From Chloroflexota bacterium (GTDB taxonomy: Bacteria; Chloroflexota; Dehalococcoidia; SM23-28-2; JACOUE01), in the NCBI GenBank assembly GCA_016178045.1, contig JACOUE010000041.1:5627-69626 (forward strand): 64,000 nucleotides of DNA, read 5' to 3'. The notes under the pieces are model-generated. The model did no database searches and was not told the DNA's origin. It worked only from the letters and a program-made list of their open reading frames with translations. Positions 1 to 64,000 of this stretch are shown piece after piece. The position numbers were made by a program, and so were the translations under genes. How positions within the stretch are numbered: the first letter of the stretch is position 1; each line of letters opens with the position of its first letter.

Positions 1-773
1 ACTCCGGAGGCGATGTCGAGGCCCGAGTCCTTCAGGAAGTCGATGTTGGGTCGTACGCCGGTGCCGCAGACGACCATGTCCGCCGTCTGGGCCTTGCCGC
101 TCTTCAGGTGGACGGTACAGGCGCCGTCCTTCCCCTTCTCGACGGCGGAGACGGAGTCACCCAGGACGACCTCGATGCCCTTCTCCTGCATCGCCCGCTC
201 CAGGGCCTCGCCGCCCTCGCGGTCGAGGAGCTGGGGCATCACCTGGTCGGCGATCTCGACGATCGTGTAGTTAAGGTTAGCCTTCTTGATGAGGGCGCTG
301 ACGGTCAGCAGGCTGATGAACCCGGCGCCGATGACGAAGCAGCTCTTGGCGCCCGCCAGAGCCTTCTCGATCCGCTGCGTGTCCTCCAGCGTCCAGTGGT
401 AGCAGGCGTCCGCCTCCTCGATCCCCTGGATGGGCGGGACGCGCGACGCGGAGCCGGTGGCGACGAGCAGCTTGTCGTAGGTGAGGTTGCGGCCGTCCTC
501 CAGGGTCACGGTCTTGTTTTTGGCGTCGAGGGAGGCAGCCCCCACGCCCCAGATCACGTCGGCATTGTTCGCCTTGAAGTAGCCGGGCTCCTGGAGCGTA
601 ATCTGCCGCATGTTCTTCTCGCCTGAGAGGATGTAGGGCAGGGCGACGCGGGAGTAGCAGGGCTCCGGCTCCTTCGAGACGACAATGATCGGCCCATCCT
701 TGTCGCGCTGGCGGATGGCGTCGATGGCGGTGAGGCCGGCGGCGCTGACTCCGAGGATGAGGTAGTGGGACAT
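1..773 (-). CDS. FAD/NAD(P)-dependent oxidoreductase (NADH oxidase/NirB-like, AorC-type partner); runs off the window edge
   Basis: Manual translation from ATG at 773: MSHYLILGVSAAGLTAIDAIRQRD...CYSRVALPY, later a second Rossmann motif VIGAGFI; absent from the ORF track because there is no stop in the window. Confidence 0.85.
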   Translation of the reverse strand, partial: MSHYLILGVSAAGLTAIDAIRQRDKDGPIIVVSKEPEPCYSRVALPYILSGEKNMRQITLQEPGYFKANNADVIWGVGAASLDAKNKTVTLEDGRNLTYDKLLVATGSASRVPPIQGIEEADACYHWTLEDTQRIEKALAGAKSCFVIGAGFISLLTVSALIKKANLNYTIVEIADQVMPQLLDREGGEALERAMQEKGIEVVLGDSVSAVEKGKDGACTVHLKSGKAQTADMVVCGTGVRPNIDFLKDSGLDIASG

Positions 774-869
774 CCCCTTGACCTCTAAACCCCCAGGAAT
801 AGTGGATGGAACAAGGCCCCGACTCCAGGCCCGACCGCGATGTCCCTTGTTCCTTGTTCCATGATCCTG

Positions 870-2693
870 CTAGCCCAGCCCCAGCTTGGACAGCGTCTCC
901 GCCCGCGGGCTGCCGTCGTCGTCCCAGCCGCGGATGTCGTAGTACTCGCGGAGCATGGGCTCCAGCTCCACCACCTGCTCCTGCACGGCGCCGCCCGTAA
1001 GCGGCTCGCGGGTCATGCGCGGGGGCAGGTTGTCGTCCTTGCGGCTGAAGCCGGCGCGGCTGTTGAAGAGCCGCTCCAGGTTCCAGATGCGCTCGCCGGC
1101 CAGGTTCCACTCGTCGAGGGTCAGGTTCTCGCCGGTGGCGGCGTTGTACATGGGGTACAGCTTGTCGGGCGTCACCTCGAAGGTGGTGAAGGTGCAGATG
1201 CCGGAGGAGTCCTCGCAGGCCGCTTTGTCCTGGAGCGTCTTCTGGGCCTGCGCCTTCCCATCCGTGGTGAAGGGGTCCAGGCGCATCTCTCTGGGCGCGA
1301 ACCACTCCAGCATCATCGAGTAGCCCCGCAGGTGGCAGGCGCCGCGGTTGGAGGTGGCGTAGCCCAGGCCCATCCCTTTGACGCCGCGCGGGTCGTAGGC
1401 GGCGAAGTCCTGCTTCTTCACCCCCATGAACAGCTCCGGGTGGCCGTAGTGCTCGGCCAGGCGGTAGCCGCCCTCGGCCAGGAGGTCGCCGAAGCGGCCG
1501 CGGCGGTAGGCCATCAGCTCCAGGCAGGCCATGACCGCGTCGGGGTTGCCGAACTTCAACTCGAACTCCAGCTCAGCCAGGTCGGCCGCCGGGATGTAGC
1601 CCTTCTCCGCCAGCTCCATTGCGGTGGCGACGGTGCCGCCGGCGGAGATAGTGTCCATGGCGTAGAGGTTGCACAGGTAGTTGGCGTAGAGCACCGCGTT
1701 CAGATCGCCGACGCCGCAGTCGGAGCCAAGGCCGAAGATCGTCTCGTACTCCGGCCCTTCGCCCCGGCCCTGCCACTTGGACGGCCCCTTGGTCTCGGTG
1801 ACGCGGGCGCAGCCGATGGGGCAGGAGTAACAACCCTTGTTCCGGCGGAGCACGGTCTGAGCGATTACCGGCCCGCTGATGGCGTTGGCCTCGCCGAACT
1901 GGCCCGCCTGGAAGTTGTTGGTGGGGAGAATACCGATGGAGTTGGTGAACCCGACGGTCGAAGCCGTCCCCAGCCCCCGCAGGGCTTTGGTGGCGGTGGG
2001 CGACTCGTTGAGGAGGCGCAGGCTCTCGAACACCAGCTCCGAGAACTTCATCGCGTCGGCCACTTCCACCGCGCCCGTGCCCCGCACCACCATGGCCTTC
2101 ACGTTCTTCGAGCCGACGGCCGCGCCTACGCCCGAGCGGCCCGCCGCGCGGGACTTGTCGTTGATGACGCAGGCCACCCGGCTCAGGTTCTCCCCCGCCG
2201 GGCCGATGCCGGAGGTGCGGGCCTGCGGATCCGTCTCCGCCCGCAGGATGTCCTCCGTCTCCTCCGTGGTCTTGCCCCAGACGTGGGAGGCGTCGCGGAT
2301 CTCGACTTGGTCGTTGTAGACCCAGATGTAGACCGGCTTGGGGGCCTTCCCTTCGAGGATGACCATGTCGTAGCCCGCGAACTTCAGCTCGGGGCCCCAG
2401 TAGCCCCCGGAGTTGGAGCAGGCGATGGCGTCGGTAAGTGGCCCCTTGCAGATGACCATGTAGCGGCCGCCGGTGGGGGCGTAGGTGCCGGTGAGCGGCC
2501 CGGTGGCGAAGATCACCTTGTTCTCCGGCCCCAGCGGGTCGCAGGCGGGGTCGATCTCTTCGTACAGGTAGCGGGTGCCCAGGCCGCGCCCACCGATGAA
2601 CTCGCGGGCCCACTCCAGGTTGAGGGGCTCCTTGGTGACCTTCCCCTCGCTCAGGTTTATGCGCAGGACCTGTCCGACCCAGCCGTAGGGCAT
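870..2693 (-). CDS. aor: Tungsten-dependent aldehyde:ferredoxin oxidoreductase
   Basis: MPYGWVGQVLRINLS start; GGRGLG, SNSGGYWGPELKFAGYD, RAAGRSGVGA, CYSCPIGC, EGPEYET, YATSNRGACH motifs. Confidence 0.95.
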   Translation of the reverse strand: MPYGWVGQVLRINLSEGKVTKEPLNLEWAREFIGGRGLGTRYLYEEIDPACDPLGPENKVIFATGPLTGTYAPTGGRYMVICKGPLTDAIACSNSGGYWGPELKFAGYDMVILEGKAPKPVYIWVYNDQVEIRDASHVWGKTTEETEDILRAETDPQARTSGIGPAGENLSRVACVINDKSRAAGRSGVGAAVGSKNVKAMVVRGTGAVEVADAMKFSELVFESLRLLNESPTATKALRGLGTASTVGFTNSIGILPTNNFQAGQFGEANAISGPVIAQTVLRRNKGCYSCPIGCARVTETKGPSKWQGRGEGPEYETIFGLGSDCGVGDLNAVLYANYLCNLYAMDTISAGGTVATAMELAEKGYIPAADLAELEFELKFGNPDAVMACLELMAYRRGRFGDLLAEGGYRLAEHYGHPELFMGVKKQDFAAYDPRGVKGMGLGYATSNRGACHLRGYSMMLEWFAPREMRLDPFTTDGKAQAQKTLQDKAACEDSSGICTFTTFEVTPDKLYPMYNAATGENLTLDEWNLAGERIWNLERLFNSRAGFSRKDDNLPPRMTREPLTGGAVQEQVVELEPMLREYYDIRGWDDDGSPRAETLSKLGLG

Positions 2694-2704
2694 GTCGACT
2701 CCTT

Positions 2705-3169
2705 CTAGGTGGCGGCGGCGGGCTTCTCCACCTCGTCCAGCCGCAGCATCCACTCGTTGGGCTCCACCTCGGCGTACTCAAGGGCGTCGTAGATGCAGAC
2801 CTTGACGCACTGGGGGTCGCCGCCGCACAGGTCGCAGTTGTGGGCCACGTTCTTCTCCATGTGGAAGCCCATCACCCCGAAGGGGCACGCCACCATGCAC
2901 ATCTTGCAGCCGATGCACTTGTCGTCGTTCACCGTCACCTGGCCGGTCGCGGGGTCGCGGGTGATGGCGTAGGTGGGGCAGTTGCTCAGGCAGGGGGCGT
3001 CCTTGCAGTGGAAGCAGGTGACCGCGCCGTATATCCCCTCGTCGACGAAGTCGTACACCCAGATCCGCGTCTTGGCGGGGACGAAGGAGCCTTCATGTTT
3101 GAAGGAGCAGGCCCCTTCGCAAAGGTGACAAGCCACGCACTTCTCGGGGTGGGGGAGGATCATCTTCAT
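2705..3169 (-). CDS. 4Fe-4S dicluster electron-transfer subunit (AorA/DmsB-like)
   Basis: CxxCxxCxxxC-type clusters (CVACHLCEGAC, CFHCKDAPC, CIGCKMCMVACP, CDLC...C); directly upstream of aor. Confidence 0.93.
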   Translation of the reverse strand: MKMILPHPEKCVACHLCEGACSFKHEGSFVPAKTRIWVYDFVDEGIYGAVTCFHCKDAPCLSNCPTYAITRDPATGQVTVNDDKCIGCKMCMVACPFGVMGFHMEKNVAHNCDLCGGDPQCVKVCIYDALEYAEVEPNEWMLRLDEVEKPAAAT

Positions 3170-3214
3170 TCAGGGCGTCCTTCCCAGGGACTTGTCGCTG
3201 CCAGACTGCCATTC

Positions 3215-3247
3215 ACCATAAATGTTGGCGCCGCGCGGTGTCAACAT
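3215..3247 (-). promoter_or_regulatory. Putative sigma70 promoter of the aor operon overlapped by a palindrome ATGTTG-N14-CAACAT
   Basis: Minus-strand TTGACA (3239-3244), 18 nt, TATGGT (3215-3220); inverted repeat 3222-3247. Confidence 0.5.
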
Positions 3248-3322
3248 ATTCGGCGGCGGCAACGTAACGTCGCCGCGCCAGGGCCGTCTTTCTTTTAGGA
3301 CAGCAGGTATCGGGACATCGAT

Positions 3323-3781
3323 ATGGCTTTCTACGGCAAGGACAGAGAAGACGACGAGCAGGCGGCGATGGCCGCTGAGGCTTCCGAGTCGCCCGAATCC
3401 ACCGACGACGAGAACGCGGAGGCACCGGAGGACGCCCCTCCCGTCGAGGAAACGGTCGACCGGAACGTGCGTGAGTCCGCCGAGATCCCGGCGGGCGCGG
3501 GCAACGGGTCCAGGGAGACGGTCCAGACCTCAGCGTCCGTGGCCGCCGTCCTCGGGCTCACGAAGGCCGCCAGCAACCTGTACATCGTCCTCGTCGACAG
3601 CAACGAGGGCGTCAGCGTGAACCCTTTCCTCCGGGCCGAGGACGCCGAGACGTTCATCGGCGAGCTGGTCGAGGCCGGCCACCCCATCGAGAAAGTCGCG
3701 GCACTGAAGGCGCGCAGCCTCGTCGCGAACGTGGCCTACCGGCCGGTCGTCGCCCTCGAGCCGGGCGGCAAGGGGGAATAG
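3323..3781 (+). CDS. Hypothetical protein with acidic disordered N-terminus
   Basis: 152-aa ORF filling the gap, coding-like codon use, no recognised motif. Confidence 0.65.
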   Translation: MAFYGKDREDDEQAAMAAEASESPESTDDENAEAPEDAPPVEETVDRNVRESAEIPAGAGNGSRETVQTSASVAAVLGLTKAASNLYIVLVDSNEGVSVNPFLRAEDAETFIGELVEAGHPIEKVAALKARSLVANVAYRPVVALEPGGKGE

Positions 3782-3857
3782 GCACCCTCCGGCGGCCTTC
3801 CGCGCTCCTGGTTGACCCTGTGCTATACTTTTCCCCGAATCAGCGGAGGAAGGCGCC

Positions 3858-4682
3858 ATGTCCGTCGTCAGCGTCAACGGAGTCGACATAAACTACCGGG
3901 AGGCCGGCGAAGGCTTCCCGATCTTGCTAATCCACGGCTACACCGGCAACCTCCGCAATTGGGCCCTGGCCGTCCCCGCCATAACCGAGCGCTACCGCTC
4001 CATCTCCGTCGACCTGCGCGGCCACGGCTACTCCGCGAAGCCGACGCGAGAAGAGGACTACTCCCTAGAGCTGATGGCCGAGGACGTCTTCGGGGTGGTG
4101 CAGGAGTTGGGCGTGGAGGAGTGCCACGTCGTCGGTCACTCCATGGGCGGCATGGTCGCCCAGCACCTGGTTCTGGCGCACCCCGGGCTGGCGCGCTCCC
4201 TGGTGCTCATGGACACGTCGGGTACGCCGCCTGACATCGAGCGGACGCAGCTACGGGCCGGTTTGGGCCAGGTCCTGCGCGAGCAGGGGATGGAGGGCGT
4301 GTTCGACGCCCAGTTGGAGATAAACCCCCTGTCCCGCGGCCTCCCCCGCACCCCGGAGTTCCTCCAGGTGTGGAAGGAGCAATTCCTCCTCACCTCGCCG
4401 GAAGCGTACGTCTACTGCTCGCGGGCGATGGCGAACCGCCGCCCCCTGCTGGAGGAGCTTTCGTCTCTCACGATGCCGACGTTCGTCATCTGCGGCGAGA
4501 AGGACGAGCTCCTGGTCGAGCCCTCGCGCCAGCTGCACGCCCACATCAAGGGGAGCGAGCTCGTCTTCATCCCGGGGAGCGGGCATACGCCCCAGATCGA
4601 GAAGTCCCTCGATTTCAACCGCGTCCTGATGGAGTTCCTGACACGCGTCGACCAGGTGGTGGCTGCTAAGACCGGAGCGTAG
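3858..4682 (+). CDS. Alpha/beta-fold hydrolase
   Basis: HG, DLRGHG, GHSMGG nucleophile elbow, GEKD, GSGH; RBS GGAGG. Confidence 0.92.
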   Translation: MSVVSVNGVDINYREAGEGFPILLIHGYTGNLRNWALAVPAITERYRSISVDLRGHGYSAKPTREEDYSLELMAEDVFGVVQELGVEECHVVGHSMGGMVAQHLVLAHPGLARSLVLMDTSGTPPDIERTQLRAGLGQVLREQGMEGVFDAQLEINPLSRGLPRTPEFLQVWKEQFLLTSPEAYVYCSRAMANRRPLLEELSSLTMPTFVICGEKDELLVEPSRQLHAHIKGSELVFIPGSGHTPQIEKSLDFNRVLMEFLTRVDQVVAAKTGA

Positions 4683-4684
4683 CC

Positions 4685-5218
4685 GTGGCCGGGGCCTACG
4701 ACATCGAGGCGGTCCGGCGCAAGTACGTGGGGATGGAGACGGTCCCGACCCGGGGCCGCTACCCCGTTGAGCACGACCCCATCCGCCGCCATTGCCACAT
4801 GGTGGAGGACACCAACCCTCTCTTTCTGGACCCCGAGTACGCTGGGAAGACCCCCTGGGGGAGCGTCATCTGCCCGCCCTCCGGCTGGCTGGCGATGTAC
4901 TTCGCCAGCTTCGGGCCGTGGCCGCCGGTCTTCGAGCCGCTGGTGCCCGTCGTGCCCACGCCGGGCAAGCGCATCGTTAACATGAACCAGGAGGTCGAGT
5001 GGTTCGACGCCATCCGCGTCGGCGATCACCTGTCGGTGAAGAGGCGCATCGCCGACGTCTACCAGAAGCCTATCAGCCTCGACCAGGAGGCGGTGTGGAT
5101 CGTCAGCGAGTCGATCATCAGCAATCAGCGAGGGGAGGTCGTCTGCGTCGTCCGCAACACGCTGCTGTTCCACCGCTCGCCGGAGGAGGTGGCGGCCGCC
5201 GAACAGCGTGACACATGA
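4685..5218 (+). CDS. MaoC/FAS1-like hotdog dehydratase subunit
   Basis: IRRHC...DTNPLF, N..QEVEWF..IRVGD, NQRGEVV hotdog pattern. Confidence 0.85.
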   Translation: MAGAYDIEAVRRKYVGMETVPTRGRYPVEHDPIRRHCHMVEDTNPLFLDPEYAGKTPWGSVICPPSGWLAMYFASFGPWPPVFEPLVPVVPTPGKRIVNMNQEVEWFDAIRVGDHLSVKRRIADVYQKPISLDQEAVWIVSESIISNQRGEVVCVVRNTLLFHRSPEEVAAAEQRDT

Positions 5219-5306
5219 TGCGAGAGGTTTCTCCCCGGCCGACTGAAGTCGGCAGCTCCAAATCAGCGAAGCCGCGCCCTTCAGTGCGCGGGATGAAAGG
5301 CGCGCC

Positions 5307-5750
5307 ATGAAGCGCCCCCAGCCCTACTGGGAAGACGTGCAGGTCGGCGACGATCTGCCCGGGTTCGAGCTGGAGATAAACGCCAAGCGCGTCTTCCTCC
5401 AGATCAGCGGCTCCCAGGACTGGTACCCCGTCCACCACGACCCCGAGTTCGCCCGCGAAGCCGGCCACCAGGACGTCTTCATGAACACGGGCCTCACCCA
5501 GGCCGCCTTGGTCCGCGTTGTCACCGACTGGATGGGCGACGAGGGCTTCCTCCGCAAGTTCTACTTCGAGATGCGCCGTCAGCATCGCCCCGGCGACGTC
5601 ATGGCCTGCAAAGGACGTGTCGCCGACAAGTACGTCCAGGACGCGCGCCATTTCGTGGAGTGCGAGGTGTGGGCCGAGAACGAGAGGGAGGGGGTGACTA
5701 CGCCGGGCCGGGCCTGGGTCATCCTCCCCTCACGGGAGGAGGCTGCCTAG
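5307..5750 (+). CDS. MaoC-family dehydratase
   Basis: WEDVQVGD, DWYPVHHDPEFA motif. Confidence 0.88.
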   Translation: MKRPQPYWEDVQVGDDLPGFELEINAKRVFLQISGSQDWYPVHHDPEFAREAGHQDVFMNTGLTQAALVRVVTDWMGDEGFLRKFYFEMRRQHRPGDVMACKGRVADKYVQDARHFVECEVWAENEREGVTTPGRAWVILPSREEAA

Positions 5751-6580
5751 ACAGCCACGCCCTCCAGCGCGCGGCTGATGGCCGGCAGCGCCGCCCTGGC
5801 CGCCGCCTCGCCGCGGCGGATCGCCTCGTTCATCCGCAGGGGCAGGGCCGAGCGGAACCCGCGCAGGTCCGGCCGGATGAGGACGTCCGGCGCCGGGCGT
5901 TGCGGGTGGCCCTTCGACAGTAGGTCCGCCATGAAGGCGAACTGCCCGCGCAGGTCGTGTGGCGCGCGGGCCGCCTTTCGGCAGGCTCTCGCCGTCATCG
6001 CTGACAGCGGCCGCAGCGGCGGTGGCAGAAGGAAGAACTCCCCCACATTCACGGCTATGACCTTCGCCGCGCCCAGGGCGTACGCCAGGTCGACGGGCAC
6101 CGTGTTGTGGAGGCCGCCGTCCACCAGGTGGCGTCCGTCCGTTTGCAGGACGGGGAGGATGACCGGCGGCCGGATGCTGACCTCGACGGCGGCCGCGGCG
6201 CTCCCGGAGCGGATCACTACGCGCTCGCCGGTGGCGACGTCCAGGGCCACGGCAGCGAAGGGCACCGCCATCTCCTCAAGGGGGAAACGGCCGTACGTCT
6301 GCCACAGCCGTCGCCCGAAGCGGCCCGCCTCCGGGCTGATCCGCAAACCGTGCAGGAACCACTCCAACAGGTCGAGGGGCGAGGCGCTCCGGGCCACCGC
6401 CTCCATCTCCTCCACATCGCGGCGGACCGCGTAGAGCGGCCCCATCAGCGCGCCGGCGCTGGCCCCCAGTATCAGGTCGATCGGGACGCCGGCCCGGTCG
6501 AGCACCTTGACGACGCCCACGTGGGCCCACCCCTTGACGCCGCCTGCTCCCAGCACCAGCGCTACCGGCCCGCCGTTCAT
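5747..6580 (-). CDS. Patatin-like phospholipase
   Basis: GAGGVKG, GASAG (GxSxG), DGG motifs. Confidence 0.9.
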   Translation of the reverse strand: MNGGPVALVLGAGGVKGWAHVGVVKVLDRAGVPIDLILGASAGALMGPLYAVRRDVEEMEAVARSASPLDLLEWFLHGLRISPEAGRFGRRLWQTYGRFPLEEMAVPFAAVALDVATGERVVIRSGSAAAAVEVSIRPPVILPVLQTDGRHLVDGGLHNTVPVDLAYALGAAKVIAVNVGEFFLLPPPLRPLSAMTARACRKAARAPHDLRGQFAFMADLLSKGHPQRPAPDVLIRPDLRGFRSALPLRMNEAIRRGEAAARAALPAISRALEGVAV

Positions 6581-6654
6581 AAAGTGTTGATTCTTTGCCC
6601 GGCATCGATTAGAATGCCGCTAGCCGTTCCCGCAATTCCAGGAGCCAAGGCAAC

Positions 6655-7071
6655 ATGGATCCGCAGACCGTCCTCGCCCAGGTGCCCATCTTTTCCCATC
6701 TGAGTAAAGGAGACTTGAAGCGCCTTGCGCGCATCTCCGTCCCCCGTACCTTCAAGGCCGGCGAACAGATCATCAAGGAAGGCGATACCGCCGCCGGCGT
6801 ATTCATCGTCATGACCGGCAAGGTCGAGGTGGTGAAAGGGAGCCAGCGCCTGGCCGTCTTCGACGCCGGGGAGTTCTTCGGGGAGATGGCGCTGTTCGAG
6901 AGCTATCCCCGCTCGGCGACCGTACGGGCGCTCGAGGACACGGAGTGCATTGCCCTCAGCCGGTGGGACTTCAGCGCCGAGCTGAAGAGCCAGCCCGAGA
7001 TCGCTGTCGGCATGCTGGCGCACCTCGTACGCCGGCTCCGAGAGACGACCGACGCCCGCGTCAGCGACTAG
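6655..7071 (+). CDS. Stand-alone cyclic nucleotide-binding domain protein
   Basis: FFGEMAL...PRSATVRA; no HTH. Confidence 0.9.
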   Translation: MDPQTVLAQVPIFSHLSKGDLKRLARISVPRTFKAGEQIIKEGDTAAGVFIVMTGKVEVVKGSQRLAVFDAGEFFGEMALFESYPRSATVRALEDTECIALSRWDFSAELKSQPEIAVGMLAHLVRRLRETTDARVSD

Positions 7072-7098
7072 CTGCATCCGCACATCTCTCCCCGTCTT

Positions 7099-7737
7099 TC
7101 ACAGAGGCCGGGCGATGCCCTTGATATGGGGCCGACTGAACACCATGGGGGGTACCGGCGGCAGCGGCTTCGAATGCTCGAGCTCAACGAAATCGAAGCC
7201 GGCTTCGCGGATGAGGCTTGCCACGTCGCGGTTGGGGTGACATCCCGCCCCAAACCAGCGCCAAACGGGCGTAACCAGGTCCTGCCAGAAGGCGCCGAAG
7301 GCGTGGTCGTAGCGGACGTGTTCGTAGAAACGGAACTCGCCGCCAGCTTTGAGCACTCGCTTGATCTCGGCCAAAGCCCTGGGTGGCTCCGGGATGGTGC
7401 AGAAGTTAAGAGTGCTGACGACAGTATCGAAAGACCCGTCCTCAAAGGGCAACTCCTCCGCCGAAGCGGCGCGGATGTCGATGGGCCGCGAGAGAGCGGC
7501 CGCCTTCCGTCTGGCCCGCTCGAGCATGTAAGGATTCGGGTCGGTAGCGATGATCTCACTGGCGCCGTCGCGATAGTAGGCGAAGTTCGCGCCCGTGCCA
7601 CAGCCGATCTCCAGGACGCGGCCGGAGGCGCCGCCGGCGATCTCCTCTCGAACCTTCCGCATGAACGACTTCTCGGCGCTGGCCATCATGCGGTCGTAGA
7701 TGGCGGCGAACCACTTGTGGCCTTTCTGCTCGGGCAA
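7099..7737 (-). CDS. Class I SAM-dependent methyltransferase
   Basis: VLEIGCGTG, LPFEDGSFD, YEHV, GCHPNRD. Confidence 0.9.
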   Translation of the reverse strand: MPEQKGHKWFAAIYDRMMASAEKSFMRKVREEIAGGASGRVLEIGCGTGANFAYYRDGASEIIATDPNPYMLERARRKAAALSRPIDIRAASAEELPFEDGSFDTVVSTLNFCTIPEPPRALAEIKRVLKAGGEFRFYEHVRYDHAFGAFWQDLVTPVWRWFGAGCHPNRDVASLIREAGFDFVELEHSKPLPPVPPMVFSRPHIKGIARPL

Positions 7738-7856
7738 GCTCGTCTCCTTGGCGGCGCTACGAAGCCGTAATCAGTCGACCCCATCATATGACGACGTTTG
7801 GACGTGTCAACGGGCGCGGGCGGTTTCCCTTCACGCAAGCGCAGTAACCCAGCATA

Positions 7857-9269
7857 ATGGGGCATAAGTCCCCCGGATTGGAAACCATGTCTGCTGACGC
7901 ATCCGCCGAGGTCGCTGCTGCCGGCCCTGTCGCGATCGACGAAGCGCACCTGATGCGCTCCGTCGTGCGTCTGGCCTGGCCGGTCGTCATCCAGCAGGTC
8001 AGCTTCACCATGGTCCAGTTGGTGGACACGTTCCTGGTCGGCCACCTGGGGGAGGACGCCCTGGCCGGCGTGGGGCTGGCGACCCTCATCTACTGGTTCC
8101 CCATCTCCGGCATGTTCGCCATCGGTATCGGCGCGACGGCGGTGGTGGCCCGCAACATCGGCGCCGGCCAACCCGAAAGGGCGGAGGCGGCCCTGCGCAG
8201 CGCCCTCCTCCTGGGAGTTGGCTGGGGCATCGCGACGGGCATCGTGTTCTTCGCGGCCGCCGCTCCCCTCCTGAACGTCATGGGAGCGGAGCCGCAGGCC
8301 CTGGACAAGGGCGTCCTCTACATGCAGGCGGCCGCTTTCGGGCTGCCCTTCTACACCGCCCTCTACATCGGCAACGCCTGCCTTCAGGGCGCCGGGAACA
8401 CGCGCACGCCGATGATCATCATGCTGCTGGTGAACTTGGTCAACGGCGTGGTCGCCTACCTCCTGATCAACGGGCCGGGGCCGTTCCCCGACTACGGCGT
8501 GAGGGGGTCCGGCCTGGGTTACACCGCGGCCGCCCTCGCCGGGACGGTCCTGGTGATGTTCTTCCTCGTGCGGGGCCGGAGCGGGCTCCAGTACCTTCCC
8601 CACAAGGCCTTGCTGCCCGACCGCGACGAGACGGCCCGGATCATGCGGGTGGGCATCCCCGCCGGGGCGGAGCAGTTCCAGTTCCAGTTCGCCTTCATGG
8701 CCTACACCCGCATCATCTCAAGCCTGGGCACGACGGCTCTGGCCGCCCACCAGGTCGCCCTCCGTATCGAGGGGCTGACGTTTCAGCCGGGGTTCGCCCT
8801 GGGGGTGGCCGCCACCACCCTGGTGGGCCAGAGCCTGGGCGCCCAGCGGCCGGACCTGGCCCAGAAGGTGGCCCTGACCGCCGTGCGCATCGCCTTTTTC
8901 GGCATGACGGCCGCGGGCATCGCCCTCATGGTCTTCGGCGGGCAGATCACTCAACTCTTCATTGCCGAGCCCGACGTAGTGGACACGGGCCGCAGGCTGC
9001 TGCTCATCTTCGGGTTTGCCCTGCCTGCCCTGGCCGTCGCCCTGGCCCTGGGCGGGGCCCTCCGTGGCGCGGGCGACACCCGGTCGGTGCTGGTAATCAT
9101 GACCGCCGGCGTCTGGGGTGTGCGTCTGCTCCCCGCCTACCTGCTGGCCGTGGTGGCCGGGCTGGGCGTGCCGGGGGCCTGGGTGGCTGCTGTCGTGGAC
9201 ATAAACTTCCGCGCCCTCTTGATGTTCGCCCGCTTCCGGCAGGGCAAATGGAAGACGATCAAGGTGTAG
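7857..9269 (+). CDS. MATE-family efflux transporter (start may be ATG 7887)
   Basis: About 12 hydrophobic segments; QGAGNTRTP and LRGAGDT repeats; GKWK C-terminus. Confidence 0.92.
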   Translation: MGHKSPGLETMSADASAEVAAAGPVAIDEAHLMRSVVRLAWPVVIQQVSFTMVQLVDTFLVGHLGEDALAGVGLATLIYWFPISGMFAIGIGATAVVARNIGAGQPERAEAALRSALLLGVGWGIATGIVFFAAAAPLLNVMGAEPQALDKGVLYMQAAAFGLPFYTALYIGNACLQGAGNTRTPMIIMLLVNLVNGVVAYLLINGPGPFPDYGVRGSGLGYTAAALAGTVLVMFFLVRGRSGLQYLPHKALLPDRDETARIMRVGIPAGAEQFQFQFAFMAYTRIISSLGTTALAAHQVALRIEGLTFQPGFALGVAATTLVGQSLGAQRPDLAQKVALTAVRIAFFGMTAAGIALMVFGGQITQLFIAEPDVVDTGRRLLLIFGFALPALAVALALGGALRGAGDTRSVLVIMTAGVWGVRLLPAYLLAVVAGLGVPGAWVAAVVDINFRALLMFARFRQGKWKTIKV

Positions 9270-9368
9270 CCCGCCGTTCATCGCCTCGCCGGCACTCCCT
9301 GGCATCTCCCCTCGGGCGCCTTCAGGAGCGAGCGAGTGGTAAAATATACTTTCGTTGGAGGAGGGCCC

Positions 9369-9593
9369 TTGGCCAAGGTTATCCTGTACTCCCTGCGCGG
9401 CTGACCCACGAGCGATAAGGCCCGGGTTGGCCTTACCTCGCAGGGGATCGAATTCGAGGAGCGCCTGGTCGACGACAACCCCGACTGGTGGGACGAGGCG
9501 CTCAGGTACTCGATCACCGTCCCCGTCGTCATCTGGGGCGACGGCGACGTTGAGATCGGCTGGCAGGGCGAGCACGGCTGAGAGATCACCTAG
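9369..9593 (+). CDS. Glutaredoxin-like selenoprotein with two predicted Sec residues (U12 in UPTS; U71 in C-terminal GUEIT)
   Basis: RBS GGAGGAG, TTG 9369; MAKVILYSLRG-U-PTSDKARVGLTSQGIEFEERLVDDNPDWWDEALRYSITVPVVIWGDGDVEIGWQGEHG-U-EIT, TAG at 9591; Grx-like pattern with TVP cis-Pro motif; hairpin 11 nt after each UGA. Confidence 0.85.
9416..9435 (+). promoter_or_regulatory. Putative SECIS element 1
   Basis: TAAGGCC-CGGGTT-GGCCTTA perfect 7-bp stem after an 11-nt spacer from UGA 9402-9404. Confidence 0.75.
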
Positions 9594-9609
9594 GGGGCCG
9601 GGAGCCCTC
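9593..9609 (+). promoter_or_regulatory. Putative SECIS element 2
   Basis: GGGGGC-CGGGA-GCCCTC stem after an 11-nt spacer from UGA 9579-9581; loop also begins CGGG. Confidence 0.65.
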
Positions 9610-9642
9610 CGCAAACCGATAGATCGGGCGACGTCGGCGGCA

Positions 9643-11149
9643 ATGCTCCGGATCTTCAACACCCTCACGCGCTGTAAGGAGCAGTTCGAGCCCCTGGAGG
9701 CGGGGCACGTCGGCATGTACACCTGCGGGCCGACGGTGTACCGCTTCGCCCACATCGGTAACCTGCGGTCGTACCTGCTCGCGGACTGGCTGCGGCGGAC
9801 CCTCGAGGGGCAGGGCTACCGGGTGACCCACGTCAAGAACATCACCGATGTGGGCCACATGCGCCAGGACATGCTGGACCGGGGCGAGGACAAGGTCATC
9901 GCCGCCGCCCGGGCCGAGGGCAAGACGCCGCAGGAGATCGCCCAGTTCTACACCGACGCCTTCATGCAGGACGAGGCCAGGCTCCAGGTGCTCCCTGCCC
10001 ATATCTTCCCCCGCGCCACCGATAACGTCTCCGAGATGGTAGACCTGACGCGGACCCTCTTCGAAAAGGGGTTCGCCTACGAGCGACGGGGCAACGTCTA
10101 CTTCGAGGTCGAGCGCTTTCCGGAGTACGGCAAGCTCTCCGGCCAGGTGGGGGAGGGCCTCGCCGAGGGGATGCGGGCCGCAGCCGACCCCCTGAAGAAG
10201 AGCCAGCGCGACTTCGCCCTCTGGAAGGCCGCCGAGCCGGGGCGGCTGCTGAAGTGGCCGTCCCCTTGGGGCGACGGCTTTCCCGGCTGGCACATCGAGT
10301 GCTCAGCCATGTCTCGCAAGTACCTGGGACAGCAGATCGACATCCACACCGGCGGCGTCGACAACGTCTTCCCCCACCACGAGGACGAGATCGCTCAGAG
10401 CGAGGCCGCCTTCGGCAAGCCGTTCGTGGGCTACTGGGTGCACGGCCAGCACCTCCTGGTGGACGGCCTGAAGATGGCCAAGTCCACCGGCAACACCTAC
10501 ACCCTGGAGGACCTGGAGCGACGCGGTTTCGAGCCGCTGGCCTTCCGCTACCTCTGTGCCACCGTCCACTACCGCTCGCGCATGAACTTCACCTTCCGCT
10601 CGCTGGCGGCCGCCCAGCGGGGGCTCCTCCGCCTCCGCGGGCACGCCCAGGCGGCGGACGGCAGCGTGGCGAAGCGGGCGTCGCGCGAAGCGGATCGCTG
10701 GCGCAAGGGCTTCCAGGCCGCCCTGAACGACGACCTGAACCTCCCCCGCGCCCTGGCCGCCGCCTGGCAGGTGGCCCGCGACAGCCTGCCCGCTCCCCTC
10801 AAGCGCGAGCTCCTCCTGGAGTTCGACCGGGTGCTGGGGCTCGACCTCGACCGCAGGCCGGAACTGCCGTCTCTCCCTGCGGAGGTGGAGCGCCTGGCCG
10901 CCGAGCGCACCAGGCTCCGGCGCGGCGGCGACTACGCCCGCGCGGACGAGCTACGCGCCCGCGTCATCGCCGCTGGCTTCGAGGTGCGGGATGGCCGGGA
11001 CGCCGCGCTGATCCTGCCCGCGCCCGCCTGGGCCCGGCCCTCGGCCGTCATCTCGTCGAGTCAAGACGTACCGTCGCGGTTGGAGGAGCCGGCGGCGCTG
11101 GAGTGGACGGTTGTCCTCGTCGCCCGCGAGGACCGCGCGGAGGCGGAAC
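9643..11149 (+). CDS. cysS: Cysteine--tRNA ligase followed by a linker into a glycosyltransferase domain (frame breaks near 11149; the uncorrected frame reads on to 11757)
   Basis: MLRIFNTL, CGPTVY..AHIGN, DFALWK, GWHIECS, HHEDE, KMAKS, ADELR anticodon-binding region. Confidence 0.9.
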
Positions 11150-11686
11150 AAGCGGGTCCGGGTCTTCCACGCCGACCACAACCTGGGCGCGGCCGCCGCT
11201 CGCAACGTGGGGCTGCGCCAGGCCCGCGGCCAGATGCTGGTACTGTTGGACAGCAGCGTCGAGGTAACGGGCGACGCGTTCTCGAGCCTAGGAGGGCTAC
11301 TGTCGGAAGGCCGCGTGGGCGTTGCCGGCCGCTGGGGCCTGGTGACGTCCGACCTGCGCAGCTTCGACGAGACGGAGCAGCCGGGCGAGGTGGATGCCAT
11401 CGAGGGCTACATCATCGCCCTGCGGCGGGAGCTGGTGAGGGAAGTCGGTCTCCTGGACGAGAAGTACCGCTTCTACCGCCACCTCGACCTCGACCTGAGC
11501 TTCGCCGTGCGCAGCCGCGGCTACCGGCTCGTCATCGATACGGACCTGCCCCTTGCCCGCCACCAGCACGGGGAGTGGGAGCGAACCCCGCCGGAGGAGC
11601 GCGACCGCCTGAGCAAGCGGAACTTCTACCGCTTCCTGCGCAAGTGGGGCGACCGCACCGACCTCCTGCTGGCCGGGGCGCGGTAG
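11111..11686 (+). pseudogene. GT2 glycosyltransferase C-terminal part, out of frame with cysS
   Basis: NLGAAAARNVGL, LLDSS, GLLDEKY, DLDLSF motifs; first strand WTVVLVA lies in the cysS frame and the intervening segment seems missing. Confidence 0.75.
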
Positions 11687-11687
11687 G

Positions 11688-13133
11688 TTACCCCAGCGCC
11701 CCCAGATCCACGGCCATCTGCCAGATCTCGTCGGGGGTGAAGAAGGTAGTACGGTAGTTCGCCCAGCGGTCGGCGGCGGCGTCGTACTCGCCGTCGTAGG
11801 CGACCTGGACGCGGTCGTATATCTCCTTGACCACGCGGCTGACGCTGGAGAAGCGAACCGTGAGGTCGCGCCGCTCCGCCTCCCGGTTCAGGATCGAGAC
11901 GATCCCCTCCGCGCCGGACAAAGCGCCGATGACGCTGCGTTCGGCTTCTTCCTGCCCCACGATGGACGGGTCGTAGGGGAGGTAGATGAGGCCGCCGGGG
12001 GCCTGCTCCTGCTTCACCACGCCGGCCTGGTGGATCCCTGCCTGCGTGGTGAACACGTCGCCAACGATGGGCGCGTTGTGGGGGACGGGGGCCAGGAACT
12101 CCTCAAAGAGACGGCCCATCTCCCCCAGGCAGGTCAGCTCGAGGCCGGGGTCGCCGTAGAGACGGATGTAGCCGGCGAGCACCTGCTCCAGCGAGGTGTT
12201 GCCGGTGCGCTCGCCGATGCCGGCAAAGGTGACGTTGACCTTCTTGCAGCCGTACTGCCAGGCGGCTAGGGCGTTGGCGGTGGCCAGGCCGAAGTCGTTG
12301 TGGCCGTGAAACTCCAGCTCCGCGCCCGTCTCCTGCTTGAGGGTCGATACCAGGCGGGGGACGCCGTAGGGAAGGGCGGCGAAAGGATCGGGCACGCCCC
12401 AGCCGATGGTGTCGCAGATGCGGAACTTGGCCATGCCCTCGGTCGCCTCGAGCACCTCCTGCATGAAGGGGATCACCCACCCCTCGACGTCGGCGCGGGT
12501 GGTGTCCTCCAGGTGGACGCGGGGGGTGATGCCGTACTCGCAGGCGGTGAGGATGGGCCGGAGGTACTTGTCGACGGCGTCCTCTTTGCTGTGGAAGCCC
12601 AGCTTGTCGAAGATGTGGTGGTCGGACGACGAGGCGAGCATCCCCGTCTCCTTGACGCGGCCTTGGCTGGCGTCGTGCAGGTCCTTCACGTCCTTGGGAT
12701 TGGCGCGGATCCAGGTGGTGATCTTGGGGAACTCGTGCTCGCGGTCCAGGAGCTTGTCGAGCACCCACAGGTCGCGCTTCTGGTAGATGAACGTCTCGAT
12801 CGAGTACATGACGCCGGTGCCCGCGTCCAGGTCGTGGAGGAGGTCGACGTAGCGGAGGCGGGCCTCGCTGGGGAAGAGGGGGAAGCGGGAGTCCTGGGCG
12901 CCGTCGCGGAGCGTGGTGTCGGTGATGAGCTTGGGGAGGTCCTCCGGGCCCTCCAAGGGTAGCTCGGCGGGCTCCAGTTCCAGCTCGATGTGAGGGAACT
13001 GGCCCTGGAAGTTATGGTAGACGCGCGCCGGGTTTACGGCGGCCCTGGGGATAGTCGGCGGTTCCATGACGGTGAACTCGACGTAAGGCGTGTTAATTGT
13101 AGCAAAGCGTATCGGATTTGTTATAGCTGCCAT
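11688..13133 (-). CDS. DRE-TIM metallolyase, Re-citrate synthase-like (LeuA/homocitrate synthase family)
   Basis: ITDTTLRDGAQ, TWIRA, KETGML..SDHHIF, PRVHLEDTTRAD, HGHNDFG, GIGERTGN. Confidence 0.8.
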   Translation of the reverse strand: MAAITNPIRFATINTPYVEFTVMEPPTIPRAAVNPARVYHNFQGQFPHIELELEPAELPLEGPEDLPKLITDTTLRDGAQDSRFPLFPSEARLRYVDLLHDLDAGTGVMYSIETFIYQKRDLWVLDKLLDREHEFPKITTWIRANPKDVKDLHDASQGRVKETGMLASSSDHHIFDKLGFHSKEDAVDKYLRPILTACEYGITPRVHLEDTTRADVEGWVIPFMQEVLEATEGMAKFRICDTIGWGVPDPFAALPYGVPRLVSTLKQETGAELEFHGHNDFGLATANALAAWQYGCKKVNVTFAGIGERTGNTSLEQVLAGYIRLYGDPGLELTCLGEMGRLFEEFLAPVPHNAPIVGDVFTTQAGIHQAGVVKQEQAPGGLIYLPYDPSIVGQEEAERSVIGALSGAEGIVSILNREAERRDLTVRFSSVSRVVKEIYDRVQVAYDGEYDAAADRWANYRTTFFTPDEIWQMAVDLGALG

Positions 13134-13301
13134 AATCGGCGGGGCGAGATTTTTTCGGCTGAGGGCGCGACGGGCTTGCTGGCTATGTGGCTGCTGCGCC
13201 TGGGCTTCCGGGACGTCTGCTACCTGCGCGAGTGGCCAGCCGAGGATTCGCCCGTCGAAGTGCCGCCCCGCCGTCTGGAGACGGCGGGAGCGGGGAGGCT
13301 G

Positions 13302-13817
13302 CTAGTCGTCCACCACGCCGGAGCCGGTCCAGCGGCGGAGCCGCTCGCTGGGCGCCTCGCCCGGACGCCATTCCTTCACGAGCTGGTCCCCGTTCTGCTG
13401 GTACTGGATGAAGGTGGCGCGCTCTATCTCAACCGCGAACAGATGGAACGGGCCATCCGGTCGCCAGTTGATCTTCTCCAGGAGGGCCTGACAGTAGCGC
13501 TTAACCACCTCCGGGTCTTGCACCTCCCGCGCCTGCCCGCGAAGCTTGAACTCGCCGGCCGGGTCGTTCTTGTCCACCACCATGCTGTGGACCAGACAGC
13601 GCGGGTCCCGGAGCAGGTCGAGGGCCTTGCGAGATTGCCACATCATGCCCAGGAAGAGCCGTCCGTCGAAGAAGAGGTGCTCAACCGGGCTAATGCGAGG
13701 TGTGCCGTCGCGTCGGATGCTGCCGACGAGGATGGCCCCGGTGCGCTCGAAGCGCTCGTGGCCCATCTGGGCGAGCTCGGGGGCGGCCCGGGCGAACTCC
13801 CCCCAGTGAACGCCCAC
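13302..13817 (-). CDS. Pyridoxamine 5'-phosphate oxidase-family (split barrel) protein
   Basis: GTG 13817; GSIRRDGTPRISPVE, SRKALDLLRDPR. Confidence 0.85.
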   Translation of the reverse strand: MGVHWGEFARAAPELAQMGHERFERTGAILVGSIRRDGTPRISPVEHLFFDGRLFLGMMWQSRKALDLLRDPRCLVHSMVVDKNDPAGEFKLRGQAREVQDPEVVKRYCQALLEKINWRPDGPFHLFAVEIERATFIQYQQNGDQLVKEWRPGEAPSERLRRWTGSGVVDD

Positions 13818-13818
13818 G

Positions 13819-15561
13819 CTAGTCCTCCAGGGTGCTGGTGTCGCCTTCGGGCAGGCCCAGCTCGCGGGCCTTGAGGAGGCGGCGCATGATCTTGCCGCTC
13901 CGCGTCTTCGGCAGCGAGGGCAGGAAGTCGATCTCCCGCGGCGCCACCGCCGGGCCCAGCTTGGCACGGGCGAACTGGATCAGCTCCCGCCGCAGCTTGG
14001 CGTCGGCCTCGTAGCCGTCCTTGAGGGAGACGAACGCCTTCACTACCTCCATCGCCACCGGGTCCGGCTTGCCGATGACGCCGGCCTCCGCCACCGCCGG
14101 GTGCTCGATGAGGACGCTTTCCACCTCGAACGGCCCCACCAGGTGGCCGGCGGTGTTGATGACGTCGTCCGCCCGGCCCACGAACCAGAAGTAGCCGTCG
14201 GCGTCCACGCGGGCGCGGTCGCCGGTGACGTACCAGCCGTTCTTGAAGCGCGACTCGTAGAGCGGCCGGTTGTTCCAGTAGGTGCGGAACATGGAGGGCC
14301 AGCCGGGGCGGATGGCCAGGTCGCCCTCCTCGCCGGTGGGCATCTCGTTGCCGTTCTCGTCGATGATGGCCGCCTCGATTCCGGGCAGGGTGCGACCCAT
14401 GCTGCCGGGGCGGATGTCGACGGACGGGTAGTTGGCGATGAGGATGCAGCCGGTCTCCGTCTGCCACCAGTTATCGTGCATGGGGAGGCCGAAGGCGCGC
14501 AGTCCCCACATGACGGCCTCCGGGTTCAGCGGCTCGCCAACGCTGCAGATGTAGCGCAGGCTCGAGAGGTCGTACTTCTTCGCCGTCTCTTCGCCCGCTT
14601 TCATCAGCATGCGGACGGCGGTGGGAGCGGTGTACCAGACGGTGACGCGATACTTCTGGATGACCGAGTACCACGAGCTGGCGGAGAACGCGCCTTCGTA
14701 GACGACGCTGGTGGCGCCGTTGCTCCACGGCCCGAACATGCCGTAGGAGGTGCCCGTGACCCAGCCCGGGTCGGCCGTGCACCAGTACACGTCTTCGTCG
14801 TGGAGGTCGAGGACGTACTTGGCGGTGGCGTAGTGGCCCAGGATCGCCTCGTGCACGTGCGCCGCCCCCTTGGGCTTGCCGGTGGTGCCGGAGGTGTAGT
14901 GCATGACGGAGTAGTGCTCGGGGCCGGTGCGCTCCATCTTCAGGTGGTCGGGCTGGTGCTCGACCAGGGCCTGCCACAGGTGCATGTGCGGCTGCGTCTC
15001 GTGCTGCTGGCGCCGGCAGACCAGGACGACGTCTTTCAGGTCGGGCAGGTCCTGCCAGATGAAGTGGATGCGGGCCCAGAGGTCGGGCTGGGTCACGAGC
15101 ACCTTGGCCCCGCTGTCGGCCAGGCGCTCGCGGACGGCCTCGGGGCCGAAGGCGGAGAAGAGGGGGCCGGCGACGGCGCCCAGCTTCAGCGCGCCGAAGA
15201 CGGTGAAGTACAGCTCGGGGACGCGGTCGAGGAAGACGAAGACTCGGTCGCCCTTTTCGACACCCAGGGAGCGTAGGGCGTTGGCGGCCTTATTCGACCA
15301 GTGGGCCATTTCGGCGAAGGTGTAGCTCTCGCTGCTGCCGTCCTTGCCCTCCCACAGCAGTGCCGCTTTGTCGCGCCGGGGGGTGCCCAGGTGCCGGTCG
15401 ATGCACTCGTGGGCGATGTTGAGGCCGTCGCCGGGGAGACCGGAGAGCTCTTTGCGGACGTCGTCCCAGGTGAAGGTTCGGCGGAAGGAGTTGTAGTCGG
15501 TGAGGTTAGGCCTGACCGCTATTTCCTCGGTGGGCGGCTTGACGATGGTGGGATAATCCAT
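13819..15561 (-). CDS. acsA: Acetate--CoA ligase
   Basis: YTSGTTGKPKG, ADPGWVTG, DNWWQTETG, LPKTRSGKIMRR, GDTSTLED. Confidence 0.95.
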   Translation of the reverse strand: MDYPTIVKPPTEEIAVRPNLTDYNSFRRTFTWDDVRKELSGLPGDGLNIAHECIDRHLGTPRRDKAALLWEGKDGSSESYTFAEMAHWSNKAANALRSLGVEKGDRVFVFLDRVPELYFTVFGALKLGAVAGPLFSAFGPEAVRERLADSGAKVLVTQPDLWARIHFIWQDLPDLKDVVLVCRRQQHETQPHMHLWQALVEHQPDHLKMERTGPEHYSVMHYTSGTTGKPKGAAHVHEAILGHYATAKYVLDLHDEDVYWCTADPGWVTGTSYGMFGPWSNGATSVVYEGAFSASSWYSVIQKYRVTVWYTAPTAVRMLMKAGEETAKKYDLSSLRYICSVGEPLNPEAVMWGLRAFGLPMHDNWWQTETGCILIANYPSVDIRPGSMGRTLPGIEAAIIDENGNEMPTGEEGDLAIRPGWPSMFRTYWNNRPLYESRFKNGWYVTGDRARVDADGYFWFVGRADDVINTAGHLVGPFEVESVLIEHPAVAEAGVIGKPDPVAMEVVKAFVSLKDGYEADAKLRRELIQFARAKLGPAVAPREIDFLPSLPKTRSGKIMRRLLKARELGLPEGDTSTLED

Positions 15562-15733
15562 GGGGCCTCCCTCGTGCGGCGGGGTCGCAGGGGACGAAGG
15601 GACGCATTCAATCTAGCGCAGGGGCCGAAGGGCGTCAACGCCGCCTTCGGTTGCGCCCCCGCGAGCGGCCAAACTATGATTGGGGTGCGGCCGTATAACC
15701 AGTGACAGCCGGTAGCCGGGAAGGGAAACGCCT

Positions 15734-16552
15734 TTGGAGATAGGCGGGGTCAGCATATTCGTCGCCTTCGCTGCGGGACTGCTGTCGTGTGCTTCGCCCT
15801 GCGTGCTACCGCTGGTCCCAGCGTACCTGGGCTACCTCAGCGGCGCCTCGCTTGAGGGGGCCGAGCCTCGCGCAACAGTGCAGCAGACCGGCGCGGCCGG
15901 CGGCAGCTCGGGCTCGGGCTCCGTCGCCGCTTTGGCCATGCCCCGTGCCGGGGCCGTTAGCGGGCCGTCGCCGTTCCTCCATGCCCTCAGCTTCGTCGGC
16001 GGTTTCTCGCTGGTGTTCGTGCTCTTCGGCGTCTCCCTGGGCGTCGTCGGCTTCTTCCTGCGCGACCGCCAGGACATCATCCTGAAGGTGGCGGGCGGCC
16101 TGCTGATCGTGCTCGGCCTGCACCTGGCCCGGGTCATCACCATCCCCTTCCTGGACCAGCAACGGCGCCTCGAGGTAGACGGGGGGAGGAAGGTGGGCTA
16201 CGCCCGCTCCTTCCTGGTCGGGTCGGCGTTCTCAGCCGGCTGGAGCCCCTGCATCGGCCCGACGCTCGGGGCGATCCTGGCGCTGGCCGTCTCCAGCGGC
16301 ACGGTAGCCGAGGCGGGCGTCCTGCTGCTGGTCTACTCGGCGGGGCTGGCGATACCGTTCCTGGCGATGGGGCTCGCCTTCAACAGCGTGAAGCCCCTGT
16401 ACCTGCGGGCCAAGCGCTACATGGGCGTCGTCAATTACGTCAGCGGGGCGCTCCTGATCGTCGTCGGCATCCTCATCTTCACCGACAGCCTAGTCAACTT
16501 CAACGAACTGTTCAACTTCGGCTTCCTGAGGGACATCGCCACGGAGGCGTAG
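15734..16552 (+). CDS. ccdA: Cytochrome c biogenesis / thiol-disulfide transporter CcdA
   Basis: SPCVLPLVP and WSPCIGP motifs, multiple TM helices. Confidence 0.9.
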   Translation: MEIGGVSIFVAFAAGLLSCASPCVLPLVPAYLGYLSGASLEGAEPRATVQQTGAAGGSSGSGSVAALAMPRAGAVSGPSPFLHALSFVGGFSLVFVLFGVSLGVVGFFLRDRQDIILKVAGGLLIVLGLHLARVITIPFLDQQRRLEVDGGRKVGYARSFLVGSAFSAGWSPCIGPTLGAILALAVSSGTVAEAGVLLLVYSAGLAIPFLAMGLAFNSVKPLYLRAKRYMGVVNYVSGALLIVVGILIFTDSLVNFNELFNFGFLRDIATEA

Positions 16553-16553
16553 G

Positions 16554-17261
16554 GTGGGTGGCCGGCGCCAGCGCGAGGCTTACCGTCGCCCGTTTGGCGG
16601 CCTGGGCCGGCGCCTGCTGGCGCTGTTGGGCCTGGCCGCCATCGTCGGCGTCGTTATCGCGATCCTGTTCGCCGCAGGGCTGATCGGGCGGCCCGGCGAC
16701 GTCCCCGCCGCCGCCGTCCTCGAGCCGCCGCGGCCGGCCGGCGTCCAAGACTTCGAGGTCGGCACCAGCGTGGGCAAGTTCGCCCCCGACTTCGAGGCCA
16801 CGCGCCTCGACACCCGCCAGCGGGTGCGGCTGAGCGACTTCCGCGGCCAGCCCGTGTACCTGAACTTCTGGGCCAGTTCGTGCCTCTACTGTATCGCCGA
16901 GATGCCGGACATCGCCCAGCTGATGAAGAACCACCCGGAGCTGGTGGTCATCGGCATCAACCGGGGCCAGGGATACGGGAGGGCCCAGAGCTACCTCGAC
17001 AGCATTAAGCTCCATGACGGAACGAAGGGGATGCGCTTCAGCGTCGCCGCCATGGACCCGACGGACGTCCTGTACGACGAGTTCCGAGGACTGGGGATGC
17101 CGGTCAGCATCTTCATCGACGCCAAAGGCCGCATCGTCCGCGTCTGGAACAGCCTCCTCCGCCTGGCCCAGATGGAGGAGTTCTACGCCGAGACAGTCGC
17201 CTCTGCGCCGCTGAGTGACCGCGGGACGGCGGAGAGGCCGGCGGCGCCGCCCGGCCCGTAG
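16554..17261 (+). CDS. Membrane-anchored TlpA/ResA disulfide reductase
   Basis: N-terminal TM; APDF, LNFWASSCLYC, GMP. Confidence 0.88.
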   Translation: MGGRRQREAYRRPFGGLGRRLLALLGLAAIVGVVIAILFAAGLIGRPGDVPAAAVLEPPRPAGVQDFEVGTSVGKFAPDFEATRLDTRQRVRLSDFRGQPVYLNFWASSCLYCIAEMPDIAQLMKNHPELVVIGINRGQGYGRAQSYLDSIKLHDGTKGMRFSVAAMDPTDVLYDEFRGLGMPVSIFIDAKGRIVRVWNSLLRLAQMEEFYAETVASAPLSDRGTAERPAAPPGP

Positions 17262-17357
17262 CCCTCGCTTTCCCTTCCCGCAGCAGGCCTCTTCCCCCAG
17301 GTTCGATATGATATACTGTGGCCGCATAACCTTTACGGAATCGTTAAGGAGGCCGCC

Positions 17358-18596
17358 ATGCGAGACGTCGCCGTGATCGGCGCTGGCATGACCAAGTTCG
17401 GCAAGTTCCTGGACCGCAGCCTCAAGGACCTGACGCGGGAGGCCGTGCAGGAAGCCCTCGATTCCGCCGGCACCGAGAAGGCCAAGCTCCAGGTGGCCGT
17501 GGTGGGCAACGCCACCGCCGGCCTCATCACCGGCCAGGAGATGATCCGGGGGCAGGTGGTCCTGCGCGATATCGGCATCGGCGGTCTCCCCGTCATCAAC
17601 ACCGAGAACGCCTGCGCCAGCTCCTCCACCGCCTTCCACCTGGCCTGGATGTACGTCGCCTCCGGCATGTACGACGTCGCCCTGGCCGTCGGCATGGAGA
17701 AGCTGTACCACGAGGACAAGCGGCGCTCCTTCCAGGCCATCGGCGCCGCGGTGGACGTGGAATGGGTGGAGCAGATGGCTGCCGCTGCCAAAGCGGCCCG
17801 CGAGGCCCAGGGCGACGGCGAGCGCCAGCCCACCTTCGAGGAGGGCGCGGGCGAGAAGCGTAGCATGTTCATGGACTTCTACGCGGCCTTCGCCCGCCAG
17901 CACATGCAGCGCTATGGGACGACGAAGGAGCAGTTCGGCCGCGTGGCGGTGAAGAACCACTACCACGGCTCGCTCAACCCCCACGCCCAGTACCGCGAGG
18001 TGTACACTCTGGAGGATATCCTCAACTCGCCCGTGGTGGCCGAGCCTCTCACCCGTCTCATGTGCTCCCCTATCGGCGACGGCGCCGCCGCCGCCGTCCT
18101 CGTCCCCGCCGATCAGGCCCGCCAGTACTCCTCGAAGCCGGTCTTCGTCCGCGCCTCCGTGCTCGTCTCCGGCGCCGACCGCGCCCCGGACGAACCCGGC
18201 ACCACCGAGCGCGCCGTCGGCCAGGCCTACGACATGGCCGGCCTGGGGCCGGAGGACCTGAACGTCATCGAGCTCCACGACGCCTCGGCGCCGGCCGAGC
18301 TCGTGATCTACGAGGAGTTGGGCCTCTGCCCGCCCGGCGAGGGCGGAAAGCTCATCGATAGCGGCTTCACGAAGCTGGGCGGCCCCCTCCCCGTCAACAC
18401 CAGCGGCGGCCTCATTTCCAAGGGGCACCCCATCGGCGCTACCGGCGTCGCCCAGATCTACGAGATCTACAAGCAGCTCCGCGGCGAGGCCGGCGACCGC
18501 CAGGTGGAGGGCGCCAGGGTGGGCCTTACCGAGAACGGCGGCGGCATGGTCAAGGGCGATGCGGCCGCCCTCTCCGTCCACATCTTTTCGCTGTAG
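17358..18596 (+). CDS. Thiolase, SCP-x/nonspecific lipid-transfer type
   Basis: ENACASS, ELHDA, GHPIGATG. Confidence 0.9.
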   Translation: MRDVAVIGAGMTKFGKFLDRSLKDLTREAVQEALDSAGTEKAKLQVAVVGNATAGLITGQEMIRGQVVLRDIGIGGLPVINTENACASSSTAFHLAWMYVASGMYDVALAVGMEKLYHEDKRRSFQAIGAAVDVEWVEQMAAAAKAAREAQGDGERQPTFEEGAGEKRSMFMDFYAAFARQHMQRYGTTKEQFGRVAVKNHYHGSLNPHAQYREVYTLEDILNSPVVAEPLTRLMCSPIGDGAAAAVLVPADQARQYSSKPVFVRASVLVSGADRAPDEPGTTERAVGQAYDMAGLGPEDLNVIELHDASAPAELVIYEELGLCPPGEGGKLIDSGFTKLGGPLPVNTSGGLISKGHPIGATGVAQIYEIYKQLRGEAGDRQVEGARVGLTENGGGMVKGDAAALSVHIFSL

Positions 18597-18615
18597 GGAG
18601 TATCGGGCGGACAGC

Positions 18616-19197
18616 ATGGACGTACTCGAGTTGCTTCGGTACCAGGTGAAGGGAACTTATGCCTGGCTGGAGATGACGCTCAGCGATGTGACGGAGGAAC
18701 AGGCGAATTGGAAGCCCCCCGGTGTCGCCAATTCGATCGGCGCGGTATACGCGCATCTGATGATTACCGCCGACTTCGACCTGAACAGCCGAATGTACGG
18801 AACTATTCCGGTCGTCGCCAGTGAATTCAAGGGCAACGTTGGACTCAGCGAAATGCACCTCGGCGGCTTCGACTGGCACGATTGGGCGGCACGACTACGC
18901 GTCGATTGGGAAGGGCTCCGCCGGTACGGCCAGGCGGTACGCAGGTGCCTCGAGGGCCGCGTCGACTCCCTGACGATGGACGAACTCGAATGGCCAGTGG
19001 ACATGTCGGCCCACGGTCTGGGCACCTGGAAGGGGCTCGACATCTACACCCTTCATGGAATAGACCACCCGAGGCTGCACGGCGGCGAGATCGCTTGCCT
19101 CAAGGGCCTGCAGGGCGTCATTGGCTGGCCGCAACAGTGGAGCGGGGATCGAACGCCCAACCTAGCCGCAGCAACGCATTCGAAGGAAGAGGCTTAG
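18616..19197 (+). CDS. DinB-superfamily protein
   Basis: NSIGAVYAH, H...HGGEI pattern. Confidence 0.75.
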   Translation: MDVLELLRYQVKGTYAWLEMTLSDVTEEQANWKPPGVANSIGAVYAHLMITADFDLNSRMYGTIPVVASEFKGNVGLSEMHLGGFDWHDWAARLRVDWEGLRRYGQAVRRCLEGRVDSLTMDELEWPVDMSAHGLGTWKGLDIYTLHGIDHPRLHGGEIACLKGLQGVIGWPQQWSGDRTPNLAAATHSKEEA

Positions 19198-19304
19198 CCT
19201 GGCCTTCTGACGTCATCGCCCGGGCGCCCTGACTTGCGTTCAGCTTGCGCCGCGAATTATTGACATCTGCTATAATAAACGCACTGTCCTATCGAGGGGG
19301 GACT

Positions 19305-20072
19305 GTGGGCTACCATGACCTCATTCTAGAGCGCCGGGGCGCTATCGCCGTAATCCGCCTCAACCGCCCTGACAAGCACAACGCCCTCAACCGCCGCCTT
19401 TCCGAAGAGCTGATCGACGCCCTGGACCGCGTGGAGGCCGACGGCTCCGTCCATGTGGTGGTCCTGACCGGCAACGGCGACCGCGCCTTCTGCGCCGGCG
19501 CCGACATGGCCGAGGCGGTCAACTCCGACTCTGGGTCGGCGGCGTACGCGCCGGGCCGGGCCGTGGGCCGCGTCCTGCGCTTCTCCAAGCCGGTCATCGC
19601 CGCCGTCAACGGCTACGCCTACGGCGGCGGCGCCTCCTTGGCCATCAACTGCGACATCCGCATCGCCGCCGACACCGCGAAGTTCCGCTTCGTCGGTGTG
19701 ACCTACGGGCTGGTGGTGGGCGCCAGCCAGCTGCCGCGCGTCGTCGGGGCGCCGGTGGCCAAGGAATTAACCTTCACCGCCCGTGTCGTCGAAGCCGAGG
19801 AGGCGCTGCGCATCGGCCTGGTGAACCGCGTCGTGCCGCTGGCCGAGGTGGAGGCGACGGCCCTGGAGATGGCGAAGGCCATCGCCGACGCCTCGCCCCT
19901 GGCCGTGCAGGCCGCGAAGGCGGTCATCGACAAGGCCACCGACAACACGGAGGCCGTCCGCCACGAGGTGGAGACGGACCGCGCCCTCCGCCAGTCGGAC
20001 GACCACCGCGAGCGCTTCCGCGCCGCCGCCGAGCGCCTCACCGGCTCCGGCGGCAACGGCCCCGGCAAGTAG
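19305..20072 (+). CDS. Enoyl-CoA hydratase/isomerase-family protein
   Basis: LNRP..HNAL, AFCAGAD, AVNGYAYGGG. Confidence 0.88.
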   Translation: MGYHDLILERRGAIAVIRLNRPDKHNALNRRLSEELIDALDRVEADGSVHVVVLTGNGDRAFCAGADMAEAVNSDSGSAAYAPGRAVGRVLRFSKPVIAAVNGYAYGGGASLAINCDIRIAADTAKFRFVGVTYGLVVGASQLPRVVGAPVAKELTFTARVVEAEEALRIGLVNRVVPLAEVEATALEMAKAIADASPLAVQAAKAVIDKATDNTEAVRHEVETDRALRQSDDHRERFRAAAERLTGSGGNGPGK

Positions 20073-20082
20073 CGGCCGGGGG

Positions 20083-21261
20083 CTACCGCTCGAACGTCAG
20101 CCCCAGCATCCGCTCCCCCAGCGTCCGCAGTGTTCGCCGCGCCGCCGCGTCGGCTTCAGACGCCAGCGCCCGCAGCTCGTCCAGGGACCGCGGCGTGTCC
20201 AAGTCGTCGTCCATGGCGGCGAAGAACGGCCTGGCCCAGTGCTCAAGGTCTTCGCCGCTCGCCTGGCGAGGGTCAGTAGTAGCATCGGCTAACTCGGCTG
20301 CCAATTCGACGTGTGCCGCCAGGTCTTCCGCTTCGAAGTTCCAGTTGCGCCGGTACTGGTGGCCCAGCAGGTACAGGCGGATGGTGTCCGACGAGTACTC
20401 GCGGAGGAGGTCGGACACGAAGACCATGTTCCCCAGCGACTTACTCATCTTCTTCGAGCCGGAGTAAACCATACCCGTGTGGAACCAGTAGCGGGCGAAC
20501 GGCTTGCCCGTGCAGGTCTCCGACTGGGCGATCTCGCACTCGTGATGGGGGAAGACGAGGTCCTGGCCGCCGCCGTGCAGGGCGAAGCTCTCCCCCAGGT
20601 ACTTCATGCTCATGGCCGAGCACTCGATGTGCCAGCCGGGCCGTCCCTCGCCCCAGGGGGAGGGCCAGGAGGGCTCGCCTTCCTTCTTCGCCTGCCAGAG
20701 GACGAAGTCCAGCGGGTCTTTCTTGAGCGGGTCGTCGGGGAAGTTGCCGCGCTCGTTGGCGAGCTCCAGCTGCGCCCGGTACGCGAGCCGGCACAGCTTC
20801 CCGAAGCTCTCCTGTCTTCGCACCTCGAAGTAGACGTTGCCGTCCCGCCGGTAGGCCAGGCCCTTCTCCAGCAGCCTCTCGATGATACCGATCATGTCGG
20901 GTATGTGCTCGGCGGCCCGGGGCATGACGTGCGGCGGCAGGTTGTTGAGGGCGGTCATATCGTCGAGGTACTTGCGCGTCTCCCTGTCCCCCAGCTCCCG
21001 CCAGTCGACGCCGGTGGAGGCGGCTCGAAGGAGGATGTCGTCGTCCACGTCGGTGATGTTCTGGACGTAGAGGACGTCGTACCCCTTGAAGCGGAGATAC
21101 CGTACGAGGACGTCGACGGCGGTATACGTAAAGGCGTGCCCGAGGTGGGTGGTGTCGTAGGGGGTGACGCCGCAGACGTAGACGCCGACGGGCGACTCGG
21201 CCTGGAAAAGCTCCTTCTTGCGGGTGAGGGTGTTGTAGAGGAACAGCTGCCCCGCGCTCAT
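20083..21261 (-). CDS. Short CysRS paralog, MshC-like cysteine ligase
   Basis: YVCGVTPYDTTHLGHA, QNITDVDDDI, GWHIECS, KMSKS; 392 aa with no anticodon-binding domain. Confidence 0.8.
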   Translation of the reverse strand: MSAGQLFLYNTLTRKKELFQAESPVGVYVCGVTPYDTTHLGHAFTYTAVDVLVRYLRFKGYDVLYVQNITDVDDDILLRAASTGVDWRELGDRETRKYLDDMTALNNLPPHVMPRAAEHIPDMIGIIERLLEKGLAYRRDGNVYFEVRRQESFGKLCRLAYRAQLELANERGNFPDDPLKKDPLDFVLWQAKKEGEPSWPSPWGEGRPGWHIECSAMSMKYLGESFALHGGGQDLVFPHHECEIAQSETCTGKPFARYWFHTGMVYSGSKKMSKSLGNMVFVSDLLREYSSDTIRLYLLGHQYRRNWNFEAEDLAAHVELAAELADATTDPRQASGEDLEHWARPFFAAMDDDLDTPRSLDELRALASEADAAARRTLRTLGERMLGLTFER

Positions 21262-21268
21262 GCCGCCG

Positions 21269-22624
21269 CTATGCCGCCGTGATCACCGAAGCCAGCTCGC
21301 GCACGTCCCGCACCCCCTCGAGGCCACCGACCAGCTCGACGATCCGCTCCACGGCTTCAGCAGGGAGGGCCCGCCGGGCGCAGTCGCGGAACTTGGCCGC
21401 CAGCTCCTCCCACGTCAGCGGCCGCTGCGGGTCACCTTTCGGCACGTCCACCCGCAGGCTATGCTCGCCGCCCTCCATCATCCGTATACGCACGTCGGCG
21501 TACCCACCGATGGGGAACGGCGCCTCTTCCTCCTCCTCCACGGCCCTCACCTTCGCCAGCAGGGCCTGGGCCTCCGGCCGGCGGACGGCGGTGTCGGTGA
21601 AGGAGTCCAGCGTCAACCAGCCGTCGAGCAGGGCGGCGGCCAGGCAGTACTCCAGGCTGAACTTGCCCTCCAGGCCGGTACGCGGCGTCCCCTTGATCAG
21701 CGGCATGAGCATGCCCCGGTTCACCCGCACCTCCACCGCCTCAACCTGGGACGCGTCGATACCGTTTGTGGCGCGCAGCTCCAGGGCCGCGTCCAGGGCG
21801 CGATGCGTGACATAACAACATGGATATAGCTTTACCCCTATCCCCGGCGAGACGATGTCGAACGGGTCGCCGAGGCCCTCGATGGAAGGGCTGTCCACCT
21901 TGGCGCCGGTGAAGGCGGGGAGGAAGCCGCTGTTGCCCTCGAGCGCCTGCTGGCTGGCGGTGAAGCCGCGGGCGGCCAGCTCGGCGGCGGCGAGGCCGTT
22001 GCGGGCGGCCAGGCCGGCGTGCAGCGGCTTGGTCATGGTGCCGAAGTTCTCGCGCAGGCCGGAGGCCATTGAGGCGGCGACGGCGAGCGCCATATGCGTC
22101 CGGCCTTCGTCGAGTCGGAGGAGGCGGGCGCAGCCCGCCGCGGCGCCGAGGGTGCCGAGAGTCGAGGTGGCGTGCCAGCCCAGCGCGTAGTGGGCCCCGC
22201 CGGCCAGCCTCCCCAGCTTCGTCTCCACCTCGAAGCCGAGAACGAAGGCGGCTATGAACTCCTGGCCGCTGGGGCGCGTCTTCTCGCCCAACGCGAGCAG
22301 GGCCGGCACTAACGGGACGCTGGGGTGACCCCGCATCGATACGTTGACGTCGTCGTAGTCGAGGGCGTGGCCGCTGGCGCCGTTGGCCAGCGCGGCCTGA
22401 GGGGCGGCCGTGCGAAAGCCGTGGCCCCAGACGCCGGCCTCCTCCACCCCGCCCTGCTGCCGCACCCACTCCGCCACGATGCCGCTGCTCTCCTCGCGGC
22501 AACCGGCGAGGGCCACGCCGAGGGTATCGAGGATCGCCCTCTTGGCCTCGGTGACGGCTTCGGGAGGGATGACCTCCGCTTCGGTTAGGGCCACAAAGCG
22601 GGCCAGGGTCTGGGTGACGCCCAC
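21269..22624 (-). CDS. MmgE/PrpD family protein
   Basis: HALDYDD, GHPS, GWH, TKPLHAG, KLYPCC, KFS. Confidence 0.9.
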   Translation of the reverse strand: MGVTQTLARFVALTEAEVIPPEAVTEAKRAILDTLGVALAGCREESSGIVAEWVRQQGGVEEAGVWGHGFRTAAPQAALANGASGHALDYDDVNVSMRGHPSVPLVPALLALGEKTRPSGQEFIAAFVLGFEVETKLGRLAGGAHYALGWHATSTLGTLGAAAGCARLLRLDEGRTHMALAVAASMASGLRENFGTMTKPLHAGLAARNGLAAAELAARGFTASQQALEGNSGFLPAFTGAKVDSPSIEGLGDPFDIVSPGIGVKLYPCCYVTHRALDAALELRATNGIDASQVEAVEVRVNRGMLMPLIKGTPRTGLEGKFSLEYCLAAALLDGWLTLDSFTDTAVRRPEAQALLAKVRAVEEEEEAPFPIGGYADVRIRMMEGGEHSLRVDVPKGDPQRPLTWEELAAKFRDCARRALPAEAVERIVELVGGLEGVRDVRELASVITAA

Positions 22625-22741
22625 GTTCAGCCTCGCTGCGTTTACTTGGGGCCGGCTCCCTCATCATATCAGACGCTGCGGCCTCGGCCTTGACCCTGCA
22701 TTCAGCGGCCAGATATAATCCGCCCCGACTGGAGGAGTCGG

Positions 22742-23770
22742 ATGTACGTCTTGCAGAAGCTGAGCCGCATCGTCATCCCCCGCACGGAGCTCACGTACCC
22801 CTGTCACCAGCTCAAGATGCACCAGAACGCGGCCGCCGCCCCCGTCGACTGCGTCATGGCCGACTTCGAGGACGCCTGCCCCTACGAGTTCAAGGGTGAG
22901 CCCAGCCGCCAGACCATGGTCGAGGCGCTGAACTCGGTCGACTTCGGCCACAAGGTCGTCGTCATCCGTCCCAATAACATCCGCTCCAAGTACTTCCTGG
23001 GCGACCTCCAGGCGATCATGCTGGGCGCCCCCGACCGCTGTCACGGCATCATCCTCCCCAAAACCACCGGGCCCGAGGACATCGCCTACCTGGCGAAGCT
23101 GCTGGACCGGTTTGAGGAGGAGGGGCGCTGGACGACACGCGTCCAGATCGAGGCGCTTATCGAGACGCCGCTGGGCCTGGTCAACGCCTACCGGATCGCC
23201 ACCGCCTCCAACCGCATGGCCGGCCTCATCTTCGGCATCGCGGATTTCTCGGCAGCCATGGGCATTCGGGAGATGGTGGACGACCAGAACAAGAACTTCC
23301 ACTACGCCAAGCAGGCCGTCGTTGTCGCCGCCAAGGCCGCCGGCCTGCACGCCGTCGATAACGCTTACCTTCGGCTCATCCGGAAGGACACGACGGAGGA
23401 GGAGGCCCGCCAGATCGAGGCGGGGCTGCGCCAGAAGAACGTCGAGGCGGCCAACCTGGGGATGGACGGCTCCTGGGTCATCCACCCCCAGCAGGCGGAG
23501 ATCGTCAACGCCTGCTACACGCCGACCGACGAGGAGATCGAGAAGGCGAAGGAGGCCGTCGAGATCTACCACCAGTTGGGCGGCGGCTCCATCGTCAACC
23601 CGAAGACGGGGGAGTTCGAGGACGAGGCGACCGTCAAGGGCAAGCTGATGGACCTGGCCAAGGCGGTGCAGGCGGGCAAGCTGGACGCCGACTACCTGGC
23701 CGAGCAGGCGGCCAAGTCCAAGGCCGTCACCGGCTACGACATCCTCCAGGTGATGGGCCGGGTGGGGTAG
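22742..23770 (+). CDS. CitE/malyl-CoA lyase-family acyl-CoA lyase
   Basis: DFEDA, LPK, LIET, FGIADFS, IHPQQ. Confidence 0.85.
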   Translation: MYVLQKLSRIVIPRTELTYPCHQLKMHQNAAAAPVDCVMADFEDACPYEFKGEPSRQTMVEALNSVDFGHKVVVIRPNNIRSKYFLGDLQAIMLGAPDRCHGIILPKTTGPEDIAYLAKLLDRFEEEGRWTTRVQIEALIETPLGLVNAYRIATASNRMAGLIFGIADFSAAMGIREMVDDQNKNFHYAKQAVVVAAKAAGLHAVDNAYLRLIRKDTTEEEARQIEAGLRQKNVEAANLGMDGSWVIHPQQAEIVNACYTPTDEEIEKAKEAVEIYHQLGGGSIVNPKTGEFEDEATVKGKLMDLAKAVQAGKLDADYLAEQAAKSKAVTGYDILQVMGRVG

Positions 23771-23816
23771 ACCTCTCCGGCGGGCTCCGGTTAAGCTGCG
23801 ATAATGTTAGCGAATA

Positions 23817-23923
23817 TGTCGTTCTGAGCGAAGCGAAGAATCTGGGGAGCGCTGGGGTGGGCCAAGCCCCACCGCCAGACCCTTCGCTCCGCCTGCCTAT
23901 CGGCAGACAGGCTCAGGGTGACA
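23817..23923. repeat. REP/MITE-like inverted element with a nested short palindrome
   Basis: TGTCGTTCTGAGCGAAGCGAAGAATCTGG ... CCAGACCCTTCGCTCC[GCCTGCCTATCGGCAGACAG]GCTCAGGGTGACA. Confidence 0.75.
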
Positions 23924-23931
23924 GGTAGAGA

Positions 23932-25140
23932 ATGCGGTTCTACGAGTTCGAGGCCAAGAAACTGCTGGCCAGGCACCGCGTGCCCCTGCCCGGGGGCGGC
24001 ACCGCAGAAACGCCTGCTGACACCAGGCGGCTGGCCCAGGAGCTGGGCGGCCCCGTCGTCCTGAAGTCGCAGGTGCTGACGGGCGGCCGCATGAAGGCGG
24101 GCGGCGTCCGCTTCGCCGACTCCCCTCGGGAGGCGGAGCGGGAGGCCGCCGCGATCCTGGCCCTGGAGATCGGCGGGCAGATGCCCCGCTGCCTCCTGGT
24201 CGAATCGAAGGCCGCCGTAAGGCGCGAGTACTACGCCGGCGTCACCTACGACGCCCTGGCCAAGCTGCCGGTGATCATCTTCAGCGACATGGGCGGCATC
24301 GACATCGAGGAGGTGGCGCGGGAGCACCCGGAGCACGTGGCCAAGGTCCACTTCTCAACGCTGCTGCCCGTCTCCGACTACAAGGCGAAGGAGCTGGTGC
24401 GCTCCCTGGGCGTCGGCGGCGGCGAGCTGACCGCGCTCACGACTATCGTCACCCGCCTTGCCCGGGCCTTCGTGGAGTACGACCTCACCCTGGCCGAGAT
24501 CAACCCCCTCGGCCAGCTGGAGGACGGCAGCTTCGTGGCCCTGGACTGCCACATCGACATGGAGGACGAGGCCCGCGAACGCCACGCCGCCGTCCTGGAG
24601 AAGCTGGGGATCAGCAAGGACGAGCCTCGCCAGGCCCGGCCGCCCACCGATTTCGAGCTGCGCGGCGCCCAGGTGGACGCCGTCGACCACCGCGGCGTCG
24701 CCGGCCGCGTGGTGGAGTTCGACGGCGACCTGGGCCTGGTGATCGGCGCCGGCGGTGGCAGTCTCACCATCTTCGACGCCATCCGCAAGCACGGCGGCCG
24801 TCCCGCCAACTACTGCGAGATCGGCGGCAACCCCAGCGTCCGCAAGGCTGCCGAGCTGACGAAGCTCATCCTCAGCAAGCCCGGCGTCGACAAAATCGCC
24901 GTGCTCATGAACGTGGTCAGCAACACCCGCGTGGACATCGTGGCGCGCGGCGTGGTCAAGGGCGTGGTGGAGTCGGGCTTCGACCCGGCGGAGAAGATCG
25001 CCATCTTCCGCATCCCGGGCGCCTGGGAGGAGGAAGGCTTCAAGATCCTGCGTAAGTACGGCGTCGAGTACTGCGACCGCGGCGTCTCCATGTCGGAGGC
25101 GGCGCGGCGGGCGGTGGAGAAGACGAAGGCGAGTGTCTAG
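23932..25140 (+). CDS. sucC: Succinate/malate--CoA ligase beta subunit
   Basis: YEFEAK, KSQVLTGGRMKAGG, EINP, NYCEIGG. Confidence 0.85.
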   Translation: MRFYEFEAKKLLARHRVPLPGGGTAETPADTRRLAQELGGPVVLKSQVLTGGRMKAGGVRFADSPREAEREAAAILALEIGGQMPRCLLVESKAAVRREYYAGVTYDALAKLPVIIFSDMGGIDIEEVAREHPEHVAKVHFSTLLPVSDYKAKELVRSLGVGGGELTALTTIVTRLARAFVEYDLTLAEINPLGQLEDGSFVALDCHIDMEDEARERHAAVLEKLGISKDEPRQARPPTDFELRGAQVDAVDHRGVAGRVVEFDGDLGLVIGAGGGSLTIFDAIRKHGGRPANYCEIGGNPSVRKAAELTKLILSKPGVDKIAVLMNVVSNTRVDIVARGVVKGVVESGFDPAEKIAIFRIPGAWEEEGFKILRKYGVEYCDRGVSMSEAARRAVEKTKASV

Positions 25141-25154
25141 CGTGCCATCCCCCC

Positions 25155-25315
25155 GTCATTCTGAGCGAAGCGAAGCCTGCCCTGAGCGAAGCCGAAGGGA
25201 ATCTCGCGTCGTGACGTGTGCACGACAACACCCTCGCCGCGAGGTGTCCCCGGAACCGCGGGTTTTAACCCGCGGCATGCCCTTCCCTCTGATACCGCAG
25301 GTTGCAACCTGCGGT
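25155..25315. repeat. Cluster of REP-like repeats
   Basis: GTCATTCTGAGCGAAGCGAA[GCCTGCCCTGAGCGAAGCCGAAGGG]AATCT plus palindromes at 25256-25275 and 25294-25315. Confidence 0.7.
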
Positions 25316-25329
25316 CTTGATCAATAGCC

Positions 25330-26235
25330 ATGTCCATCCTCGTCGACGGGAGCACCACCTTCATCATCCAGGGCATCACCGGCCGCGAGGCCGTGAACAT
25401 GACCCGCGAGTGCCTGGACTACGGCTCGAAGGTGGTGGGCGGGGTGACGCCCGGCCGCGGCGGCCGCGACGTCTACGGCGTCCCCGTGTACGACACCGTC
25501 CGCGAGATCACGTCGCAGATGCATGTGGACGGTGCGGTGCTGGCCGTGCCGCCCGCCTTCGTGCGGGACGCCGCCCTGGAGGCGCTGGACAACGGCATCA
25601 AGCTGCTGGTCATCGTCACCGAGCGCATCCCCCGCGGCGAGGTGGCCCAGGTGCTGGAGTACGCCCGTCTCCAGGGCGCCCGCGTCATCGGCCCCAACTG
25701 CCTGGGAATCATCTCTCCGGGCAAGTCGAAGATGGGGGGAATCGGCGGCCCGGCCGAGGATACGCGCAAGGCGTACCGGCCGGGGCCCGTCGGCGTGATG
25801 TCCCGGAGCGGCGGCATGACCACGGAGATATCGAACGCTCTCACCGCCGCCGGCCTGGGGGAGAGCACGGCGATCAGCATCGGCGGTGACGCCATCATTG
25901 GCTCCACCTACGCCGAGCTGATGCCCCTCTTCGAGGCTGACCCCGAGACGAAGGCTATCGTGATCTACTCGGAGCCGGGCGGACCCATGGAGGCGCAGCT
26001 GGCGGAGTACGTACAGCGGAACGGCAGCCGGTTGCCCGTCGTCGCCTTCATGGCCGGGCGGTTCATGGACGCCATGCCGGGCATGCGCTTCGGCCACGCC
26101 GGCACGATAGTGGAGGGACGCCAGGACACGGCCGCCGAGAAGATCCGCCGCCTGACCGAGGCGGGCATCTCCGTGGCCGAGGAGATATCGGACATTCCGA
26201 AGCTGGTGAAGGAGCGGCTGGGGGAAGTGGCCTGA
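25330..26235 (+). CDS. sucD: Succinate/malate--CoA ligase alpha subunit
   Basis: QGITG, GVTPG, IGPNCLG, SRSGG, IGGD, GHAG. Confidence 0.9.
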   Translation: MSILVDGSTTFIIQGITGREAVNMTRECLDYGSKVVGGVTPGRGGRDVYGVPVYDTVREITSQMHVDGAVLAVPPAFVRDAALEALDNGIKLLVIVTERIPRGEVAQVLEYARLQGARVIGPNCLGIISPGKSKMGGIGGPAEDTRKAYRPGPVGVMSRSGGMTTEISNALTAAGLGESTAISIGGDAIIGSTYAELMPLFEADPETKAIVIYSEPGGPMEAQLAEYVQRNGSRLPVVAFMAGRFMDAMPGMRFGHAGTIVEGRQDTAAEKIRRLTEAGISVAEEISDIPKLVKERLGEVA

Positions 26236-26264
26236 GGACAATGTTCGGTCGCATCATCTCTCCC

Positions 26265-26319
26265 CGTAGGGGCCGAGCTTTAGCTCGGCCCAGGACAGAG
26301 TTCAAGCTCTGTCCCTACG
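26265..26319. repeat. GTAG-type REP doublet
   Basis: CGTAGGGGCCGAGCTTTAGCTCGGCCC...GGACAGAGTTCAAGCTCTGTCCCTACG. Confidence 0.7.
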
Positions 26320-26341
26320 GCGCCAGGCAGGGCTTCGCCTG

Positions 26342-26587
26342 ATGGGCATGTTCATCCGTGTTGACCTGGACCCGAAGGTGGCCGCTCAGGCCGACCTGGC
26401 GAAGAAGCTGGCCGAGGTCTGCCCGGTCAACATCTTCGAGCAGTCCGCCGACGGCGGTGCCCGCGTGGTGCCGGAGAACGAGGACGAGTGCGTCCTCTGC
26501 GAGCTGTGCGTGCAGGCGGCGCCCCCGCGCGGCGTCCGTGTCGTCAAGCTGTACGACGAGGGGTCCAGCCTGGAGCGGCTGGAGTAG
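26342..26587 (+). CDS. Small ferredoxin
   Basis: VCPVNIF and CVLCELC motifs. Confidence 0.85.
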   Translation: MGMFIRVDLDPKVAAQADLAKKLAEVCPVNIFEQSADGGARVVPENEDECVLCELCVQAAPPRGVRVVKLYDEGSSLERLE

Positions 26588-26602
26588 GACCGTCTCTTCG
26601 GC

Positions 26603-27040
26603 CTACTGCGGCGCCGGGTCGAGCAGCACCACCGCCTCCCCCGTGACCACCGGCTCGCCGTCCTGGTTGTAGCACTCCGTCTTCACCGTCACGATCCGCT
26701 TCTGCGGGTCGACTCCCTTCGCTTCCACCACCGCCCGCACCTCGTCGCCGATGAAGACGGGGCGCAGGAAGCGCAGGCTCTGGCTCAGATAGATGACGCA
26801 GCAGTTGGGCGCCAGCTTTGTCCCCAGGGCCGCCGAGATGAAGCCGGCGCTGAGGATGCCGTGGGCCACGTTCCGACCGAAGCGCGTCCTGCCGGCGTAC
26901 GCCTCGTCCAGGTGGAGGGGGTTGGCGTCGCCGGTGACCTCGGCGAAGCGGACGATGTCGTCGCGGGTCACCGTCTTCCGGAACTCCGCCCGGTCCCCCA
27001 CCTTTACGCCCAGCACGTCGGCCACAGCCTCGCCTCCCAT
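26603..27040 (-). CDS. (R)-specific enoyl-CoA hydratase, PhaJ/MaoC type
   Basis: TGDANPLHLD...AHG motif. Confidence 0.88.
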   Translation of the reverse strand: MGGEAVADVLGVKVGDRAEFRKTVTRDDIVRFAEVTGDANPLHLDEAYAGRTRFGRNVAHGILSAGFISAALGTKLAPNCCVIYLSQSLRFLRPVFIGDEVRAVVEAKGVDPQKRIVTVKTECYNQDGEPVVTGEAVVLLDPAPQ

Positions 27041-27046
27041 CGCGGC

Positions 27047-28294
27047 CTAGGGCAGGCCCTTTAGGCCCGGACGGGGTGCGCTGACCAGGGCGACCATGTT
27101 CCCCTCCGGGTGTTTGTTCTCGGACATCAGCTGGTGGGCCAGCCCGATCTCGTCGAAGGCGAACACCCGCGACAGGCAAGGGTCGATCTTGCCGTCGACG
27201 ACCAGCTGGTTGAAGGCGGCGGCCTGGTCGTCGTTGGCGAAGTGGGAGCCCTGGAACCGCTTCTGCCGCATCCACAGGTAGCGGAGGTCGACCACGGCGT
27301 TGTAGCCGGTAGTGCCGGCGCAGATCACCACCATCCCGCCGGTGTCGCAGACGAAGATGGAGGTGGGGATGGTGTCCTCGCCCGGGTGCTCGAAGACGAT
27401 ACGCGGGCTCTTGCGCTCGCCGACGGCGTCCCAGATCGCCTTGCCGAAGGCGCGCACACCCTCTAGCCAGCGGCCGTAGCCCTCGCGGTCGGTCCAGTGG
27501 GGCATCATCCCCCAGTGGTCGAACTTCTTGCGGTTAATGCAGCCCTTGGCGCCCAGGCGCTGGCAGAACTCGAACTTGTCGTCGCTGGAGACGACGGCCA
27601 CGGGGATGCCGCCGAACTCGCGCGCGATCTGGGTGGCCATGGAGCCGAGGCCGCCGGCGCCGCCCCACACCAGTACCACGTTCCCCGGCTCTACCACGTG
27701 CGGCGGCCAAGCCCGCAGCATCCGGTAAGCGGTGGAGCCCACCAGCGTGGGGGCAGCCGCCTCCTCCCAGGTCAGGTGGGGCGCCTTGGGCAGGCACTGG
27801 TGTCCCTGCACCTTGGTGAACTGGGCGAAGCTTCCCCAGTTGGTCTCGTAGCCCCAGATGCGGGCCGAAGGCGCCAGCATCGGGTCGCCGCCGGCCTTGA
27901 TGAAAGGGTCGTCGCGGTCCCACCAGCCGCAGTGGACGACCACGTGGTCGCCTACCTTGACGTTGGTGACTTCGTCGCCCACCGCGTAGACGATGCCCGA
28001 GGCGTCGCTCCCGCCGATGTGGAAGCCGGAGAGGTCGCCTTCTCGCTCGTGCACCTGGATGACGTCGAGGGGCTGGCCCAGGGCCGCCCAGACGTTGTTG
28101 TAGTTGATGCCGGCCGCCATGACGAACACCAGGACCTCGTCCGGCTTGAGGGACGGCGTCTCGACCTTCTCTACCTGGAAGGCGGCGGTGGGCTGCCCGA
28201 ACCGTTCTCTGCGGATCAGCTGGGCGTACATGTACTTGGGGACGTACCCCAGGGGCGGGACCTCGCCAATCTCGCAGACCTCGGTAGTGCGCAA
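27047..28294 (-). CDS. ccrA: Crotonyl-CoA carboxylase/reductase
   Basis: [52 protein letters not shown]. Confidence 0.95.
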
Positions 28295-28506
28295 GGGGGG
28301 CCTCCTTCTCCCGGCCGTGAGGGGCTGCGGCGACCAATATACCGTCTGGGCCGGCGGCGGCGCAACCTCGGCGGAAGCACCGTTCGGGTTGCGGTCTAGC
28401 GCGGGCTAGGATTAAACTAAAGCGCGCGCAGCGGGCTTTGACCAAAGGTTCACCCGTGCCGCCCGTCGCCGGCCTCGCTGAGGCCGGGCGACGCCGAGGA
28501 GTGATT

Positions 28507-29679
28507 ATGCCGACGCCGACTCTCGCCGCCCTGACGGAGGAGCAGCAGCTCATCGTCTCGGAGGTGCGCCGCTTCGTGGAGAAGGAGGTCCTGCCCATCG
28601 CCACGGAGCTGGAGCACCGCGACGAGTACCCGGCCGCCCTCATCGACCAGATGAAAGGCCTCGGCATGATGGGGATCACCATTCCCCCCGAGTACGGCGG
28701 CCTGGGCCTCCCCTTCACCACCTACTCCGCCATCGTCGAGGAGCTGTCGCGGGGTTGGATGAGCCTGGGCGGCGTCATCAACACCCACGCCATGGTCTCC
28801 TGGATGATCAACAGCTTTGGCACGGAGGAGCAGAAGCGGTGCTGGCTCCCCGCCATGGCCACCGGCGAGAAGCGGGCCGGCCTCTGCATGACCGAGCCCA
28901 ACGCCGGCTCCGACCTTCAGGCCATCCAGATGACCGCCGTCCGGGACGGCGATGACTACGTCCTCAACGGGACGAAGATGTTCGTGAGCAACGGGGTCCA
29001 GGGCAAGCTCTTCGCCGTCCTCACCAAGACGGACCCGCGGGCCCAGCCGCCGTACTCCGGCATGACCACCTTCATCGTCGACAAGGACGAGACGCCGGGC
29101 ATGACCGTCGGCCGCCTCATCGAGAAGCTGGGCTACAAGGGCATCGACACCACGGAGCTGTTCTTCGAGGACGCCCGGGTGCCCGCCGGCAACGTCGTCG
29201 GCGGCGAGGAGGGCCAGGGCTGGTACCACATCATGGCCACCATCGAGATCGGCCGCATCAACGTGGCCTCCCGCGCCGTCGGCGTGGCGACGGCGGCGCT
29301 CGAGGACTCCGTCCGCTACTCGAAGCAGCGGCGCACGTTCGGCCGGCCCATCGCCGACCACCAGGCGATCCAGCTCATGCTGGCCGACATGGCCACCAAG
29401 ATCGAGGCGGCCCGCCTTCTCACGCGGGCGGCGGCCGCCCGCAAGGACGCCGGGGAGCGCGCCGACCTCTGGGTGGGGATGGCCAAGCTGTTCGCCACCG
29501 AGGTGGCGCAGGAGGTCTCCCTCATGGCCCTCCGTATCCACGGCGGCTACGGCTACACCAAGGAGATGCGGGTCGAGCGCTACTACCGCGACGCCCCCTT
29601 CATGCTCATCGGCGAGGGGACGAACGAGATCCAGAAGCTGGTCATCGCCCGCAACATCCTCAAGATGTTCGGGGAGTAG
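28507..29679 (+). CDS. Acyl-CoA dehydrogenase (candidate methylsuccinyl-CoA dehydrogenase)
   Basis: MTEPNAGSD, GGYGY, GEGTNEIQ; divergent from ccr. Confidence 0.85.
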   Translation: MPTPTLAALTEEQQLIVSEVRRFVEKEVLPIATELEHRDEYPAALIDQMKGLGMMGITIPPEYGGLGLPFTTYSAIVEELSRGWMSLGGVINTHAMVSWMINSFGTEEQKRCWLPAMATGEKRAGLCMTEPNAGSDLQAIQMTAVRDGDDYVLNGTKMFVSNGVQGKLFAVLTKTDPRAQPPYSGMTTFIVDKDETPGMTVGRLIEKLGYKGIDTTELFFEDARVPAGNVVGGEEGQGWYHIMATIEIGRINVASRAVGVATAALEDSVRYSKQRRTFGRPIADHQAIQLMLADMATKIEAARLLTRAAAARKDAGERADLWVGMAKLFATEVAQEVSLMALRIHGGYGYTKEMRVERYYRDAPFMLIGEGTNEIQKLVIARNILKMFGE

Positions 29680-29690
29680 CATAGCGCGAT

Positions 29691-29888
29691 GTGAACGTTC
29701 GAGATGTCTTGCGACTCTTGAGAGAGGACGGGTGGTACGTGGTGAGAGTGAAGGGCAGCCATCGACAGTTGAAGCACGCGACCAAGCCGGGTCGCGTGAC
29801 GGTGGCAGGACGTCTCGGTCACGAGCTTGCGCCGGGAACGCTCAACAGCATCCTTAAGCAAGCAAGCTTGAAGCGTGGAGACGAGTGA
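29691..29888 (+). CDS. hicA: HicA-family toxin
   Basis: DGW...VKGSHRQLKH...GTLNSILKQA. Confidence 0.9.
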   Translation: MNVRDVLRLLREDGWYVVRVKGSHRQLKHATKPGRVTVAGRLGHELAPGTLNSILKQASLKRGDE

Positions 29889-30109
29889 TGAGGCGCTTCC
29901 TCATTGTCATAGAAAAAGCCGACCGAAATTTTTCCGCCTATGCGCCCGACCTTCCCGGGTGCGTCGCCACCGGTAAGACTGTGAAGGAGACGCAGGCCAA
30001 GATGTACGAGGCGATCCTTCTTCACGTCGAAGGCATGAAGGAAGACGGCCTGCCGGTTCCAGAGCCGCACGCACGGGCTCAATACGTTGTGCTGTCGGAG
30101 GCTGTGTGA
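29885..30109 (+). CDS. hicB: HicB-family antitoxin
   Basis: AYAPDLPGCVATG.T..E...EAI..H.EG...DGLPVP. Confidence 0.9.
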   Translation: MMRRFLIVIEKADRNFSAYAPDLPGCVATGKTVKETQAKMYEAILLHVEGMKEDGLPVPEPHARAQYVVLSEAV

Positions 30110-30579
30110 GCGTGTCTGAATTCGGTCGCTATTTCGAGGAGTTCGAGGTCGGTGACGTGTACAAGCACTGGCCGGGCCGCACCATCACCGAGGCCGACGA
30201 CGTCCTCTTCTGCATGCTCACCATGAACCACCACCCTCTTCACATTGACGCCAACTACGCCAAGGACAGCCAGTACGGCCGGCAGGTGGTGGTGGGGAAC
30301 CTGGTGGTGGACATCGCCATGGGGCTGAGCGTGCCGGACGTTTCGGGCAAAGCCCTGGCCAACTTGGGGTTCGAGAAGGTCGAGTTCCTGGCCCCCACCT
30401 TCCACGGCGACACCATCTACTCCGAGTCGACCGTTCTGGACAAGAAGGAGACGTCGAAGGCGGACCGCGGCGTCGTTACCGTGGAGACGCGCGCCGTCAA
30501 CCAGCGGGGCGAGACCGTGATGCGGTTCCGCCGCTCCGTCCTGGTGGCGAAGCGGGGCGCGCAGGGCGCCCCCAAGTAG
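30106..30579 (+). CDS. MaoC dehydratase (candidate mesaconyl-CoA hydratase)
   Basis: [27 protein letters not shown]. Confidence 0.85.
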
Positions 30580-30608
30580 AGGGCGTGCCCGCCCGGGAGG
30601 TGCAGCCT

Positions 30609-32288
30609 ATGTTCGACAAGAAGGATCTGGAGCGCATCGAGCAGGAGCAGAAGCGCTGGGAGGAGTCTACCCTCAAGCCGGCCCTCGACCGCTCCGGCCA
30701 GCGCGACGATTCCCAGTTCCAGACCAGCTCTACGGAGACGAAGCCCCTCTACACCCCCCTGGACATCGCCGAGAGCGACTACGCGGAGGACGTCGGCTTC
30801 CCGGGCGAGTATCCCTACACCCGTGGCGTGCAGCCCACCATGTACCGCGGTCGTCTCTGGAGCATCCGCCAGTACGCCGGCTACGGCACCGCCGAGGAGA
30901 CGAACCAGCGCTTCAAGTTTCTCCTGAGCGAGGGCCAGCCCGGCCTCTCGGTGGCGTTCGACCTGCCCACGCAGCTGGGGTACGACTCCGACGACGAGCT
31001 GGCCGCCGGCGAGGTGGGCAAGGTCGGCGTCGCCATCGACACGCTGGCGGACATGGAGGCGATGTTCCACGGCATTCCCCTTGATCAGGTCAGCACCTCG
31101 ATGACCATCAACGCCCCCGCCGCCGTCCTCGTCGCCATGTACGCGGCCGTGGGCGAGAAGCAGGGCGTCCCTCGAGACCGCATTGCCGGCACCGTCCAGA
31201 ACGACGTGCTCAAGGAGTACGTGGCCCGGGGCACCTACATCTACCCGCCCAAGCCCTCTCTGCGCCTGGCCGCCGACCTCATGGCCTACTGCGCTGGCGA
31301 GCTTACCCGCTTCAACGCCATCAGCATCAGCGGCTACCATATCCGGGACGCCGGCTCGACGGCCGTGCAGGAGATGGCCTTCACCTTCGCCAACGCCATC
31401 GCCTACATCGAGGCGGCCCTGGAGCGCGGCGTCGACATCGATGACGTCGCGCCGCGCATCTCGTGGATCTTCAATACCCAGAACAACTTCTTCGAGGAGG
31501 TCGCCAAGTACCGGGCGCTGCGGCGGATGTGGGCCAGGATAATGCGGGAGCGCTTCGGGGCCAAGGACCCGCGCTCGTGGATGTTCCGAACCCACGTCCA
31601 GACTGGCGGCGCCACCCTCACCGCCCAGCAGCCCGAGCTGAACATCGTGCGGGCGACCCTCCAGGCGCTGGCTACCGTCCTCGGCGGCGTCCAGTCGCTC
31701 GCCCTCTCCTGCTACGACGAGGCCCTGGCCTTGCCCACGGAGGAGGCCCAGCGCCTTGCGGTCCGCACCCAGCAGATCATCGCCTACGAGAGCGGCGTCG
31801 CCGACACGGTCGACCCGATGGCCGGCTCCTACTACGTGGAGTGGCTCACGAACGAGCTCGAGCGGAAGGCGTGGGACTATCTCCACAAGATCGAGGACAT
31901 GGGCGGGGCGGTCTCGGCCATCGAGTCGGGCTACATGCAGCGCGAGGTCCAGGAGGCGTCCTGGGGCCACCAGCGCGCCGTCGACGAGGGCCGCAAGATC
32001 ATCGTCGGCGTGAACAAGTTCCAGCTGGAGAACGAGGAGCCGCAGCTCATCTTCCGGGTGAACCCGGAGGCGGAGCGGGCCCAGGTGGAGAAACTGCGCG
32101 CGCTGAAGAAGCGGCGGGACGACGCCGCCGCCCAGGCCGCCCTCCGCCGTCTGGAGGAGGTCTGCCGCGACAGCGAGAACCTGATGTACCCCATTGTCGA
32201 GGCGGTGAAGGCTTACGCCACCCTGGGCGAGATCTGCGGCGTGATGCGGACGGTCTTCGGCGACTACCGCGCCCCGACGGCGGTCTGA
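30609..32288 (+). CDS. B12-dependent acyl-CoA mutase substrate-binding subunit (methylmalonyl-CoA mutase family)
   Basis: [34 protein letters not shown]; no C-terminal DxHxxG B12 domain. Confidence 0.92.
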
Positions 32289-32293
32289 CCGCC

Positions 32294-32779
32294 ATGAAGC
32301 TCAGCGCCGCCGAACGACAAGCCCTCATCGAGCAGTGCGCCAGCGCCCCGGCAAGGCTGCGCCAAGCGCTGGCCCGCGTGCCGCCGGAGGCGCTGCAGTG
32401 GAAGCCCTCCCCGGACGAGTTCTCCGTCCACGAAGTGATCGTGCACTGCGCTGACAGCGAGACGAACGACCACATGCGCATCCGCTACCTGGTTGGCGAG
32501 AAGGAGCCGACCATCATCGGCTACAACGAGTCCGCGTGGGCCCGCGTCTTCGATTACCACAACCACCCGCTGGACGTGGCCTTGGCCACCGTGGAGGCCG
32601 TGCGCGCCAACACCGCCGCCCTCCTCCGCCGTCTGCCGGAGGAGGCCTGGCAGAGCCAGGGCACGCACACGGAATTGGGCCGCCACATCGCTGAAAACTG
32701 GCTCACCATCTACAGCGATCACCTGGAAGAGCACATAGCCCAGATTAACTCCGTGCTGGAAGCGTGGTATAAACGTTAG
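32294..32779 (+). CDS. DinB-family protein
   Basis: SVHEVIVHCADSE and H...H..QI motifs. Confidence 0.85.
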   Translation: MKLSAAERQALIEQCASAPARLRQALARVPPEALQWKPSPDEFSVHEVIVHCADSETNDHMRIRYLVGEKEPTIIGYNESAWARVFDYHNHPLDVALATVEAVRANTAALLRRLPEEAWQSQGTHTELGRHIAENWLTIYSDHLEEHIAQINSVLEAWYKR

Positions 32780-32781
32780 CA

Positions 32782-32839
32782 TGTAGCTGCAGGCCTTCAG
32801 GCCTGCCTCTCCGGGCAGGGCTAAAGCCCTGCAGCTACA
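32782..32839. repeat. GTAG-type REP doublet
   Basis: TGTAGCTGCAGGCCTTCAGGCCTGC...GCAGGGCTAAAGCCCTGCAGCTACA. Confidence 0.75.
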
Positions 32840-32870
32840 CGGAGGAAAAGCAACCTCGGGGAGGGCGCAG

Positions 32871-33620
32871 GTGTCGTGTCTTAAGGACGGGAAGGTAGCC
32901 ATCGTTACCGGCAGCTCGCGGGGGCTGGGAGCGGCCGTCGTCCGGGAGCTGGCGGCCCACGGCTGCAACGTCGCCATCAACTATTTTCAGAGCAAGGACG
33001 CGGCCGAGGCGCTGCACAAGGAGGTCTCCGCCAACGGCGTCAGTGCCATCGTCGTCCCGGCGGACGTGAAGCGGCTCGAGGAGTGCAAGCGCCTGGTGGA
33101 CGCCGCGATGGAGGAGTTCGGCCACGTCGACATCCTGGTGAACAACGCCGGCGTGAACCGCGACCGCACGCTCCGGCGGATGACCGCGGAGGAGTGGGAG
33201 GAGGTCATCGCCACCGACCTGAACAGCGTGTACTACTGCACCAGCCTCGTCGTGCCCCAGATGATAGAGCGGAACTGGGGTCGCGTCATCAACATGGCGT
33301 CGATCGTCGGGCAGATGGGCAACGTGGGCCAGTCGAACTACGCCGCGGCCAAGGCGGGCATGGTCGGCTTCACCAGGGCGGCCGCCCAGGAGCTGGCCCG
33401 GTACAACATCACCGTCAACGCCCTCTGCCCCGGGTTCATCGAGACGGACATGGTGCTGAACCTGACGGAAGAGGTGAAGCAGGCGCTCCTGGCCCGCATA
33501 CCGATCGGCCGCTTCGGGCGGCCGGAGGAAGTAGCCCGCCTCTGCCGCTTCCTGGTCGCCGAGGGGGAGTACATCACGGGGGCGCAGCTCAACATCAACG
33601 GGGGAATGTACCTCCAGTAA
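32871..33620 (+). CDS. Acetoacetyl-CoA/3-oxoacyl reductase (PhaB/FabG-like SDR)
   Basis: TGSSRGLG, NNAG, GQSNYAAAK, NINGG. Confidence 0.88.
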   Translation: MSCLKDGKVAIVTGSSRGLGAAVVRELAAHGCNVAINYFQSKDAAEALHKEVSANGVSAIVVPADVKRLEECKRLVDAAMEEFGHVDILVNNAGVNRDRTLRRMTAEEWEEVIATDLNSVYYCTSLVVPQMIERNWGRVINMASIVGQMGNVGQSNYAAAKAGMVGFTRAAAQELARYNITVNALCPGFIETDMVLNLTEEVKQALLARIPIGRFGRPEEVARLCRFLVAEGEYITGAQLNINGGMYLQ

Positions 33621-33624
33621 GGCC

Positions 33625-33936
33625 ATGAGCCGTCCCGCCGCCCGCCCCCGGCCCCGCCGGCTCCAGCCCGCCCCGGAGCAGCCGCAGCGACCCCGGGTCT
33701 CGATCCCGAGTCTGGCGCTGGTCCTTCCCGTCATCGCCTTCCTCATCGCCCTCGGGTTCCAGGCCGCGCTCAAGGCTGGCGGGATGGAGTCCGATCATCC
33801 GTTGCGCGTTGTGCTGACGCCGCTGGTCGGCGCCGCCGTGGTCTTCGCCGGCCTGCGCCGCTACCCGACGGCCGGGCGGGTGCGGCTGGCGCTGATGGTG
33901 GCCGTCGCCCTGTTCGTCGTTGCCCTGGCGACGTAG
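33625..33936 (+). CDS. Small membrane protein
   Basis: Three hydrophobic segments. Confidence 0.6.
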   Translation: MSRPAARPRPRRLQPAPEQPQRPRVSIPSLALVLPVIAFLIALGFQAALKAGGMESDHPLRVVLTPLVGAAVVFAGLRRYPTAGRVRLALMVAVALFVVALAT

Positions 33937-33987
33937 GCATGGACGTTGGCCAACCCCTTCGATAAGCGGTAGAATCCTCTCACAACC

Positions 33988-34470
33988 ATGGCTGGCCTGC
34001 TGCCCGACCTCAAGCCCATCGTCGAGAACCTGAACGCCTGCCAGCAGCGTCTCGAGCAGGTGGTGGCCCGCGTCGAGCCGTCGCGCTGGCAGGAGGCGAG
34101 CGGCAACCCCGGCTGGCGCTACAAGGACCTCCTAGCCCACCTGGCGACGGGCGACTGGGTCTGCCAGCACCTCCTGCGCGGCCTGCACGAGACCGGTCGC
34201 GTCCTCGACTGGCCGGACGTCGATGCCGGGAATGCCGAGCTTATCTCCGCCCGCGGCGAGAAGTCGGTGGGCGAGCTGATGGAGGAGCGGGCCGGGCACC
34301 GGCGCCGGACTATCGAGCTCCTCTCCGACCTGCGGCCGGCTCATCTGGAGCAGCCTATCGAGCTGGTCTTCATGGGCATCGGCCAGGTGCCGTTCCTGCG
34401 CTACCTCCAGGGCTTCGCCGCCCACGACATCCAGCACACGTGGGAGCTGGCGGCCCTCGCCGGGGAGTAG
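33988..34470 (+). CDS. DinB/MDMPI-like metal-binding protein
   Basis: GWRYKDLLAHLA and H...H..EL. Confidence 0.8.
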   Translation: MAGLLPDLKPIVENLNACQQRLEQVVARVEPSRWQEASGNPGWRYKDLLAHLATGDWVCQHLLRGLHETGRVLDWPDVDAGNAELISARGEKSVGELMEERAGHRRRTIELLSDLRPAHLEQPIELVFMGIGQVPFLRYLQGFAAHDIQHTWELAALAGE

Positions 34471-34475
34471 CACCG

Positions 34476-35180
34476 ATGGCGGCGGTGGAACGGTCCGATG
34501 GCGGCGGGCTGAAGTACGACCCGGATGCCGCCGTCGCCCACCTGAGAGCGGCCGATTCGGCCGTGGCCCGGGTCATCGACGCCGTCGGGCCCTTCACCCT
34601 CCGTCCCCGCGATGGCCCTTACCGGATGCTGGCCCGCGCCGTCTTCTTCCAGCAACTCGCCGGGCCCGCGGCCCGGGCCATCATGAACCGCGTCCTCGCC
34701 GCCCTGGAGACGGACGAAGAGCGCTTCTTCACGGCACAGCAGTTCCTCGCCGCCAGCGACGAGCTGCTCCAGCCGGCCGGGCTCTCGCGCCAGAAGATCG
34801 CTTACCTCCGCGACCTGTCGGAGAAGTTCGGCTCCGGGCACCTGGGCGACGGCGACTTCGACGGCCTGGACGACGAGGAGGTCATCCTGCGGGTGACCGC
34901 GGTCAAGGGCATCGGCCGCTGGACCGCGGAGATGCTGCTGATCTTCTGCCTGGGACGGCCGGACGTCCTCCCGGTGGACGATCTGGGCGTGCGGCGGGGG
35001 TTCATGCAGGTGTACGGGTTGGCGGAGCTGCCCGGCGGCGAAGAGATGCGGCGCCTCGCCGAGGCGTGGCGTCCCTACCGCAGCGTGGGGACGTGGTACA
35101 TGTGGCGCAGCCTGGGCGTGACGCTACCTGCCCAGACCATCGACCCTTCGCTCGCGTCCACGCCGCCCCCTGCGGTATGA
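34476..35180 (+). CDS. DNA-3-methyladenine glycosylase II (AlkA family)
   Basis: QQL, GLSRQK, VKGIGRWTAEM HhH, DLG, WRPYRS. Confidence 0.92.
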   Translation: MAAVERSDGGGLKYDPDAAVAHLRAADSAVARVIDAVGPFTLRPRDGPYRMLARAVFFQQLAGPAARAIMNRVLAALETDEERFFTAQQFLAASDELLQPAGLSRQKIAYLRDLSEKFGSGHLGDGDFDGLDDEEVILRVTAVKGIGRWTAEMLLIFCLGRPDVLPVDDLGVRRGFMQVYGLAELPGGEEMRRLAEAWRPYRSVGTWYMWRSLGVTLPAQTIDPSLASTPPPAV

Positions 35181-35207
35181 TGGCAGCGAATCTAGACGGA
35201 GGTCCCC

Positions 35208-36413
<1,206 letters not shown>

Positions 36414-36495
36414 CGTCCTTCGTACAGAACCGAACGGCGAGGCGGATGGTGACGCCGTCCGCCTCGCCGTTTATCATCCGTTGTGAGGCCCGCTC

Positions 36496-37449
36496 ATGCG
36501 AGAAGAAGACGTCTGCCTGGAGCTGTTCCTGGACTGGCTGGCGGCGGCCCACGGCCGCCGCTTCCAGGTCCAGGAACGCACCTACGCGGAGCCCTTCGGT
36601 CTCAGCGCCGCTGCCTCCGATGGCCACTATGCGCTGGCCGTCGAGGTGCGCCGCCTCGTCGACCCGGGCGAAAACGAGGTGTGGCAGGCGTACCGCCAGC
36701 AGCTCCAGCAGGACGTCGCCGTCGGCCTTAAGGGGGGGTACGCGCTCTGGCTCCCGCCCGGCGCCGACCTCCCCGGCGGCGGCCGCGAGTCGATGGAGTT
36801 CGCCCAGCGGGTGCGCGACGCCGCCTTCTCCCTCCAGCCCGGCGAGCGCGGCTTCGTCCCGCTTCCCGTCACCCTTTATCTACGCAAGGTGCGGGAGGAG
36901 GGCGCCCTCGTCTCCGTCGCCGGGCCCCTGGACGCCTACTGGGCCAAGATGAGCGAGCACGTCCACGGCTCTTACGACCTCGACAGCACCCGCCTCCACC
37001 GCCTGCCCGAGGACGAGGAGCACCGGCGCGAGCTGCTCGACCGCATCGTCAGCGCCGCCGGCCAGGTAGAGAACGTGGGCCAGTGGGCGGAGCTCGAGAC
37101 GGTCGACGCCTGGACCCTCCAGCACCTCGCGATCGACGAGCACGGCGTGCTCATCGTCGGCGTGCCGCCGGACGCGGCGCGCGACATGGGCATCGCCGTG
37201 CGGCGCAACTTCCGCCGGGCGCTGGCGGAGGCCGGCCCCGCACTGGCTGGGCGGGAGTGCGACCTGCGGGCCCTTGTCGTGCTGGGCTACTACCCTTACA
37301 TCGACCAGGAAGGCGCTACGACCGCCCTGCGCGGCTACGACCCCACGCTCTACTCGGCGCTGGACTTCGTCTGCCTGGTCACGGACGGGCGGGCGAAGGC
37401 GCTGGTGGAGTCGCCGGCGTACGTGCTGCCCTGGGCCAAGAAGCCGTAG
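36496..37449 (+). CDS. Hypothetical protein
   Basis: 317-aa ORF with strong GC3 bias, no recognised motif. Confidence 0.75.
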   Translation: MREEDVCLELFLDWLAAAHGRRFQVQERTYAEPFGLSAAASDGHYALAVEVRRLVDPGENEVWQAYRQQLQQDVAVGLKGGYALWLPPGADLPGGGRESMEFAQRVRDAAFSLQPGERGFVPLPVTLYLRKVREEGALVSVAGPLDAYWAKMSEHVHGSYDLDSTRLHRLPEDEEHRRELLDRIVSAAGQVENVGQWAELETVDAWTLQHLAIDEHGVLIVGVPPDAARDMGIAVRRNFRRALAEAGPALAGRECDLRALVVLGYYPYIDQEGATTALRGYDPTLYSALDFVCLVTDGRAKALVESPAYVLPWAKKP

Positions 37450-37935
37450 CTATTCGGCCAGCTTCTGGTAGCGTCCCTGGTAGAAGATGAGCGGCCGCTT
37501 CTTCCGGTCGGCGTCCGCCTCCTCCACCCGGCCGACGAATATCGTGTGGTCGCCGCCGGGGTACTCGGCGATGATCCGGCAGTCGGCGTAGGCGAGGCAC
37601 CCGGCGAGGATGGGGGCGCCCGTCGACCGGACAGAGTAGGCGAGCCGTTCGATGCGGTGGTCGTGCTGCGACTCCTTGCGGGCGAACTGGTCGGCCAGGG
37701 CCCCCTGCTCTTCGTCCAGGATGTTGACGGCGAAGACGCCGCTCTGCTTGAGGATATCGTGTGTGTCGGCGGCCTTGTCGACGCAGATGAGCACCAGCAA
37801 CGGCTCCAGCGACAGCGACGTGAACGCGTTGGCCGTCATGCCGTGCAGCTGGTCGCCCAGGCGGGTGGTGACTATGGTGACTCCGGTGGCGAAGAGTCTC
37901 ATGGCCCGGCGGAACGCGTCTTTCGATGGCGGCAT
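37450..37935 (-). CDS. Flavin reductase-family protein
   Basis: FATGVTIVT, GMTANAFTSLS..P, GDHTIF.G. Confidence 0.92.
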   Translation of the reverse strand: MPPSKDAFRRAMRLFATGVTIVTTRLGDQLHGMTANAFTSLSLEPLLVLICVDKAADTHDILKQSGVFAVNILDEEQGALADQFARKESQHDHRIERLAYSVRSTGAPILAGCLAYADCRIIAEYPGGDHTIFVGRVEEADADRKKRPLIFYQGRYQKLAE

Positions 37936-38022
37936 ACTCGGCTTCGCTTCCTTCAGATTGCGCCCGAACCTGCGTTACATTATAATTTCAATCGAGAAAC
38001 TCAAGTTACGCAAGGAGGTCTC

Positions 38023-38316
38023 ATGCCCCTATACCTTGTTCAGCACACCCACCCGGCGGATACCTGCCCCACGAAGAACCCTGAGATGGTGCGCCAGCTG
38101 GCCAATCACGTCAACCAGGCCACCGCCGACAAATACGGCGTGAAGATTCTCGCCGACTGGGTGAATGAGCCGGAGCATACGGTGATCCTGGTGCTCGAGG
38201 CGGACACTCCGGACAAGGCCACTAACTTCGTTCTGCCCTTCCTCAACGTCGGGTCTATCACCGTGAGGGCTGGCCAGACCTGCGAGCAGGTAGCCCGGGA
38301 CTGTCTGGGCGGCTAA
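38023..38316 (+). CDS. Small GYD/DUF3303-like protein
   Basis: RBS AAGGAGG, ATG 38023; H.H....CP, EH...LVLEAD. Confidence 0.7.
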   Translation: MPLYLVQHTHPADTCPTKNPEMVRQLANHVNQATADKYGVKILADWVNEPEHTVILVLEADTPDKATNFVLPFLNVGSITVRAGQTCEQVARDCLGG

Positions 38317-38428
38317 CGCGGCTCCTCACCTCCTTCTAGCGTCTTCCTGCTGCATTCGCTGGCCCTTGAGATATCGACTGCAAGGCGAGGGCCGCCTCCG
38401 CCGCCTGAGGGCCTCACCAAGGCCGGCC

Positions 38429-39442
38429 TCACGCCTGCTCCTCCGGCACGACGCAGGAGACGAAGGTGAAAGCGTACAGCGCCAGCCCCGCCGACTCCGT
38501 CGCCAGGGTGAGATCGTGGCTGTCCAGCTCACGGTTGTTGACCAGGCGGCACATGCGCGGCGTGTCCACGTCCACGTAGCTGCGCCCGTCTTCCTCGAAG
38601 CGGACATCGGCGCCGGCGTCGTCCCCGGCGAGCGGGGTGCCGTCCTGCGCAAGCCAGACGCGGCACTCCCTCCCGAAGGAAGGGTTCGTAACCAGGTTGA
38701 CCTCTTTCGCCGTGTAGCGGATGGAGACGCGGCTCTCGCCGCCGCTGCCCCACGGCTTCATCACCTGCTCCTCGTCTGCGGCCCACTCCCCTTCCAGGTA
38801 GAAGTAGCCCTCGGCGTGCCGGCCCGGGTCGCGGTAGACGTGTCCCTTCTTGGGCACGTAGCCGCCCGGGTTGCCGATGCGCCCCCGCTGGTAGCCCAGG
38901 TACAGCTCGGGGGTGACGCGATAGCAGGCCGCGCCCGGCCGGTCCTCGTCGCGCACAGGCTGCACCGGCTCCAGGAGCGGGGCGTCCGCCCTCACCTCGC
39001 GGACCAGCCCCTGGATGGCCTGCTCCGTCTCCACGTACGCCCCTTCGCCGAAGTGGTAGTAGCGGATGTACCCCTCGCCGTCCACGAGGTACTTCGCGGG
39101 CCAGTAGCGGTTCGCGTACGCCCGCCAGATGGCGAAGTCGTTGTCCATCACGACGGGGTATTCGATGCCGAACTCCTCGATGGCCCGCTTCACGCCGTCC
39201 AGCTGCTTGGCGAAGGAGAACTCGGGGGCGTGCACGCCCACTATCGTCAGGCCGAGGGGAGAGTAACGCCGATGCCACTCGACCAGGTAGGGCAGGGTGT
39301 GGATGCAGTTGATGCAGGTGTAGTCCCAGAAGTCGATGAGGAGCGGGCGTCCGCGCAGCGACTCCATGATCAGCGGCTCGCTGTTCACCCAGTAGCCGCC
39401 GGTCAGCTCGGGGGCCCGGATTCGCGCTGCTTCCTCGGTCAT
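38429..39442 (-). CDS. Thioredoxin-like protein of the DipZ C-terminal type
   Basis: DFWDYTCINC, GVHAPEF, YWP, HFGEGAY, TPELYLG. Confidence 0.88.
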   Translation of the reverse strand: MTEEAARIRAPELTGGYWVNSEPLIMESLRGRPLLIDFWDYTCINCIHTLPYLVEWHRRYSPLGLTIVGVHAPEFSFAKQLDGVKRAIEEFGIEYPVVMDNDFAIWRAYANRYWPAKYLVDGEGYIRYYHFGEGAYVETEQAIQGLVREVRADAPLLEPVQPVRDEDRPGAACYRVTPELYLGYQRGRIGNPGGYVPKKGHVYRDPGRHAEGYFYLEGEWAADEEQVMKPWGSGGESRVSIRYTAKEVNLVTNPSFGRECRVWLAQDGTPLAGDDAGADVRFEEDGRSYVDVDTPRMCRLVNNRELDSHDLTLATESAGLALYAFTFVSCVVPEEQA

Positions 39443-39524
39443 GCGACTGCGTTTGTGACGGGGGCTCGACGTAAGGTATTATACCGATTGGCCCCCGCAT
39501 CGACGTCCCGACAGCACTATCATC

Positions 39525-40049
39525 GTGAGCCTACTGCAGCCCGGGGCGACGGCCCCCGACTTCGCCCTGACCGGCACCGACGGCCGTAGCTATTCCCTCG
39601 CTGAAGCCCTGGCCCGGGGGCCGGCGCTCCTCGTCTTCTTCAAGACCACCTGCGCCACCTGCGACCTCGCCTTTCCCTATATCCAGCGCCTGCTCGAGGC
39701 GTATCGGAACGACGGCTGGCAGCTCTGGGGCGTATCGCAGAGCCCCCAGGTTGAGACCGAGCGCTACGCCGGCGCCCTCCAGCTGACCTTCCCCGTCCTC
39801 CTCGACGAGCCCGGGTTCATTGTTTCCGACGTCTACGACCCGCCCGCTACTCCCACCCTCTTCCTCATCGACCGCATGGGCAAGGTCTTGTACACCACGT
39901 ATGGCTTCAGCAAGGACGACCTGAACGAGGCGTCGGCGCTGATGGCGCGTCAGCTACGGGTTCAGCCGAAAGTCATCGCGGAGATGGGGGACGGTCGGCC
40001 CGACTTCCGCCCTGGCTGAGCGCCCCGTCACCGGCGCCGGTCCGGCTAG
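39525..40049 (+). CDS. AhpC/TlpA-like redoxin; probable Sec read-through of UGA 40017-40019 (otherwise ends at 40019)
   Basis: APDF, FFKTTCATC, TPT; ends FRPG-UGA-APRHRRRSG-TAG with a GC hairpin downstream. Confidence 0.8.
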
Positions 40050-40111
40050 CCGAATTCGGAACCCGCGGTTGTCGGCCTCCCGCCGTGTGTGTTATGCTAG
40101 GGAAAAGCACG

Positions 40112-40257
40112 TTCTACAACCGGATACGGTCTCCTTGGAGGCCGCTTTTAGTTGTAGAGGTTAAGTTCGACGTCGGGTTCTCTTAAATCCGCACCCCCCG
40201 CCCTGCTCGATGACCGAACGTAACCGGACACAAGGAAGGGAGGTCATCGAGTGACCT
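40112..40257 (+). promoter_or_regulatory. Structured 5' leader of the zinc-ribbon gene
   Basis: Stems TTCTACAAC/GTTGTAGAG, CGGTCTC-CTTG-GAGGCCG, GGTTAAGTTCG/CGAACGTAACC, and AGGTCA/TGACCT covering SD and start. Confidence 0.55.
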
Positions 40258-40562
40258 ATCAGGACAAGACCCTGGTTTGTGCTGATTGCGGCCAGGAGTT
40301 TACCTTCTCCGCCGAGGATCAGCAGTTCCACGCCAGCCGTGGCTATCAGGACCCCAAGCGGTGTCCCGATTGCCGGCAGGCTCGCCGCTCCGAGAGGGGA
40401 GGCGGTTCCTCTGGCTACGGCGGCGGCAGCCGCACACTCTACGACGCGGTCTGCGCCAGTTGCGGCGCCGCTGCTCAGGTGCCGTTCCAGCCCCGTCAGG
40501 ACCGGCCTGTCTACTGCAGCGACTGCTTCTCGAAGGTGCGGACCGGCAGGCCGCGCTGGTAA
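40251..40562 (+). CDS. Zinc-ribbon plus CxxC-x17-CxxC domain protein
   Basis: DKTLVCADCG..F.F...Q.F....PKRCPDC; CASCG...VPFQP..DRPVYCSDCF. Confidence 0.92.
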   Translation: MTYQDKTLVCADCGQEFTFSAEDQQFHASRGYQDPKRCPDCRQARRSERGGGSSGYGGGSRTLYDAVCASCGAAAQVPFQPRQDRPVYCSDCFSKVRTGRPRW

Positions 40563-40639
40563 TCGGAGCGCGGCTTCGATTCTCCGTCTAACGCTAGGAG
40601 GTCTATCAACAATCCCCGAAGATGAGAGGAGGGAGCGTC

Positions 40640-40918
40640 ATGCCGCTCATCGTCACCGATAAGGCCGCGCAGCTGCTCAAGGACATTCAGTTAGGCCACG
40701 AGGAAGCGACCGAGAAGACCTTGCGCCTCGTTCACAAGGGCGACAGCTTCGAGCTTACCTTCGATGCGGCCAGCGACGACGACCAGGTCTTCCAGACCGA
40801 GGGCACAAACGTTCTGCTCGTCGCGCCGGCGGTGGCCGAGATCCTGGCCGAGGCTACTATCGACGCCCAGGAGACCACTGAAGGGCCCCGTCTGACCCTC
40901 ACCAGCCAGTCGGCTTAA
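40640..40918 (+). CDS. HesB/IscA-like small protein without Cys ligands
   Basis: VTDKAA..L, LRL, DDQV pattern; RBS GAGGAGG. Confidence 0.65.
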   Translation: MPLIVTDKAAQLLKDIQLGHEEATEKTLRLVHKGDSFELTFDAASDDDQVFQTEGTNVLLVAPAVAEILAEATIDAQETTEGPRLTLTSQSA

Positions 40919-40940
40919 GGCGACGCAACCGACAACCGAA

Positions 40941-41014
40941 TAGAAGACGAGTCGCGCTTTTCCCGTAGCGGCCGTATCATGGGGCTGCTATAAAGAAAAG
41001 CGCTCGTTCTTCTA
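40941..41014. repeat. Long imperfect inverted repeat
   Basis: TAGAAGACGAG..CGCTTTTC..TAGCGGCC / GGCTGCTA..GAAAAGCGCTCGTTCTTCTA. Confidence 0.7.
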
Positions 41015-41022
41015 AGGGCGGT

Positions 41023-42279
41023 CCTCTCGACGGCGTCCGCGTCCTGGACCTGACGTGGGTCCTGGCCGGGCCTTTCGCCAGCATGATCCTATGCGACCTC
41101 GGTGCCGAGGTCATCAAGGTCGAACGGCCGCCCTACGGCGACGTCGCCCGCACCACCGGCCCTTACCTTAACGACGAGAGCTGCTACTTCTTCTCCGTCA
41201 ACCGCGGCAAGAAGAGCGTCTGCCTGGAACTGAAGCAGGAGCGGGGGACAGAACTGTTCCTCCGCCTGGTAGAGGCGGCGGACGTGGTCACGGAGAACTT
41301 CACCCCCGGCACCATGGAAGCGCTGGGCCTGGGGTACGACGTCCTCAGCCGCCGTAACCCACGACTCGTCTACGCCGCCACCTCCGGCTTCGGACAGACG
41401 GGGCCGGAGCGGATGCGGCCGGCCCTGGACATCGTGGTGCAGGGCATGGGCGGCATCATGAGCATCACCGGGGAACCCGGCGGCCCGCCGGTCCGGCCGG
41501 GAATATCGCTGGGCGATATCGCCGCCGGTCTGTACACCGCGGTCGGCGTCCTGGCCGCCCTCCACGAGCGCGAGAAGAGCGGCCGCGGCCAGTTCATCGA
41601 CGTCAGCATGCTGGACTGTCAGGTCGCCATCCAGGAGAACGCCTTCGTCCGCTACTTCGCCACCGGCCAGGTGCCGGAGCCGCTGGGTACCCGCCATCCC
41701 CTCACGACGCCGTTCCAGGCGTTCCCCACCCGCGACGGCTGGATTGTGCTGGCCCTCAGCTGGGGCGTGGAGAACCAGTGGGAGCTTTTCTGCGCCACCA
41801 TCGGCCGCACCGAACTCATCGACGACCCCCGCTTCGAGACGCCCCACCTCCGCAACCAGCACCACGGCGATCTGGAGCCCATCCTCAACGTCGCCCTCCG
41901 CGAAAGGACCACCGACGAGTGGCTCCGCGAGTTCGACGCCATCGGCCTTCCCTGCGGCCCGCTGAACAACATCGCTCAGGCCGCCGAACACCCCCAGGTG
42001 AAGGCGCGGGAGATACTGGTGGAGGTGGAGCACCCGTCCGGCTTCAAGCTAACGCTCCCCGGCCTGCCCGTGAGGCTATCGCGCACGCCGGGCGGGGTCC
42101 GCGGCTCCTCCCCCGTCCTCGGCGAGCACACGGGCGCCGTCCTCTCCTCGTGGCTGGGGCTGTCAGCGGAGGAGGTGGCGGAGCTGCGGGCCGCCGGCGT
42201 TGTCGCCGGGCCTCTTCCCAGCCCCGTACCCCTCGTCCTAAGGCGGCAGTCCGTCGCCGGCGACGCTACCGTAGCCTAG
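41023..42279 (+). CDS. CaiB/BaiF family III CoA-transferase; conserved N-terminus lacks a canonical start (first ATG 41083)
   Basis: PLDGVRVLDLTWVLAGPFASM from 41023; NRGKKS, ENF.PG, GDIAAG. Confidence 0.8.
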   Translation, partial: PLDGVRVLDLTWVLAGPFASMILCDLGAEVIKVERPPYGDVARTTGPYLNDESCYFFSVNRGKKSVCLELKQERGTELFLRLVEAADVVTENFTPGTMEALGLGYDVLSRRNPRLVYAATSGFGQTGPERMRPALDIVVQGMGGIMSITGEPGGPPVRPGISLGDIAAGLYTAVGVLAALHEREKSGRGQFIDVSMLDCQVAIQENAFVRYFATGQVPEPLGTRHPLTTPFQAFPTRDGWIVLALSWGVENQWELFCATIGRTELIDDPRFETPHLRNQHHGDLEPILNVALRERTTDEWLREFDAIGLPCGPLNNIAQAAEHPQVKAREILVEVEHPSGFKLTLPGLPVRLSRTPGGVRGSSPVLGEHTGAVLSSWLGLSAEEVAELRAAGVVAGPLPSPVPLVLRRQSVAGDATVA

Positions 42280-43469
42280 AGAACGCCCTCCCGGCGCAGC
42301 CGCTCGATCTCCTCCGCCGAGTAGCCGAACCCCTGGAGCACTTCGTCCGTGTGCTGGCCCAGCGCCGGATCGGCTTCGCGGATTTCGGCGGGGGTGGCGC
42401 TGAAGCGGATAGGGGAGCCCACGACGGTGATATCCCCGAGCTGGGGGTGGCGCAGCGGCACCAGGTACTCGTTCTCGCGGTTCTGGGGGTCGGTTGCCAC
42501 CTGCTCGTAGTCGTGGACGGGGGCGCAGAAGATATCGGCGGCCTCCAGACGCTTGAGCCACTCGGCCGCCGGCCGCCGGGCGAAGTGCCCGTCCAGCAGG
42601 CGATTCAGCTCGTCCCGGTTGCGGATGCGGTTGCCGAGGGACTCGAAGCGCTCGTCCCCGGCCAGGTCCGGCCAGTCGATAGCGGCGCAGAAGTCGGGCC
42701 AGCGGTGCGGGTACAGTCCGCCGATGGCCATGTAGCCGTCGGCGGTGGTGTAGACCTGCCAGAGCAGGGGCAGGTGGTGGTGCCCCCGTCCGGCGCGGCC
42801 GGGCAGCTGGCGGGTCACCAGGTAGTGGGTCAGCTCCCAGGACTGGGCCGCCACCATGCTCCCCAGCAGCGACGCCTCCACCTGCTGGCCCTCGCCGGTG
42901 CGCTCGCGGTGCAGGAGCGCGGCCAGGATCCCCAGGGCCAGCGTCACCGCCCCCACGTGGTCGGCGATGGCGACGCCGGTGGGGAGGGGGTGGGAGCCGT
43001 CATTCTCGCCGGTCACGCTGACCAGGCCGCTCACCGCCTGCGCCAGGATGTCGTTCCCCGGCTTGCGGCCCAGCGGCCCGCGCGTCCCGAAGGCGGAGGC
43101 GCTGGCGTAGATGATGCGCGGGTTCGCGCCCCTGAATTCGTCGTAGCCCAGGCCCAGCTTCTCCATTACCCCCGGCCGGAAGTTGTGGACGACGACGTCG
43201 CAGTCGCGGGCGAGGCGGAGGACGAGCTCGCGGCCTTTCTCCTTCTTCAGGTCGACGGTGAGGCTCTTCTTGCCCCGGTTGATGGCCAGGAAGTAGCAGG
43301 AGACGCGGCTCTCCCGGTCGACGGCGAGGACGCGGCCGATCTCCCCGTGGCCGGGCTGCTCCACCTTGATCACCTCGGCGCCCATGTCGGCCATGAGCAG
43401 GGTGGCATATGGCCCCTGCTGGGCGATGGTGAAGTCGAGGACGCGGATGCCTTCCAGCGGCCCTGTCAT
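42276..43469 (-). CDS. CaiB/BaiF family III CoA-transferase
   Basis: PLEGIRVLD, NRGKKS, NFRPG, LGQHT. Confidence 0.92.
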   Translation of the reverse strand: MTGPLEGIRVLDFTIAQQGPYATLLMADMGAEVIKVEQPGHGEIGRVLAVDRESRVSCYFLAINRGKKSLTVDLKKEKGRELVLRLARDCDVVVHNFRPGVMEKLGLGYDEFRGANPRIIYASASAFGTRGPLGRKPGNDILAQAVSGLVSVTGENDGSHPLPTGVAIADHVGAVTLALGILAALLHRERTGEGQQVEASLLGSMVAAQSWELTHYLVTRQLPGRAGRGHHHLPLLWQVYTTADGYMAIGGLYPHRWPDFCAAIDWPDLAGDERFESLGNRIRNRDELNRLLDGHFARRPAAEWLKRLEAADIFCAPVHDYEQVATDPQNRENEYLVPLRHPQLGDITVVGSPIRFSATPAEIREADPALGQHTDEVLQGFGYSAEEIERLRREGVL

Positions 43470-43698
43470 GCCGCCCCCTTTGTCCTGAGATGCCATAAGC
43501 CTATCGCCGCGGGCGATACGCTGTCAATTTGGGGGAGGTCTGCCACCGGCGGGACGGATAACCGGGGCCGTTGTCCCCGGTGTCTGAGGCGATAGCCTCA
43601 GGGGTGGGTGGGGCGAACTACGCAGCGTTCCGTTGACGCCCCCGCCGGCCCCTAATAAGATACGGGCAGCCCAGCACACCGCCAGGAGGAGCCCCGCC

Positions 43699-44832
43699 GT
43701 GAGGATCACCCAGGTCAAGGTCCGCCTCTTCGAGTGCCCCATGCCCCAGCCCTTCCATCCCACCTGGCAGCCCCTTGCCGCTACTTCGTCGCGGATCCAC
43801 GTGGTCGAGGTCCACACGGACGAGGGCATCGTCGGCATCGGCTCGGGGGGCGTGCCGGTGCGCTGGGAGGTGGCGGGGCTGTTCCTGATGGGGCAGGACC
43901 CGTTCGCCATCGAGCAGCACGTGGCGAACCTGCGCTCCATGGCCTTCTTCGTGGGGAGGCCCTGGCCGGTTGAGGTGGCGCTCTGGGACATCATCGGTAA
44001 GGCGACGGGCCAGCCCGTCTACCGTCTCCTCGGCGGCGGCGCCGACCGCCTCAAGGCGTACGCCTCCACCGGCGAGCTGCGGTCGCTGGAGGCGCGGGTC
44101 GAGTCGGTCGAGCAGATCAAGGCGGAAGGGTTCCGGGCCGTCAAGCTGCGCTTCCACAGCGCCGACATCCGCGAGGACGTAAAGACGCTGGAGGCGGTGC
44201 GCAAGGCCGTCGGCGACGACATGGACATCATGGTCGACGCCAACTGGGGCTGGCGCATCGCCCCGGACCGGCAGCCGAACCGCTGGGACCTGAATACGGC
44301 CATAGCCGCCGCCAGGGAGATGGAGCGCCTGGGCGTGTACTGGCTGGAGGAGCCGCTCGACGCCTACGACTACGACGGCCTGGCCGAGATGCGGCGGCAC
44401 CTGACCACGCTCCGCCTGGCCGGCAGCGAGCTGAACCGCGGGCCGGAGGAGGTCCGCATCTACTTGGAGAAGGGCTGCTTCGACGTGTACCAGCCCGATT
44501 GCACGTTCATCGGCGGCATCTCGACGGCGCGCCAGATCGCGGCGATGGTGGAGACTGCGGGCAAGACCTTCACGCCCCACACCTGGACGAACGGCATCGG
44601 CCTGGTGGCGAACCTCCACGTGGCCGCCGCCGTCGACCGCGTGCCGTACATCGAGTTCCCCTACGACCCGCCCAACTGGACGCCGGAGTTTCGCGATTTC
44701 GTGTTCAGCGAGCCGCTCAACATCGACCCCGAGGGCTACGTGCACGTGCCCCAGAAGCCGGGCCTGGGGATCGAGCTGGACGAGGAGAAGCTGAAGCAGT
44801 ACGAGCAGGCGGACACGCGCCGACTGATCTGA
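43699..44832 (+). CDS. Mandelate racemase/muconate lactonizing enzyme family
   Basis: ALWDIIGK, KLR, MVDAN, WLEEP, QPD, PH. Confidence 0.9.
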   Translation: MRITQVKVRLFECPMPQPFHPTWQPLAATSSRIHVVEVHTDEGIVGIGSGGVPVRWEVAGLFLMGQDPFAIEQHVANLRSMAFFVGRPWPVEVALWDIIGKATGQPVYRLLGGGADRLKAYASTGELRSLEARVESVEQIKAEGFRAVKLRFHSADIREDVKTLEAVRKAVGDDMDIMVDANWGWRIAPDRQPNRWDLNTAIAAAREMERLGVYWLEEPLDAYDYDGLAEMRRHLTTLRLAGSELNRGPEEVRIYLEKGCFDVYQPDCTFIGGISTARQIAAMVETAGKTFTPHTWTNGIGLVANLHVAAAVDRVPYIEFPYDPPNWTPEFRDFVFSEPLNIDPEGYVHVPQKPGLGIELDEEKLKQYEQADTRRLI

Positions 44833-44846
44833 GGGAAGGAGCAGTC

Positions 44847-45215
44847 ATGGTTACCACCCAGGGGATCGTCGAGGGTTACGGCGGCGCCTGGAACGAGACC
44901 GATGAGGGCGCCCGCCGCCGCCTGCTGGAGAAGTGCTGGGCCGACGGCGGCACCTACACCGACCCCCAGTCGCACGCCGAGGGGCGCGACGCGCTCTCGG
45001 CCCTCATCGGCGGCTTTCAGCAGCAGATGCCGGGCGCCCGCATCGAGGCGACCAGCGGCGCCGACGTCCACCACAATGTCCTTCGCTTCACCTGGAAGCT
45101 TCTGGGCCCCCAGGGCAACACGGTCATGGAAGGGGTGGACTTCGGGGAGCTGGACGGCGACGGGCGAATAAAGCGAATCGTGGGCTTCTTCGGCCCGCCG
45201 CCGGCGGCTAGCTGA
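44847..45215 (+). CDS. SnoaL/NTF2-like protein
   Basis: AWNETD, YTDP, GVDF, IVGFFG; RBS AAGGAG. Confidence 0.85.
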   Translation: MVTTQGIVEGYGGAWNETDEGARRRLLEKCWADGGTYTDPQSHAEGRDALSALIGGFQQQMPGARIEATSGADVHHNVLRFTWKLLGPQGNTVMEGVDFGELDGDGRIKRIVGFFGPPPAAS

Positions 45216-45231
45216 TCCCGCCGAAGCCCGA

Positions 45232-45290
45232 TGTAGCGGAGGCCTTCAGGCCTCCACCTGCCGCTTGGAAGCCTCAAGGCTTCCGCTACA
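45232..45290. repeat. GTAG-type REP doublet
   Basis: TGTAGCGGAGGCCTTCAGGCCTCC...GGAAGCCTCAAGGCTTCCGCTACA; same architecture as 32782-32839. Confidence 0.75.
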
Positions 45291-45306
45291 TCCTCTGGCC
45301 CACAGC

Positions 45307-46014
45307 CTACGATATCCCCCCGAATCCCGCCGGCAGCCCGTCCAGGTGGGCGACGTCGTTCAGGCGCCAGATGATGCGCTTATCGCCCAGGGCGCGGATG
45401 GACGTGATGCTGGCGTTGAACGGGTAGAAGATGAAGTCCTGCGGCAGACCCAGCACCACGCTCACGTACGTCTGGATGACGCCGGCGTGGGCCACCACCG
45501 CCACCCGCTTCCCCCCGCACTCAGCGATGATGCGGTCGATGGCGGCGCTGATGCGCCGGCGGGCCGGCTCGCTGCCCTCGCCGCCGGGGAAGGCGTCCCA
45601 GCGGGCCTGGCGCAGTATCTGCTCCTTGACGTCGGCCAGGGCACCGCTGGCGATTGCGTCAAGGTCGGGCCTCGGCCCCAGGTAGACCTCGCGCAGGTCG
45701 TCCACCACCGTGACGGGCAGGCCCGCGGCCTCCGCGATGACCTCCGCCGTCTGCCGCGCCCGCCGGAAGGGGCTGCTGTACACGGCGTCGACCCCCTGGC
45801 GGCCCAGCCGCTCGGCCAGGCGGCGGGCCTGCTCGCGGCCCACCTCAGTGATCTGCGGGTCCGCCTCGTCGGTGGTCTCGCCGGTGTTGCTGGCAGACTG
45901 GGCGTGGCGGATCAGGTAGAGCCGCGTCGCCTCTGGCTGCCCGATGAGCAGGACGTCGCGGAAGTAGTAGGCGATAGGGTCGCCCGGCGGCTCCTGCTCG
46001 ACCTCTGGCGACAT
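45307..46014 (-). CDS. Histidine phosphatase family protein
   Basis: LIRHAQS, SSP..RA.QTA, VAHAG, LND..HL. Confidence 0.9.
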   Translation of the reverse strand: MSPEVEQEPPGDPIAYYFRDVLLIGQPEATRLYLIRHAQSASNTGETTDEADPQITEVGREQARRLAERLGRQGVDAVYSSPFRRARQTAEVIAEAAGLPVTVVDDLREVYLGPRPDLDAIASGALADVKEQILRQARWDAFPGGEGSEPARRRISAAIDRIIAECGGKRVAVVAHAGVIQTYVSVVLGLPQDFIFYPFNASITSIRALGDKRIIWRLNDVAHLDGLPAGFGGIS

Positions 46015-46108
46015 CTCAGCGGCAATAATAGGGCATCCGCCCCCGAAGCACCATCGGCCGCCTTGCCCGCTGCCACCATATACGGGAGAATGGCCTGCGA
46101 GGCCCCGC

Positions 46109-47206
46109 TTGGAGACCGGAGTCAGCTACTTCTCCTCCCGCACCCTCCGCCACGTCCGCGCCGACCTCGCCGACATCGTGGAGCACGGCTGCACCTACGT
46201 CGTCCACTGCTTCACGGAAACGGACCTCGCCTTCTACCTCGACACCGTCCGTGAGGTCGTCGCTGCCACGCGGGAGGCGGGCTTGGAGCCGTGGCTTGAC
46301 CCCTGGGGCCTCGCCGCCGTCTTCAGCGGCGAGTCGTTCACCCGCTTCCCCCTTGAGCACCCCGAAACGTGGCAGGTGCTCTCGGACGGGCGAAGGGTAG
46401 GCGCCGCCTGCCCGAACCACCCGGAGACCCGCCGCTTCCTCCGCCGGTGGGTCGAGGCGGCGGCGTCGGTGGGCGGGGAGGTGCTCTTCTGGGACGAGCC
46501 CCACTTCTACGTCGGCCTCTGGGGCGGCGACGTCTCGGGGGCGTGGGCCTGCCGCTGCGACGCCTGCCGCGCCCTATTTCGCGAGCGGCACGGCGAAGAG
46601 ATGCCCCTCGAGTTCACGCCGGAGGTCCGCGCCTTCCGCGAGTCCTCCCTGCTGGAGATGCTGACGGAGGCCTGCCGCTTCGGGCGAGAGAAGGGGCTGC
46701 GCAACGCTCTCTGCCTCCTCCCCACCGATCCGGGCGGGCACGGCTTCCCCCAGGTGGAGGAGAGACTGCGCTCGCTGGTGCAGCGCAGGCTGGGCGAGGG
46801 CGCTCCCCCGTCCGCCGTCCAGGCCCTCCTCCACGTCGGCGTCGGCGACTGGGACCGGGCCGCCGCCATCCCCGACCTCGACGTCTTCGGCTGCGATCCT
46901 TACTGGTACCTGTTCGGCGTGGAGGCGGAGCCCTTCATGCGGGTCTACGGAGGGAAGGCGGCGGAGGCGGCGCGACGCCACGCCCGCGGCCTCCAGCTGT
47001 GGGTGCAGGCGTTCCGCGTGCCCGAGGGGCGGGAGGAGGAGCTGCGCACGGGGCTGCGCGTGGCGGAGGAGCTGGGCGCGACCCACGTGGCGGCCTGGAG
47101 CTACGAGGCGACGGCCAGCATGTCGCAGATCCGCTGCGCCCGCCCGGACGTGGTGTGGCGGGTCCTGGGGAAGGAGTTCCGCCGGCTGCGGGCCGGCGCG
47201 CTCTAG
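46109..47206 (+). CDS. Hypothetical TIM-barrel, glycoside hydrolase-like protein
   Basis: GVSYF, LDPWG, FWDEPH, CRCDAC, DPYW, LWVQAF. Confidence 0.65.
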   Translation: METGVSYFSSRTLRHVRADLADIVEHGCTYVVHCFTETDLAFYLDTVREVVAATREAGLEPWLDPWGLAAVFSGESFTRFPLEHPETWQVLSDGRRVGAACPNHPETRRFLRRWVEAAASVGGEVLFWDEPHFYVGLWGGDVSGAWACRCDACRALFRERHGEEMPLEFTPEVRAFRESSLLEMLTEACRFGREKGLRNALCLLPTDPGGHGFPQVEERLRSLVQRRLGEGAPPSAVQALLHVGVGDWDRAAAIPDLDVFGCDPYWYLFGVEAEPFMRVYGGKAAEAARRHARGLQLWVQAFRVPEGREEELRTGLRVAEELGATHVAAWSYEATASMSQIRCARPDVVWRVLGKEFRRLRAGAL

Positions 47207-47274
47207 TTGCCTATACGGGCCGTCTTGGCCAGCGCGAACGTCACCGCGCAATGCGAGGAATTAGGTTTCAGAAC

Positions 47275-47949
47275 CTACCAGGCGAAGTCTCGCGTCCAGT
47301 TGAGGGTGTTGTCGTTTCGGGGCCGCAGGCAATCGTCGGACGATGTATGGTTAGCTGTGGGTGTGCAGTAATCTCCGTAGGTGCCCCCATTGAACTTCAC
47401 ATCAGGGTTAAGCTGCCGGTGGCCAGAACTCTTTTCGTGGATATGATAGCCGCTCCAGCCGGCGGCGCAGTTGCTGTCTCCTACCATGGTGGAGGCATAC
47501 CACCACGACCAGCCTGTGTAGAACCAGAATGAGAACCCGGGAAGATCAGTCTGGGTATGCACATATGTCATAGTGCCCTTGTACACGCCAAGACCGGAAT
47601 CCAGAATCTTGACGGACATGTAGTCGCATCCCAAGCCGTCGACCAGATTCCCCGTCCGATCACCCCTCAGCAAATCGCCGCTGCCGGCAAGGTCGAAGAC
47701 GTAACCCCGGAACTGTCCGTCCCGGTTATTCACATTGGTCCAGCTGTCCCAGTCGAGTCCCCCACCAGAGCTAGCGCCGCAGGCCCCATGATATTTGCAG
47801 TGAAGGTGGGCCTTATCGCCTTGATCGCCTGCGGGCGGGAACATGTTGACCTGAAAACGCGACGCCGCTGCAGCGGGGCTGTAAAGGGCTGCCAAGGTGC
47901 CAACCAATACGGCCAGAGAAACTGCTACAAGGACCTTAAACCAATCCAT
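47275..47949 (-). CDS. Secreted Cys-containing hypothetical protein (cassette 2, gene B)
   Basis: Signal peptide ending AAAA; six Cys; GC lower than flanks. Confidence 0.75.
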   Translation of the reverse strand: MDWFKVLVAVSLAVLVGTLAALYSPAAAASRFQVNMFPPAGDQGDKAHLHCKYHGACGASSGGGLDWDSWTNVNNRDGQFRGYVFDLAGSGDLLRGDRTGNLVDGLGCDYMSVKILDSGLGVYKGTMTYVHTQTDLPGFSFWFYTGWSWWYASTMVGDSNCAAGWSGYHIHEKSSGHRQLNPDVKFNGGTYGDYCTPTANHTSSDDCLRPRNDNTLNWTRDFAW

Positions 47950-48018
47950 GTCACAACCCCCAAGGTCTAGCTCCCGTTTGGCGGGACCGCCCCCGGGTTC
48001 GCCGAATATGTCTTTTGT

Positions 48019-48747
48019 TTATTGCAACGCCGGCGCGAGAGACTCGGCCACCTTCATTACCTCATCGAAAGAGACGACTTCAGCTTGGATAACCGTATAA
48101 CCGCCCGGCTCGGGGAAGATTACGTTTGTTACAGTCGCAACGGTTCCGCCTTCAGCGACGACGGGCTTGACGACGATAGCGGAACGCCCGCCAACAGAAA
48201 CTACCTGTACGCGGTCCGGCGGAGCATCAGTTTCACGCGAAGGACGGGGCTCTCTGACACGATTGATTAGGATCTGACCTTCTGCTCCCGCCGCCGCTCC
48301 GGGCAATTCATATAGCCGCCAGGCTGTATACAATTGACCGTTGTCGCGGCATATCGTAGCTCCGGGGTTGGGTGCGGTGTCCAGCGCGGCCTCGTACTCG
48401 GCCGGTTCTCTGGCTCCGGGTGGGAGGTATTTGGGCGCAGGCGGAGCGTATCCGCCCCCGGGAACCACATCGAGGCCGCCGGGACAAACTGTTCTAAGAT
48501 TGGTCTGGATACCTTTGGCCGCCAGGACTTCTGGGGGCCCAAGATAAATACCCAGCAGCTCGCCGTCGAATCGTGGTTTTGCCGCATCGATGGCTATCTC
48601 AGGGTGTTCTTCTTGCAACAACTGTGGGGAAGACGCCATGACGTCCAAAAGATAACGAACGCCGAAGAAAGCTGCCGCCGCTACGGCGAGCGGCGCGACC
48701 ATGAGCATTAGCTTCCGTGTCAACTGGTTTTCCCCGGAGGTGTGCAA
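48019..48747 (-). CDS. Membrane-anchored hypothetical protein (cassette 2, gene A)
   Basis: N-terminal TM LMVAPLAVAAAAFFGV; lower GC. Confidence 0.7.
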   Translation of the reverse strand: MHTSGENQLTRKLMLMVAPLAVAAAAFFGVRYLLDVMASSPQLLQEEHPEIAIDAAKPRFDGELLGIYLGPPEVLAAKGIQTNLRTVCPGGLDVVPGGGYAPPAPKYLPPGAREPAEYEAALDTAPNPGATICRDNGQLYTAWRLYELPGAAAGAEGQILINRVREPRPSRETDAPPDRVQVVSVGGRSAIVVKPVVAEGGTVATVTNVIFPEPGGYTVIQAEVVSFDEVMKVAESLAPALQ

Positions 48748-48783
48748 GACCGAATAGACGCCAGCGTATCGACGGACGGATAC

Positions 48784-48812
48784 AGTCTGCGCCCGTCACA
48801 ACACTTCGTCAA
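48784..48812 (-). promoter_or_regulatory. sigma70-like promoter of cassette 2
   Basis: TTGACG-17 nt-CAGACT; homologous to 49930-49958. Confidence 0.6.
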
Positions 48813-48853
48813 GGGGTTTTCTTTGAAAAAGTTATGAAGGTACTCGAAAGTCG

Positions 48854-48880
48854 AGATTCTTCGCTTCGCTCAGAATGACA
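48854..48880. repeat. REP-like half element
   Basis: AGATTCTTCGCTTCGCTCAGAATGACA, reverse complement of the unit at 23817 and 25155. Confidence 0.75.
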
Positions 48881-48910
48881 GAGGGCCTGGGCGCAATGAC
48901 AGGGTCAGGC

Positions 48911-48955
48911 CTACCCCCGCGGCAGGCCCAGGCCGCGCATGGCGATGATGTTCCG
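48911..48955. repeat. 45-bp exact direct repeat of the 3' end of the acyl-CoA dehydrogenase gene (50077-50121)
   Basis: CTACCCCCGCGGCAGGCCCAGGCCGCGCATGGCGATGATGTTCCG identical at both sites. Confidence 0.95.
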
Positions 48956-49407
48956 GTTGTCCAACGGTAGTCTGCGAAGTCGAGCCATACCTCCGCGCCG
49001 TTGAGGTAGTAGCCGTCATTCGTGCTGCTCCAGTACCGATATGGGCCAAACTTTACGCACGCCACCTGTGCCGGGGCACATTCGTCTCCGGTCGTGTCCT
49101 TCCTGATGGACACATCAACAACGTTGCAGTTCTGCGACCACTCACTGCCTGGGAGGATCGGCCCCCACTTGGCCCTGACATCGTCGTCGAATAGTGTGTT
49201 ATTGTAGGGGCACCAATACATCGGAGCGCCTGCAAGAGCCCACCAGCCAATAACATACGTTTCGTTACCGCGGTCCTTCGCCAAATAAACTCTGTGATCC
49301 GCTTCGGCCAGAGAGGTTATGGTCAAGCTCAATAGCGCCGCCACGCCGGCAGCCAGTACGAGAACCGCCCAGCGACTCACGCGATACCCCCAATCTAAGG
49401 CTGGCAA
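48956..49407 (-). pseudogene. Truncated secreted Cys-containing protein (cassette 1, gene B)
   Basis: Signal peptide ...SLAEA; after DYRWTT the ORF runs out of frame into the 45-bp repeat and REP sequence. Confidence 0.7.
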
Positions 49408-49446
49408 TATCCGTAGCCACGAGGGGCAGCAGGAGGCGCCAGCGGC

Positions 49447-49920
49447 TCACGGGGCGCTGTTTTCAATTAGCTGAAAATCCTCTTCATCTTCAGGGTCTAC
49501 CTTCCACAGGACGACTTTTCCCGTGTCGGCATCAAGCCACACGCGCGACCTTCCACGTTCGATTTCCCAGTAGTGGGTCGGCCACGGAGACTGGACTCCA
49601 GGCGCAGGTTCGCCGATGACCTCGAATATCGTCGCACCCTTGGGCAGCAGTATAGTTCGGGGGCCTATGTCAATCTCGATTGGTTCCGGTACCGGCTCGC
49701 TGAGGAAGATTCCTCGCTCCCTCAAATAGGCCTCCGCCTCCTCGCGCGTCAGCCTGACGGGCGGTTCCGGGGACGGGGCTGGGGGCTCGAAGGAGGGTGG
49801 CGTGGGCAGTGGTGGTGGCGGTTCTTCGCCTGTCGCCAGGTTCACTCCCCACCAGATCCCCGCAGCAACCCCTGCCGCCACCACCAGGCCAAGAGCGTTT
49901 CGCAGGGAAATACCGGCCAT
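49447..49920 (-). CDS. Membrane-anchored Pro-rich hypothetical protein (cassette 1, gene A)
   Basis: N-terminal TM then PPPPLPTPP linker. Confidence 0.75.
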   Translation of the reverse strand: MAGISLRNALGLVVAAGVAAGIWWGVNLATGEEPPPPLPTPPSFEPPAPSPEPPVRLTREEAEAYLRERGIFLSEPVPEPIEIDIGPRTILLPKGATIFEVIGEPAPGVQSPWPTHYWEIERGRSRVWLDADTGKVVLWKVDPEDEEDFQLIENSAP

Positions 49921-49929
49921 GGCGGCCGC

Positions 49930-49958
49930 ATTATGCTCCCGTCACAATACGTTGTCAA
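49930..49958 (-). promoter_or_regulatory. sigma70 promoter of cassette 1 (near-leaderless mRNA)
   Basis: TTGACA-17 nt-CATAAT, 9 nt before ATG 49920. Confidence 0.7.
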
Positions 49959-50016
49959 GGGGTTTTAGAACAGCTTGTCATGAAATCTTGCGAACAATGG
50001 CAGAGTGTCTGCAAAA

Positions 50017-50071
50017 CCTGTCATTGCTTCGCTTCGCCTGCCTGCCAGGCAGACGGGCTCGCACTGACAGG
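50017..50071. repeat. REP-like element with nested palindrome
   Basis: CCTGTCA...CTTCGCTTC[GCCTGCCTGCCAGGCAGACGG]GCTCGCACTGACAGG. Confidence 0.6.
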
Positions 50072-50076
50072 CGGGG

Positions 50077-51270
50077 CTACCCCCGCGGCAGGCCCAGGCC
50101 GCGCATGGCGATGATGTTCCGCATCACCTCCGACGTGCCGGCGGCGATGGTCGTGGCCACCGAGGCGACGTAGTAGTCGGCGATGCGCCCGGCCAGGGGC
50201 GCCCAGCGGCTCCCCGGCTTGAGCTGCCCGCCCAGGCCCAGGACCTCGATGCCCGCCCGCGCCAGCCGCTGCTGCAGCTCCGAGCCGTAAAGCTTGGAGA
50301 TGGACGCCTCCGCGTTGGGGATCCGTCCCTGCGACTGGAGCCAGGCGACGCGGTAGGCGAGCAGGCGGCCGGCGTGGAACTCGATGTGTAGCTCCGCCAG
50401 CTTGTTGCGGAGGGGCTCGCGGTCGATGATGCGGCCGCCGTCGCGCGCCGTCTCCCGCGAGTAGGCGACCAGCTCCTCGTAGGTGCGGAAGCCGGCCACG
50501 ACGCGGTTGATGCCGGACCGCTCGAAGTCCAGGGTGGCGGCGGCCACGTACCAGCCGCGGTTCAGCTCGCCGACCAGGCAGTCGCGGGGGACGCGGACGT
50601 TGTCGAAGAAGACCTGGTTGAACGTCTGGCGGCCGGTCATGTCGGCCAGGGGCTGGATGGTGATGCCCGGCGTCTTCATGTCGAGGAGGAAGTAGCTGAT
50701 CCCCTTGTGCTTGGGGGCGTCGGGATCGGTGCGAGCGAGCAGGATCATCCAGTCGGCGACGTTGGCCAGCGACGTCCAGATCTTCTGGCCGTTGACCACG
50801 AAGTAGTCGCCCTCGGCCACCGCCGCCGTCTGGAGGGAGGCGAGGTCGGAGCCCGAGCCGGGCTCGCTGAACCCCTGGCACCAGATCACCTCGGCGCCGG
50901 CGATGGCTGGCAGGTGCCGCCCCTTCTGCTCCTCGTTGCCGAAGACGATGATCGTCGGCCCCACCCGGTCCGGGCCCACGCCCAACTGCTGGGGGGCGCG
51001 GTGGTAGGCCATCTCCTCGTTGTAGATGAGCTGGTTCATGTGGCCCGCGGCCAGGCCCCCGTGCTCCTTGGGCCAGGCCAAGGTCAGCCACCCCTTGCGG
51101 GCGAGCTTCTTCTGGAAGCTCCGCATCTCCTCGAAGCCGCGGCCGCCGCCGTAGCCGAGCGGGCTCTCGGCGCCGGCGCCTTCCGTGACCTCCTGCGGCC
51201 ACTCGCCGCGGACGAACCCGCGTACCTCCCGGCGGAAGGCGTCCTCTTCGGGGGAAAAGCGGAACTCCAT
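50077..51270 (-). CDS. Acyl-CoA dehydrogenase
   Basis: WCQGFSEPGSGSDLASL, NGQKIWTS, TIAAGTSEVMRNIIA..GLGLPR. Confidence 0.92.
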   Translation of the reverse strand: MEFRFSPEEDAFRREVRGFVRGEWPQEVTEGAGAESPLGYGGGRGFEEMRSFQKKLARKGWLTLAWPKEHGGLAAGHMNQLIYNEEMAYHRAPQQLGVGPDRVGPTIIVFGNEEQKGRHLPAIAGAEVIWCQGFSEPGSGSDLASLQTAAVAEGDYFVVNGQKIWTSLANVADWMILLARTDPDAPKHKGISYFLLDMKTPGITIQPLADMTGRQTFNQVFFDNVRVPRDCLVGELNRGWYVAAATLDFERSGINRVVAGFRTYEELVAYSRETARDGGRIIDREPLRNKLAELHIEFHAGRLLAYRVAWLQSQGRIPNAEASISKLYGSELQQRLARAGIEVLGLGGQLKPGSRWAPLAGRIADYYVASVATTIAAGTSEVMRNIIAMRGLGLPRG

Positions 51271-51323
51271 CGACTCTCCTGACGTGGACGGCAGGCGCTT
51301 CGGGCGCCGACCAGTATATACTG

Positions 51324-51890
51324 TTGGCAACCAGCGCGAAAGCTGGCCGCCGTACCCCTGCTCGTTCTCCTCCTGGTCGCCTGCCTGGGTTAGGAGGGGG
51401 GAGCCACGGCGTCCGCTGGGCCGACCGCGACAAACTGGCCGTCCGTGGGGTGCGCGGCCTCCGCTTCGGCTTCCTCGCCTTCCACTGGGGTGCGGAGTAC
51501 GTGTCGGTGCCGCAGTCAGCGGAGGGGATCGCCCCCGACGACCCGGTGGAGATCGCCCACCTGGCCGTGGACGCCGGCGCCGACTTTATCATCGGCAACC
51601 ACCCGCACTGGGTGCAGGCGGTGGAGCTGTACAGGGGCAAGCTGATCGTCTACGCCCACGGCAACTACATCTTCGACCAGATGTGGAGCTACGAGACGCG
51701 GGTGGGGGTCATCGGTCTCTACACGTTCTACGACGATAAGCTGGTTCGGGTGGAGTTCATCCCCACCATCATCGAGGACTATGCCCAGCCGCGGCTGCTG
51801 TCGGCCGGAGAGGCGGGTGGTCCTGGACGGGATGAAGGCGGCCAGCCGCGAGCTGGCGGCGAGTCTCTCGCCGTGATCAGCGCCCCTTGA
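51324..51890 (+). pseudogene. Degenerate CapA/PgsA-family metallophosphatase
   Basis: HWGAEY, GAD.IIGNHPHWVQ, GNYIFDQ retained; N-terminal half missing, FGFLAF joined directly to HWG; lipoprotein-like remnant PLLVLLLVAC in another frame. Confidence 0.75.
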
Positions 51891-52686
51891 ACTGCGGCTC
51901 GCGCTTCTCCACAAAGGCCCGCGGGCCCTCGCGGGCGTCCTCGGTGCTCTGGGCGATGAGCATAGCCCCCTGCGCCGCCTCCAGCGCCTCGTCCACATCG
52001 GTGCGGAGGCCCCGGTACACTAGCCGCTTCGCCAGATGGATGGCCACCGCCGGCCCCCGCGCCAGGCGCTGGGCGAAGTCGCGCGTGTAGGGCATCAGCT
52101 CGTCATGGGGGACGACGGCGCTCACGTAGCCGACCCGCAGCGCCTCCTTCGCGTCGATGATGTCGCCCGTCCAGATCAGCTCCAACGCCTTGGCGATGCC
52201 CACGATGCGGGGCAGGTAGTAGCAGCCGCCGTCGCCGGGGCTGAGGCCCATGCGCACGTAGGTCATACCGAATCGGGCGTTCTCGGAGGCGATGCGGATG
52301 TCGGCCATGGAGGCCATGTCCATCCCCGCTCCCACCGCCGCCCCGTTCACGGCCGCGATGTACGGCTTGTCGAGCTCGGCGAGGAGGCGGGGGATGCGCT
52401 GGACGCTGTCGCGCAGGAAGTTGCGGTTTTCGGCCAGCGACCGCTCCCTCTGCATCAGCCCCTCCGCCGCCCCGGCGCCCACGTCCGCCCCAGAGCAGAA
52501 GCCCCGGCCGGCCCCCGTCAGGACGATCGCCCGCACGGCGTCGTCGAGCCGGGCGTCCTGGAGGGAGGCGTACCACTCGTCCAGCATCTGGCGGGTGAAG
52601 GCGTTCATCCGCTCGGGCCGGTTGAGGGTGATTGTGGCGATGCCGTCCGCCTTCTCGAAGATGATCTGCTCGAAGTTCATGATCAA
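51877..52686 (-). CDS. Enoyl-CoA hydratase/isomerase
   Basis: LNRPERMNA, FCSGAD, AVNGAAVGAG, EKREPQFKGR. Confidence 0.92.
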   Translation of the reverse strand: MIMNFEQIIFEKADGIATITLNRPERMNAFTRQMLDEWYASLQDARLDDAVRAIVLTGAGRGFCSGADVGAGAAEGLMQRERSLAENRNFLRDSVQRIPRLLAELDKPYIAAVNGAAVGAGMDMASMADIRIASENARFGMTYVRMGLSPGDGGCYYLPRIVGIAKALELIWTGDIIDAKEALRVGYVSAVVPHDELMPYTRDFAQRLARGPAVAIHLAKRLVYRGLRTDVDEALEAAQGAMLIAQSTEDAREGPRAFVEKREPQFKGR

Positions 52687-52694
52687 TCCCCTTT

Positions 52695-52745
52695 CGTAGG
52701 GCGAGGCCCCAGCCTCGCCGGTCGGGGCTGGGGCCCCGACCTACG
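52695..52745. repeat. GTAG-type REP doublet
   Basis: CGTAGGGCGAGGC..GCCTCGCC GGTCGGGGC..GCCCCGACCTACG. Confidence 0.65.
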
Positions 52746-52762
52746 TGGTTGTCCGTTCGGCG

Positions 52763-53602
52763 CTACAGCATGGCGACGCCGCCGTCCACGTTGATGCACT
52801 GCCCCGTGATGTAGTCCGCCCGCGGCGAGACCAGGAACGCCACCACCGCCGCGATCTCCGACGGGTCGGCCTGCCGCCCCAATGGGATGAACCGGCTCAC
52901 CCCCTGCTTCACCATCTCGAAGGGGATGCCCATCCGCTCGCCGGTGCGGCGGAAGGTGCCGTCCATCATGTCGGTGTCGGTGGAGCCGGGGGCGACGCAG
53001 TTCACGTTCACTTTGTACGGCGCGAGCTCCAGCGCCAGCATCTGGGTGAGGCCCACCACGCCGAACTTGCTGGGGGTGTACGCCCCGTAGCGGGCCTGGC
53101 CCAGACGCCCCGCCATCGACGACAGGTTGACGATCTTTCCGCCCTCGCCCTGCCGGATGAGCACCTCGGCCACCGCCTTGCAGCAGTGATAGACGCCGTT
53201 CAGGTTCACGTCCACCTCGCGCGACCACTCGTCGTCCTCCAGCTCCCAGAGGGCCTTCTTCCCGGCCACCAGGGCCAGCCCGGCGTTGTTCGCCAGGATA
53301 TCGATCCGGCCCAGCTCCTCCAGCGTCTTGTCCACCATCGCCCGCACCTGCGCACCGTCGGTAACGTCGACATCCAGCGCCAGCGCCCGCCGGCCGAGCG
53401 CCCGGATCTCCTCCGCCACCGACTCGGCGCCGCGCCAGCCGGCCTGCCGCTCGGCCTCGGGGAACCGCTCCTGCGGGCGGGCGACGGCGGTGACGGCGAC
53501 GTCGGCGCCGACTTGGGCCAGGCGCAGGGCGATGGCGCGGCCGATGCCGCGCAGGCGCCCCGCGCCGGTCACGATGGCTACTTTACCGTCGAGCTGCCCC
53601 AT
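52763..53602 (-). CDS. SDR oxidoreductase
   Basis: TGAG..RGIG, NNAG, YTPSK, VDGG. Confidence 0.92.
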   Translation of the reverse strand: MGQLDGKVAIVTGAGRLRGIGRAIALRLAQVGADVAVTAVARPQERFPEAERQAGWRGAESVAEEIRALGRRALALDVDVTDGAQVRAMVDKTLEELGRIDILANNAGLALVAGKKALWELEDDEWSREVDVNLNGVYHCCKAVAEVLIRQGEGGKIVNLSSMAGRLGQARYGAYTPSKFGVVGLTQMLALELAPYKVNVNCVAPGSTDTDMMDGTFRRTGERMGIPFEMVKQGVSRFIPLGRQADPSEIAAVVAFLVSPRADYITGQCINVDGGVAML

Positions 53603-53606
53603 CTTC

Positions 53607-54824
53607 TTACGCCTGCGCGGAGGGACGCTCCTCCATGACTACAGTCGCCGACGTCCGCCGCTCGGACATGGCCCAGAGGCCGAGGCTCAGGGCGAGGGTG
53701 ACGGCCAGCAGTCCCGACAGGCCCAAAAAGGCCGCGCTCGTGTCCCAGCGGTCGACGAGGACGCCGGCCAGCACTCCCCCCGTCCCGCCGAGGCCGAAGC
53801 CGGCGAAGAACGACACGCCGTAGCTGCGGCCCACTGCCCCCGCCGGTGTGTAGTCGGCGATGAGGCCGGTGAACACCGGCTGGTTGGCGAAGTAGAGGCA
53901 GATGAACAGTGAGGCGACGACCACCAGGCCGGCGCCCTCCACGATGCCCGTCAGCACCAGGGCCGGCAGGGCGAGCAGTGTCAGGAGGGGCGCCAGCCGC
54001 TCCAGCTTGAACCTCTGCGACAGCGAACCGCCTGCGTACTGGCCCATCGCGCCCATGATCAGGGCCACCGTTACGAAGACGCCGCCCAGGTCTTTGTTCA
54101 CCAGGTCCTCCATGTGCTTGGGCAGGAACGTGATCGCGCCGCGGTACACCATGCCGTTGACCACGAACGCTGCATACACCATTAGCAGCGGGACGAGGAA
54201 GTGGTTGACCCGCCGTTGTGGCGCTCCTTCCCTAACCACAGTGCTCCCGGTGACGACGACCTCGCCCTGGCCCTGCACCGGCAGGACGACCCGGGTGAAC
54301 ACCAGGGCCAGCACTGCGGTCAGGGCGCCGAGGAAGAAGAAGGCGGCCCGCCAGTCGATGGCGACGGCCAGCCCTATCGCCAGGACCGGTGCCGCCGCCT
54401 GACCCAAGTTCCCGGCCACGCCGTGGTACCCCAGCGCCAGCCCCCGCTGCCGCACTCCCTGCGCCATCAGCGAGATGCCCGCCGGGTGGTACAGGCCGAT
54501 GCACAGGCCCAGCAGCGCCAGCGTCCCGGCCAGGAACCACTCGTTGGGCGATAGGCCTACCAGCACCGCGGCGACACTCGCGCCGGTGAAGGTGTAGAGC
54601 AGCACACGCCGAGAGCCGAGCCGGTCGGTGAGGAAGCCGGCGGGGATGGCGCTGGACCCGAAGGCCCAGCCGAACATGCTGGAGACGGTGCCCAGGATCA
54701 CGGCCCGTACGCCGAAGTCGTCACCGATGCGGGTGAGGAGGGCGGGGTACGTCAGCTCCGCGACGTGGACCAGGGCGTGGGCGACGGTGGCGTAGGCGAT
54801 GAGGCGGCGCTCGGCGGCGTTCAC
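53607..54824 (-). CDS. MFS transporter
   Basis: About 12 TM segments; GFLTDRLGSRR motif A; YHP. Confidence 0.9.
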   Translation of the reverse strand: MNAAERRLIAYATVAHALVHVAELTYPALLTRIGDDFGVRAVILGTVSSMFGWAFGSSAIPAGFLTDRLGSRRVLLYTFTGASVAAVLVGLSPNEWFLAGTLALLGLCIGLYHPAGISLMAQGVRQRGLALGYHGVAGNLGQAAAPVLAIGLAVAIDWRAAFFFLGALTAVLALVFTRVVLPVQGQGEVVVTGSTVVREGAPQRRVNHFLVPLLMVYAAFVVNGMVYRGAITFLPKHMEDLVNKDLGGVFVTVALIMGAMGQYAGGSLSQRFKLERLAPLLTLLALPALVLTGIVEGAGLVVVASLFICLYFANQPVFTGLIADYTPAGAVGRSYGVSFFAGFGLGGTGGVLAGVLVDRWDTSAAFLGLSGLLAVTLALSLGLWAMSERRTSATVVMEERPSAQA

Positions 54825-54894
54825 GACAAGTCAACGGAATCCAGCGCAAAGGTGAGCAAGAGGGATTATAGCACGGAGCGTATCTGAGGGAGCC

Positions 54895-56244
54895 CTAGAG
54901 CAGGCCCTCGGCCTGCATCTCGCCGATTACGGCGTCTAACGCCTCGATCACCTTCCCGACGTCCGCCTCCGTGTGGGCCGTGGAGGTGAAGCCGCCGCTC
55001 TGGCCCATTAGGTCGACGCCGTGGTTGATCATGCCCCGCTTCAGGGCCAGGCCCAGCGGCGCCCGCATACGCGCCGGCACCTGTCCGTTCTGCCATGGCC
55101 ACTCGATGCCCCCCACAGGCCGCGGGCAATCGGTGCCGAGGACGACGTGGAAGTAGGAGGCGAGGCCGTAGGCGCCCCCGGGCACCTTCCGGCGCTCGAT
55201 CACCTGGTTCAGGCCGGGGACCAGTTTCGCCATGAGGCCGTCGACGTACTCGTGGTGCTCGCCGCCGGCGATGAAGGAGAGCATGGCCGCTCCCGCCGCC
55301 GCCGAGAGCGGGTTGGCGTTGTATGTGCCGGGGTGGGCCACCCGCTGCGAGGCGTTCCAGCCGGCGTCGTCGCGGAACTCGATCATGGCGAGCACATCGG
55401 CCTTACCGGCGACGCCGCCGCCCGGCATGCCCCCCGCCAGGATCTTGGCCAGGCAGGTCAGGTCCGGCGTCACGCCGTAGAGGGCCTGCGCCCCGCCCGG
55501 GGAGACGCGAAAGCCGGTCACCACCTCGTCGAAGATGAGGAGAGCGTTGTGGCGGCTGGTCAGCTCGCGGAGCTCGGCCAGGAAGCCGGGTCGCAGCGGC
55601 AGCGTCCCCCACGACGCCCCCGTCGGCTCCACGATCACCGCGGCCACGTCCCCCTCCTCCAGCCGCTCCGCCACCAGCGACGCGTCGTTCTGGGGCACGC
55701 TGATGGTGTTGCTGAGGGTGGCCGCGGGCACGCCGGCGGAACGCGGCACGTCCGACTCGGCGTAGCGGGCCCCCATGACGGAGTCGTGCCAGCCGTGGAA
55801 GTGGTAGTCGAACTTAAGGAGCCGGTCGCGGCCCGTGTAGGCGCGGGCCAGGCGGATTGCTATCAGAGTCGCTTCCGTGCCAGAGCTGGTGAAGCGTACC
55901 TCCTCCGCGCTGGGGATCAGGCGCTTCACCCAGTTCCCCCACTCCAGCTCCAGCCGGTGGCTGGCGCCGTAGTGCGTCCCCTTATGCGCCTGCTCGGTTA
56001 TCGCCTTCGTGATGACAGGGTGGGCGTGGCCCAGGAAGAGCGCGCCGTGCCCCATCACCAGGTCGATGATCTCGTTGCCGTCCACATCCCACTTGCGGGC
56101 GCCTTCCGCCCGCTCGACATAAAGAGGGAACGGGGTCAGGTAGCGGATATCGTGGGTCACGCCCGAGGGGAACGTCGTGACCGCCTCGGCGTGGAGGGCG
56201 GCGGACCCGGGGTGGAGCCGCCGGTACTCGTGGAGGATCGGCAC
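54895..56244 (-). CDS. Class III aminotransferase (GSA aminomutase-like)
   Basis: GTG 56244; WDVDGN, SSGTEAT, FHGWHD, FDEVVTGFR, AKILAGG, GTYNANP. Confidence 0.9.
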   Translation of the reverse strand: MPILHEYRRLHPGSAALHAEAVTTFPSGVTHDIRYLTPFPLYVERAEGARKWDVDGNEIIDLVMGHGALFLGHAHPVITKAITEQAHKGTHYGASHRLELEWGNWVKRLIPSAEEVRFTSSGTEATLIAIRLARAYTGRDRLLKFDYHFHGWHDSVMGARYAESDVPRSAGVPAATLSNTISVPQNDASLVAERLEEGDVAAVIVEPTGASWGTLPLRPGFLAELRELTSRHNALLIFDEVVTGFRVSPGGAQALYGVTPDLTCLAKILAGGMPGGGVAGKADVLAMIEFRDDAGWNASQRVAHPGTYNANPLSAAAGAAMLSFIAGGEHHEYVDGLMAKLVPGLNQVIERRKVPGGAYGLASYFHVVLGTDCPRPVGGIEWPWQNGQVPARMRAPLGLALKRGMINHGVDLMGQSGGFTSTAHTEADVGKVIEALDAVIGEMQAEGLL

Positions 56245-57317
56245 TACTCGACCAGCTCCTCTCTGAGCTGGCGCTTCGTCCTGAAGTAGGGGACGAAGGG
56301 GAGGTCGCGCATGGTGATGAGCCCGATGAGGGAGCGGGCGTTGGCGACGGCGGGCACGCAGTTGGCCAGGATGGCGGCCGTGGCCTGGTCGCCCTGGACG
56401 CCGCCCGCGATGGCCACCTTCAGCGGCGGCTTGCCGTCGATCACGATGACGTCGCGGGGGTCCTTGGCGTCCAGGGACATCTCCAGCTCCAGCCGGATGA
56501 CTTCCCGGCCGGACATCAGGCCGCGGGCGGTCTGTCTGACGCCGGCGACGTATCCCCGCTCCACCACGAAGTACTCCGTCTTCTTGCGTTCCTGAGCGAT
56601 GACCGGCTCGATCGTCTCGGCGATGTCGTCGAGGCGCCACCCCAGCGTATCGGCCATCACGGAGACCGACTCGCGCAGCCCCACGTGGCCGATGCTGCCG
56701 TTGGCCTCCTGCTGGAACCCCTGCACGCTCAGGCCGACGCCTACCTTGCGCTGGAGCTGCATCCGCCGCGTCGACACGTCCACCACCCGTGTCACCTGGA
56801 TCGACTTGATGTGCTGGCAGGCCGTGGTCAGCACCAGCGGCAGCGTGTCCATGACGAAGCCGGGGTTCACTCCCGTCCCCAGGATGCGGACGCCTGTCTC
56901 CCTTGCCCTCTTGTCCAGCGTCCGGGCGATGTCGGGATGATGCCGCCAGGGGTAGGAAAGTTCCTCGCAACTAGATATAACGTTCTTCTCCGCCGCGACG
57001 ATTTGCAGCAGTTCCGGGCAGACCGTAGTCAGGTGAGAGCCCGTAGCGTGCACCACCACGTCGGCGTAGACGTCCTTGAGCACCGGCTCCGGGTCGTGCG
57101 ATACGGTGATGCCCACCGTCCGCCCGATCCCGGCCGCATCCCCCAGGTCCTTCCCCGCCTTGGCCGGGTGGGAGTCGATGGCGCCGACTATCTCGACGTC
57201 GGGTCGCTCGAGAAGCAGGCGGATCACCTCGCTGCCCACGGCGCCGATGCCGAAGTGGATAGTACGGATCTTCTCACCCTGCACGTAGGCCTCCACGTTC
57301 CAAGTCCTAGGCCACAC
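56244..57317 (-). CDS. 2,4-diaminopentanoate dehydrogenase / DapB-like NAD(P)-dependent amine dehydrogenase (start may be GTG 57296)
   Basis: GIGAVG, NVISSCEEL, LGTGVNPGFVMD, GD.ATAA. Confidence 0.8.
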   Translation of the reverse strand: MWPRTWNVEAYVQGEKIRTIHFGIGAVGSEVIRLLLERPDVEIVGAIDSHPAKAGKDLGDAAGIGRTVGITVSHDPEPVLKDVYADVVVHATGSHLTTVCPELLQIVAAEKNVISSCEELSYPWRHHPDIARTLDKRARETGVRILGTGVNPGFVMDTLPLVLTTACQHIKSIQVTRVVDVSTRRMQLQRKVGVGLSVQGFQQEANGSIGHVGLRESVSVMADTLGWRLDDIAETIEPVIAQERKKTEYFVVERGYVAGVRQTARGLMSGREVIRLELEMSLDAKDPRDVIVIDGKPPLKVAIAGGVQGDQATAAILANCVPAVANARSLIGLITMRDLPFVPYFRTKRQLREELVE

Positions 57318-58092
57318 TTTCCAGGAACTCCAGCGCTAACCGATTAAACGTCTCCGGCTGCTCAAAGTAAACCGAGTGGCCCGCCCCCGCCACCACCACC
57401 ATCCGCGAGTGCGGGATAAGCCGCGTGGCCACCTCCACGAGGAACGGCGGCATCAGGTCGTCCTCCTCGCCGACGATGAACAGGACGGGCACGTTCAGCC
57501 GCGCCAGCCCGTCGGCGCCGGTGTCGAGGCGCGGGTACTGCCGGACGAAGTCGTCGGCGCGCTTCGGGTTGAGGGCCGCCACCTGCCGGTAGAGGAAGGC
57601 CATCTCCGGCCGCTCGCGGATGAACCGCTGGCCCAGCGCCCGCCTGGGCCCCATCTTCCGGCGGCGCCAGATCTCCTCCGCCCGCTGCCGCGTCTCCTCG
57701 TCGGCGGCCAGCCACACCTCCCGCCGCATCCCCACGATGCTGTCCGCCATCACCAGCGCCCGCACCCGCTCCGGATAGCGTAGAGTATACCCCAAAGCGG
57801 TGAGCCCGCCCATCGACTGGGCCACCAGCCGGACTTCATCGATCCCCAGGTGCTCGATAAGGGCCCCGAGGTCGTCGATGAACGCTTTCGGGCCCAGTGG
57901 ACTGTGGCCGTCGAGGGATAGGCCGAAGCCACGCTGGTCGTACACGAGGCACTTGTAGCGCCTGGCGAAGTCGGGTACCTGCTGCCACCAGCTGAGGTGG
58001 TTCCCCCCGGCCCCGTGGGCAAAGACCAGCCACGGCCCTTCGCCGTGAATCTGGTAGTAGAGGCTAATGCCGTTTACCCGCGCCTTGGGCAT
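57307..58092 (-). CDS. Alpha/beta-fold hydrolase
   Basis: HGAGG, DQRGFG, AQSMGG, GEED, GHS. Confidence 0.9.
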   Translation of the reverse strand: MPKARVNGISLYYQIHGEGPWLVFAHGAGGNHLSWWQQVPDFARRYKCLVYDQRGFGLSLDGHSPLGPKAFIDDLGALIEHLGIDEVRLVAQSMGGLTALGYTLRYPERVRALVMADSIVGMRREVWLAADEETRQRAEEIWRRRKMGPRRALGQRFIRERPEMAFLYRQVAALNPKRADDFVRQYPRLDTGADGLARLNVPVLFIVGEEDDLMPPFLVEVATRLIPHSRMVVVAGAGHSVYFEQPETFNRLALEFLESVA

Positions 58093-58188
58093 CTCCGGCT
58101 CTCACCGATGATACTTGAGCAGGCCGAGCCGGGGCAACAGGTGTTTCGGCGCTGGCGGCAAACCTTCCCTGCGCGTACAATAGCTCTG

Positions 58189-59484
58189 ATGGCACCCGCT
58201 CCAGAAGAGCCGGACCCACCGGCCACCACCGCCGCCCCGCCTCCCAAAGCCCGCCGCCGCCACCGTGGCGGCCGCCGCCAGCGGCCCCGATCAGAGGCAG
58301 CGCCGCCCGTCGCTACGGCGGAAACGGTCGCTCCCGAAGAGCCCACACCGGAACCGGAGGCCAGGCCGAAGTCCCGGACGGCCCGCCGGCGCGCCCAGCG
58401 CCGTCGCGCTGCCGAGGCGGCCCACGCCCCCGAGGCGGTCGCAGCTCCCGAACCGCAGCGGCGCCGAAGACCGGCCGCAGTTCGCGAGCCGCAGCCGCCT
58501 CGAAGAGCGGCCGTAGCTCGCGAGCCGGCGCCGCCCCGGAGAGCGGCCGCGCCTCCCGAGGCGCCGCCGCGCCGGCGAAGGGCGGCTCCCCGCCGCCGCG
58601 CCGGCAAAGAGGCGCCGATTGAACGCCTGCCGGGGCCATTCGTCCACCCTTCGGAGGCGGAGTTCGCGGGCATCCTCGACTTCTACAACATCGAGTGGAA
58701 GTACGAGCCCCGCTCGTTCCCCCTGCGCTGGGAGCACGGCCGCGTGGCCGAGGCGTTTACCCCCGACTTCTACCTGTCCGAGTTCAACCTCTACGTGGAG
58801 CTGACCACCCTCAAGTCCAACCTAACGGCCGAGAAGAACCGCAAGGTGCGCCTCCTCCGCCAGCTCTACCCCGAGGTCAACGTCAAGCTCCTCAAAAAGC
58901 GCGACCTCTTCCGCCTCCTCACCAAGTACGGCTACGGCCCGCTCGACCCGGAGGAGGTCCCCGACATCGACCACATCCTGATCTCCACCGGCAAGCTCCA
59001 GCAGCGGGTGGTCGAGATGGGGAAACAGATCAGCAGCGACTACGCGAACCAGGAGCCCGTCCTGGTCGGCGTCCTGAGGGGCGTCTTCTGCTTCCTCGCC
59101 GACCTCGTCCGTCACATCTCCGTCCCCGTGACCCTCGACTTCATGTCGATCTCGTCCTACGAAGGCGACGGGGGCGGCGCCGTCAAGATCCTGAAGGACC
59201 TGGACGAGAACATCAAGGGCCGCGACGTCATCCTGGTGGAGGACATCGTCGATACGGGGATGACCCTGAACCACGTCCTCGACTACCTCTGGGCGAAGAA
59301 GCCGGCCTCCCTCCGCGTCTGCACGCTCCTGGACAAGAGCGTCCGCCGCCTGACCACCGTGAACGTGGACTACGTGGGCTTCGAGGTCCCGGACGAGTTC
59401 GTGGTGGGGTACGGCCTCGACTTCCGCCAGCGCTACCGTAACCTGCCGTTCATCGCGGTGCTCAAGCACGAGCTGCTGCCCTGA
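58189..59484 (+). CDS. hpt: Hypoxanthine phosphoribosyltransferase with a low-complexity N-terminal region and a nuclease-like domain
   Basis: VLRG, ISSY, VEDIVDTG.TL, FVVGYGLD..YRNLP; upstream SE..F...W.YEP..F...PDFYL...YVE. Confidence 0.88.
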   Translation: MAPAPEEPDPPATTAAPPPKARRRHRGGRRQRPRSEAAPPVATAETVAPEEPTPEPEARPKSRTARRRAQRRRAAEAAHAPEAVAAPEPQRRRRPAAVREPQPPRRAAVAREPAPPRRAAAPPEAPPRRRRAAPRRRAGKEAPIERLPGPFVHPSEAEFAGILDFYNIEWKYEPRSFPLRWEHGRVAEAFTPDFYLSEFNLYVELTTLKSNLTAEKNRKVRLLRQLYPEVNVKLLKKRDLFRLLTKYGYGPLDPEEVPDIDHILISTGKLQQRVVEMGKQISSDYANQEPVLVGVLRGVFCFLADLVRHISVPVTLDFMSISSYEGDGGGAVKILKDLDENIKGRDVILVEDIVDTGMTLNHVLDYLWAKKPASLRVCTLLDKSVRRLTTVNVDYVGFEVPDEFVVGYGLDFRQRYRNLPFIAVLKHELLP

Positions 59485-59638
59485 AACTGGGCCCCACCAC
59501 TGCATAATTTTTTCCACATGCTTTCCACAGCGGTGTCTCTTCAGGAGTAAGCGGGCCTCTTTTGCTAGCTCGGACGAGGATATATGAGGAAAGGCGGCCT
59601 TATTGACCCCTACTGGAGTGTGCGGTCGCTTTGCCCTC

Positions 59639-59667
59639 TTGACAACCTCATCTCTTGGGAGCACAAT
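59639..59667 (+). promoter_or_regulatory. sigma70 promoter for the small RNA
   Basis: TTGACA-17 nt-CACAAT; predicted +1 at about 59674. Confidence 0.7.
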
Positions 59668-59673
59668 GAGCAC

Positions 59674-59792
59674 GCTCTCCGAGCGGTCAAGTAGCACCGC
59701 CAGGGAGAAGGGTTCCGCAAGGGCGGAAGGGCAACCGGAAGCCCGAGCGAGGCCCGGAAACCAGGCGAAATGCGAACAATCACTCGGGGAGC
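59674..59792 (+). ncRNA. Candidate structured small RNA of unknown family
   Basis: Terminal stem GCTCTCCGAGCGGT/ATCACTCGGGGAGC, AGTA/GAA internal loop, GCA/TGC and CGCC/GGCG stems, GCAA tetraloop; promoter before and terminator after. Confidence 0.65.
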
Positions 59793-59823
59793 TGTCATTT
59801 TATAGGTTCCCCGCACCCCCCAG

Positions 59824-59859
59824 AACGTAGGGTCCCGACTTCTCGGGGCCCTACGTTTT
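59824..59859. terminator. Intrinsic terminator between convergent units
   Basis: AACGTAGGGTCCCGA-CTTC-TCGGGGCCCTACGTT followed by TT. Confidence 0.7.
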
Positions 59860-59863
59860 AGCC

Positions 59864-60631
59864 CTACCGCCCTTTGTATACCGGCGGCCGCTTCTCCAGC
59901 CACGCCCGCGCCGCCTCGAGGGCGTCCTCAGACACCTCCAGCTTGCGGATCCGCTTCTCGCTGTAGCTGTAGGCCTCGTCCGGGACGCGGGGGCGGACCA
60001 TGGCCAGCAGCTCCTTCGTCGTCCTCAGCGCCAGCGGCGGCAGCGCGGCGATGCGCCTGGCCCAGGCCAGCGTCTCTTCCATCAGCCTTTCGTCCGGCAC
60101 CACCTTGTTGACCAGGCCCATCTCATAGGCCCGCCCGGCGCTCAGCCGGAAGCCGTAAGCCACCTCTGCCGCCTCCGACGCGGTGAGCCCGAACGTGATT
60201 TGCCAGTCCCACCCGGCGAAGATCCCCCGCTCGATCTCCAGCATTCCGATCTCCGCGCTCTCGGTGGCGATGCGCAGGTCGGCCCGCATCGCCATAGTCA
60301 GCCCCCCGCCGAAGGCGTAGCCGTTGACCGCGGCGATGGCCGGCTTCAGCAGCGTCCGCTTGTCGTACGGGTTGTCGAGGGCGCGGGTGTCGGGCGGGAT
60401 GTTGGTCAGCCGGTCCTCGGCCGCCTCCTTGATGTCCAATCCCACGCAGAAGGCGCGACCATTCCCCGTCAGCACCGCCACCCGGGCCGAGTCGTCGTCG
60501 CGGAAGCGTTGCCACGCCTCGGCCAGCTCCTGCATCATCGCCCGGCTACACGAGTTCAACCGCTCCGGCCGGTTCATGCGGATGACGGTGACCGGCCCGT
60601 CCTGCTCGTAGACCACGTACTGCCAGCTCAT
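59864..60631 (-). CDS. Enoyl-CoA hydratase/isomerase
   Basis: MNRPERLN, AFCVGLD, AVNGYAFGGG, EKRPPVYKGR. Confidence 0.9.
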   Translation of the reverse strand: MSWQYVVYEQDGPVTVIRMNRPERLNSCSRAMMQELAEAWQRFRDDDSARVAVLTGNGRAFCVGLDIKEAAEDRLTNIPPDTRALDNPYDKRTLLKPAIAAVNGYAFGGGLTMAMRADLRIATESAEIGMLEIERGIFAGWDWQITFGLTASEAAEVAYGFRLSAGRAYEMGLVNKVVPDERLMEETLAWARRIAALPPLALRTTKELLAMVRPRVPDEAYSYSEKRIRKLEVSEDALEAARAWLEKRPPVYKGR

Positions 60632-60726
60632 CGTCGTGCCTCCGTGAGGAACGTAATCTGGACGAACGGCGCCGCCTGCTCGTCGGCAGGGGGCCCGGGT
60701 CGGTTACCTGTCGTGCGACTGGTCCC

Positions 60727-61065
60727 TCAACCGGCTGAAGGGCTCTCGGCCGTCTCCGGCGGCAGGACCAGCTTCGTGCCCAGCTTGGCGTCTATCTCCC
60801 CGGCCAGGGCGAAGTCCCGGTCCGTCAGGGCCTTCTCGCTGTGGGTGATGAGGCGCAGGGTGACCTTGTTGTAGTTGATGGCGATGTCCGGGTGGTGACC
60901 GGCGGACTCCGCGAGGTACGCCACCGAGTTCACGAAGGCAATGGCTCGCAGGAAGGTCCGGAACGTGTACTGCTTGCGCAGGCGGCTGTCGCGCAGCTCC
61001 CACCCCTCGAGCGCCTTCAGCCCGTCCTGCACCTCGTCGTCGGAAAGCACTCTCGGCTCCGCCAT
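60727..61065 (-). CDS. Pterin-4a-carbinolamine dehydratase
   Basis: AE..GHHPDI, TH, LT..D..LA. Confidence 0.92.
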   Translation of the reverse strand: MAEPRVLSDDEVQDGLKALEGWELRDSRLRKQYTFRTFLRAIAFVNSVAYLAESAGHHPDIAINYNKVTLRLITHSEKALTDRDFALAGEIDAKLGTKLVLPPETAESPSAG

Positions 61066-61139
61066 GGCCCGTCACCTCGCGCCGACAGAATAGCACGGCC
61101 CTGACTCCCTATGCCATAATTGGGCGAGAGAGGTGCCCC

Positions 61140-61778
61140 TTGGCCATCTATGACGTTACCGTGCCCCTTTCCGCGGGCATGCCCACCTACCCGGGCGAGC
61201 CGGGCCCCCGCCTCCACCCCCTCAAGCAGATCTCCCGCGGCGACTCGGCCAACGTCACCTCACTGTTCATGGGCGCCCACACCGGCACCCACGTCGACGC
61301 CCCCCACCACTTCCTCACCGGCAGCGCGACGATCGAAGAGCTGCCGGTGGACGCCCTGGTCGGGCCCTGCCGGCTGGTCGAACTGCCCCACGCCGGGACC
61401 ATCACCGCCGAAGACCTGGAGGCGGCGGGCCTGCCCCGGGTCGAGCGGCTCCTCCTGAAGACCAGCAACTCTAGCCTCTGGCGCGACGACGAGTTCCACA
61501 GCGACTTCGCCCACATCAGCGGCGACGCCGCCCGCTGGCTCATCAAGCGCGGCGTGCGCCTGGTGGGCATCGACTACCTCTCCATCGAGCAGTTCCGCTC
61601 GCCCACGCATGAGGTGCACCGCACGCTGCTGGCGTCGGGGGTGGTCATCCTGGAGGGGCTGGACCTGCGCCAGGTTCCGGAAGGCGACTACTTCCTGGTC
61701 TGCGCGCCGCTGAAACTGGTCGGCGGCGACGGCGCCCCCGCCCGCGTCTTCCTCCTCGACGAAGCCTCCCGCCCGTGA
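61140..61778 (+). CDS. Cyclase-family protein (kynurenine formamidase-like)
   Basis: HTGTHVDAP.H, GIDYLS, DGAPARV. Confidence 0.92.
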   Translation: MAIYDVTVPLSAGMPTYPGEPGPRLHPLKQISRGDSANVTSLFMGAHTGTHVDAPHHFLTGSATIEELPVDALVGPCRLVELPHAGTITAEDLEAAGLPRVERLLLKTSNSSLWRDDEFHSDFAHISGDAARWLIKRGVRLVGIDYLSIEQFRSPTHEVHRTLLASGVVILEGLDLRQVPEGDYFLVCAPLKLVGGDGAPARVFLLDEASRP

Positions 61779-61808
61779 CCCTGGACGGAGAGGCGGTAAG
61801 ACGTATCG

Positions 61809-63071
61809 CTAGAAGATGACCTGTCGCTGCTTGAGGGCGCCGATCTCCTCCGCCGACCTCCCCAGCAGCTCCCCGAAGACGTAGTCGTTGTCCTGGCCCA
61901 GGGTCGGCGCCGCCCGCCAGACCTGGCACGGTGTCTCCGACATCCGCCAGGGGATGCCGGCGTGCTTGCGTATTCCCACCTCCGGGTGCTCCTTCTCCAC
62001 GAAGAAGCCCCCAGCGTTAAGGTTAGGGTCTTCCCCGAGCTGGAAGTTGGCCAGCGGCGGGAACGCCGCCACCCTGGCCTGCTGCAGCTTCTCCGACACT
62101 TCGAACGGGTCGTGCTGGGACGTCCACTCCTCCACGATGCCCTCGAGGTCGTCCTCGTTGGCCTTGCGGCCGGCCATGGTGCGGAAGCGGGCGTCGTCCG
62201 CTACTTCCGGGCGACCCATGGCCTCGCACAGCCTTCGCCACTCGTCGTCGGAGCCGCAGGCGATGCTCACCCAGCGGTCTTCCGGAAGGACCCCCGGCGG
62301 CAGGTCGCCCGTGGCCGGGCCGCAGCGGAACACGCCGTGCGGCGCCATGAGCGGGTCGCGGTTGCCCACGAGCGGTGGCTGCTCCCCGTTCATAGACTGG
62401 CCCAGGATCGCGTCGCCGATGACGGCCATCGTCGACTCCCACTGGGACATGTCGATGTACTGCCCCCTTCCCGTGCGCTCGCGGTGCCAGAGCGCGGCCA
62501 GGACGGCGAAGGCGCCGTGGAGGCCGGCGTTGGGGTCGCCGTAGGACATGCCCACGTGCCCCGGGCGATCCATGTCGGTGTACCCGGTGAGGGTGGAGAG
62601 GCCGGCCAGCGGCACCTGGGCCGGTCCGTAGGAGACGTACGTGCTCTCCGGCCCCGTCTGGCCGTAGCCCGAGAGGCTGATCATGATGATGTCCGGCTTC
62701 ACCTGTCGCAGCGCCTCGTAGCCCAGGCCCAGCCGCTCGAGCACGCCCGCCGCGAAGTTCTCCACGGCGATGTCGCTCATGGCGACGATCCGCTTCGCCA
62801 GCTCCGCCCCTTCCGGCTGCGTCAGGTCCAGCTGGATGCTGCGCTTCCCCTGGTTGTACTGGTTGAAGTAGCCGGCGCGGTTGGGGCCCGGCTGCCCCTC
62901 GGCCCAGGGCGGGAGCATGCGGAGGACGTCGATCCGCTTCGTCGTCTCGATGCGGATCACCTCCGCCCCCATGTGCGCGAGCTGGAGGGTGCAGAAGGGC
63001 CCGGCCCACACCCAGGTGAAGTCGGTGACTCGTATGCCGTTGAGGGGGCCTTCTCGATTTTCCGCCGTCAT
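61809..63071 (-). CDS. CaiB/BaiF family III CoA-transferase
   Basis: PLNGIRVTDFTWVWAGP, NQGKRS, ENF, APTLGQDN. Confidence 0.92.
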   Translation of the reverse strand: MTAENREGPLNGIRVTDFTWVWAGPFCTLQLAHMGAEVIRIETTKRIDVLRMLPPWAEGQPGPNRAGYFNQYNQGKRSIQLDLTQPEGAELAKRIVAMSDIAVENFAAGVLERLGLGYEALRQVKPDIIMISLSGYGQTGPESTYVSYGPAQVPLAGLSTLTGYTDMDRPGHVGMSYGDPNAGLHGAFAVLAALWHRERTGRGQYIDMSQWESTMAVIGDAILGQSMNGEQPPLVGNRDPLMAPHGVFRCGPATGDLPPGVLPEDRWVSIACGSDDEWRRLCEAMGRPEVADDARFRTMAGRKANEDDLEGIVEEWTSQHDPFEVSEKLQQARVAAFPPLANFQLGEDPNLNAGGFFVEKEHPEVGIRKHAGIPWRMSETPCQVWRAAPTLGQDNDYVFGELLGRSAEEIGALKQRQVIF

Positions 63072-63192
63072 GATGGGTAATCACTCTCGGCCCCGCGCCC
63101 TGAAGTGCGCGGCTCACAGTGGTCGCCTGAAGGCGCCGCCTTCAGGCGGCGGTCCAGAAGAAGGGCCCAGAGACAGCTCGATGATCGCATGG

Positions 63193-64000
63193 CTACAGGG
63201 CGCCCGCCTCCCGAACGCTGCGCAGCTCATCGCCGGACAGGCCGAGCAGCCCGCCGAAGACAGCCTCGTTGTGCTGGCCGAGGGTGGGTGCTGGCGAGCG
63301 GATGGCCCAGGGCGTCCCGCTCAGCTTGTACGGCGCGCCGGCGTACTTGTGCTTCCCCGCTAGCGGGTGGGCCACTTCGACGAAGAAGCCGCGCGCCTTC
63401 AGGTGTTCGGAGTCCAGGAGGTCGGCCATAGTGGAGGCCGGCGCGAAGGGAATGCGCCGCTGCTGCGCCGCGTGATAGAGGTCTCTCACCGTCCACTCGC
63501 TGACCCACTCCTCCAGGAACGGCCGCAGGGCGTCGTAGTTGGAGGCGCGCACCAGCCGGTTGGCGAACACCTCCCACGTCGTCCACTCCGGGCTGCCCAT
63601 CAGCTCGACGAAGCGGTGCCACTGCTCCTCCTCCACGCATAGGACGAAGATCCAGCCGTCCTTGCACTGGAAGAAATCGACCGGCTGGATGGGGCGCTGG
63701 CCCCAGCGGACGGCAGTGAGACGCATGTAGGGCCAGAAGGTGTAGGTCATCTCGATCTCGGCGGCGATGCACTCCTGGCCGGAGACGTCGATGTGCTGGC
63801 CCGCGCCGTTTTGCAGCCGGTGCAGGAGGGCACCCATGGTGACGACGGCGCCCGTCGCTCCCGACTGGTACTCCGTCTGCTGGCCGTACGCCTTCAGCGG
63901 CGGCATCTCGGGCCGGCCGGGCCAGCCGTTCAGCCAGGCCCAGCCGCCGGCGCACGATACGGTGAGGTCGTACGCCTTGTAGTCGCGGTAGGGGCCGTCC
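63193..64000 (-). CDS. CaiB/BaiF family III CoA-transferase, 5' part outside the window
   Basis: GQHIDVS, CKDGW, APTLGQHN; frame open to the window end. Confidence 0.88.
   Translation of the reverse strand, partial: DGPYRDYKAYDLTVSCAGGWAWLNGWPGRPEMPPLKAYGQQTEYQSGATGAVVTMGALLHRLQNGAGQHIDVSGQECIAAEIEMTYTFWPYMRLTAVRWGQRPIQPVDFFQCKDGWIFVLCVEEEQWHRFVELMGSPEWTTWEVFANRLVRASNYDALRPFLEEWVSEWTVRDLYHAAQQRRIPFAPASTMADLLDSEHLKARGFFVEVAHPLAGKHKYAGAPYKLSGTPWAIRSPAPTLGQHNEAVFGGLLGLSGDELRSVREAGAL

What the first reader, a model, noticed from the sequence alone, without database searches (positions are those of the whole stretch)
9357..9609. Unannotated glutaredoxin-like protein with two selenocysteines, each with its own SECIS-like hairpin
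Seen: RBS GGAGGAG, TTG 9369, and a 74-codon frame with UGA at codon 12 (G-U-P-T-S, where Grx has CxxC/CxxS) and codon 71 (H-G-U-E-I-T-stop). Each UGA is followed after exactly 11 nt by a stem-loop whose loop starts CGGG. Known: bacterial SECIS elements lie just 3' of the UGA (about 11 nt in E. coli fdhF), and Grx-like proteins with Sec near the C-terminus ('UXX-star' type) have been described. Inference: this protein has both an active-site UxxS and a tail Sec, possibly forming a diselenide or an internal redox relay. It lies directly upstream of cysS.
Basis: partly seen in the sequence, partly recalled or inferred. Interest (0 to 1): 0.85.

Follow-up and report, generated by a model that had tools for sequence, protein, structure and literature searches.

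The report
Glutaredoxin-like protein with two selenocysteines
A tiny redox protein gene in a groundwater Dehalococcoidia genome carries two in-frame UGA codons that are almost certainly read as selenocysteine; it is a real but so far unrecognised side branch of a selenoprotein family that is already known.

Summary
TTG 9369 opens a 74-codon frame with TGA at 9402 (codon 12) and 9579 (codon 71), ending at TAG 9591. Each TGA is followed after 11 nt by a hairpin whose loop starts CGGG. The genome has selA, selB, selD and tRNA-Sec. In 63 parsed homologues from Dehalococcoidia genomes, the tail position is TGA in 55 and Cys in 6. The active-site position is a Cys codon in 57 and TGA in 6. Nine double-TGA sequences were found in all, and a tree needs at least 5 separate switches. 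The tail hairpin covaries (0 of 500 shuffles) and none passes the hairpin rule where the TGA is absent. Support for hairpin 1 is weaker: a motif rule favours it, but fold energy and a covariance model do not. Contigs from two further runs reproduce both TGAs. The predicted fold is glutaredoxin/NrdH-like without the last helix. The closest family is NCBIfam Uxx-star (48.6 bits, cut-off 66). Canonical Sec members have U plus 2 residues; here there are 3. A two-Sec Grx-like family is already in print, so this is a new variant, not a new kind. Database proteins of this clade are cut at the tail TGA. The gene sits between a MatE gene and cysS in 39 of 47 loci. A selenenylsulfide or diselenide relay is inferred, not shown.

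The parts
9357..9363 (+). Shine-Dalgarno-like GGAGGAG, 5 nt before the TTG start
   Evidence: Sequence
9369..9593 (+). 74-codon gene of the glutaredoxin-like double selenoprotein (TTG start, TAG stop)
9402..9404 (+). UGA 1, codon 12, active-site position (U-P-T-S). It aligns with the invariant Cys of the CxxS/CxxC motif in homologues.
   Evidence: a Cys codon in 57 and TGA in 6 of 63 parsed homologues; three further TGA forms.
9412..9441 (+). Hairpin 1, putative SECIS inside the coding region: upper stem 9416-9422/9429-9435, loop CGGGUU 9423-9428, lower stem 9412-9415/9438-9441
   Evidence: z -2.45. Motif rule. Not supported.
9579..9581 (+). UGA 2, codon 71, tail position (G-E-H-G-U-E-I-T-stop)
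   Evidence: TGA in 55, Cys in 6 and Arg in 2 of 63 parsed homologues
9593..9609 (+). Hairpin 2, SECIS of the tail UGA: stem 9593-9598/9604-9609, loop CGGGA. The stem begins at the last base of the TAG stop.
   Evidence: covariation 0.394 against 0.150 shuffled, 0 of 500; 30 of 55 TGA forms pass the rule, 0 of 8 non-TGA forms.
9643..11757 (+). cysS (cysteine--tRNA ligase), 49 nt after the stop on the same strand; a conserved neighbour
   Evidence: TIGR00435, 415.8 bits; same arrangement in 39 of 47 loci.
7857..9269 (+). MatE-family efflux gene, conserved upstream neighbour

Best explanation
The locus 9369-9593 encodes a 74-residue glutaredoxin/NrdH-fold selenoprotein. Both in-frame UGAs are read as selenocysteine by the genome's own SelA/SelB/SelD/tRNA-Sec system. 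Each UGA has its own hairpin 11 nt downstream: one lies inside the coding region, the other starts at the stop codon. Sec12 takes the place of the nucleophilic Cys of the CxxS/CxxC motif. Sec71 sits on a short tail that replaces the usual C-terminal helix. Inferred, not shown: the tail Sec acts as the resolving partner of the active-site residue. That would give a selenenylsulfide in most relatives and a diselenide here, so the protein works as a small redox relay. It is probably co-transcribed with cysS. I put the identity and the decoding of both UGAs at about 0.85, and the relay mechanism at about 0.4.
For: Sec machinery in the same genome: selD 372.7 bits with its own in-frame TGA, selA 566.8 bits, selB 308.4 bits, tRNA-Sec 79.3 bits with anticodon tca. 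Family: Pfam Glutaredoxin 36.4 bits (cut-off 22.9); NCBIfam Uxx_star matched over 1-69 of 70 positions, E 6.9e-13. Fold: AF2 model with pLDDT 96.5; Foldseek TM 0.76-0.80 to cGrx1 and NrdH. Tail site: TGA in 27 of 30 order relatives, 42 of 44 GTDB loci and 55 of 63 parsed ORFs, with Cys in 6 and Arg in 2. Three residues and then a stop follow in all 30 and all 44. The tail hairpin covaries: 75.7% of cells paired against 60.3% shuffled, score 0.394 against 0.150 (0 of 500 shuffles), slid controls at most 0.184. The hairpin rule is met in 30 of 55 TGA forms and 0 of 8 non-TGA forms. Active-site position: a Cys codon in 57 and TGA in 6 of 63, plus G231, L142 and L144, making 9 double-TGA sequences. 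On a tree of 64 rows the 8 double forms included need 6 changes, at least 5 of them forced. A CGKG-loop hairpin 14-24 nt downstream occurs in 6 of 9 TGA forms against 6 of 57 Cys forms. With at least 5 bp the figures are 5 of 9 against 1 of 57. There is no internal start codon. Contigs of runs X2 and X3, which are not flagged as the source, match 9341-9626 and 9219-9490 with no differences. For the relay: the two Arg-tailed forms both have CPTC, and the second motif position is often Ser where a tail Sec or Cys is present.
Against: Hairpin 1 is not distinguished by fold energy: the mean is -11.4 kcal/mol in 6 TGA forms against -11.7 in 57 Cys forms, p 0.75. A covariance model built from 51 tail hairpins did not find hairpin 1 at E <= 10. 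It ranked hairpin 2 only third in the window (21.4 bits, E 0.16), below two hits that do not follow any in-frame TGA. Three of 9 double forms lack a hairpin by the rule, and one Cys form (L037) has a 7-bp hairpin. The selD SECIS of this genome has a different loop. None of the 10 best other 'TGA plus CGKG hairpin' sites in the genome lies in a recognisable selenoprotein, so the loop motif is not a genome-wide mark. Runs X1-X3 come from one study and are contigs, not reads. There is no RNA or protein evidence. The relay is pure inference, because no distance between residues 12 and 71 could be measured.
Confidence: 0.8

Rival explanations
1. Only the tail UGA is a Sec codon. TGA 9402 would then be a nonsense mutation (dead gene), a strain variant or an assembly error in this MAG.
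For: The active-site position is a Cys codon in 57 of 63 parsed homologues. Hairpin 1 is not set apart by fold energy or by the covariance model. All three runs that hold the stretch come from one study.
Against: The same codon is TGA in eight other sequences from at least five tree positions. Six of the 9 double forms have a CGKG-loop hairpin at the same distance. Contigs of X2 and X3 carry the TGA with no differences. The 59 codons after the TGA remain fully homologous, at 54-70% identity to relatives.
Confidence: 0.08
2. Both residues are Sec, but they do not form a redox relay. The selenols, together with the neighbouring His in this clade, bind a metal or metalloid, or carry selenium or sulfur.
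For: [quoted passage not shown] The tail has H-G-U in this order.
Against: The His is not kept in the wider clade: R, I, L, W and M occur before G-U. The fold and the CxxS/CxxC position are those of thiol-disulfide oxidoreductases. No metal-resistance genes stand next to it; the neighbours are MatE and cysS.
Confidence: 0.25
3. Neither UGA is decoded. Gene callers are right to stop at the tail TGA, and this copy is simply not expressed.
For: All 8 database proteins of the clade end just before the tail TGA.
Against: Three conserved codons plus a stop follow the TGA in all 30 and all 44 loci. Cys replaces it in 6 homologues. The hairpin behind it covaries, and none passes the hairpin rule in the 8 forms without the TGA. 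The Sec machinery is complete.
Confidence: 0.02

Closest known systems
NCBIfam NF041212, Uxx-star family glutaredoxin-like (seleno)protein
   Same: A protein of about 70 residues with a Grx-like fold, an N-terminal CxxC/S-type motif and a Sec or Cys a few residues before the C-terminus. It matches over the full profile length (1-69 of 70). The family is common in the same class: over the cut-off in 61 of 401 genomes.
   Different: The score is 48.6 bits against a cut-off of 66, and the best of 29 clade members has E 1e-17, by my estimate about 65 bits. In the 12 canonical loci read, all 8 Sec forms have U plus 2 residues plus a stop (G-G-G-U-x-I). This clade has G-U plus 3 residues in 30 of 30 and 44 of 44 loci. 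The conserved MatE-gene-cysS setting was seen for this clade only; I did not examine the setting of canonical members.
UXX-star selenoprotein family 1, 'Distant Grx-like protein 1' (NF041114)
   Same: Table 1 of the 2026 review (PMC13188914, passages seen) lists it with the motif UxxT and 2 Sec residues. That is the same architecture: an active-site Sec plus a tail Sec in a Grx-like protein.
   Different: The score here is only 26.3 bits against a cut-off of 72. In the class sample only 2 of 401 genomes pass that cut-off, and the one I read with a TGA is a single-Sec CPYC form. I saw no family-1 double-Sec sequence myself; the claim rests on the review's table.
HUGP/GUXX-star fusion selenoprotein (NF045501)
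   Same: Its C-terminal half aligns with this protein (positions 165-234 of 236, 37.6 bits), and it is also listed with 2 Sec (review table).
   Different: It is a 236-residue fusion with a cut-off of 325 bits. Here there is no HUGP domain.
Selenoprotein glutaredoxin of Clostridium (cGrx1, PDB 7c10) and NrdH redoxins
   Same: They are the best structural matches: TM 0.76-0.80 and rmsd 1.1-1.9 A. A UxxC active-site Sec is known in Grx (review passage).
   Different: They have a C-terminal helix and no tail Sec. That cGrx1 is the Cys version of a selenoprotein is my recollection, not a result of any call.
C-terminal Sec tail of animal thioredoxin reductase (works like, not a member)
   Same: A Sec a few residues from the C-terminus on a flexible tail shuttles electrons to or from a buried redox centre. 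This is recalled knowledge.
   Different: It is an unrelated flavoprotein with a different tail motif and eukaryotic SECIS decoding.

Membership tests
NF041212 Uxx-star Grx-like (seleno)protein | HMM score at or above the curated cut-off (66 bits) | tested here: not met
   48.6 bits. All 29 clade members hit the model, with best E 1e-17, by my estimate about 65 bits.
NF041212 Uxx-star Grx-like (seleno)protein | Sec (or Cys) followed by two residues and the stop | tested here: not met
   Here U-E-I-T-stop. The clade has 3 residues after U/C/R in 30 of 30 and 44 of 44 loci. The canonical Sec forms have 2 residues in 8 of 8.
NF041212 Uxx-star Grx-like (seleno)protein | Small glutaredoxin-like fold with an N-terminal CxxC/S-type motif | tested here: met
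   Pfam Glutaredoxin 36.4 bits; AF2 pLDDT 96.5; Foldseek TM 0.76-0.80 to Grx and NrdH.
NF041114 UXX-star selenoprotein family 1 | HMM score at or above the cut-off (72 bits) | tested here: not met
   26.3 bits.
Bacterial selenoprotein gene (general) | selA, selB, selD and tRNA-Sec present in the genome | tested here: met
   all are above their curated cut-offs.
Bacterial selenoprotein gene (general) | The in-frame TGA aligns with Cys in homologues, and TGA recurs in other genomes | tested here: met
   Tail: 55 TGA and 6 Cys of 63. Active site: 6 TGA and 57 Cys of 63. Three more double forms.
Bacterial selenoprotein gene (general) | SECIS hairpin just 3' of the tail UGA | tested here: met
   Covariation. 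The rule is met in 30 of 55 TGA forms and 0 of 8 others.
Bacterial selenoprotein gene (general) | SECIS hairpin just 3' of the active-site UGA | tested here: inconclusive
   Present here (z -2.45). The rule is met in 6 of 9 TGA forms against 6 of 57 Cys forms. Fold energy does not separate them, and the covariance model misses it.
Bacterial selenoprotein gene (general) | Incorporation of selenium shown in the protein | not testable with these tools
   No RNA holder was listed and no proteome is available.

The most novel reading that the evidence does not exclude
In the double-Sec forms, Sec12 and Sec71 close an intramolecular diselenide. That would make a very low-potential natural redox switch that has arisen repeatedly from the Cys/Sec form. 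The protein would work with its conserved operon partner CysRS, for example by keeping cysteine or persulfide chemistry reduced, or by handling selenium near the Cys-charging step. The tail SECIS sits in the 26-97 nt gap before cysS, which could tie cysS translation to selenium supply.
Probability: 0.1. Interest if true: 0.7.

Novelty: new variant of a known kind. Interest (0 to 1): 0.45.

Why it matters
The finding adds an unrecognised clade to the Grx-like tail-Sec selenoproteins. The clade is widespread in Dehalococcoidia: 54 of 65 genomes of the order have a match. Public gene calls either cut these proteins at the tail UGA or, for the double-Sec forms, probably miss them altogether. This matters for counts of selenoproteins in groundwater and soil Chloroflexota. 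The repeated Cys-to-Sec switches at the active site give a natural series for asking what a second Sec buys. In 16 of the 27 tail-Sec relatives a UGA stop lies four codons after the Sec UGA. If that reading holds, it would show in nature how SECIS spacing sets which UGA is recoded. The kind of protein itself is already in print.

Tried and rejected
Fold energy as a test of hairpin 1. Cys forms fold as well in this GC-rich DNA, so the test has no power.

Covariance model R1, built from 51 tail hairpins. It found hairpin 2 only as rank 3 of 47 hits and did not find hairpin 1. Its two best hits do not follow any in-frame TGA. I rejected it as a detector.

Genome-wide pattern 'TGA, 14-24 nt, stem of at least 5 bp, CGKG loop'. 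It gave 89 sites. The 10 with the longest open frames were translated with TGA read as U. None showed a family spanning the TGA. So this route found no further selenoproteins and no genome-wide loop consensus. The selD SECIS looks different.

Rfam on 9250-9750 gave no match. The promoter and terminator scan of 9150-9800 found none, so the operon with cysS is inferred from spacing and synteny only.

No RNA holder was listed for the stretch.

The Haft and Tolstoy 2025 paper that defines the UXX-star families is not held. I saw only passages of the 2026 review (PMC13188914) and of Zhang and Gladyshev 2008 (PMC2398784). Supplements are closed and may list members of this clade. The only full-text search for the family name was 'UXX-star', which found 1 paper. 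One search added nothing. So 'not described as such' rests on these searches alone.

One label in the tree ('SU', L052) is an artefact of my regular expression. That protein reads G-C-S-T-S. G231 and L047 were not parsed by the expression and are missing from the counts.

G296 was flagged as unpublished. It enters only the tallies of that call (203 and 61 of 401). No specific claim rests on it.

Full report
WHAT IS THERE

The window carries GGAGGAG at 9357-9363 and TTG at 9369. A 74-codon frame runs to TAG 9591-9593, with TGA at 9402 (codon 12) and 9579 (codon 71). Read with TGA as U, the protein has the motif G-U-P-T-S near its N-terminus and ends G-E-H-G-U-E-I-T. There is no in-frame ATG, GTG or TTG anywhere after the first codon. 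Codons 13-70 can therefore only be made by reading through TGA 9402. In this genome TGA closes 832 of 2063 long open frames, so it is a normal stop there and not a reassigned codon.

- Hairpin 1 starts 11 nt after UGA 1. It has a 7-bp upper stem, the loop CGGGUU and a 4-bp lower stem (9412-9441). Its z-score is -2.45, and 5 of 200 shuffles fold as well.
- Hairpin 2 starts 11 nt after UGA 2. It has a 6-bp stem and the loop CGGGA (9593-9609), and it begins at the last base of the stop codon. Its z-score is about 0.

THE GENOME CAN MAKE SELENOPROTEINS

The window lies in a 2.03-Mb assembly of 85 contigs, 89.8% complete. Titles of related records name Chloroflexota and Dehalococcoidia MAGs. The runs that hold the stretch are groundwater metagenomes. 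The assembly contains all four parts of the Sec system:
- selD, 372.7 bits, itself with an in-frame TGA
- selA, 566.8 bits
- selB, 308.4 bits
- tRNA-Sec, 79.3 bits, with anticodon tca

WHAT THE PROTEIN IS

Pfam Glutaredoxin scores 36.4 bits against a cut-off of 22.9. The best NCBIfam model is NF041212, the 'Uxx-star family glutaredoxin-like (seleno)protein'. It matches end to end (1-69 of 70) but at 48.6 bits, below its cut-off of 66. UXX-star families 1, 2 and 3 and the HUGP/GUXX-star fusion follow, each far below its own cut-off.

An AlphaFold2 model built on 29 relatives has pLDDT 96.5. It shows strand-helix-strand-helix-strand-strand and then an extended tail instead of the usual last helix. 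Foldseek puts it next to cGrx1 (7c10), NrdH (4f2i, 4hs1, 4fiw) and BC3987, with TM 0.76-0.80. No match reaches E <= 0.001, as may be expected for so small a domain.

THE TAIL UGA

- Order level: 54 of 65 genomes have a homologue. Of these, 47 have one TGA inside the match, 2 have two and 5 have none.
- Direct translation of 30 loci shows G-(U/C/R)-x-I-x followed by a stop in all 30. The position is TGA in 27, Cys in 1 and Arg in 2.
- A pattern scan of the GTDB collection gave 44 loci, with TGA in 42 and Arg in 2. These largely overlap the genomes above.
- Across 63 distinct ORFs parsed from order and class genomes, the tail codon is TGA in 55, Cys in 6 and Arg in 2.

The hairpin behind the tail UGA changes sequence but keeps its pairing. 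On 51 distinct sequences, 75.7% of cells pair against 60.3% in shuffles. The covariation score is 0.394 against 0.150 (0 of 500 shuffles reach it), and slid controls give at most 0.184. Among the 27 order sequences aligned the loop is mostly CGUGC, CGGGC or CGUGA. A simple rule (CGKG loop 14-24 nt after the codon, at least 4 bp) is met in 30 of 55 TGA forms and 0 of 8 non-TGA forms. Fold energy is also lower in the TGA forms (-13.45 against -9.0, p 0.017), though related sequences are not independent.

This is a well-supported Sec codon with its SECIS.

THE ACTIVE-SITE UGA

The codon aligned with 9402 is a Cys codon in 57 of the 63 ORFs and TGA in 6. Further double-TGA forms are G231 and two metagenome contigs, L142 and L144. 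That makes nine in all: G000, G014, G183, G199 (two loci), G215, G231, L142 and L144. On a maximum-likelihood tree of 64 distinct proteins, the eight double forms included need 6 changes of state, at least 5 of them forced by well-supported branches. The Cys/Sec switch at the active site has therefore happened repeatedly. This is the classic signature of a Sec/Cys pair and is hard to reconcile with a sequencing error.

Contigs assembled from two other runs of the same study cover 9341-9626 and 9219-9490 with no differences. A contig from another study keeps TGA 9579, while hairpin 2 carries a base change and an inserted base.

HAIRPIN 1 IS THE WEAKER POINT

In favour: the CGKG-loop rule is met in 6 of 9 TGA forms against 6 of 57 Cys forms. 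With at least 5 bp it is 5 of 9 against 1 of 57. The stems differ between lineages, for example between this genome and the G014/G215/G231 type.

Against:
- Fold energy does not separate TGA forms from Cys forms (-11.4 against -11.7, p 0.75).
- A covariance model built from the tail hairpins does not find hairpin 1 at all. It ranks hairpin 2 below two unrelated GC-rich hairpins.
- The loop motif is not a mark of SECIS elements across this genome. The selD element differs, and the ten best other 'TGA plus CGKG hairpin' sites are not selenoprotein genes.

I therefore call hairpin 1 a probable SECIS, not a demonstrated one.

SURROUNDINGS

A MatE gene lies upstream (7857-9269) and cysS downstream (ATG 9643; TIGR00435 415.8 bits). 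cysS follows on the same strand 26-97 nt after the gene in 39 of 47 loci of the order, so the tail SECIS fills most of the gap. No promoter or terminator consensus was found between them. Co-transcription is an inference.

HOW IT PROBABLY WORKS

Shown or strongly supported:
- two Sec codons
- a Grx/NrdH fold
- a tail in place of the last helix

Inferred: in Grx-type folds the chain leaving the last strand runs back towards the active site (recalled knowledge of the fold). A Sec eight residues further on could then reach residue 12. The second motif position is often Ser in forms with a tail Sec or Cys, and the two forms with an Arg tail both have CPTC. This fits the tail residue acting as the resolving partner, giving a selenenylsulfide in most relatives and a diselenide here.

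The main functional rival is metal or metalloid binding, as the 2026 review suggests for UXX-star proteins (PMC13188914, passages). The His before the tail Sec is not conserved in the wider clade. That weakens, but does not exclude, this rival.

COMPARISON WITH WHAT IS KNOWN

Uxx-star Grx-like selenoproteins are curated in NCBIfam. [quoted passage not shown] The architecture 'active-site Sec plus tail Sec in a Grx-like protein' is therefore already in print. I did not see a sequence of that family, and the defining paper (Haft and Tolstoy 2025) is not held.

Canonical Uxx-star genes are common in this class: over the cut-off in 61 of 401 genomes. In the 12 loci I read, all 8 Sec forms end G-G-G-U-x-x-stop. 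The clade studied here differs in four ways:
- It has one more residue after the Sec.
- It falls below every curated cut-off.
- It has a conserved position before cysS.
- In the large protein collection it is represented only by unnamed products of 44-70 residues that stop just before the tail TGA. The best is 73% identical and none corresponds to this gene.

VERDICT

This is a real and well-supported double selenoprotein gene. It is a new variant of a known kind and is of moderate interest.

Noticed in passing
window 9643-11757: The cysS open frame is 704 codons. TIGR00435 covers only residues 2-452, and the last 250 or so residues hit no Pfam or NCBIfam family. This could be a C-terminal extension, or a frame kept open by GC-rich sequence or a lost stop.
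   Followed up: partly
L026-L050 (relatives): In 16 of the 27 relatives with a tail Sec codon, the real stop four codons later is also TGA (U-E-I-T-TGA), right at the foot of the SECIS stem. If that reading holds, the nearer UGA is recoded and the next one terminates.
   Followed up: partly
L026 (G001), active-site region: This Cys form carries a perfect 6-bp hairpin at the place where the double-Sec forms have hairpin 1. It may be a relic of a lost SECIS or a chance product of the K-A-L-R-A-L codons.
   Followed up: no
P0008: A 44-residue NCBI protein, 77% identical to residues 29-70, begins just after the first third of the fold and ends before the tail TGA. It may be the remnant call of another double-Sec gene closer to this one than any genome searched.
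   Followed up: no
G000:C16:13088-14023 (L001): The selD gene of this genome is itself a selenoprotein gene (motif G-G-U-A-S-K). Its hairpin has a different, A-rich loop.
   Followed up: partly
window 9338-9351: There is an AT-rich stretch (TGGTAAAATATACT) in otherwise GC-rich DNA, about 20 nt before the RBS. By eye it looks like an extended -10 element, but the consensus scan found no promoter.
   Followed up: partly
window 9599-9605, run X5: A relative from another groundwater study has A9603G plus an inserted C after 9604 in hairpin 2. By my reading this still allows a stem with a shorter G-rich loop.
   Followed up: no
G344, G410, G377, G199: Several genomes of the class carry two paralogues of this clade, sometimes side by side. 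Tail states are mixed: Sec next to Cys in G344 and Cys next to Cys in G410.
   Followed up: no

Follow-up and report, generated by a model that had tools for sequence, protein, structure and literature searches.

Gene content of the locus

We analyzed a window of 64,000 nucleotides from a bacterium of the class Dehalococcoidia (assembly GCA_016178045.1, contig JACOUE010000041.1), whose genome was binned from a metagenome (85 contigs, 2.03 Mb). Downstream of the 3' end of an acyl-CoA dehydrogenase (ACAD) gene lie two gene pairs in tandem, each encoding a membrane-anchored protein (A) and a secreted protein (B); transmembrane segments and signal peptides were called by eye from the translations. 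Both pairs follow a copy of the ACAD gene end, and the order downstream of each copy is the same: REP-like DNA, a promoter block, gene A, and gene B. The lineage-specific interval (46015-50076) extends from ACAD to a histidine-phosphatase gene. Read along the minus strand, the features are:

50077-51270, minus strand: ACAD gene, 397 aa from ATG; core gene; GC3 0.975
50074-50121, minus strand: repeat copy R1, the last 14 ACAD codons and TAG, plus 3 nt
50016-50072, minus strand: REP-like hairpin of the first intergenic region (IGR1), followed by UUUU; likely ACAD terminator
49929-49966, minus strand: promoter block copy 1, with TTGACA (49958-49953), a 17-nt spacer, and CATAAT (49935-49930)
49447-49920, minus strand: intact A1, 157 aa; hydrophobic anchor at the N terminus, then a Pro-rich linker and a small C-terminal domain
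48956-49380, minus strand: B1-delta, a secreted zincin-like gene of which codons 1-142 remain; cut at 48956/48955
48908-48955, minus strand: repeat copy R2, a displaced stub of the ACAD 3' end that does not encode ACAD here
48852-48881, minus strand: REP-like element of a second type in IGR2, 30-nt core
48783-48820, minus strand: promoter block copy 2, with TTGACG, a 17-nt spacer, and CAGACT
48019-48708, minus strand: A2, 229 aa; N-terminal anchor and extracytoplasmic domain; intact (an alternative TTG start at 48747 is possible)
47275-47949, minus strand: B2, 224 aa; signal peptide and predicted LasA/beta-lytic-protease-like (M23A-like) zinc peptidase domain; Cys-rich; intact
46109-47206, plus strand: TIM-barrel-like gene, convergent with B2; weak AP_endonuc_2 match; GC3 0.94
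45307-46014, minus strand: histidine-phosphatase-like gene, the far border of the lineage-specific interval

The ACAD protein matches the Pfam families Acyl-CoA_dh_N/M/1 (E 1.5e-15 to 1.2e-29), and its orthologues in Dehalococcoidia MAGs and metagenomes are 76-82% identical. The four A and B genes have a GC content of 0.57-0.62, against 0.71-0.73 in the flanking genes, which agrees with the preliminary description of this DNA, and a GC3 of 0.58-0.69 against 0.94-0.98. Hence, the cargo of both cassettes looks foreign. The codon usage of the TIM-barrel-like gene is native.

A displaced gene end that interrupts B1

R1 and R2 are identical at 47 of 48 positions and start 1166 nt apart. Their first 45 nt, i.e., the 14 ACAD codons and the stop codon, show no differences, as had been noted previously. 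What had been missed is that B1, judged against its homologues, is truncated exactly where R2 begins. Its open frame continues through R2 and the REP DNA to 48832, and the alignment with the 316-aa homologue in genome G007 is confined to residues 2-139/141. All four full-length homologues carry the HExxH zinc-site motif HE[FIL]GHxxG[LI]x[ED]xY beyond the cut point, and the missing half of B1 was found nowhere in the assembly. Since B1 ends at R2 and its remainder is absent from the assembly, any model needs an illegitimate joint at 48955/48956.

We identified no third copy of the repeat after cassette 2. Because the ACAD paralogues on contig C22 have near-identical ends (2, 7, and 7 mismatches of 48), the stub can be taken only as an ACAD end; its best fit is the neighboring ACAD gene, by a margin of a single base. 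The DNA that follows R1 and the DNA that follows R2 are identical at only 74 of 123 positions, with 24 additional gap columns (Fisher p 1e-7 relative to the repeat). Such a contrast with the near-perfect repeat is consistent with a stub that only recently ceased to be a functional, conserved gene end, and does not fit an old local duplication. In the latter case, the ACAD end, the intergenic region, A, and part of B would have been duplicated in tandem and the cargo of one copy would then have diverged or been replaced. This would explain why the parts occur in the same tandem order and why the cassette heads can be aligned over around 200 nt. Yet, A1 and A2, like B1 and B2, are unrelated, each having its own homologues elsewhere: BLASTP revealed no similarity within either couple (best E 0.088 and 5.8), as the first reading of the sequence had suggested. 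Furthermore, a stub conserved at 47/48 beside non-coding DNA of around 60% identity with indels is not expected of neutral copies of equal age. We thus regard an old duplication as very improbable.

The junction in sequencing data

The preliminary description had raised the concern that no reads might span the junction. The junction between B1 and the stub was found in k=31 contigs of two samples (runs X1 and X2): record 3 of X1 (48926-50106, depth 11.2) and record 12 of X2 (48926-49108, depth 3.4). The junction is thus real DNA. Contigs built with k=31 cannot phase a 45-nt repeat, and the order through it comes from the original assembly and from depth.

One might thus suspect an assembly artefact, in a genome that is a metagenome bin, where alleles ACAD-A1-B1 and ACAD-A2-B2 were joined through their shared 45-mer, or where the 1166-bp unit exists as its own circle or in several tandem copies. 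However, a chimera of two intact alleles cannot produce a joint between B1 codon 142 and the stub. Cassette 1, cassette 2, and the flanks have similar depths in X1 (8.3-11.2), and the 45-mer has a depth of 17, i.e., about two copies per genome. A repeat of 48 nt is also shorter than ordinary reads and should have been spannable by the original assembler. An artefact is therefore improbable, if slightly less so than an old duplication.

Intergenic DNA and promoters

The IGR1 hairpin folds with -34.6 kcal/mol (z -4.43; none of 200 shuffles was as good) and likely terminates ACAD transcription together with the UUUU. Two further copies of this type, with 91% identity, lie on contigs C84 and C12. 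The 30-nt core in IGR2 has 11 further near-identical copies in the assembly, on other contigs or at other places. The presence of REP-like elements after both repeats, proposed earlier, is supported by these genomic copies.

The two promoter blocks match at 32 of 38 positions, which bears out the proposal of a block common to both heads. Copy 1 matches the sigma-70 consensus at 11 of 12 positions, and the A1 start codon lies around 10 nt downstream of its -10 box. The block is private to the locus: a search of the genome, which had been suggested as a check, revealed only these two copies in the assembly (up to 8 mismatches allowed), and, among 65 genomes of the order, only the one that contains the window had the 25-nt core pattern (up to 2 mismatches). 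A homologues elsewhere are not preceded by the block.

The A and B proteins

A1 has no match in Pfam, NCBIfam, or PADLOC, and is 34% identical over its full length to a 157-aa gene product encoded upstream of the B1 homologue in G007. The homologues of A2 are 29-68% identical; A2 has no match in Pfam, and ESM-Atlas gave a lead to DUF4367 (score 0.92).

B2 belongs to an unannotated family with 262 representatives. Among 137 sequences of the family, H54, D66, H131, and C161 are invariant and H169 and H171 nearly so, and none of the 137 matches PF01551. Structure prediction, also suggested earlier, gave a confident AF2 model (pLDDT 90.2), whose matches are the M23A peptidases LasA (3IT5), beta-lytic protease (Blp, 8AF1), and pseudoalterin (6IK4), with Z of 10.0, 9.6, and 9.6. 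The likeness covers the whole mature domain (residues 32-216 of the model on residues 3-181 of the chain; 142-144 residues aligned, rmsd 4.2-4.5 Å) at an identity of only 12-14%. The zinc ligands of Blp are His22, Asp36, and His123 (PMC9783410), and H54, D66, and H169xH171 of B2 match the ligands in order. B2 has the H..D..H..HxH order and the wide gap from the first His to the Asp in common with these peptidases, which are likewise secreted and contain cysteines. In contrast to them, B2 has no N-terminal propeptide, its family has no Pfam M23 match, and it has a conserved membrane-anchored neighbor. Sequence profiles give no link to M23 either: the B2 profile and three M23 domains of this genome aligned over only 10 columns in hhalign (probability 1.2%). 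B2 is a propeptide-less putative enzyme with a predicted LasA/beta-lytic-protease-like M23 fold, and is probably cell-wall lytic. With the HExxH of the B1 family, this agrees with the initial view of B as a secreted effector-like enzyme.

Distribution in relatives

Pairs resembling A1-B1 and A2-B2 recur as pairs in other Dehalococcoidia, always with lower GC than their flanks, and gene order indicates that they are conserved pairs elsewhere. An A2-like gene lies upstream of the B2-like gene in five of six relatives' loci. A2 is a conserved partner of B2 and may act as an inhibitor, an immunity protein, or a folding helper; the toxin/immunity or enzyme/chaperone relation proposed in the preliminary description is likewise putative. 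The role of an indispensable immunity protein sits badly with genome G004, where the A2-like gene is split over two frames beside an intact B2-like gene.

The preliminary description had considered the locus a hypervariable slot. In the strict sense this is not supported, since none of 160 related ACAD loci has an A or B gene behind ACAD. In 16 of them, the histidine-phosphatase gene directly follows ACAD (15-60 nt), i.e., the site is empty, and in six the interval is occupied by different genes (a membrane protein and zero to two DinB-like genes). Homologues of the TIM-barrel-like gene (63-75% identity) lie between ACAD and the histidine-phosphatase gene in 6 of 80 genome loci, and the gene is missing from the 16 empty sites.

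Repeats around other islets

Direct repeats of target 3' ends bound low-GC islets in four places: the ACAD end (45-48 nt); in the same genome, a perfect 53-nt repeat of the dnaE end flanking a GmrSD gene; in G012, a 63-nt 3' part of tRNA-Arg flanking an A2-B2 pair; and in G182, a 25-mer flanking an A1-B1-like pair, 105 nt from a tyrosine-recombinase gene. Since site-specific integrases classically leave a duplicated tRNA 3' end, the common cause may be a recombinase that acts in trans. Under such a site-specific tandem accretion, the ACAD end would be an attachment site at which two related, integrase-less islets, similar to cis-mobilisable elements, integrated successively through a recombinase encoded elsewhere. 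The stub would be an attR/attL hybrid and the promoter block the conserved att-proximal part of related elements. Four tyrosine recombinases and one weak serine recombinase match are indeed present on other contigs of the assembly.

There is also a precedent in the same bacterial class. The tandem ssrA islands of Dehalococcoides (PMC3146451) have low GC and stand behind a gene 3' end, with direct repeats of that end between them, and some lack the integration module. The islands described there are of several kb or more, many with a serine-recombinase module, and share a 20-bp repeat of the tmRNA gene present at every boundary. In our locus, the units measure 1.2-1.7 kb and the targeted gene encodes a protein, without a recombinase in the vicinity. 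The last boundary lacks a repeat, and one of the boundaries runs through a gene.

Several observations argue against accretion. As B1 is cut at the stub, the element would be a 1166-bp circle with a gene fragment, so that the site-specific step would not remove the need for an illegitimate joint. Cassette 2 has no closing repeat, and A homologues elsewhere lack the promoter block. The earlier remark that the window holds no integrase extends to the whole 109.5-kb contig, where we found no tyrosine or serine recombinase gene. Finally, the target of the same module families varies between genomes (ACAD, tRNA-Arg, an intergenic 25-mer), which argues against a site specificity linked to the modules. 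Accretion is the main rival reading, and we judge it rather unlikely.

Origin of the stacked islets

We give about an even chance to another explanation: the interval would consist of two horizontally acquired two-gene islets, of which the defective one was stacked in front of the intact one when a recircularised piece of a sister allele integrated through one crossover in the gene end, or by homology-facilitated illegitimate recombination (HFIR). The distal islet (A2-B2) would be the intact, undisturbed resident. The proximal one (A1 and the first 142 codons of B1) would have arrived later, from a sister strain carrying A1-B1 behind the same ACAD end and promoter. That the donor was an allele of this same locus is suggested by the promoter block, which has two copies here and was found in none of the other 64 genomes searched from the order. 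Such an allele, with ACAD, IGR1, A1, and full B1, was not found among the 160 related loci. The incoming fragment would start 45 nt ahead of the stop codon of ACAD and reach into the middle of B1. Its ends would have been joined illegitimately (B1 codon 142 to ACAD position -45), and the circle would then have integrated through one homologous crossover inside the 45 nt; HFIR is an equivalent route. Both islets would be driven by a sigma-70-type promoter belonging to this locus. One event would thus explain why the gene end is duplicated, why the resident islet is undisturbed, and why A1 is intact under the stronger promoter and B1 dead.

A route without recombinase is favored because the contig lacks a recombinase and there is no third repeat. 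Against it, a homology of 45 nt is short for a RecA-type crossover, and direct repeats recur around small low-GC islets (dnaE, G012, G182). The preliminary description had proposed that modules are swapped or stacked by recombination at the gene end. Stacking is supported, as the ACAD stub abuts the truncated B1. A dedicated swapping mechanism is not: the contig lacks an integrase, cassette 2 is not followed by a third repeat, and one of the cassettes is broken. The locus looks like a recombination scar rather than a dedicated cassette machine.

Comparison with known recombination systems

The proposed stacking by a recircularised fragment or HFIR can be compared with two systems. In Escherichia coli conjugation with one-ended homology, 56 of 60 recombinants described in PMC3240628 had a partial duplication of the homologous segment, produced when a molecule that was partly degraded and recircularised integrated through one crossover, and four of 60 arose by HFIR; the paper cites related work in Streptococcus, Acinetobacter, and Pseudomonas. 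As proposed for our locus, a single homologous anchor is combined with a single illegitimate joint, an insert of similar size range (around 1-2 kb) is flanked on either side by a duplicated part of the anchor, and a recombinase is not needed. The anchor remnant is of only 45-48 nt here, as compared with 109-950 bp for the E. coli clones that were sequenced, and we infer the event from one natural genome rather than from direct observation.

HFIR-type stacking has also been proposed for the T6SS effector-immunity arrays of Vibrio cholerae, where old modules and a 3' gene stub are shifted backwards (PMC5361080). In both cases, a new two-gene module of competition type enters behind conserved upstream DNA and pushes older genes downstream along with a 3' gene stub, and one partner is orphaned. 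In contrast to the Vibrio arrays described, our locus has no T6SS, Rhs, or CDI gene, its anchor is the housekeeping ACAD, and the incoming module is defective and the resident whole, with a single stacking step seen. The same paper cites orphan arrays of Rhs/CDI loci.

Organization of the locus

The assembly comprises 2.03 Mb in 85 contigs and is 89.8% complete, the contig carrying the window being 109.5 kb long. All the elements named in the preliminary description were found where it had placed them. Two gene pairs follow the acyl-CoA dehydrogenase gene (ACAD), each encoding an anchored protein (A) and a secreted one (B): A1-B1 is the proximal pair (cassette 1) and A2-B2 the distal pair (cassette 2).

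Features of the locus (window positions)
51270-50077, minus: ACAD
between ACAD and A1, minus: IGR1, intergenic DNA with a REP-like hairpin and a promoter block
49920-49447, minus: A1
from 49380, minus: B1
48955-48911, minus: R2, copy of the final 45 nt of ACAD, stop codon included (47/48 over 48 nt)
between R2 and A2, minus: IGR2, intergenic DNA with REP-like DNA and the second promoter block
48708-48019, minus: A2
47949-47275, minus: B2
46109-47206, plus: TIM-barrel-like gene, convergent with B2
46014-45307, minus: histidine-phosphatase-like gene
48852-48881 and 50016-50072 in the window, and contigs C84, C62, C61, C48, C22, C78, C68, C69, C32 and C12: REP-like repeats

Cassette 1 is bordered by R1, the ACAD end in place, and by R2, its displaced copy (the stub), and cassette 2 is not closed by a repeat: with up to 10 mismatches allowed, the search returned these two copies and three ACAD paralogue ends. 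The 45-mer corresponds to the conserved C-terminus of ACAD. The paralogue ends, all on contig C22 (41888, 23903, 18811), have 2, 7, and 7 mismatches of 48, and the C-terminal motif is conserved among them at the nucleotide level. Because they are near-identical, the stub is best called "an ACAD end", for which the adjacent gene is the best match by one base only.

Each cassette has its own promoter block, the copies being identical at 32 of 38 positions. Further copies were sought in the assembly, and with up to 8 mismatches just the two at this locus were found; the 25-nt core (up to 2 mismatches) was absent from the order's 64 other genomes. The cassette-1 promoter, TTGACA-17-CATAAT, agrees with the consensus at 11 of 12 positions. 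The REP-like copy in IGR1 has a folding energy of -34.6 kcal/mol (z -4.4), and UUUU comes after it, hence it is probably the ACAD terminator. The REP-like DNA belongs to two families, one with a 30-nt core in 12 copies and one with a long GC-rich hairpin in 3. Both are dispersed, the IGR1 copy forms a hairpin, and the assembly has 5 Y1_Tnp (Y1-transposase-like) matches elsewhere, as expected from REP elements. A permissive Rfam scan of 46500-51500 gave no match. Between ACAD and the enoyl-CoA hydratase gene lies an ORF of 188 aa (51324-51890, plus strand), conserved in the loci of relatives, that matches only the last 62 of the 255 positions of the PGA_cap profile and may be a remnant.

The first cassette ends in a truncated gene

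Judging from its homologues, B1 is an incomplete gene, a truncation that had been overlooked. The family occurs in 5 of 401 genomes of the class. The sole homologue in the order, from genome G007, has 316 aa; it aligns with B1 over the first ~140 residues and runs on directly into HEFGHGVGLGERYH. The motif HE[FIL]GHxxG[LI]x[ED]xY lies beyond the cut point of B1 in all four full-length homologues, the three other than that of G007 reading HE[IL]GHxxG[LI]x[ED]xY. HExxH is absent from the B1 of the window, which stops before the motif. Similarity ends at codon 142, abutting the first base of the stub, and the open frame crosses the stub in another frame before entering REP DNA. No homologue was found among proteins of near-equal length, and the missing half of B1 is nowhere else in the assembly. 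Since the homologues continue past the cut, 48956|48955 is an illegitimate joint linking mid-B1 to ACAD -45, and any model needs such a joint between B1 codon 142 and ACAD -45. None of the four full-length homologues matched a Pfam family, and a PDB match to a snake-venom metalloproteinase reached an E-value of 0.65 only. We interpret the B1 family as small secreted zincins.

The preliminary description had singled out this junction as one to look for in reads. We searched Logan k=31 contigs from groundwater metagenome runs and found B1|R2 in two samples. In run X1, possibly the source sample, a contig of 1181 nt (depth 11.2) extends from 30 nt inside R2 through B1, A1, and IGR1 to 30 nt inside R1, and a contig of 87 nt (depth 8.4) connects R2 to IGR2. 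Depth in this run is 17 for the bare 45-mer, 8.3 for the body of ACAD, and 10.1 for cassette 2. A second sample from that study, X2, contains the junction as well (record 12). The illegitimate junction thus exists as DNA in two samples, each genome having about two copies of the repeat. Contigs built at k=31 do not phase the two exits of the 45-mer, and a circle of 1166 bp together with a chromosome carrying cassette 2 only would give the same graph. This arrangement is unlikely, given that the depths are equal and that the original assembler was presumably able to span 48 nt. A third run, X3, covers scraps of the stretch at depth 2-4, which makes its lack of cover of cassette 1 uninformative.

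The insertion site in related genomes

The closest relatives of the ACAD are found in Dehalococcoidia/Chloroflexota MAGs. We examined 160 related loci retrieved by ACAD protein scans, 80 from metagenomes and 80 from genomes, and none carries a homologue of A or B. In 13 metagenome loci, which include several mutual near-duplicates, and in 3 genome loci, the phosphatase gene starts 15-60 nt past the ACAD stop (ACAD 66-82% identical). Six genome loci (L136, L137, L143, L158, L163, L166) have the order of the window, i.e., ACAD, a gap, the TIM-like gene, and the phosphatase gene, with ACAD 67-69% and TIM 63-75% identical. Their gap of 591-2463 nt holds a conserved multi-pass membrane protein of 189 aa and zero, one, or two DinB-like genes; it is a copy-number-variable stretch of ordinary GC. 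The interval behind ACAD, empty in some loci and occupied by other genes in others, is hence variable in the clade, as had been suggested; the expected swapping of different A-B cargo at the same site was not seen in the 160 loci. Among the loci searched, the A-B islets are, by gene content, private to the genome of the window.

Two further stretches of the window lack a counterpart in the locus L021: a racemase-like gene with a small neighbour (~43500-45300) and an SDR gene (52763-53602). The neighbourhood thus carries several lineage-specific indels. The tblastx comparison is noisy in GC-rich DNA and was used for the gene order of L021 only.

Two families of predicted zinc peptidases with anchored partners

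The genes of the cassettes were described as unrelated between pairs, and A1 indeed shows no relation to A2, nor B1 to B2. None of the four matches a Pfam, NCBIfam, or PADLOC family. The B1 homologue of G007 had no match in NCBIfam and PADLOC, and neither had the TIM-like gene in NCBIfam. Searches of viral contigs with B2 and the G007 homologue, whose reach is that of close relatives, returned nothing.

Only two close homologues of B2 were found among 5.8 billion clustered proteins, and the ESM Atlas gave no usable match. A profile search identified 262 representatives, mostly of 205-245 aa. In the alignment of 137 sequences, H54, D66, H131, and C161 are invariant and C51, C57, R81, C108, H169, and H171 nearly so. 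An AlphaFold2 model based on this alignment reached a pLDDT of 90.2; an earlier model from 6 sequences (pLDDT 49.7) was discarded. The best PDB matches of the model in Foldseek were pseudoalterin (6IK4), LasA (3IT5), and beta-lytic protease (8AF1), with E-values of 1e-3 to 4e-3. In VIA, the same three proteins scored Z 9.6-10.0 over the whole mature domain; rows 1-42 were all M23/LytM domains (Z 10.0 to 4.6), and the next row had Z 2.7. The model thus has an M23/LytM beta-sheet fold. The zinc ligands of beta-lytic protease are given as His22, Asp36, and His123 (PMC9783410). Compared in sequence order, the H..D..H..HxH of B2 follows the same succession, and the M23A pattern of zinc-binding and catalytic residues (H-x(n)-D, H, and H-x-H) is conserved in the family.

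By sequence profile, B2 falls outside M23. None of the 137 members matches Pfam M23 (PF01551) at E≤0.01, the B2 profile found no chain in the PDB, and an hhalign comparison of the family with three M23 domains from this genome was limited to 10 columns, the HxH stretch, at a probability of 1.2%. The fold match begins at residue 32 of the 224 aa, directly after an N-terminal helix (3-22), so B2 does without the large N-terminal propeptide of M23A pre-pro-enzymes. We therefore read B2 as a predicted zinc peptidase, divergent, propeptide-less, and M23A-like. Three of the 137 family members carry an extra ricin-B-type lectin domain (best E 6e-40), in keeping with a secreted enzyme that targets glycans.

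Apart from itself, A2 has 7 homologues, and a narrower A2 alignment found no relative among genome contigs. Its sole functional lead is a resemblance to DUF4367 proteins in the Atlas (0.92); 10 family members gave no match in Pfam. A PepSY-like reading of the A1 C-terminus was dropped, as Pfam gave nothing for it at E≤0.1. In 5 of the 6 loci of relatives examined, the B2-like gene has an A2-like gene immediately upstream, and in 2 of 4 the B1-like gene has an A1-like gene upstream. Judged by gene order, the A-B pairs are units. The lower GC reported for the cargo is borne out at third codon positions (GC3 0.58-0.69 in the four genes vs 0.94-0.98 in the ACAD, TIM-like, and phosphatase genes), and a deficit of 3-16 GC points relative to the flanking genes was seen for the pair in each of four relatives.

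Origin of the tandem arrangement

The locus is a stack of foreign islets behind ACAD, each a peptidase with its partner, of which the proximal one is defective, joined by a recombination scar. The stub is identical to the live ACAD end at 47 of 48 positions, whereas the next 147 columns have 74 of 123 identical and 24 gaps (p 1e-7). This contrast would be expected if the stub had been a working gene end until recently, the intergenic regions of different strains having diverged before then. An old local duplication, which we consider very unlikely, would not be expected to give it. As both ACAD ends precede a promoter block private to the locus, the incoming DNA was probably an allele of this locus with A1-B1 in place of A2-B2; no such donor allele was found among the 160 related ACAD loci.

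The junctions have the pattern of a homology-anchored illegitimate insertion: one lies in homology, one breaks a gene without homology, and the anchor (45-48 nt) is duplicated. The simplest route would be a single crossover of a recircularised fragment. A fragment extending from ACAD -45 to B1 codon 142 would have formed a circle and integrated through a crossover in the 45 nt, placing R1-IGR1-A1-B1delta-R2 ahead of an untouched A2-B2. A1 would have been acquired under a better promoter, with its enzyme B1 dead. In the E. coli experiments described in PMC3240628, where homology was one-ended, 56 of 60 recombinants duplicated part of the homologous segment, which was explained by a single crossover of a recircularised, partly degraded molecule; classical homology-facilitated illegitimate recombination accounted for 4 of 60. 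The outcome at the ACAD locus parallels the stacking proposed for effector-immunity modules of the Vibrio T6SS (PMC5361080).

Alternatively, the cassettes may have accreted at the ACAD end through a recombinase acting in trans. We regard this as a serious rival, possible if on the doubtful side, because repeats at 3' ends recur, notably with a tRNA target, which is what site-specific integrases leave, and because of the ssrA islands of Dehalococcoides. The latter are described as tandem and low in GC, with 20-bp gene-end repeats between them, some lacking integration genes (PMC3146451). Accretion accounts poorly for the gene fragment at the cassette boundary and for the missing third repeat, and the same module families use different targets. 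The preliminary description had noted no integrase in the window, and we found none on the whole 109.5-kb contig, which also counts against accretion; the matches to PF00589 (4) and PF00239 (1, weak) are all on other contigs. With no integrase on the contig, no repeat closing cassette 2, and B1 cut at the stub, we found no support for a dedicated cassette system. Integron cassettes were rejected, as the contig has no integrase, these cassettes have their own promoters, and the repeat, being the end of a gene, is no imperfect palindrome.

Local repeats were scanned for in the whole assembly, which gave 14 pairs. In one of them (contig C24, 10962-13033, or 2463-4534 of L189), a perfect 53-nt repeat, comprising 31 nt from the end of a dnaE-type polymerase gene and 22 nt more, flanks an insert of 1966 nt. 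This insert has a GC of 0.574 vs 0.66-0.70 in its flanks, encodes a GmrSD (type IV restriction) protein on the opposite strand, and contains no recombinase; its layout is that of the ACAD end. In genome G012 (L014, 678-2954), an A2-B2-like pair lies between tRNA-Arg(TCG) genes sharing a perfect 63-nt 3' part; this islet of 2.2 kb has no room for an integrase, and its B2-like gene is split in two ORFs, the A2-like gene being whole. In G182 (L191, 6202-8190, or L106, 208-2196), perfect 25-nt direct repeats enclose an A1-B1-like pair with a GC of 0.49; the B1-like frame continues across the second repeat, and a XerC-like tyrosine recombinase gene is found 105 nt past that repeat, next to topA. 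Five other loci showed no such direct repeats, 18 nt or longer, within ~5 kb.

Implications for gene gain in Dehalococcoidia

The locus offers a natural example of how a streamlined genome of uncultured groundwater Dehalococcoidia gains accessory genes with no mobile-element machinery in sight, and the scar, a gene-end stub next to a truncated gene, is the record of the event. Novel here are the two unannotated families of predicted secreted zinc peptidases, both accompanied by conserved membrane-anchored partners, the M23A-like fold without a propeptide and, as a hint, the recurrence in the class of small repeat-flanked islets at gene ends. If such islets are common in the class, they would open a way to follow gene flow in organisms that are not amenable to cultivation. 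Since the M23A-like family lacks the propeptide that is usually needed, its A2-type neighbour is a candidate trans-acting inhibitor, immunity, or folding factor.

A bolder reading, which we consider quite improbable, is that the A-B pairs represent a class, not described before, of very small mobile modules for competition in Dehalococcoidia that lack an integrase, with a secreted zinc peptidase directed against the envelopes of neighbours and a membrane-anchored protector. Such modules would insert behind the 3' ends of genes or tRNAs with duplications of 25-63 nt, and their stacking would give rise to orphan protectors. If this were true, A1 and the A2-like gene of G012 would be orphan protectors, as in T6SS immunity arrays but without a secretion machine.

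The gene states in relatives bear on the toxin/immunity idea in both directions: the split B2-like gene next to a whole A2-like gene in G012 fits it, and the arrangement in G004 (L011, 62-752) does not. There, the A2-like gene reads in two frames (62-583 and 378-752), which reflects either a frameshift or an assembly error, and the B2-like gene downstream is intact.
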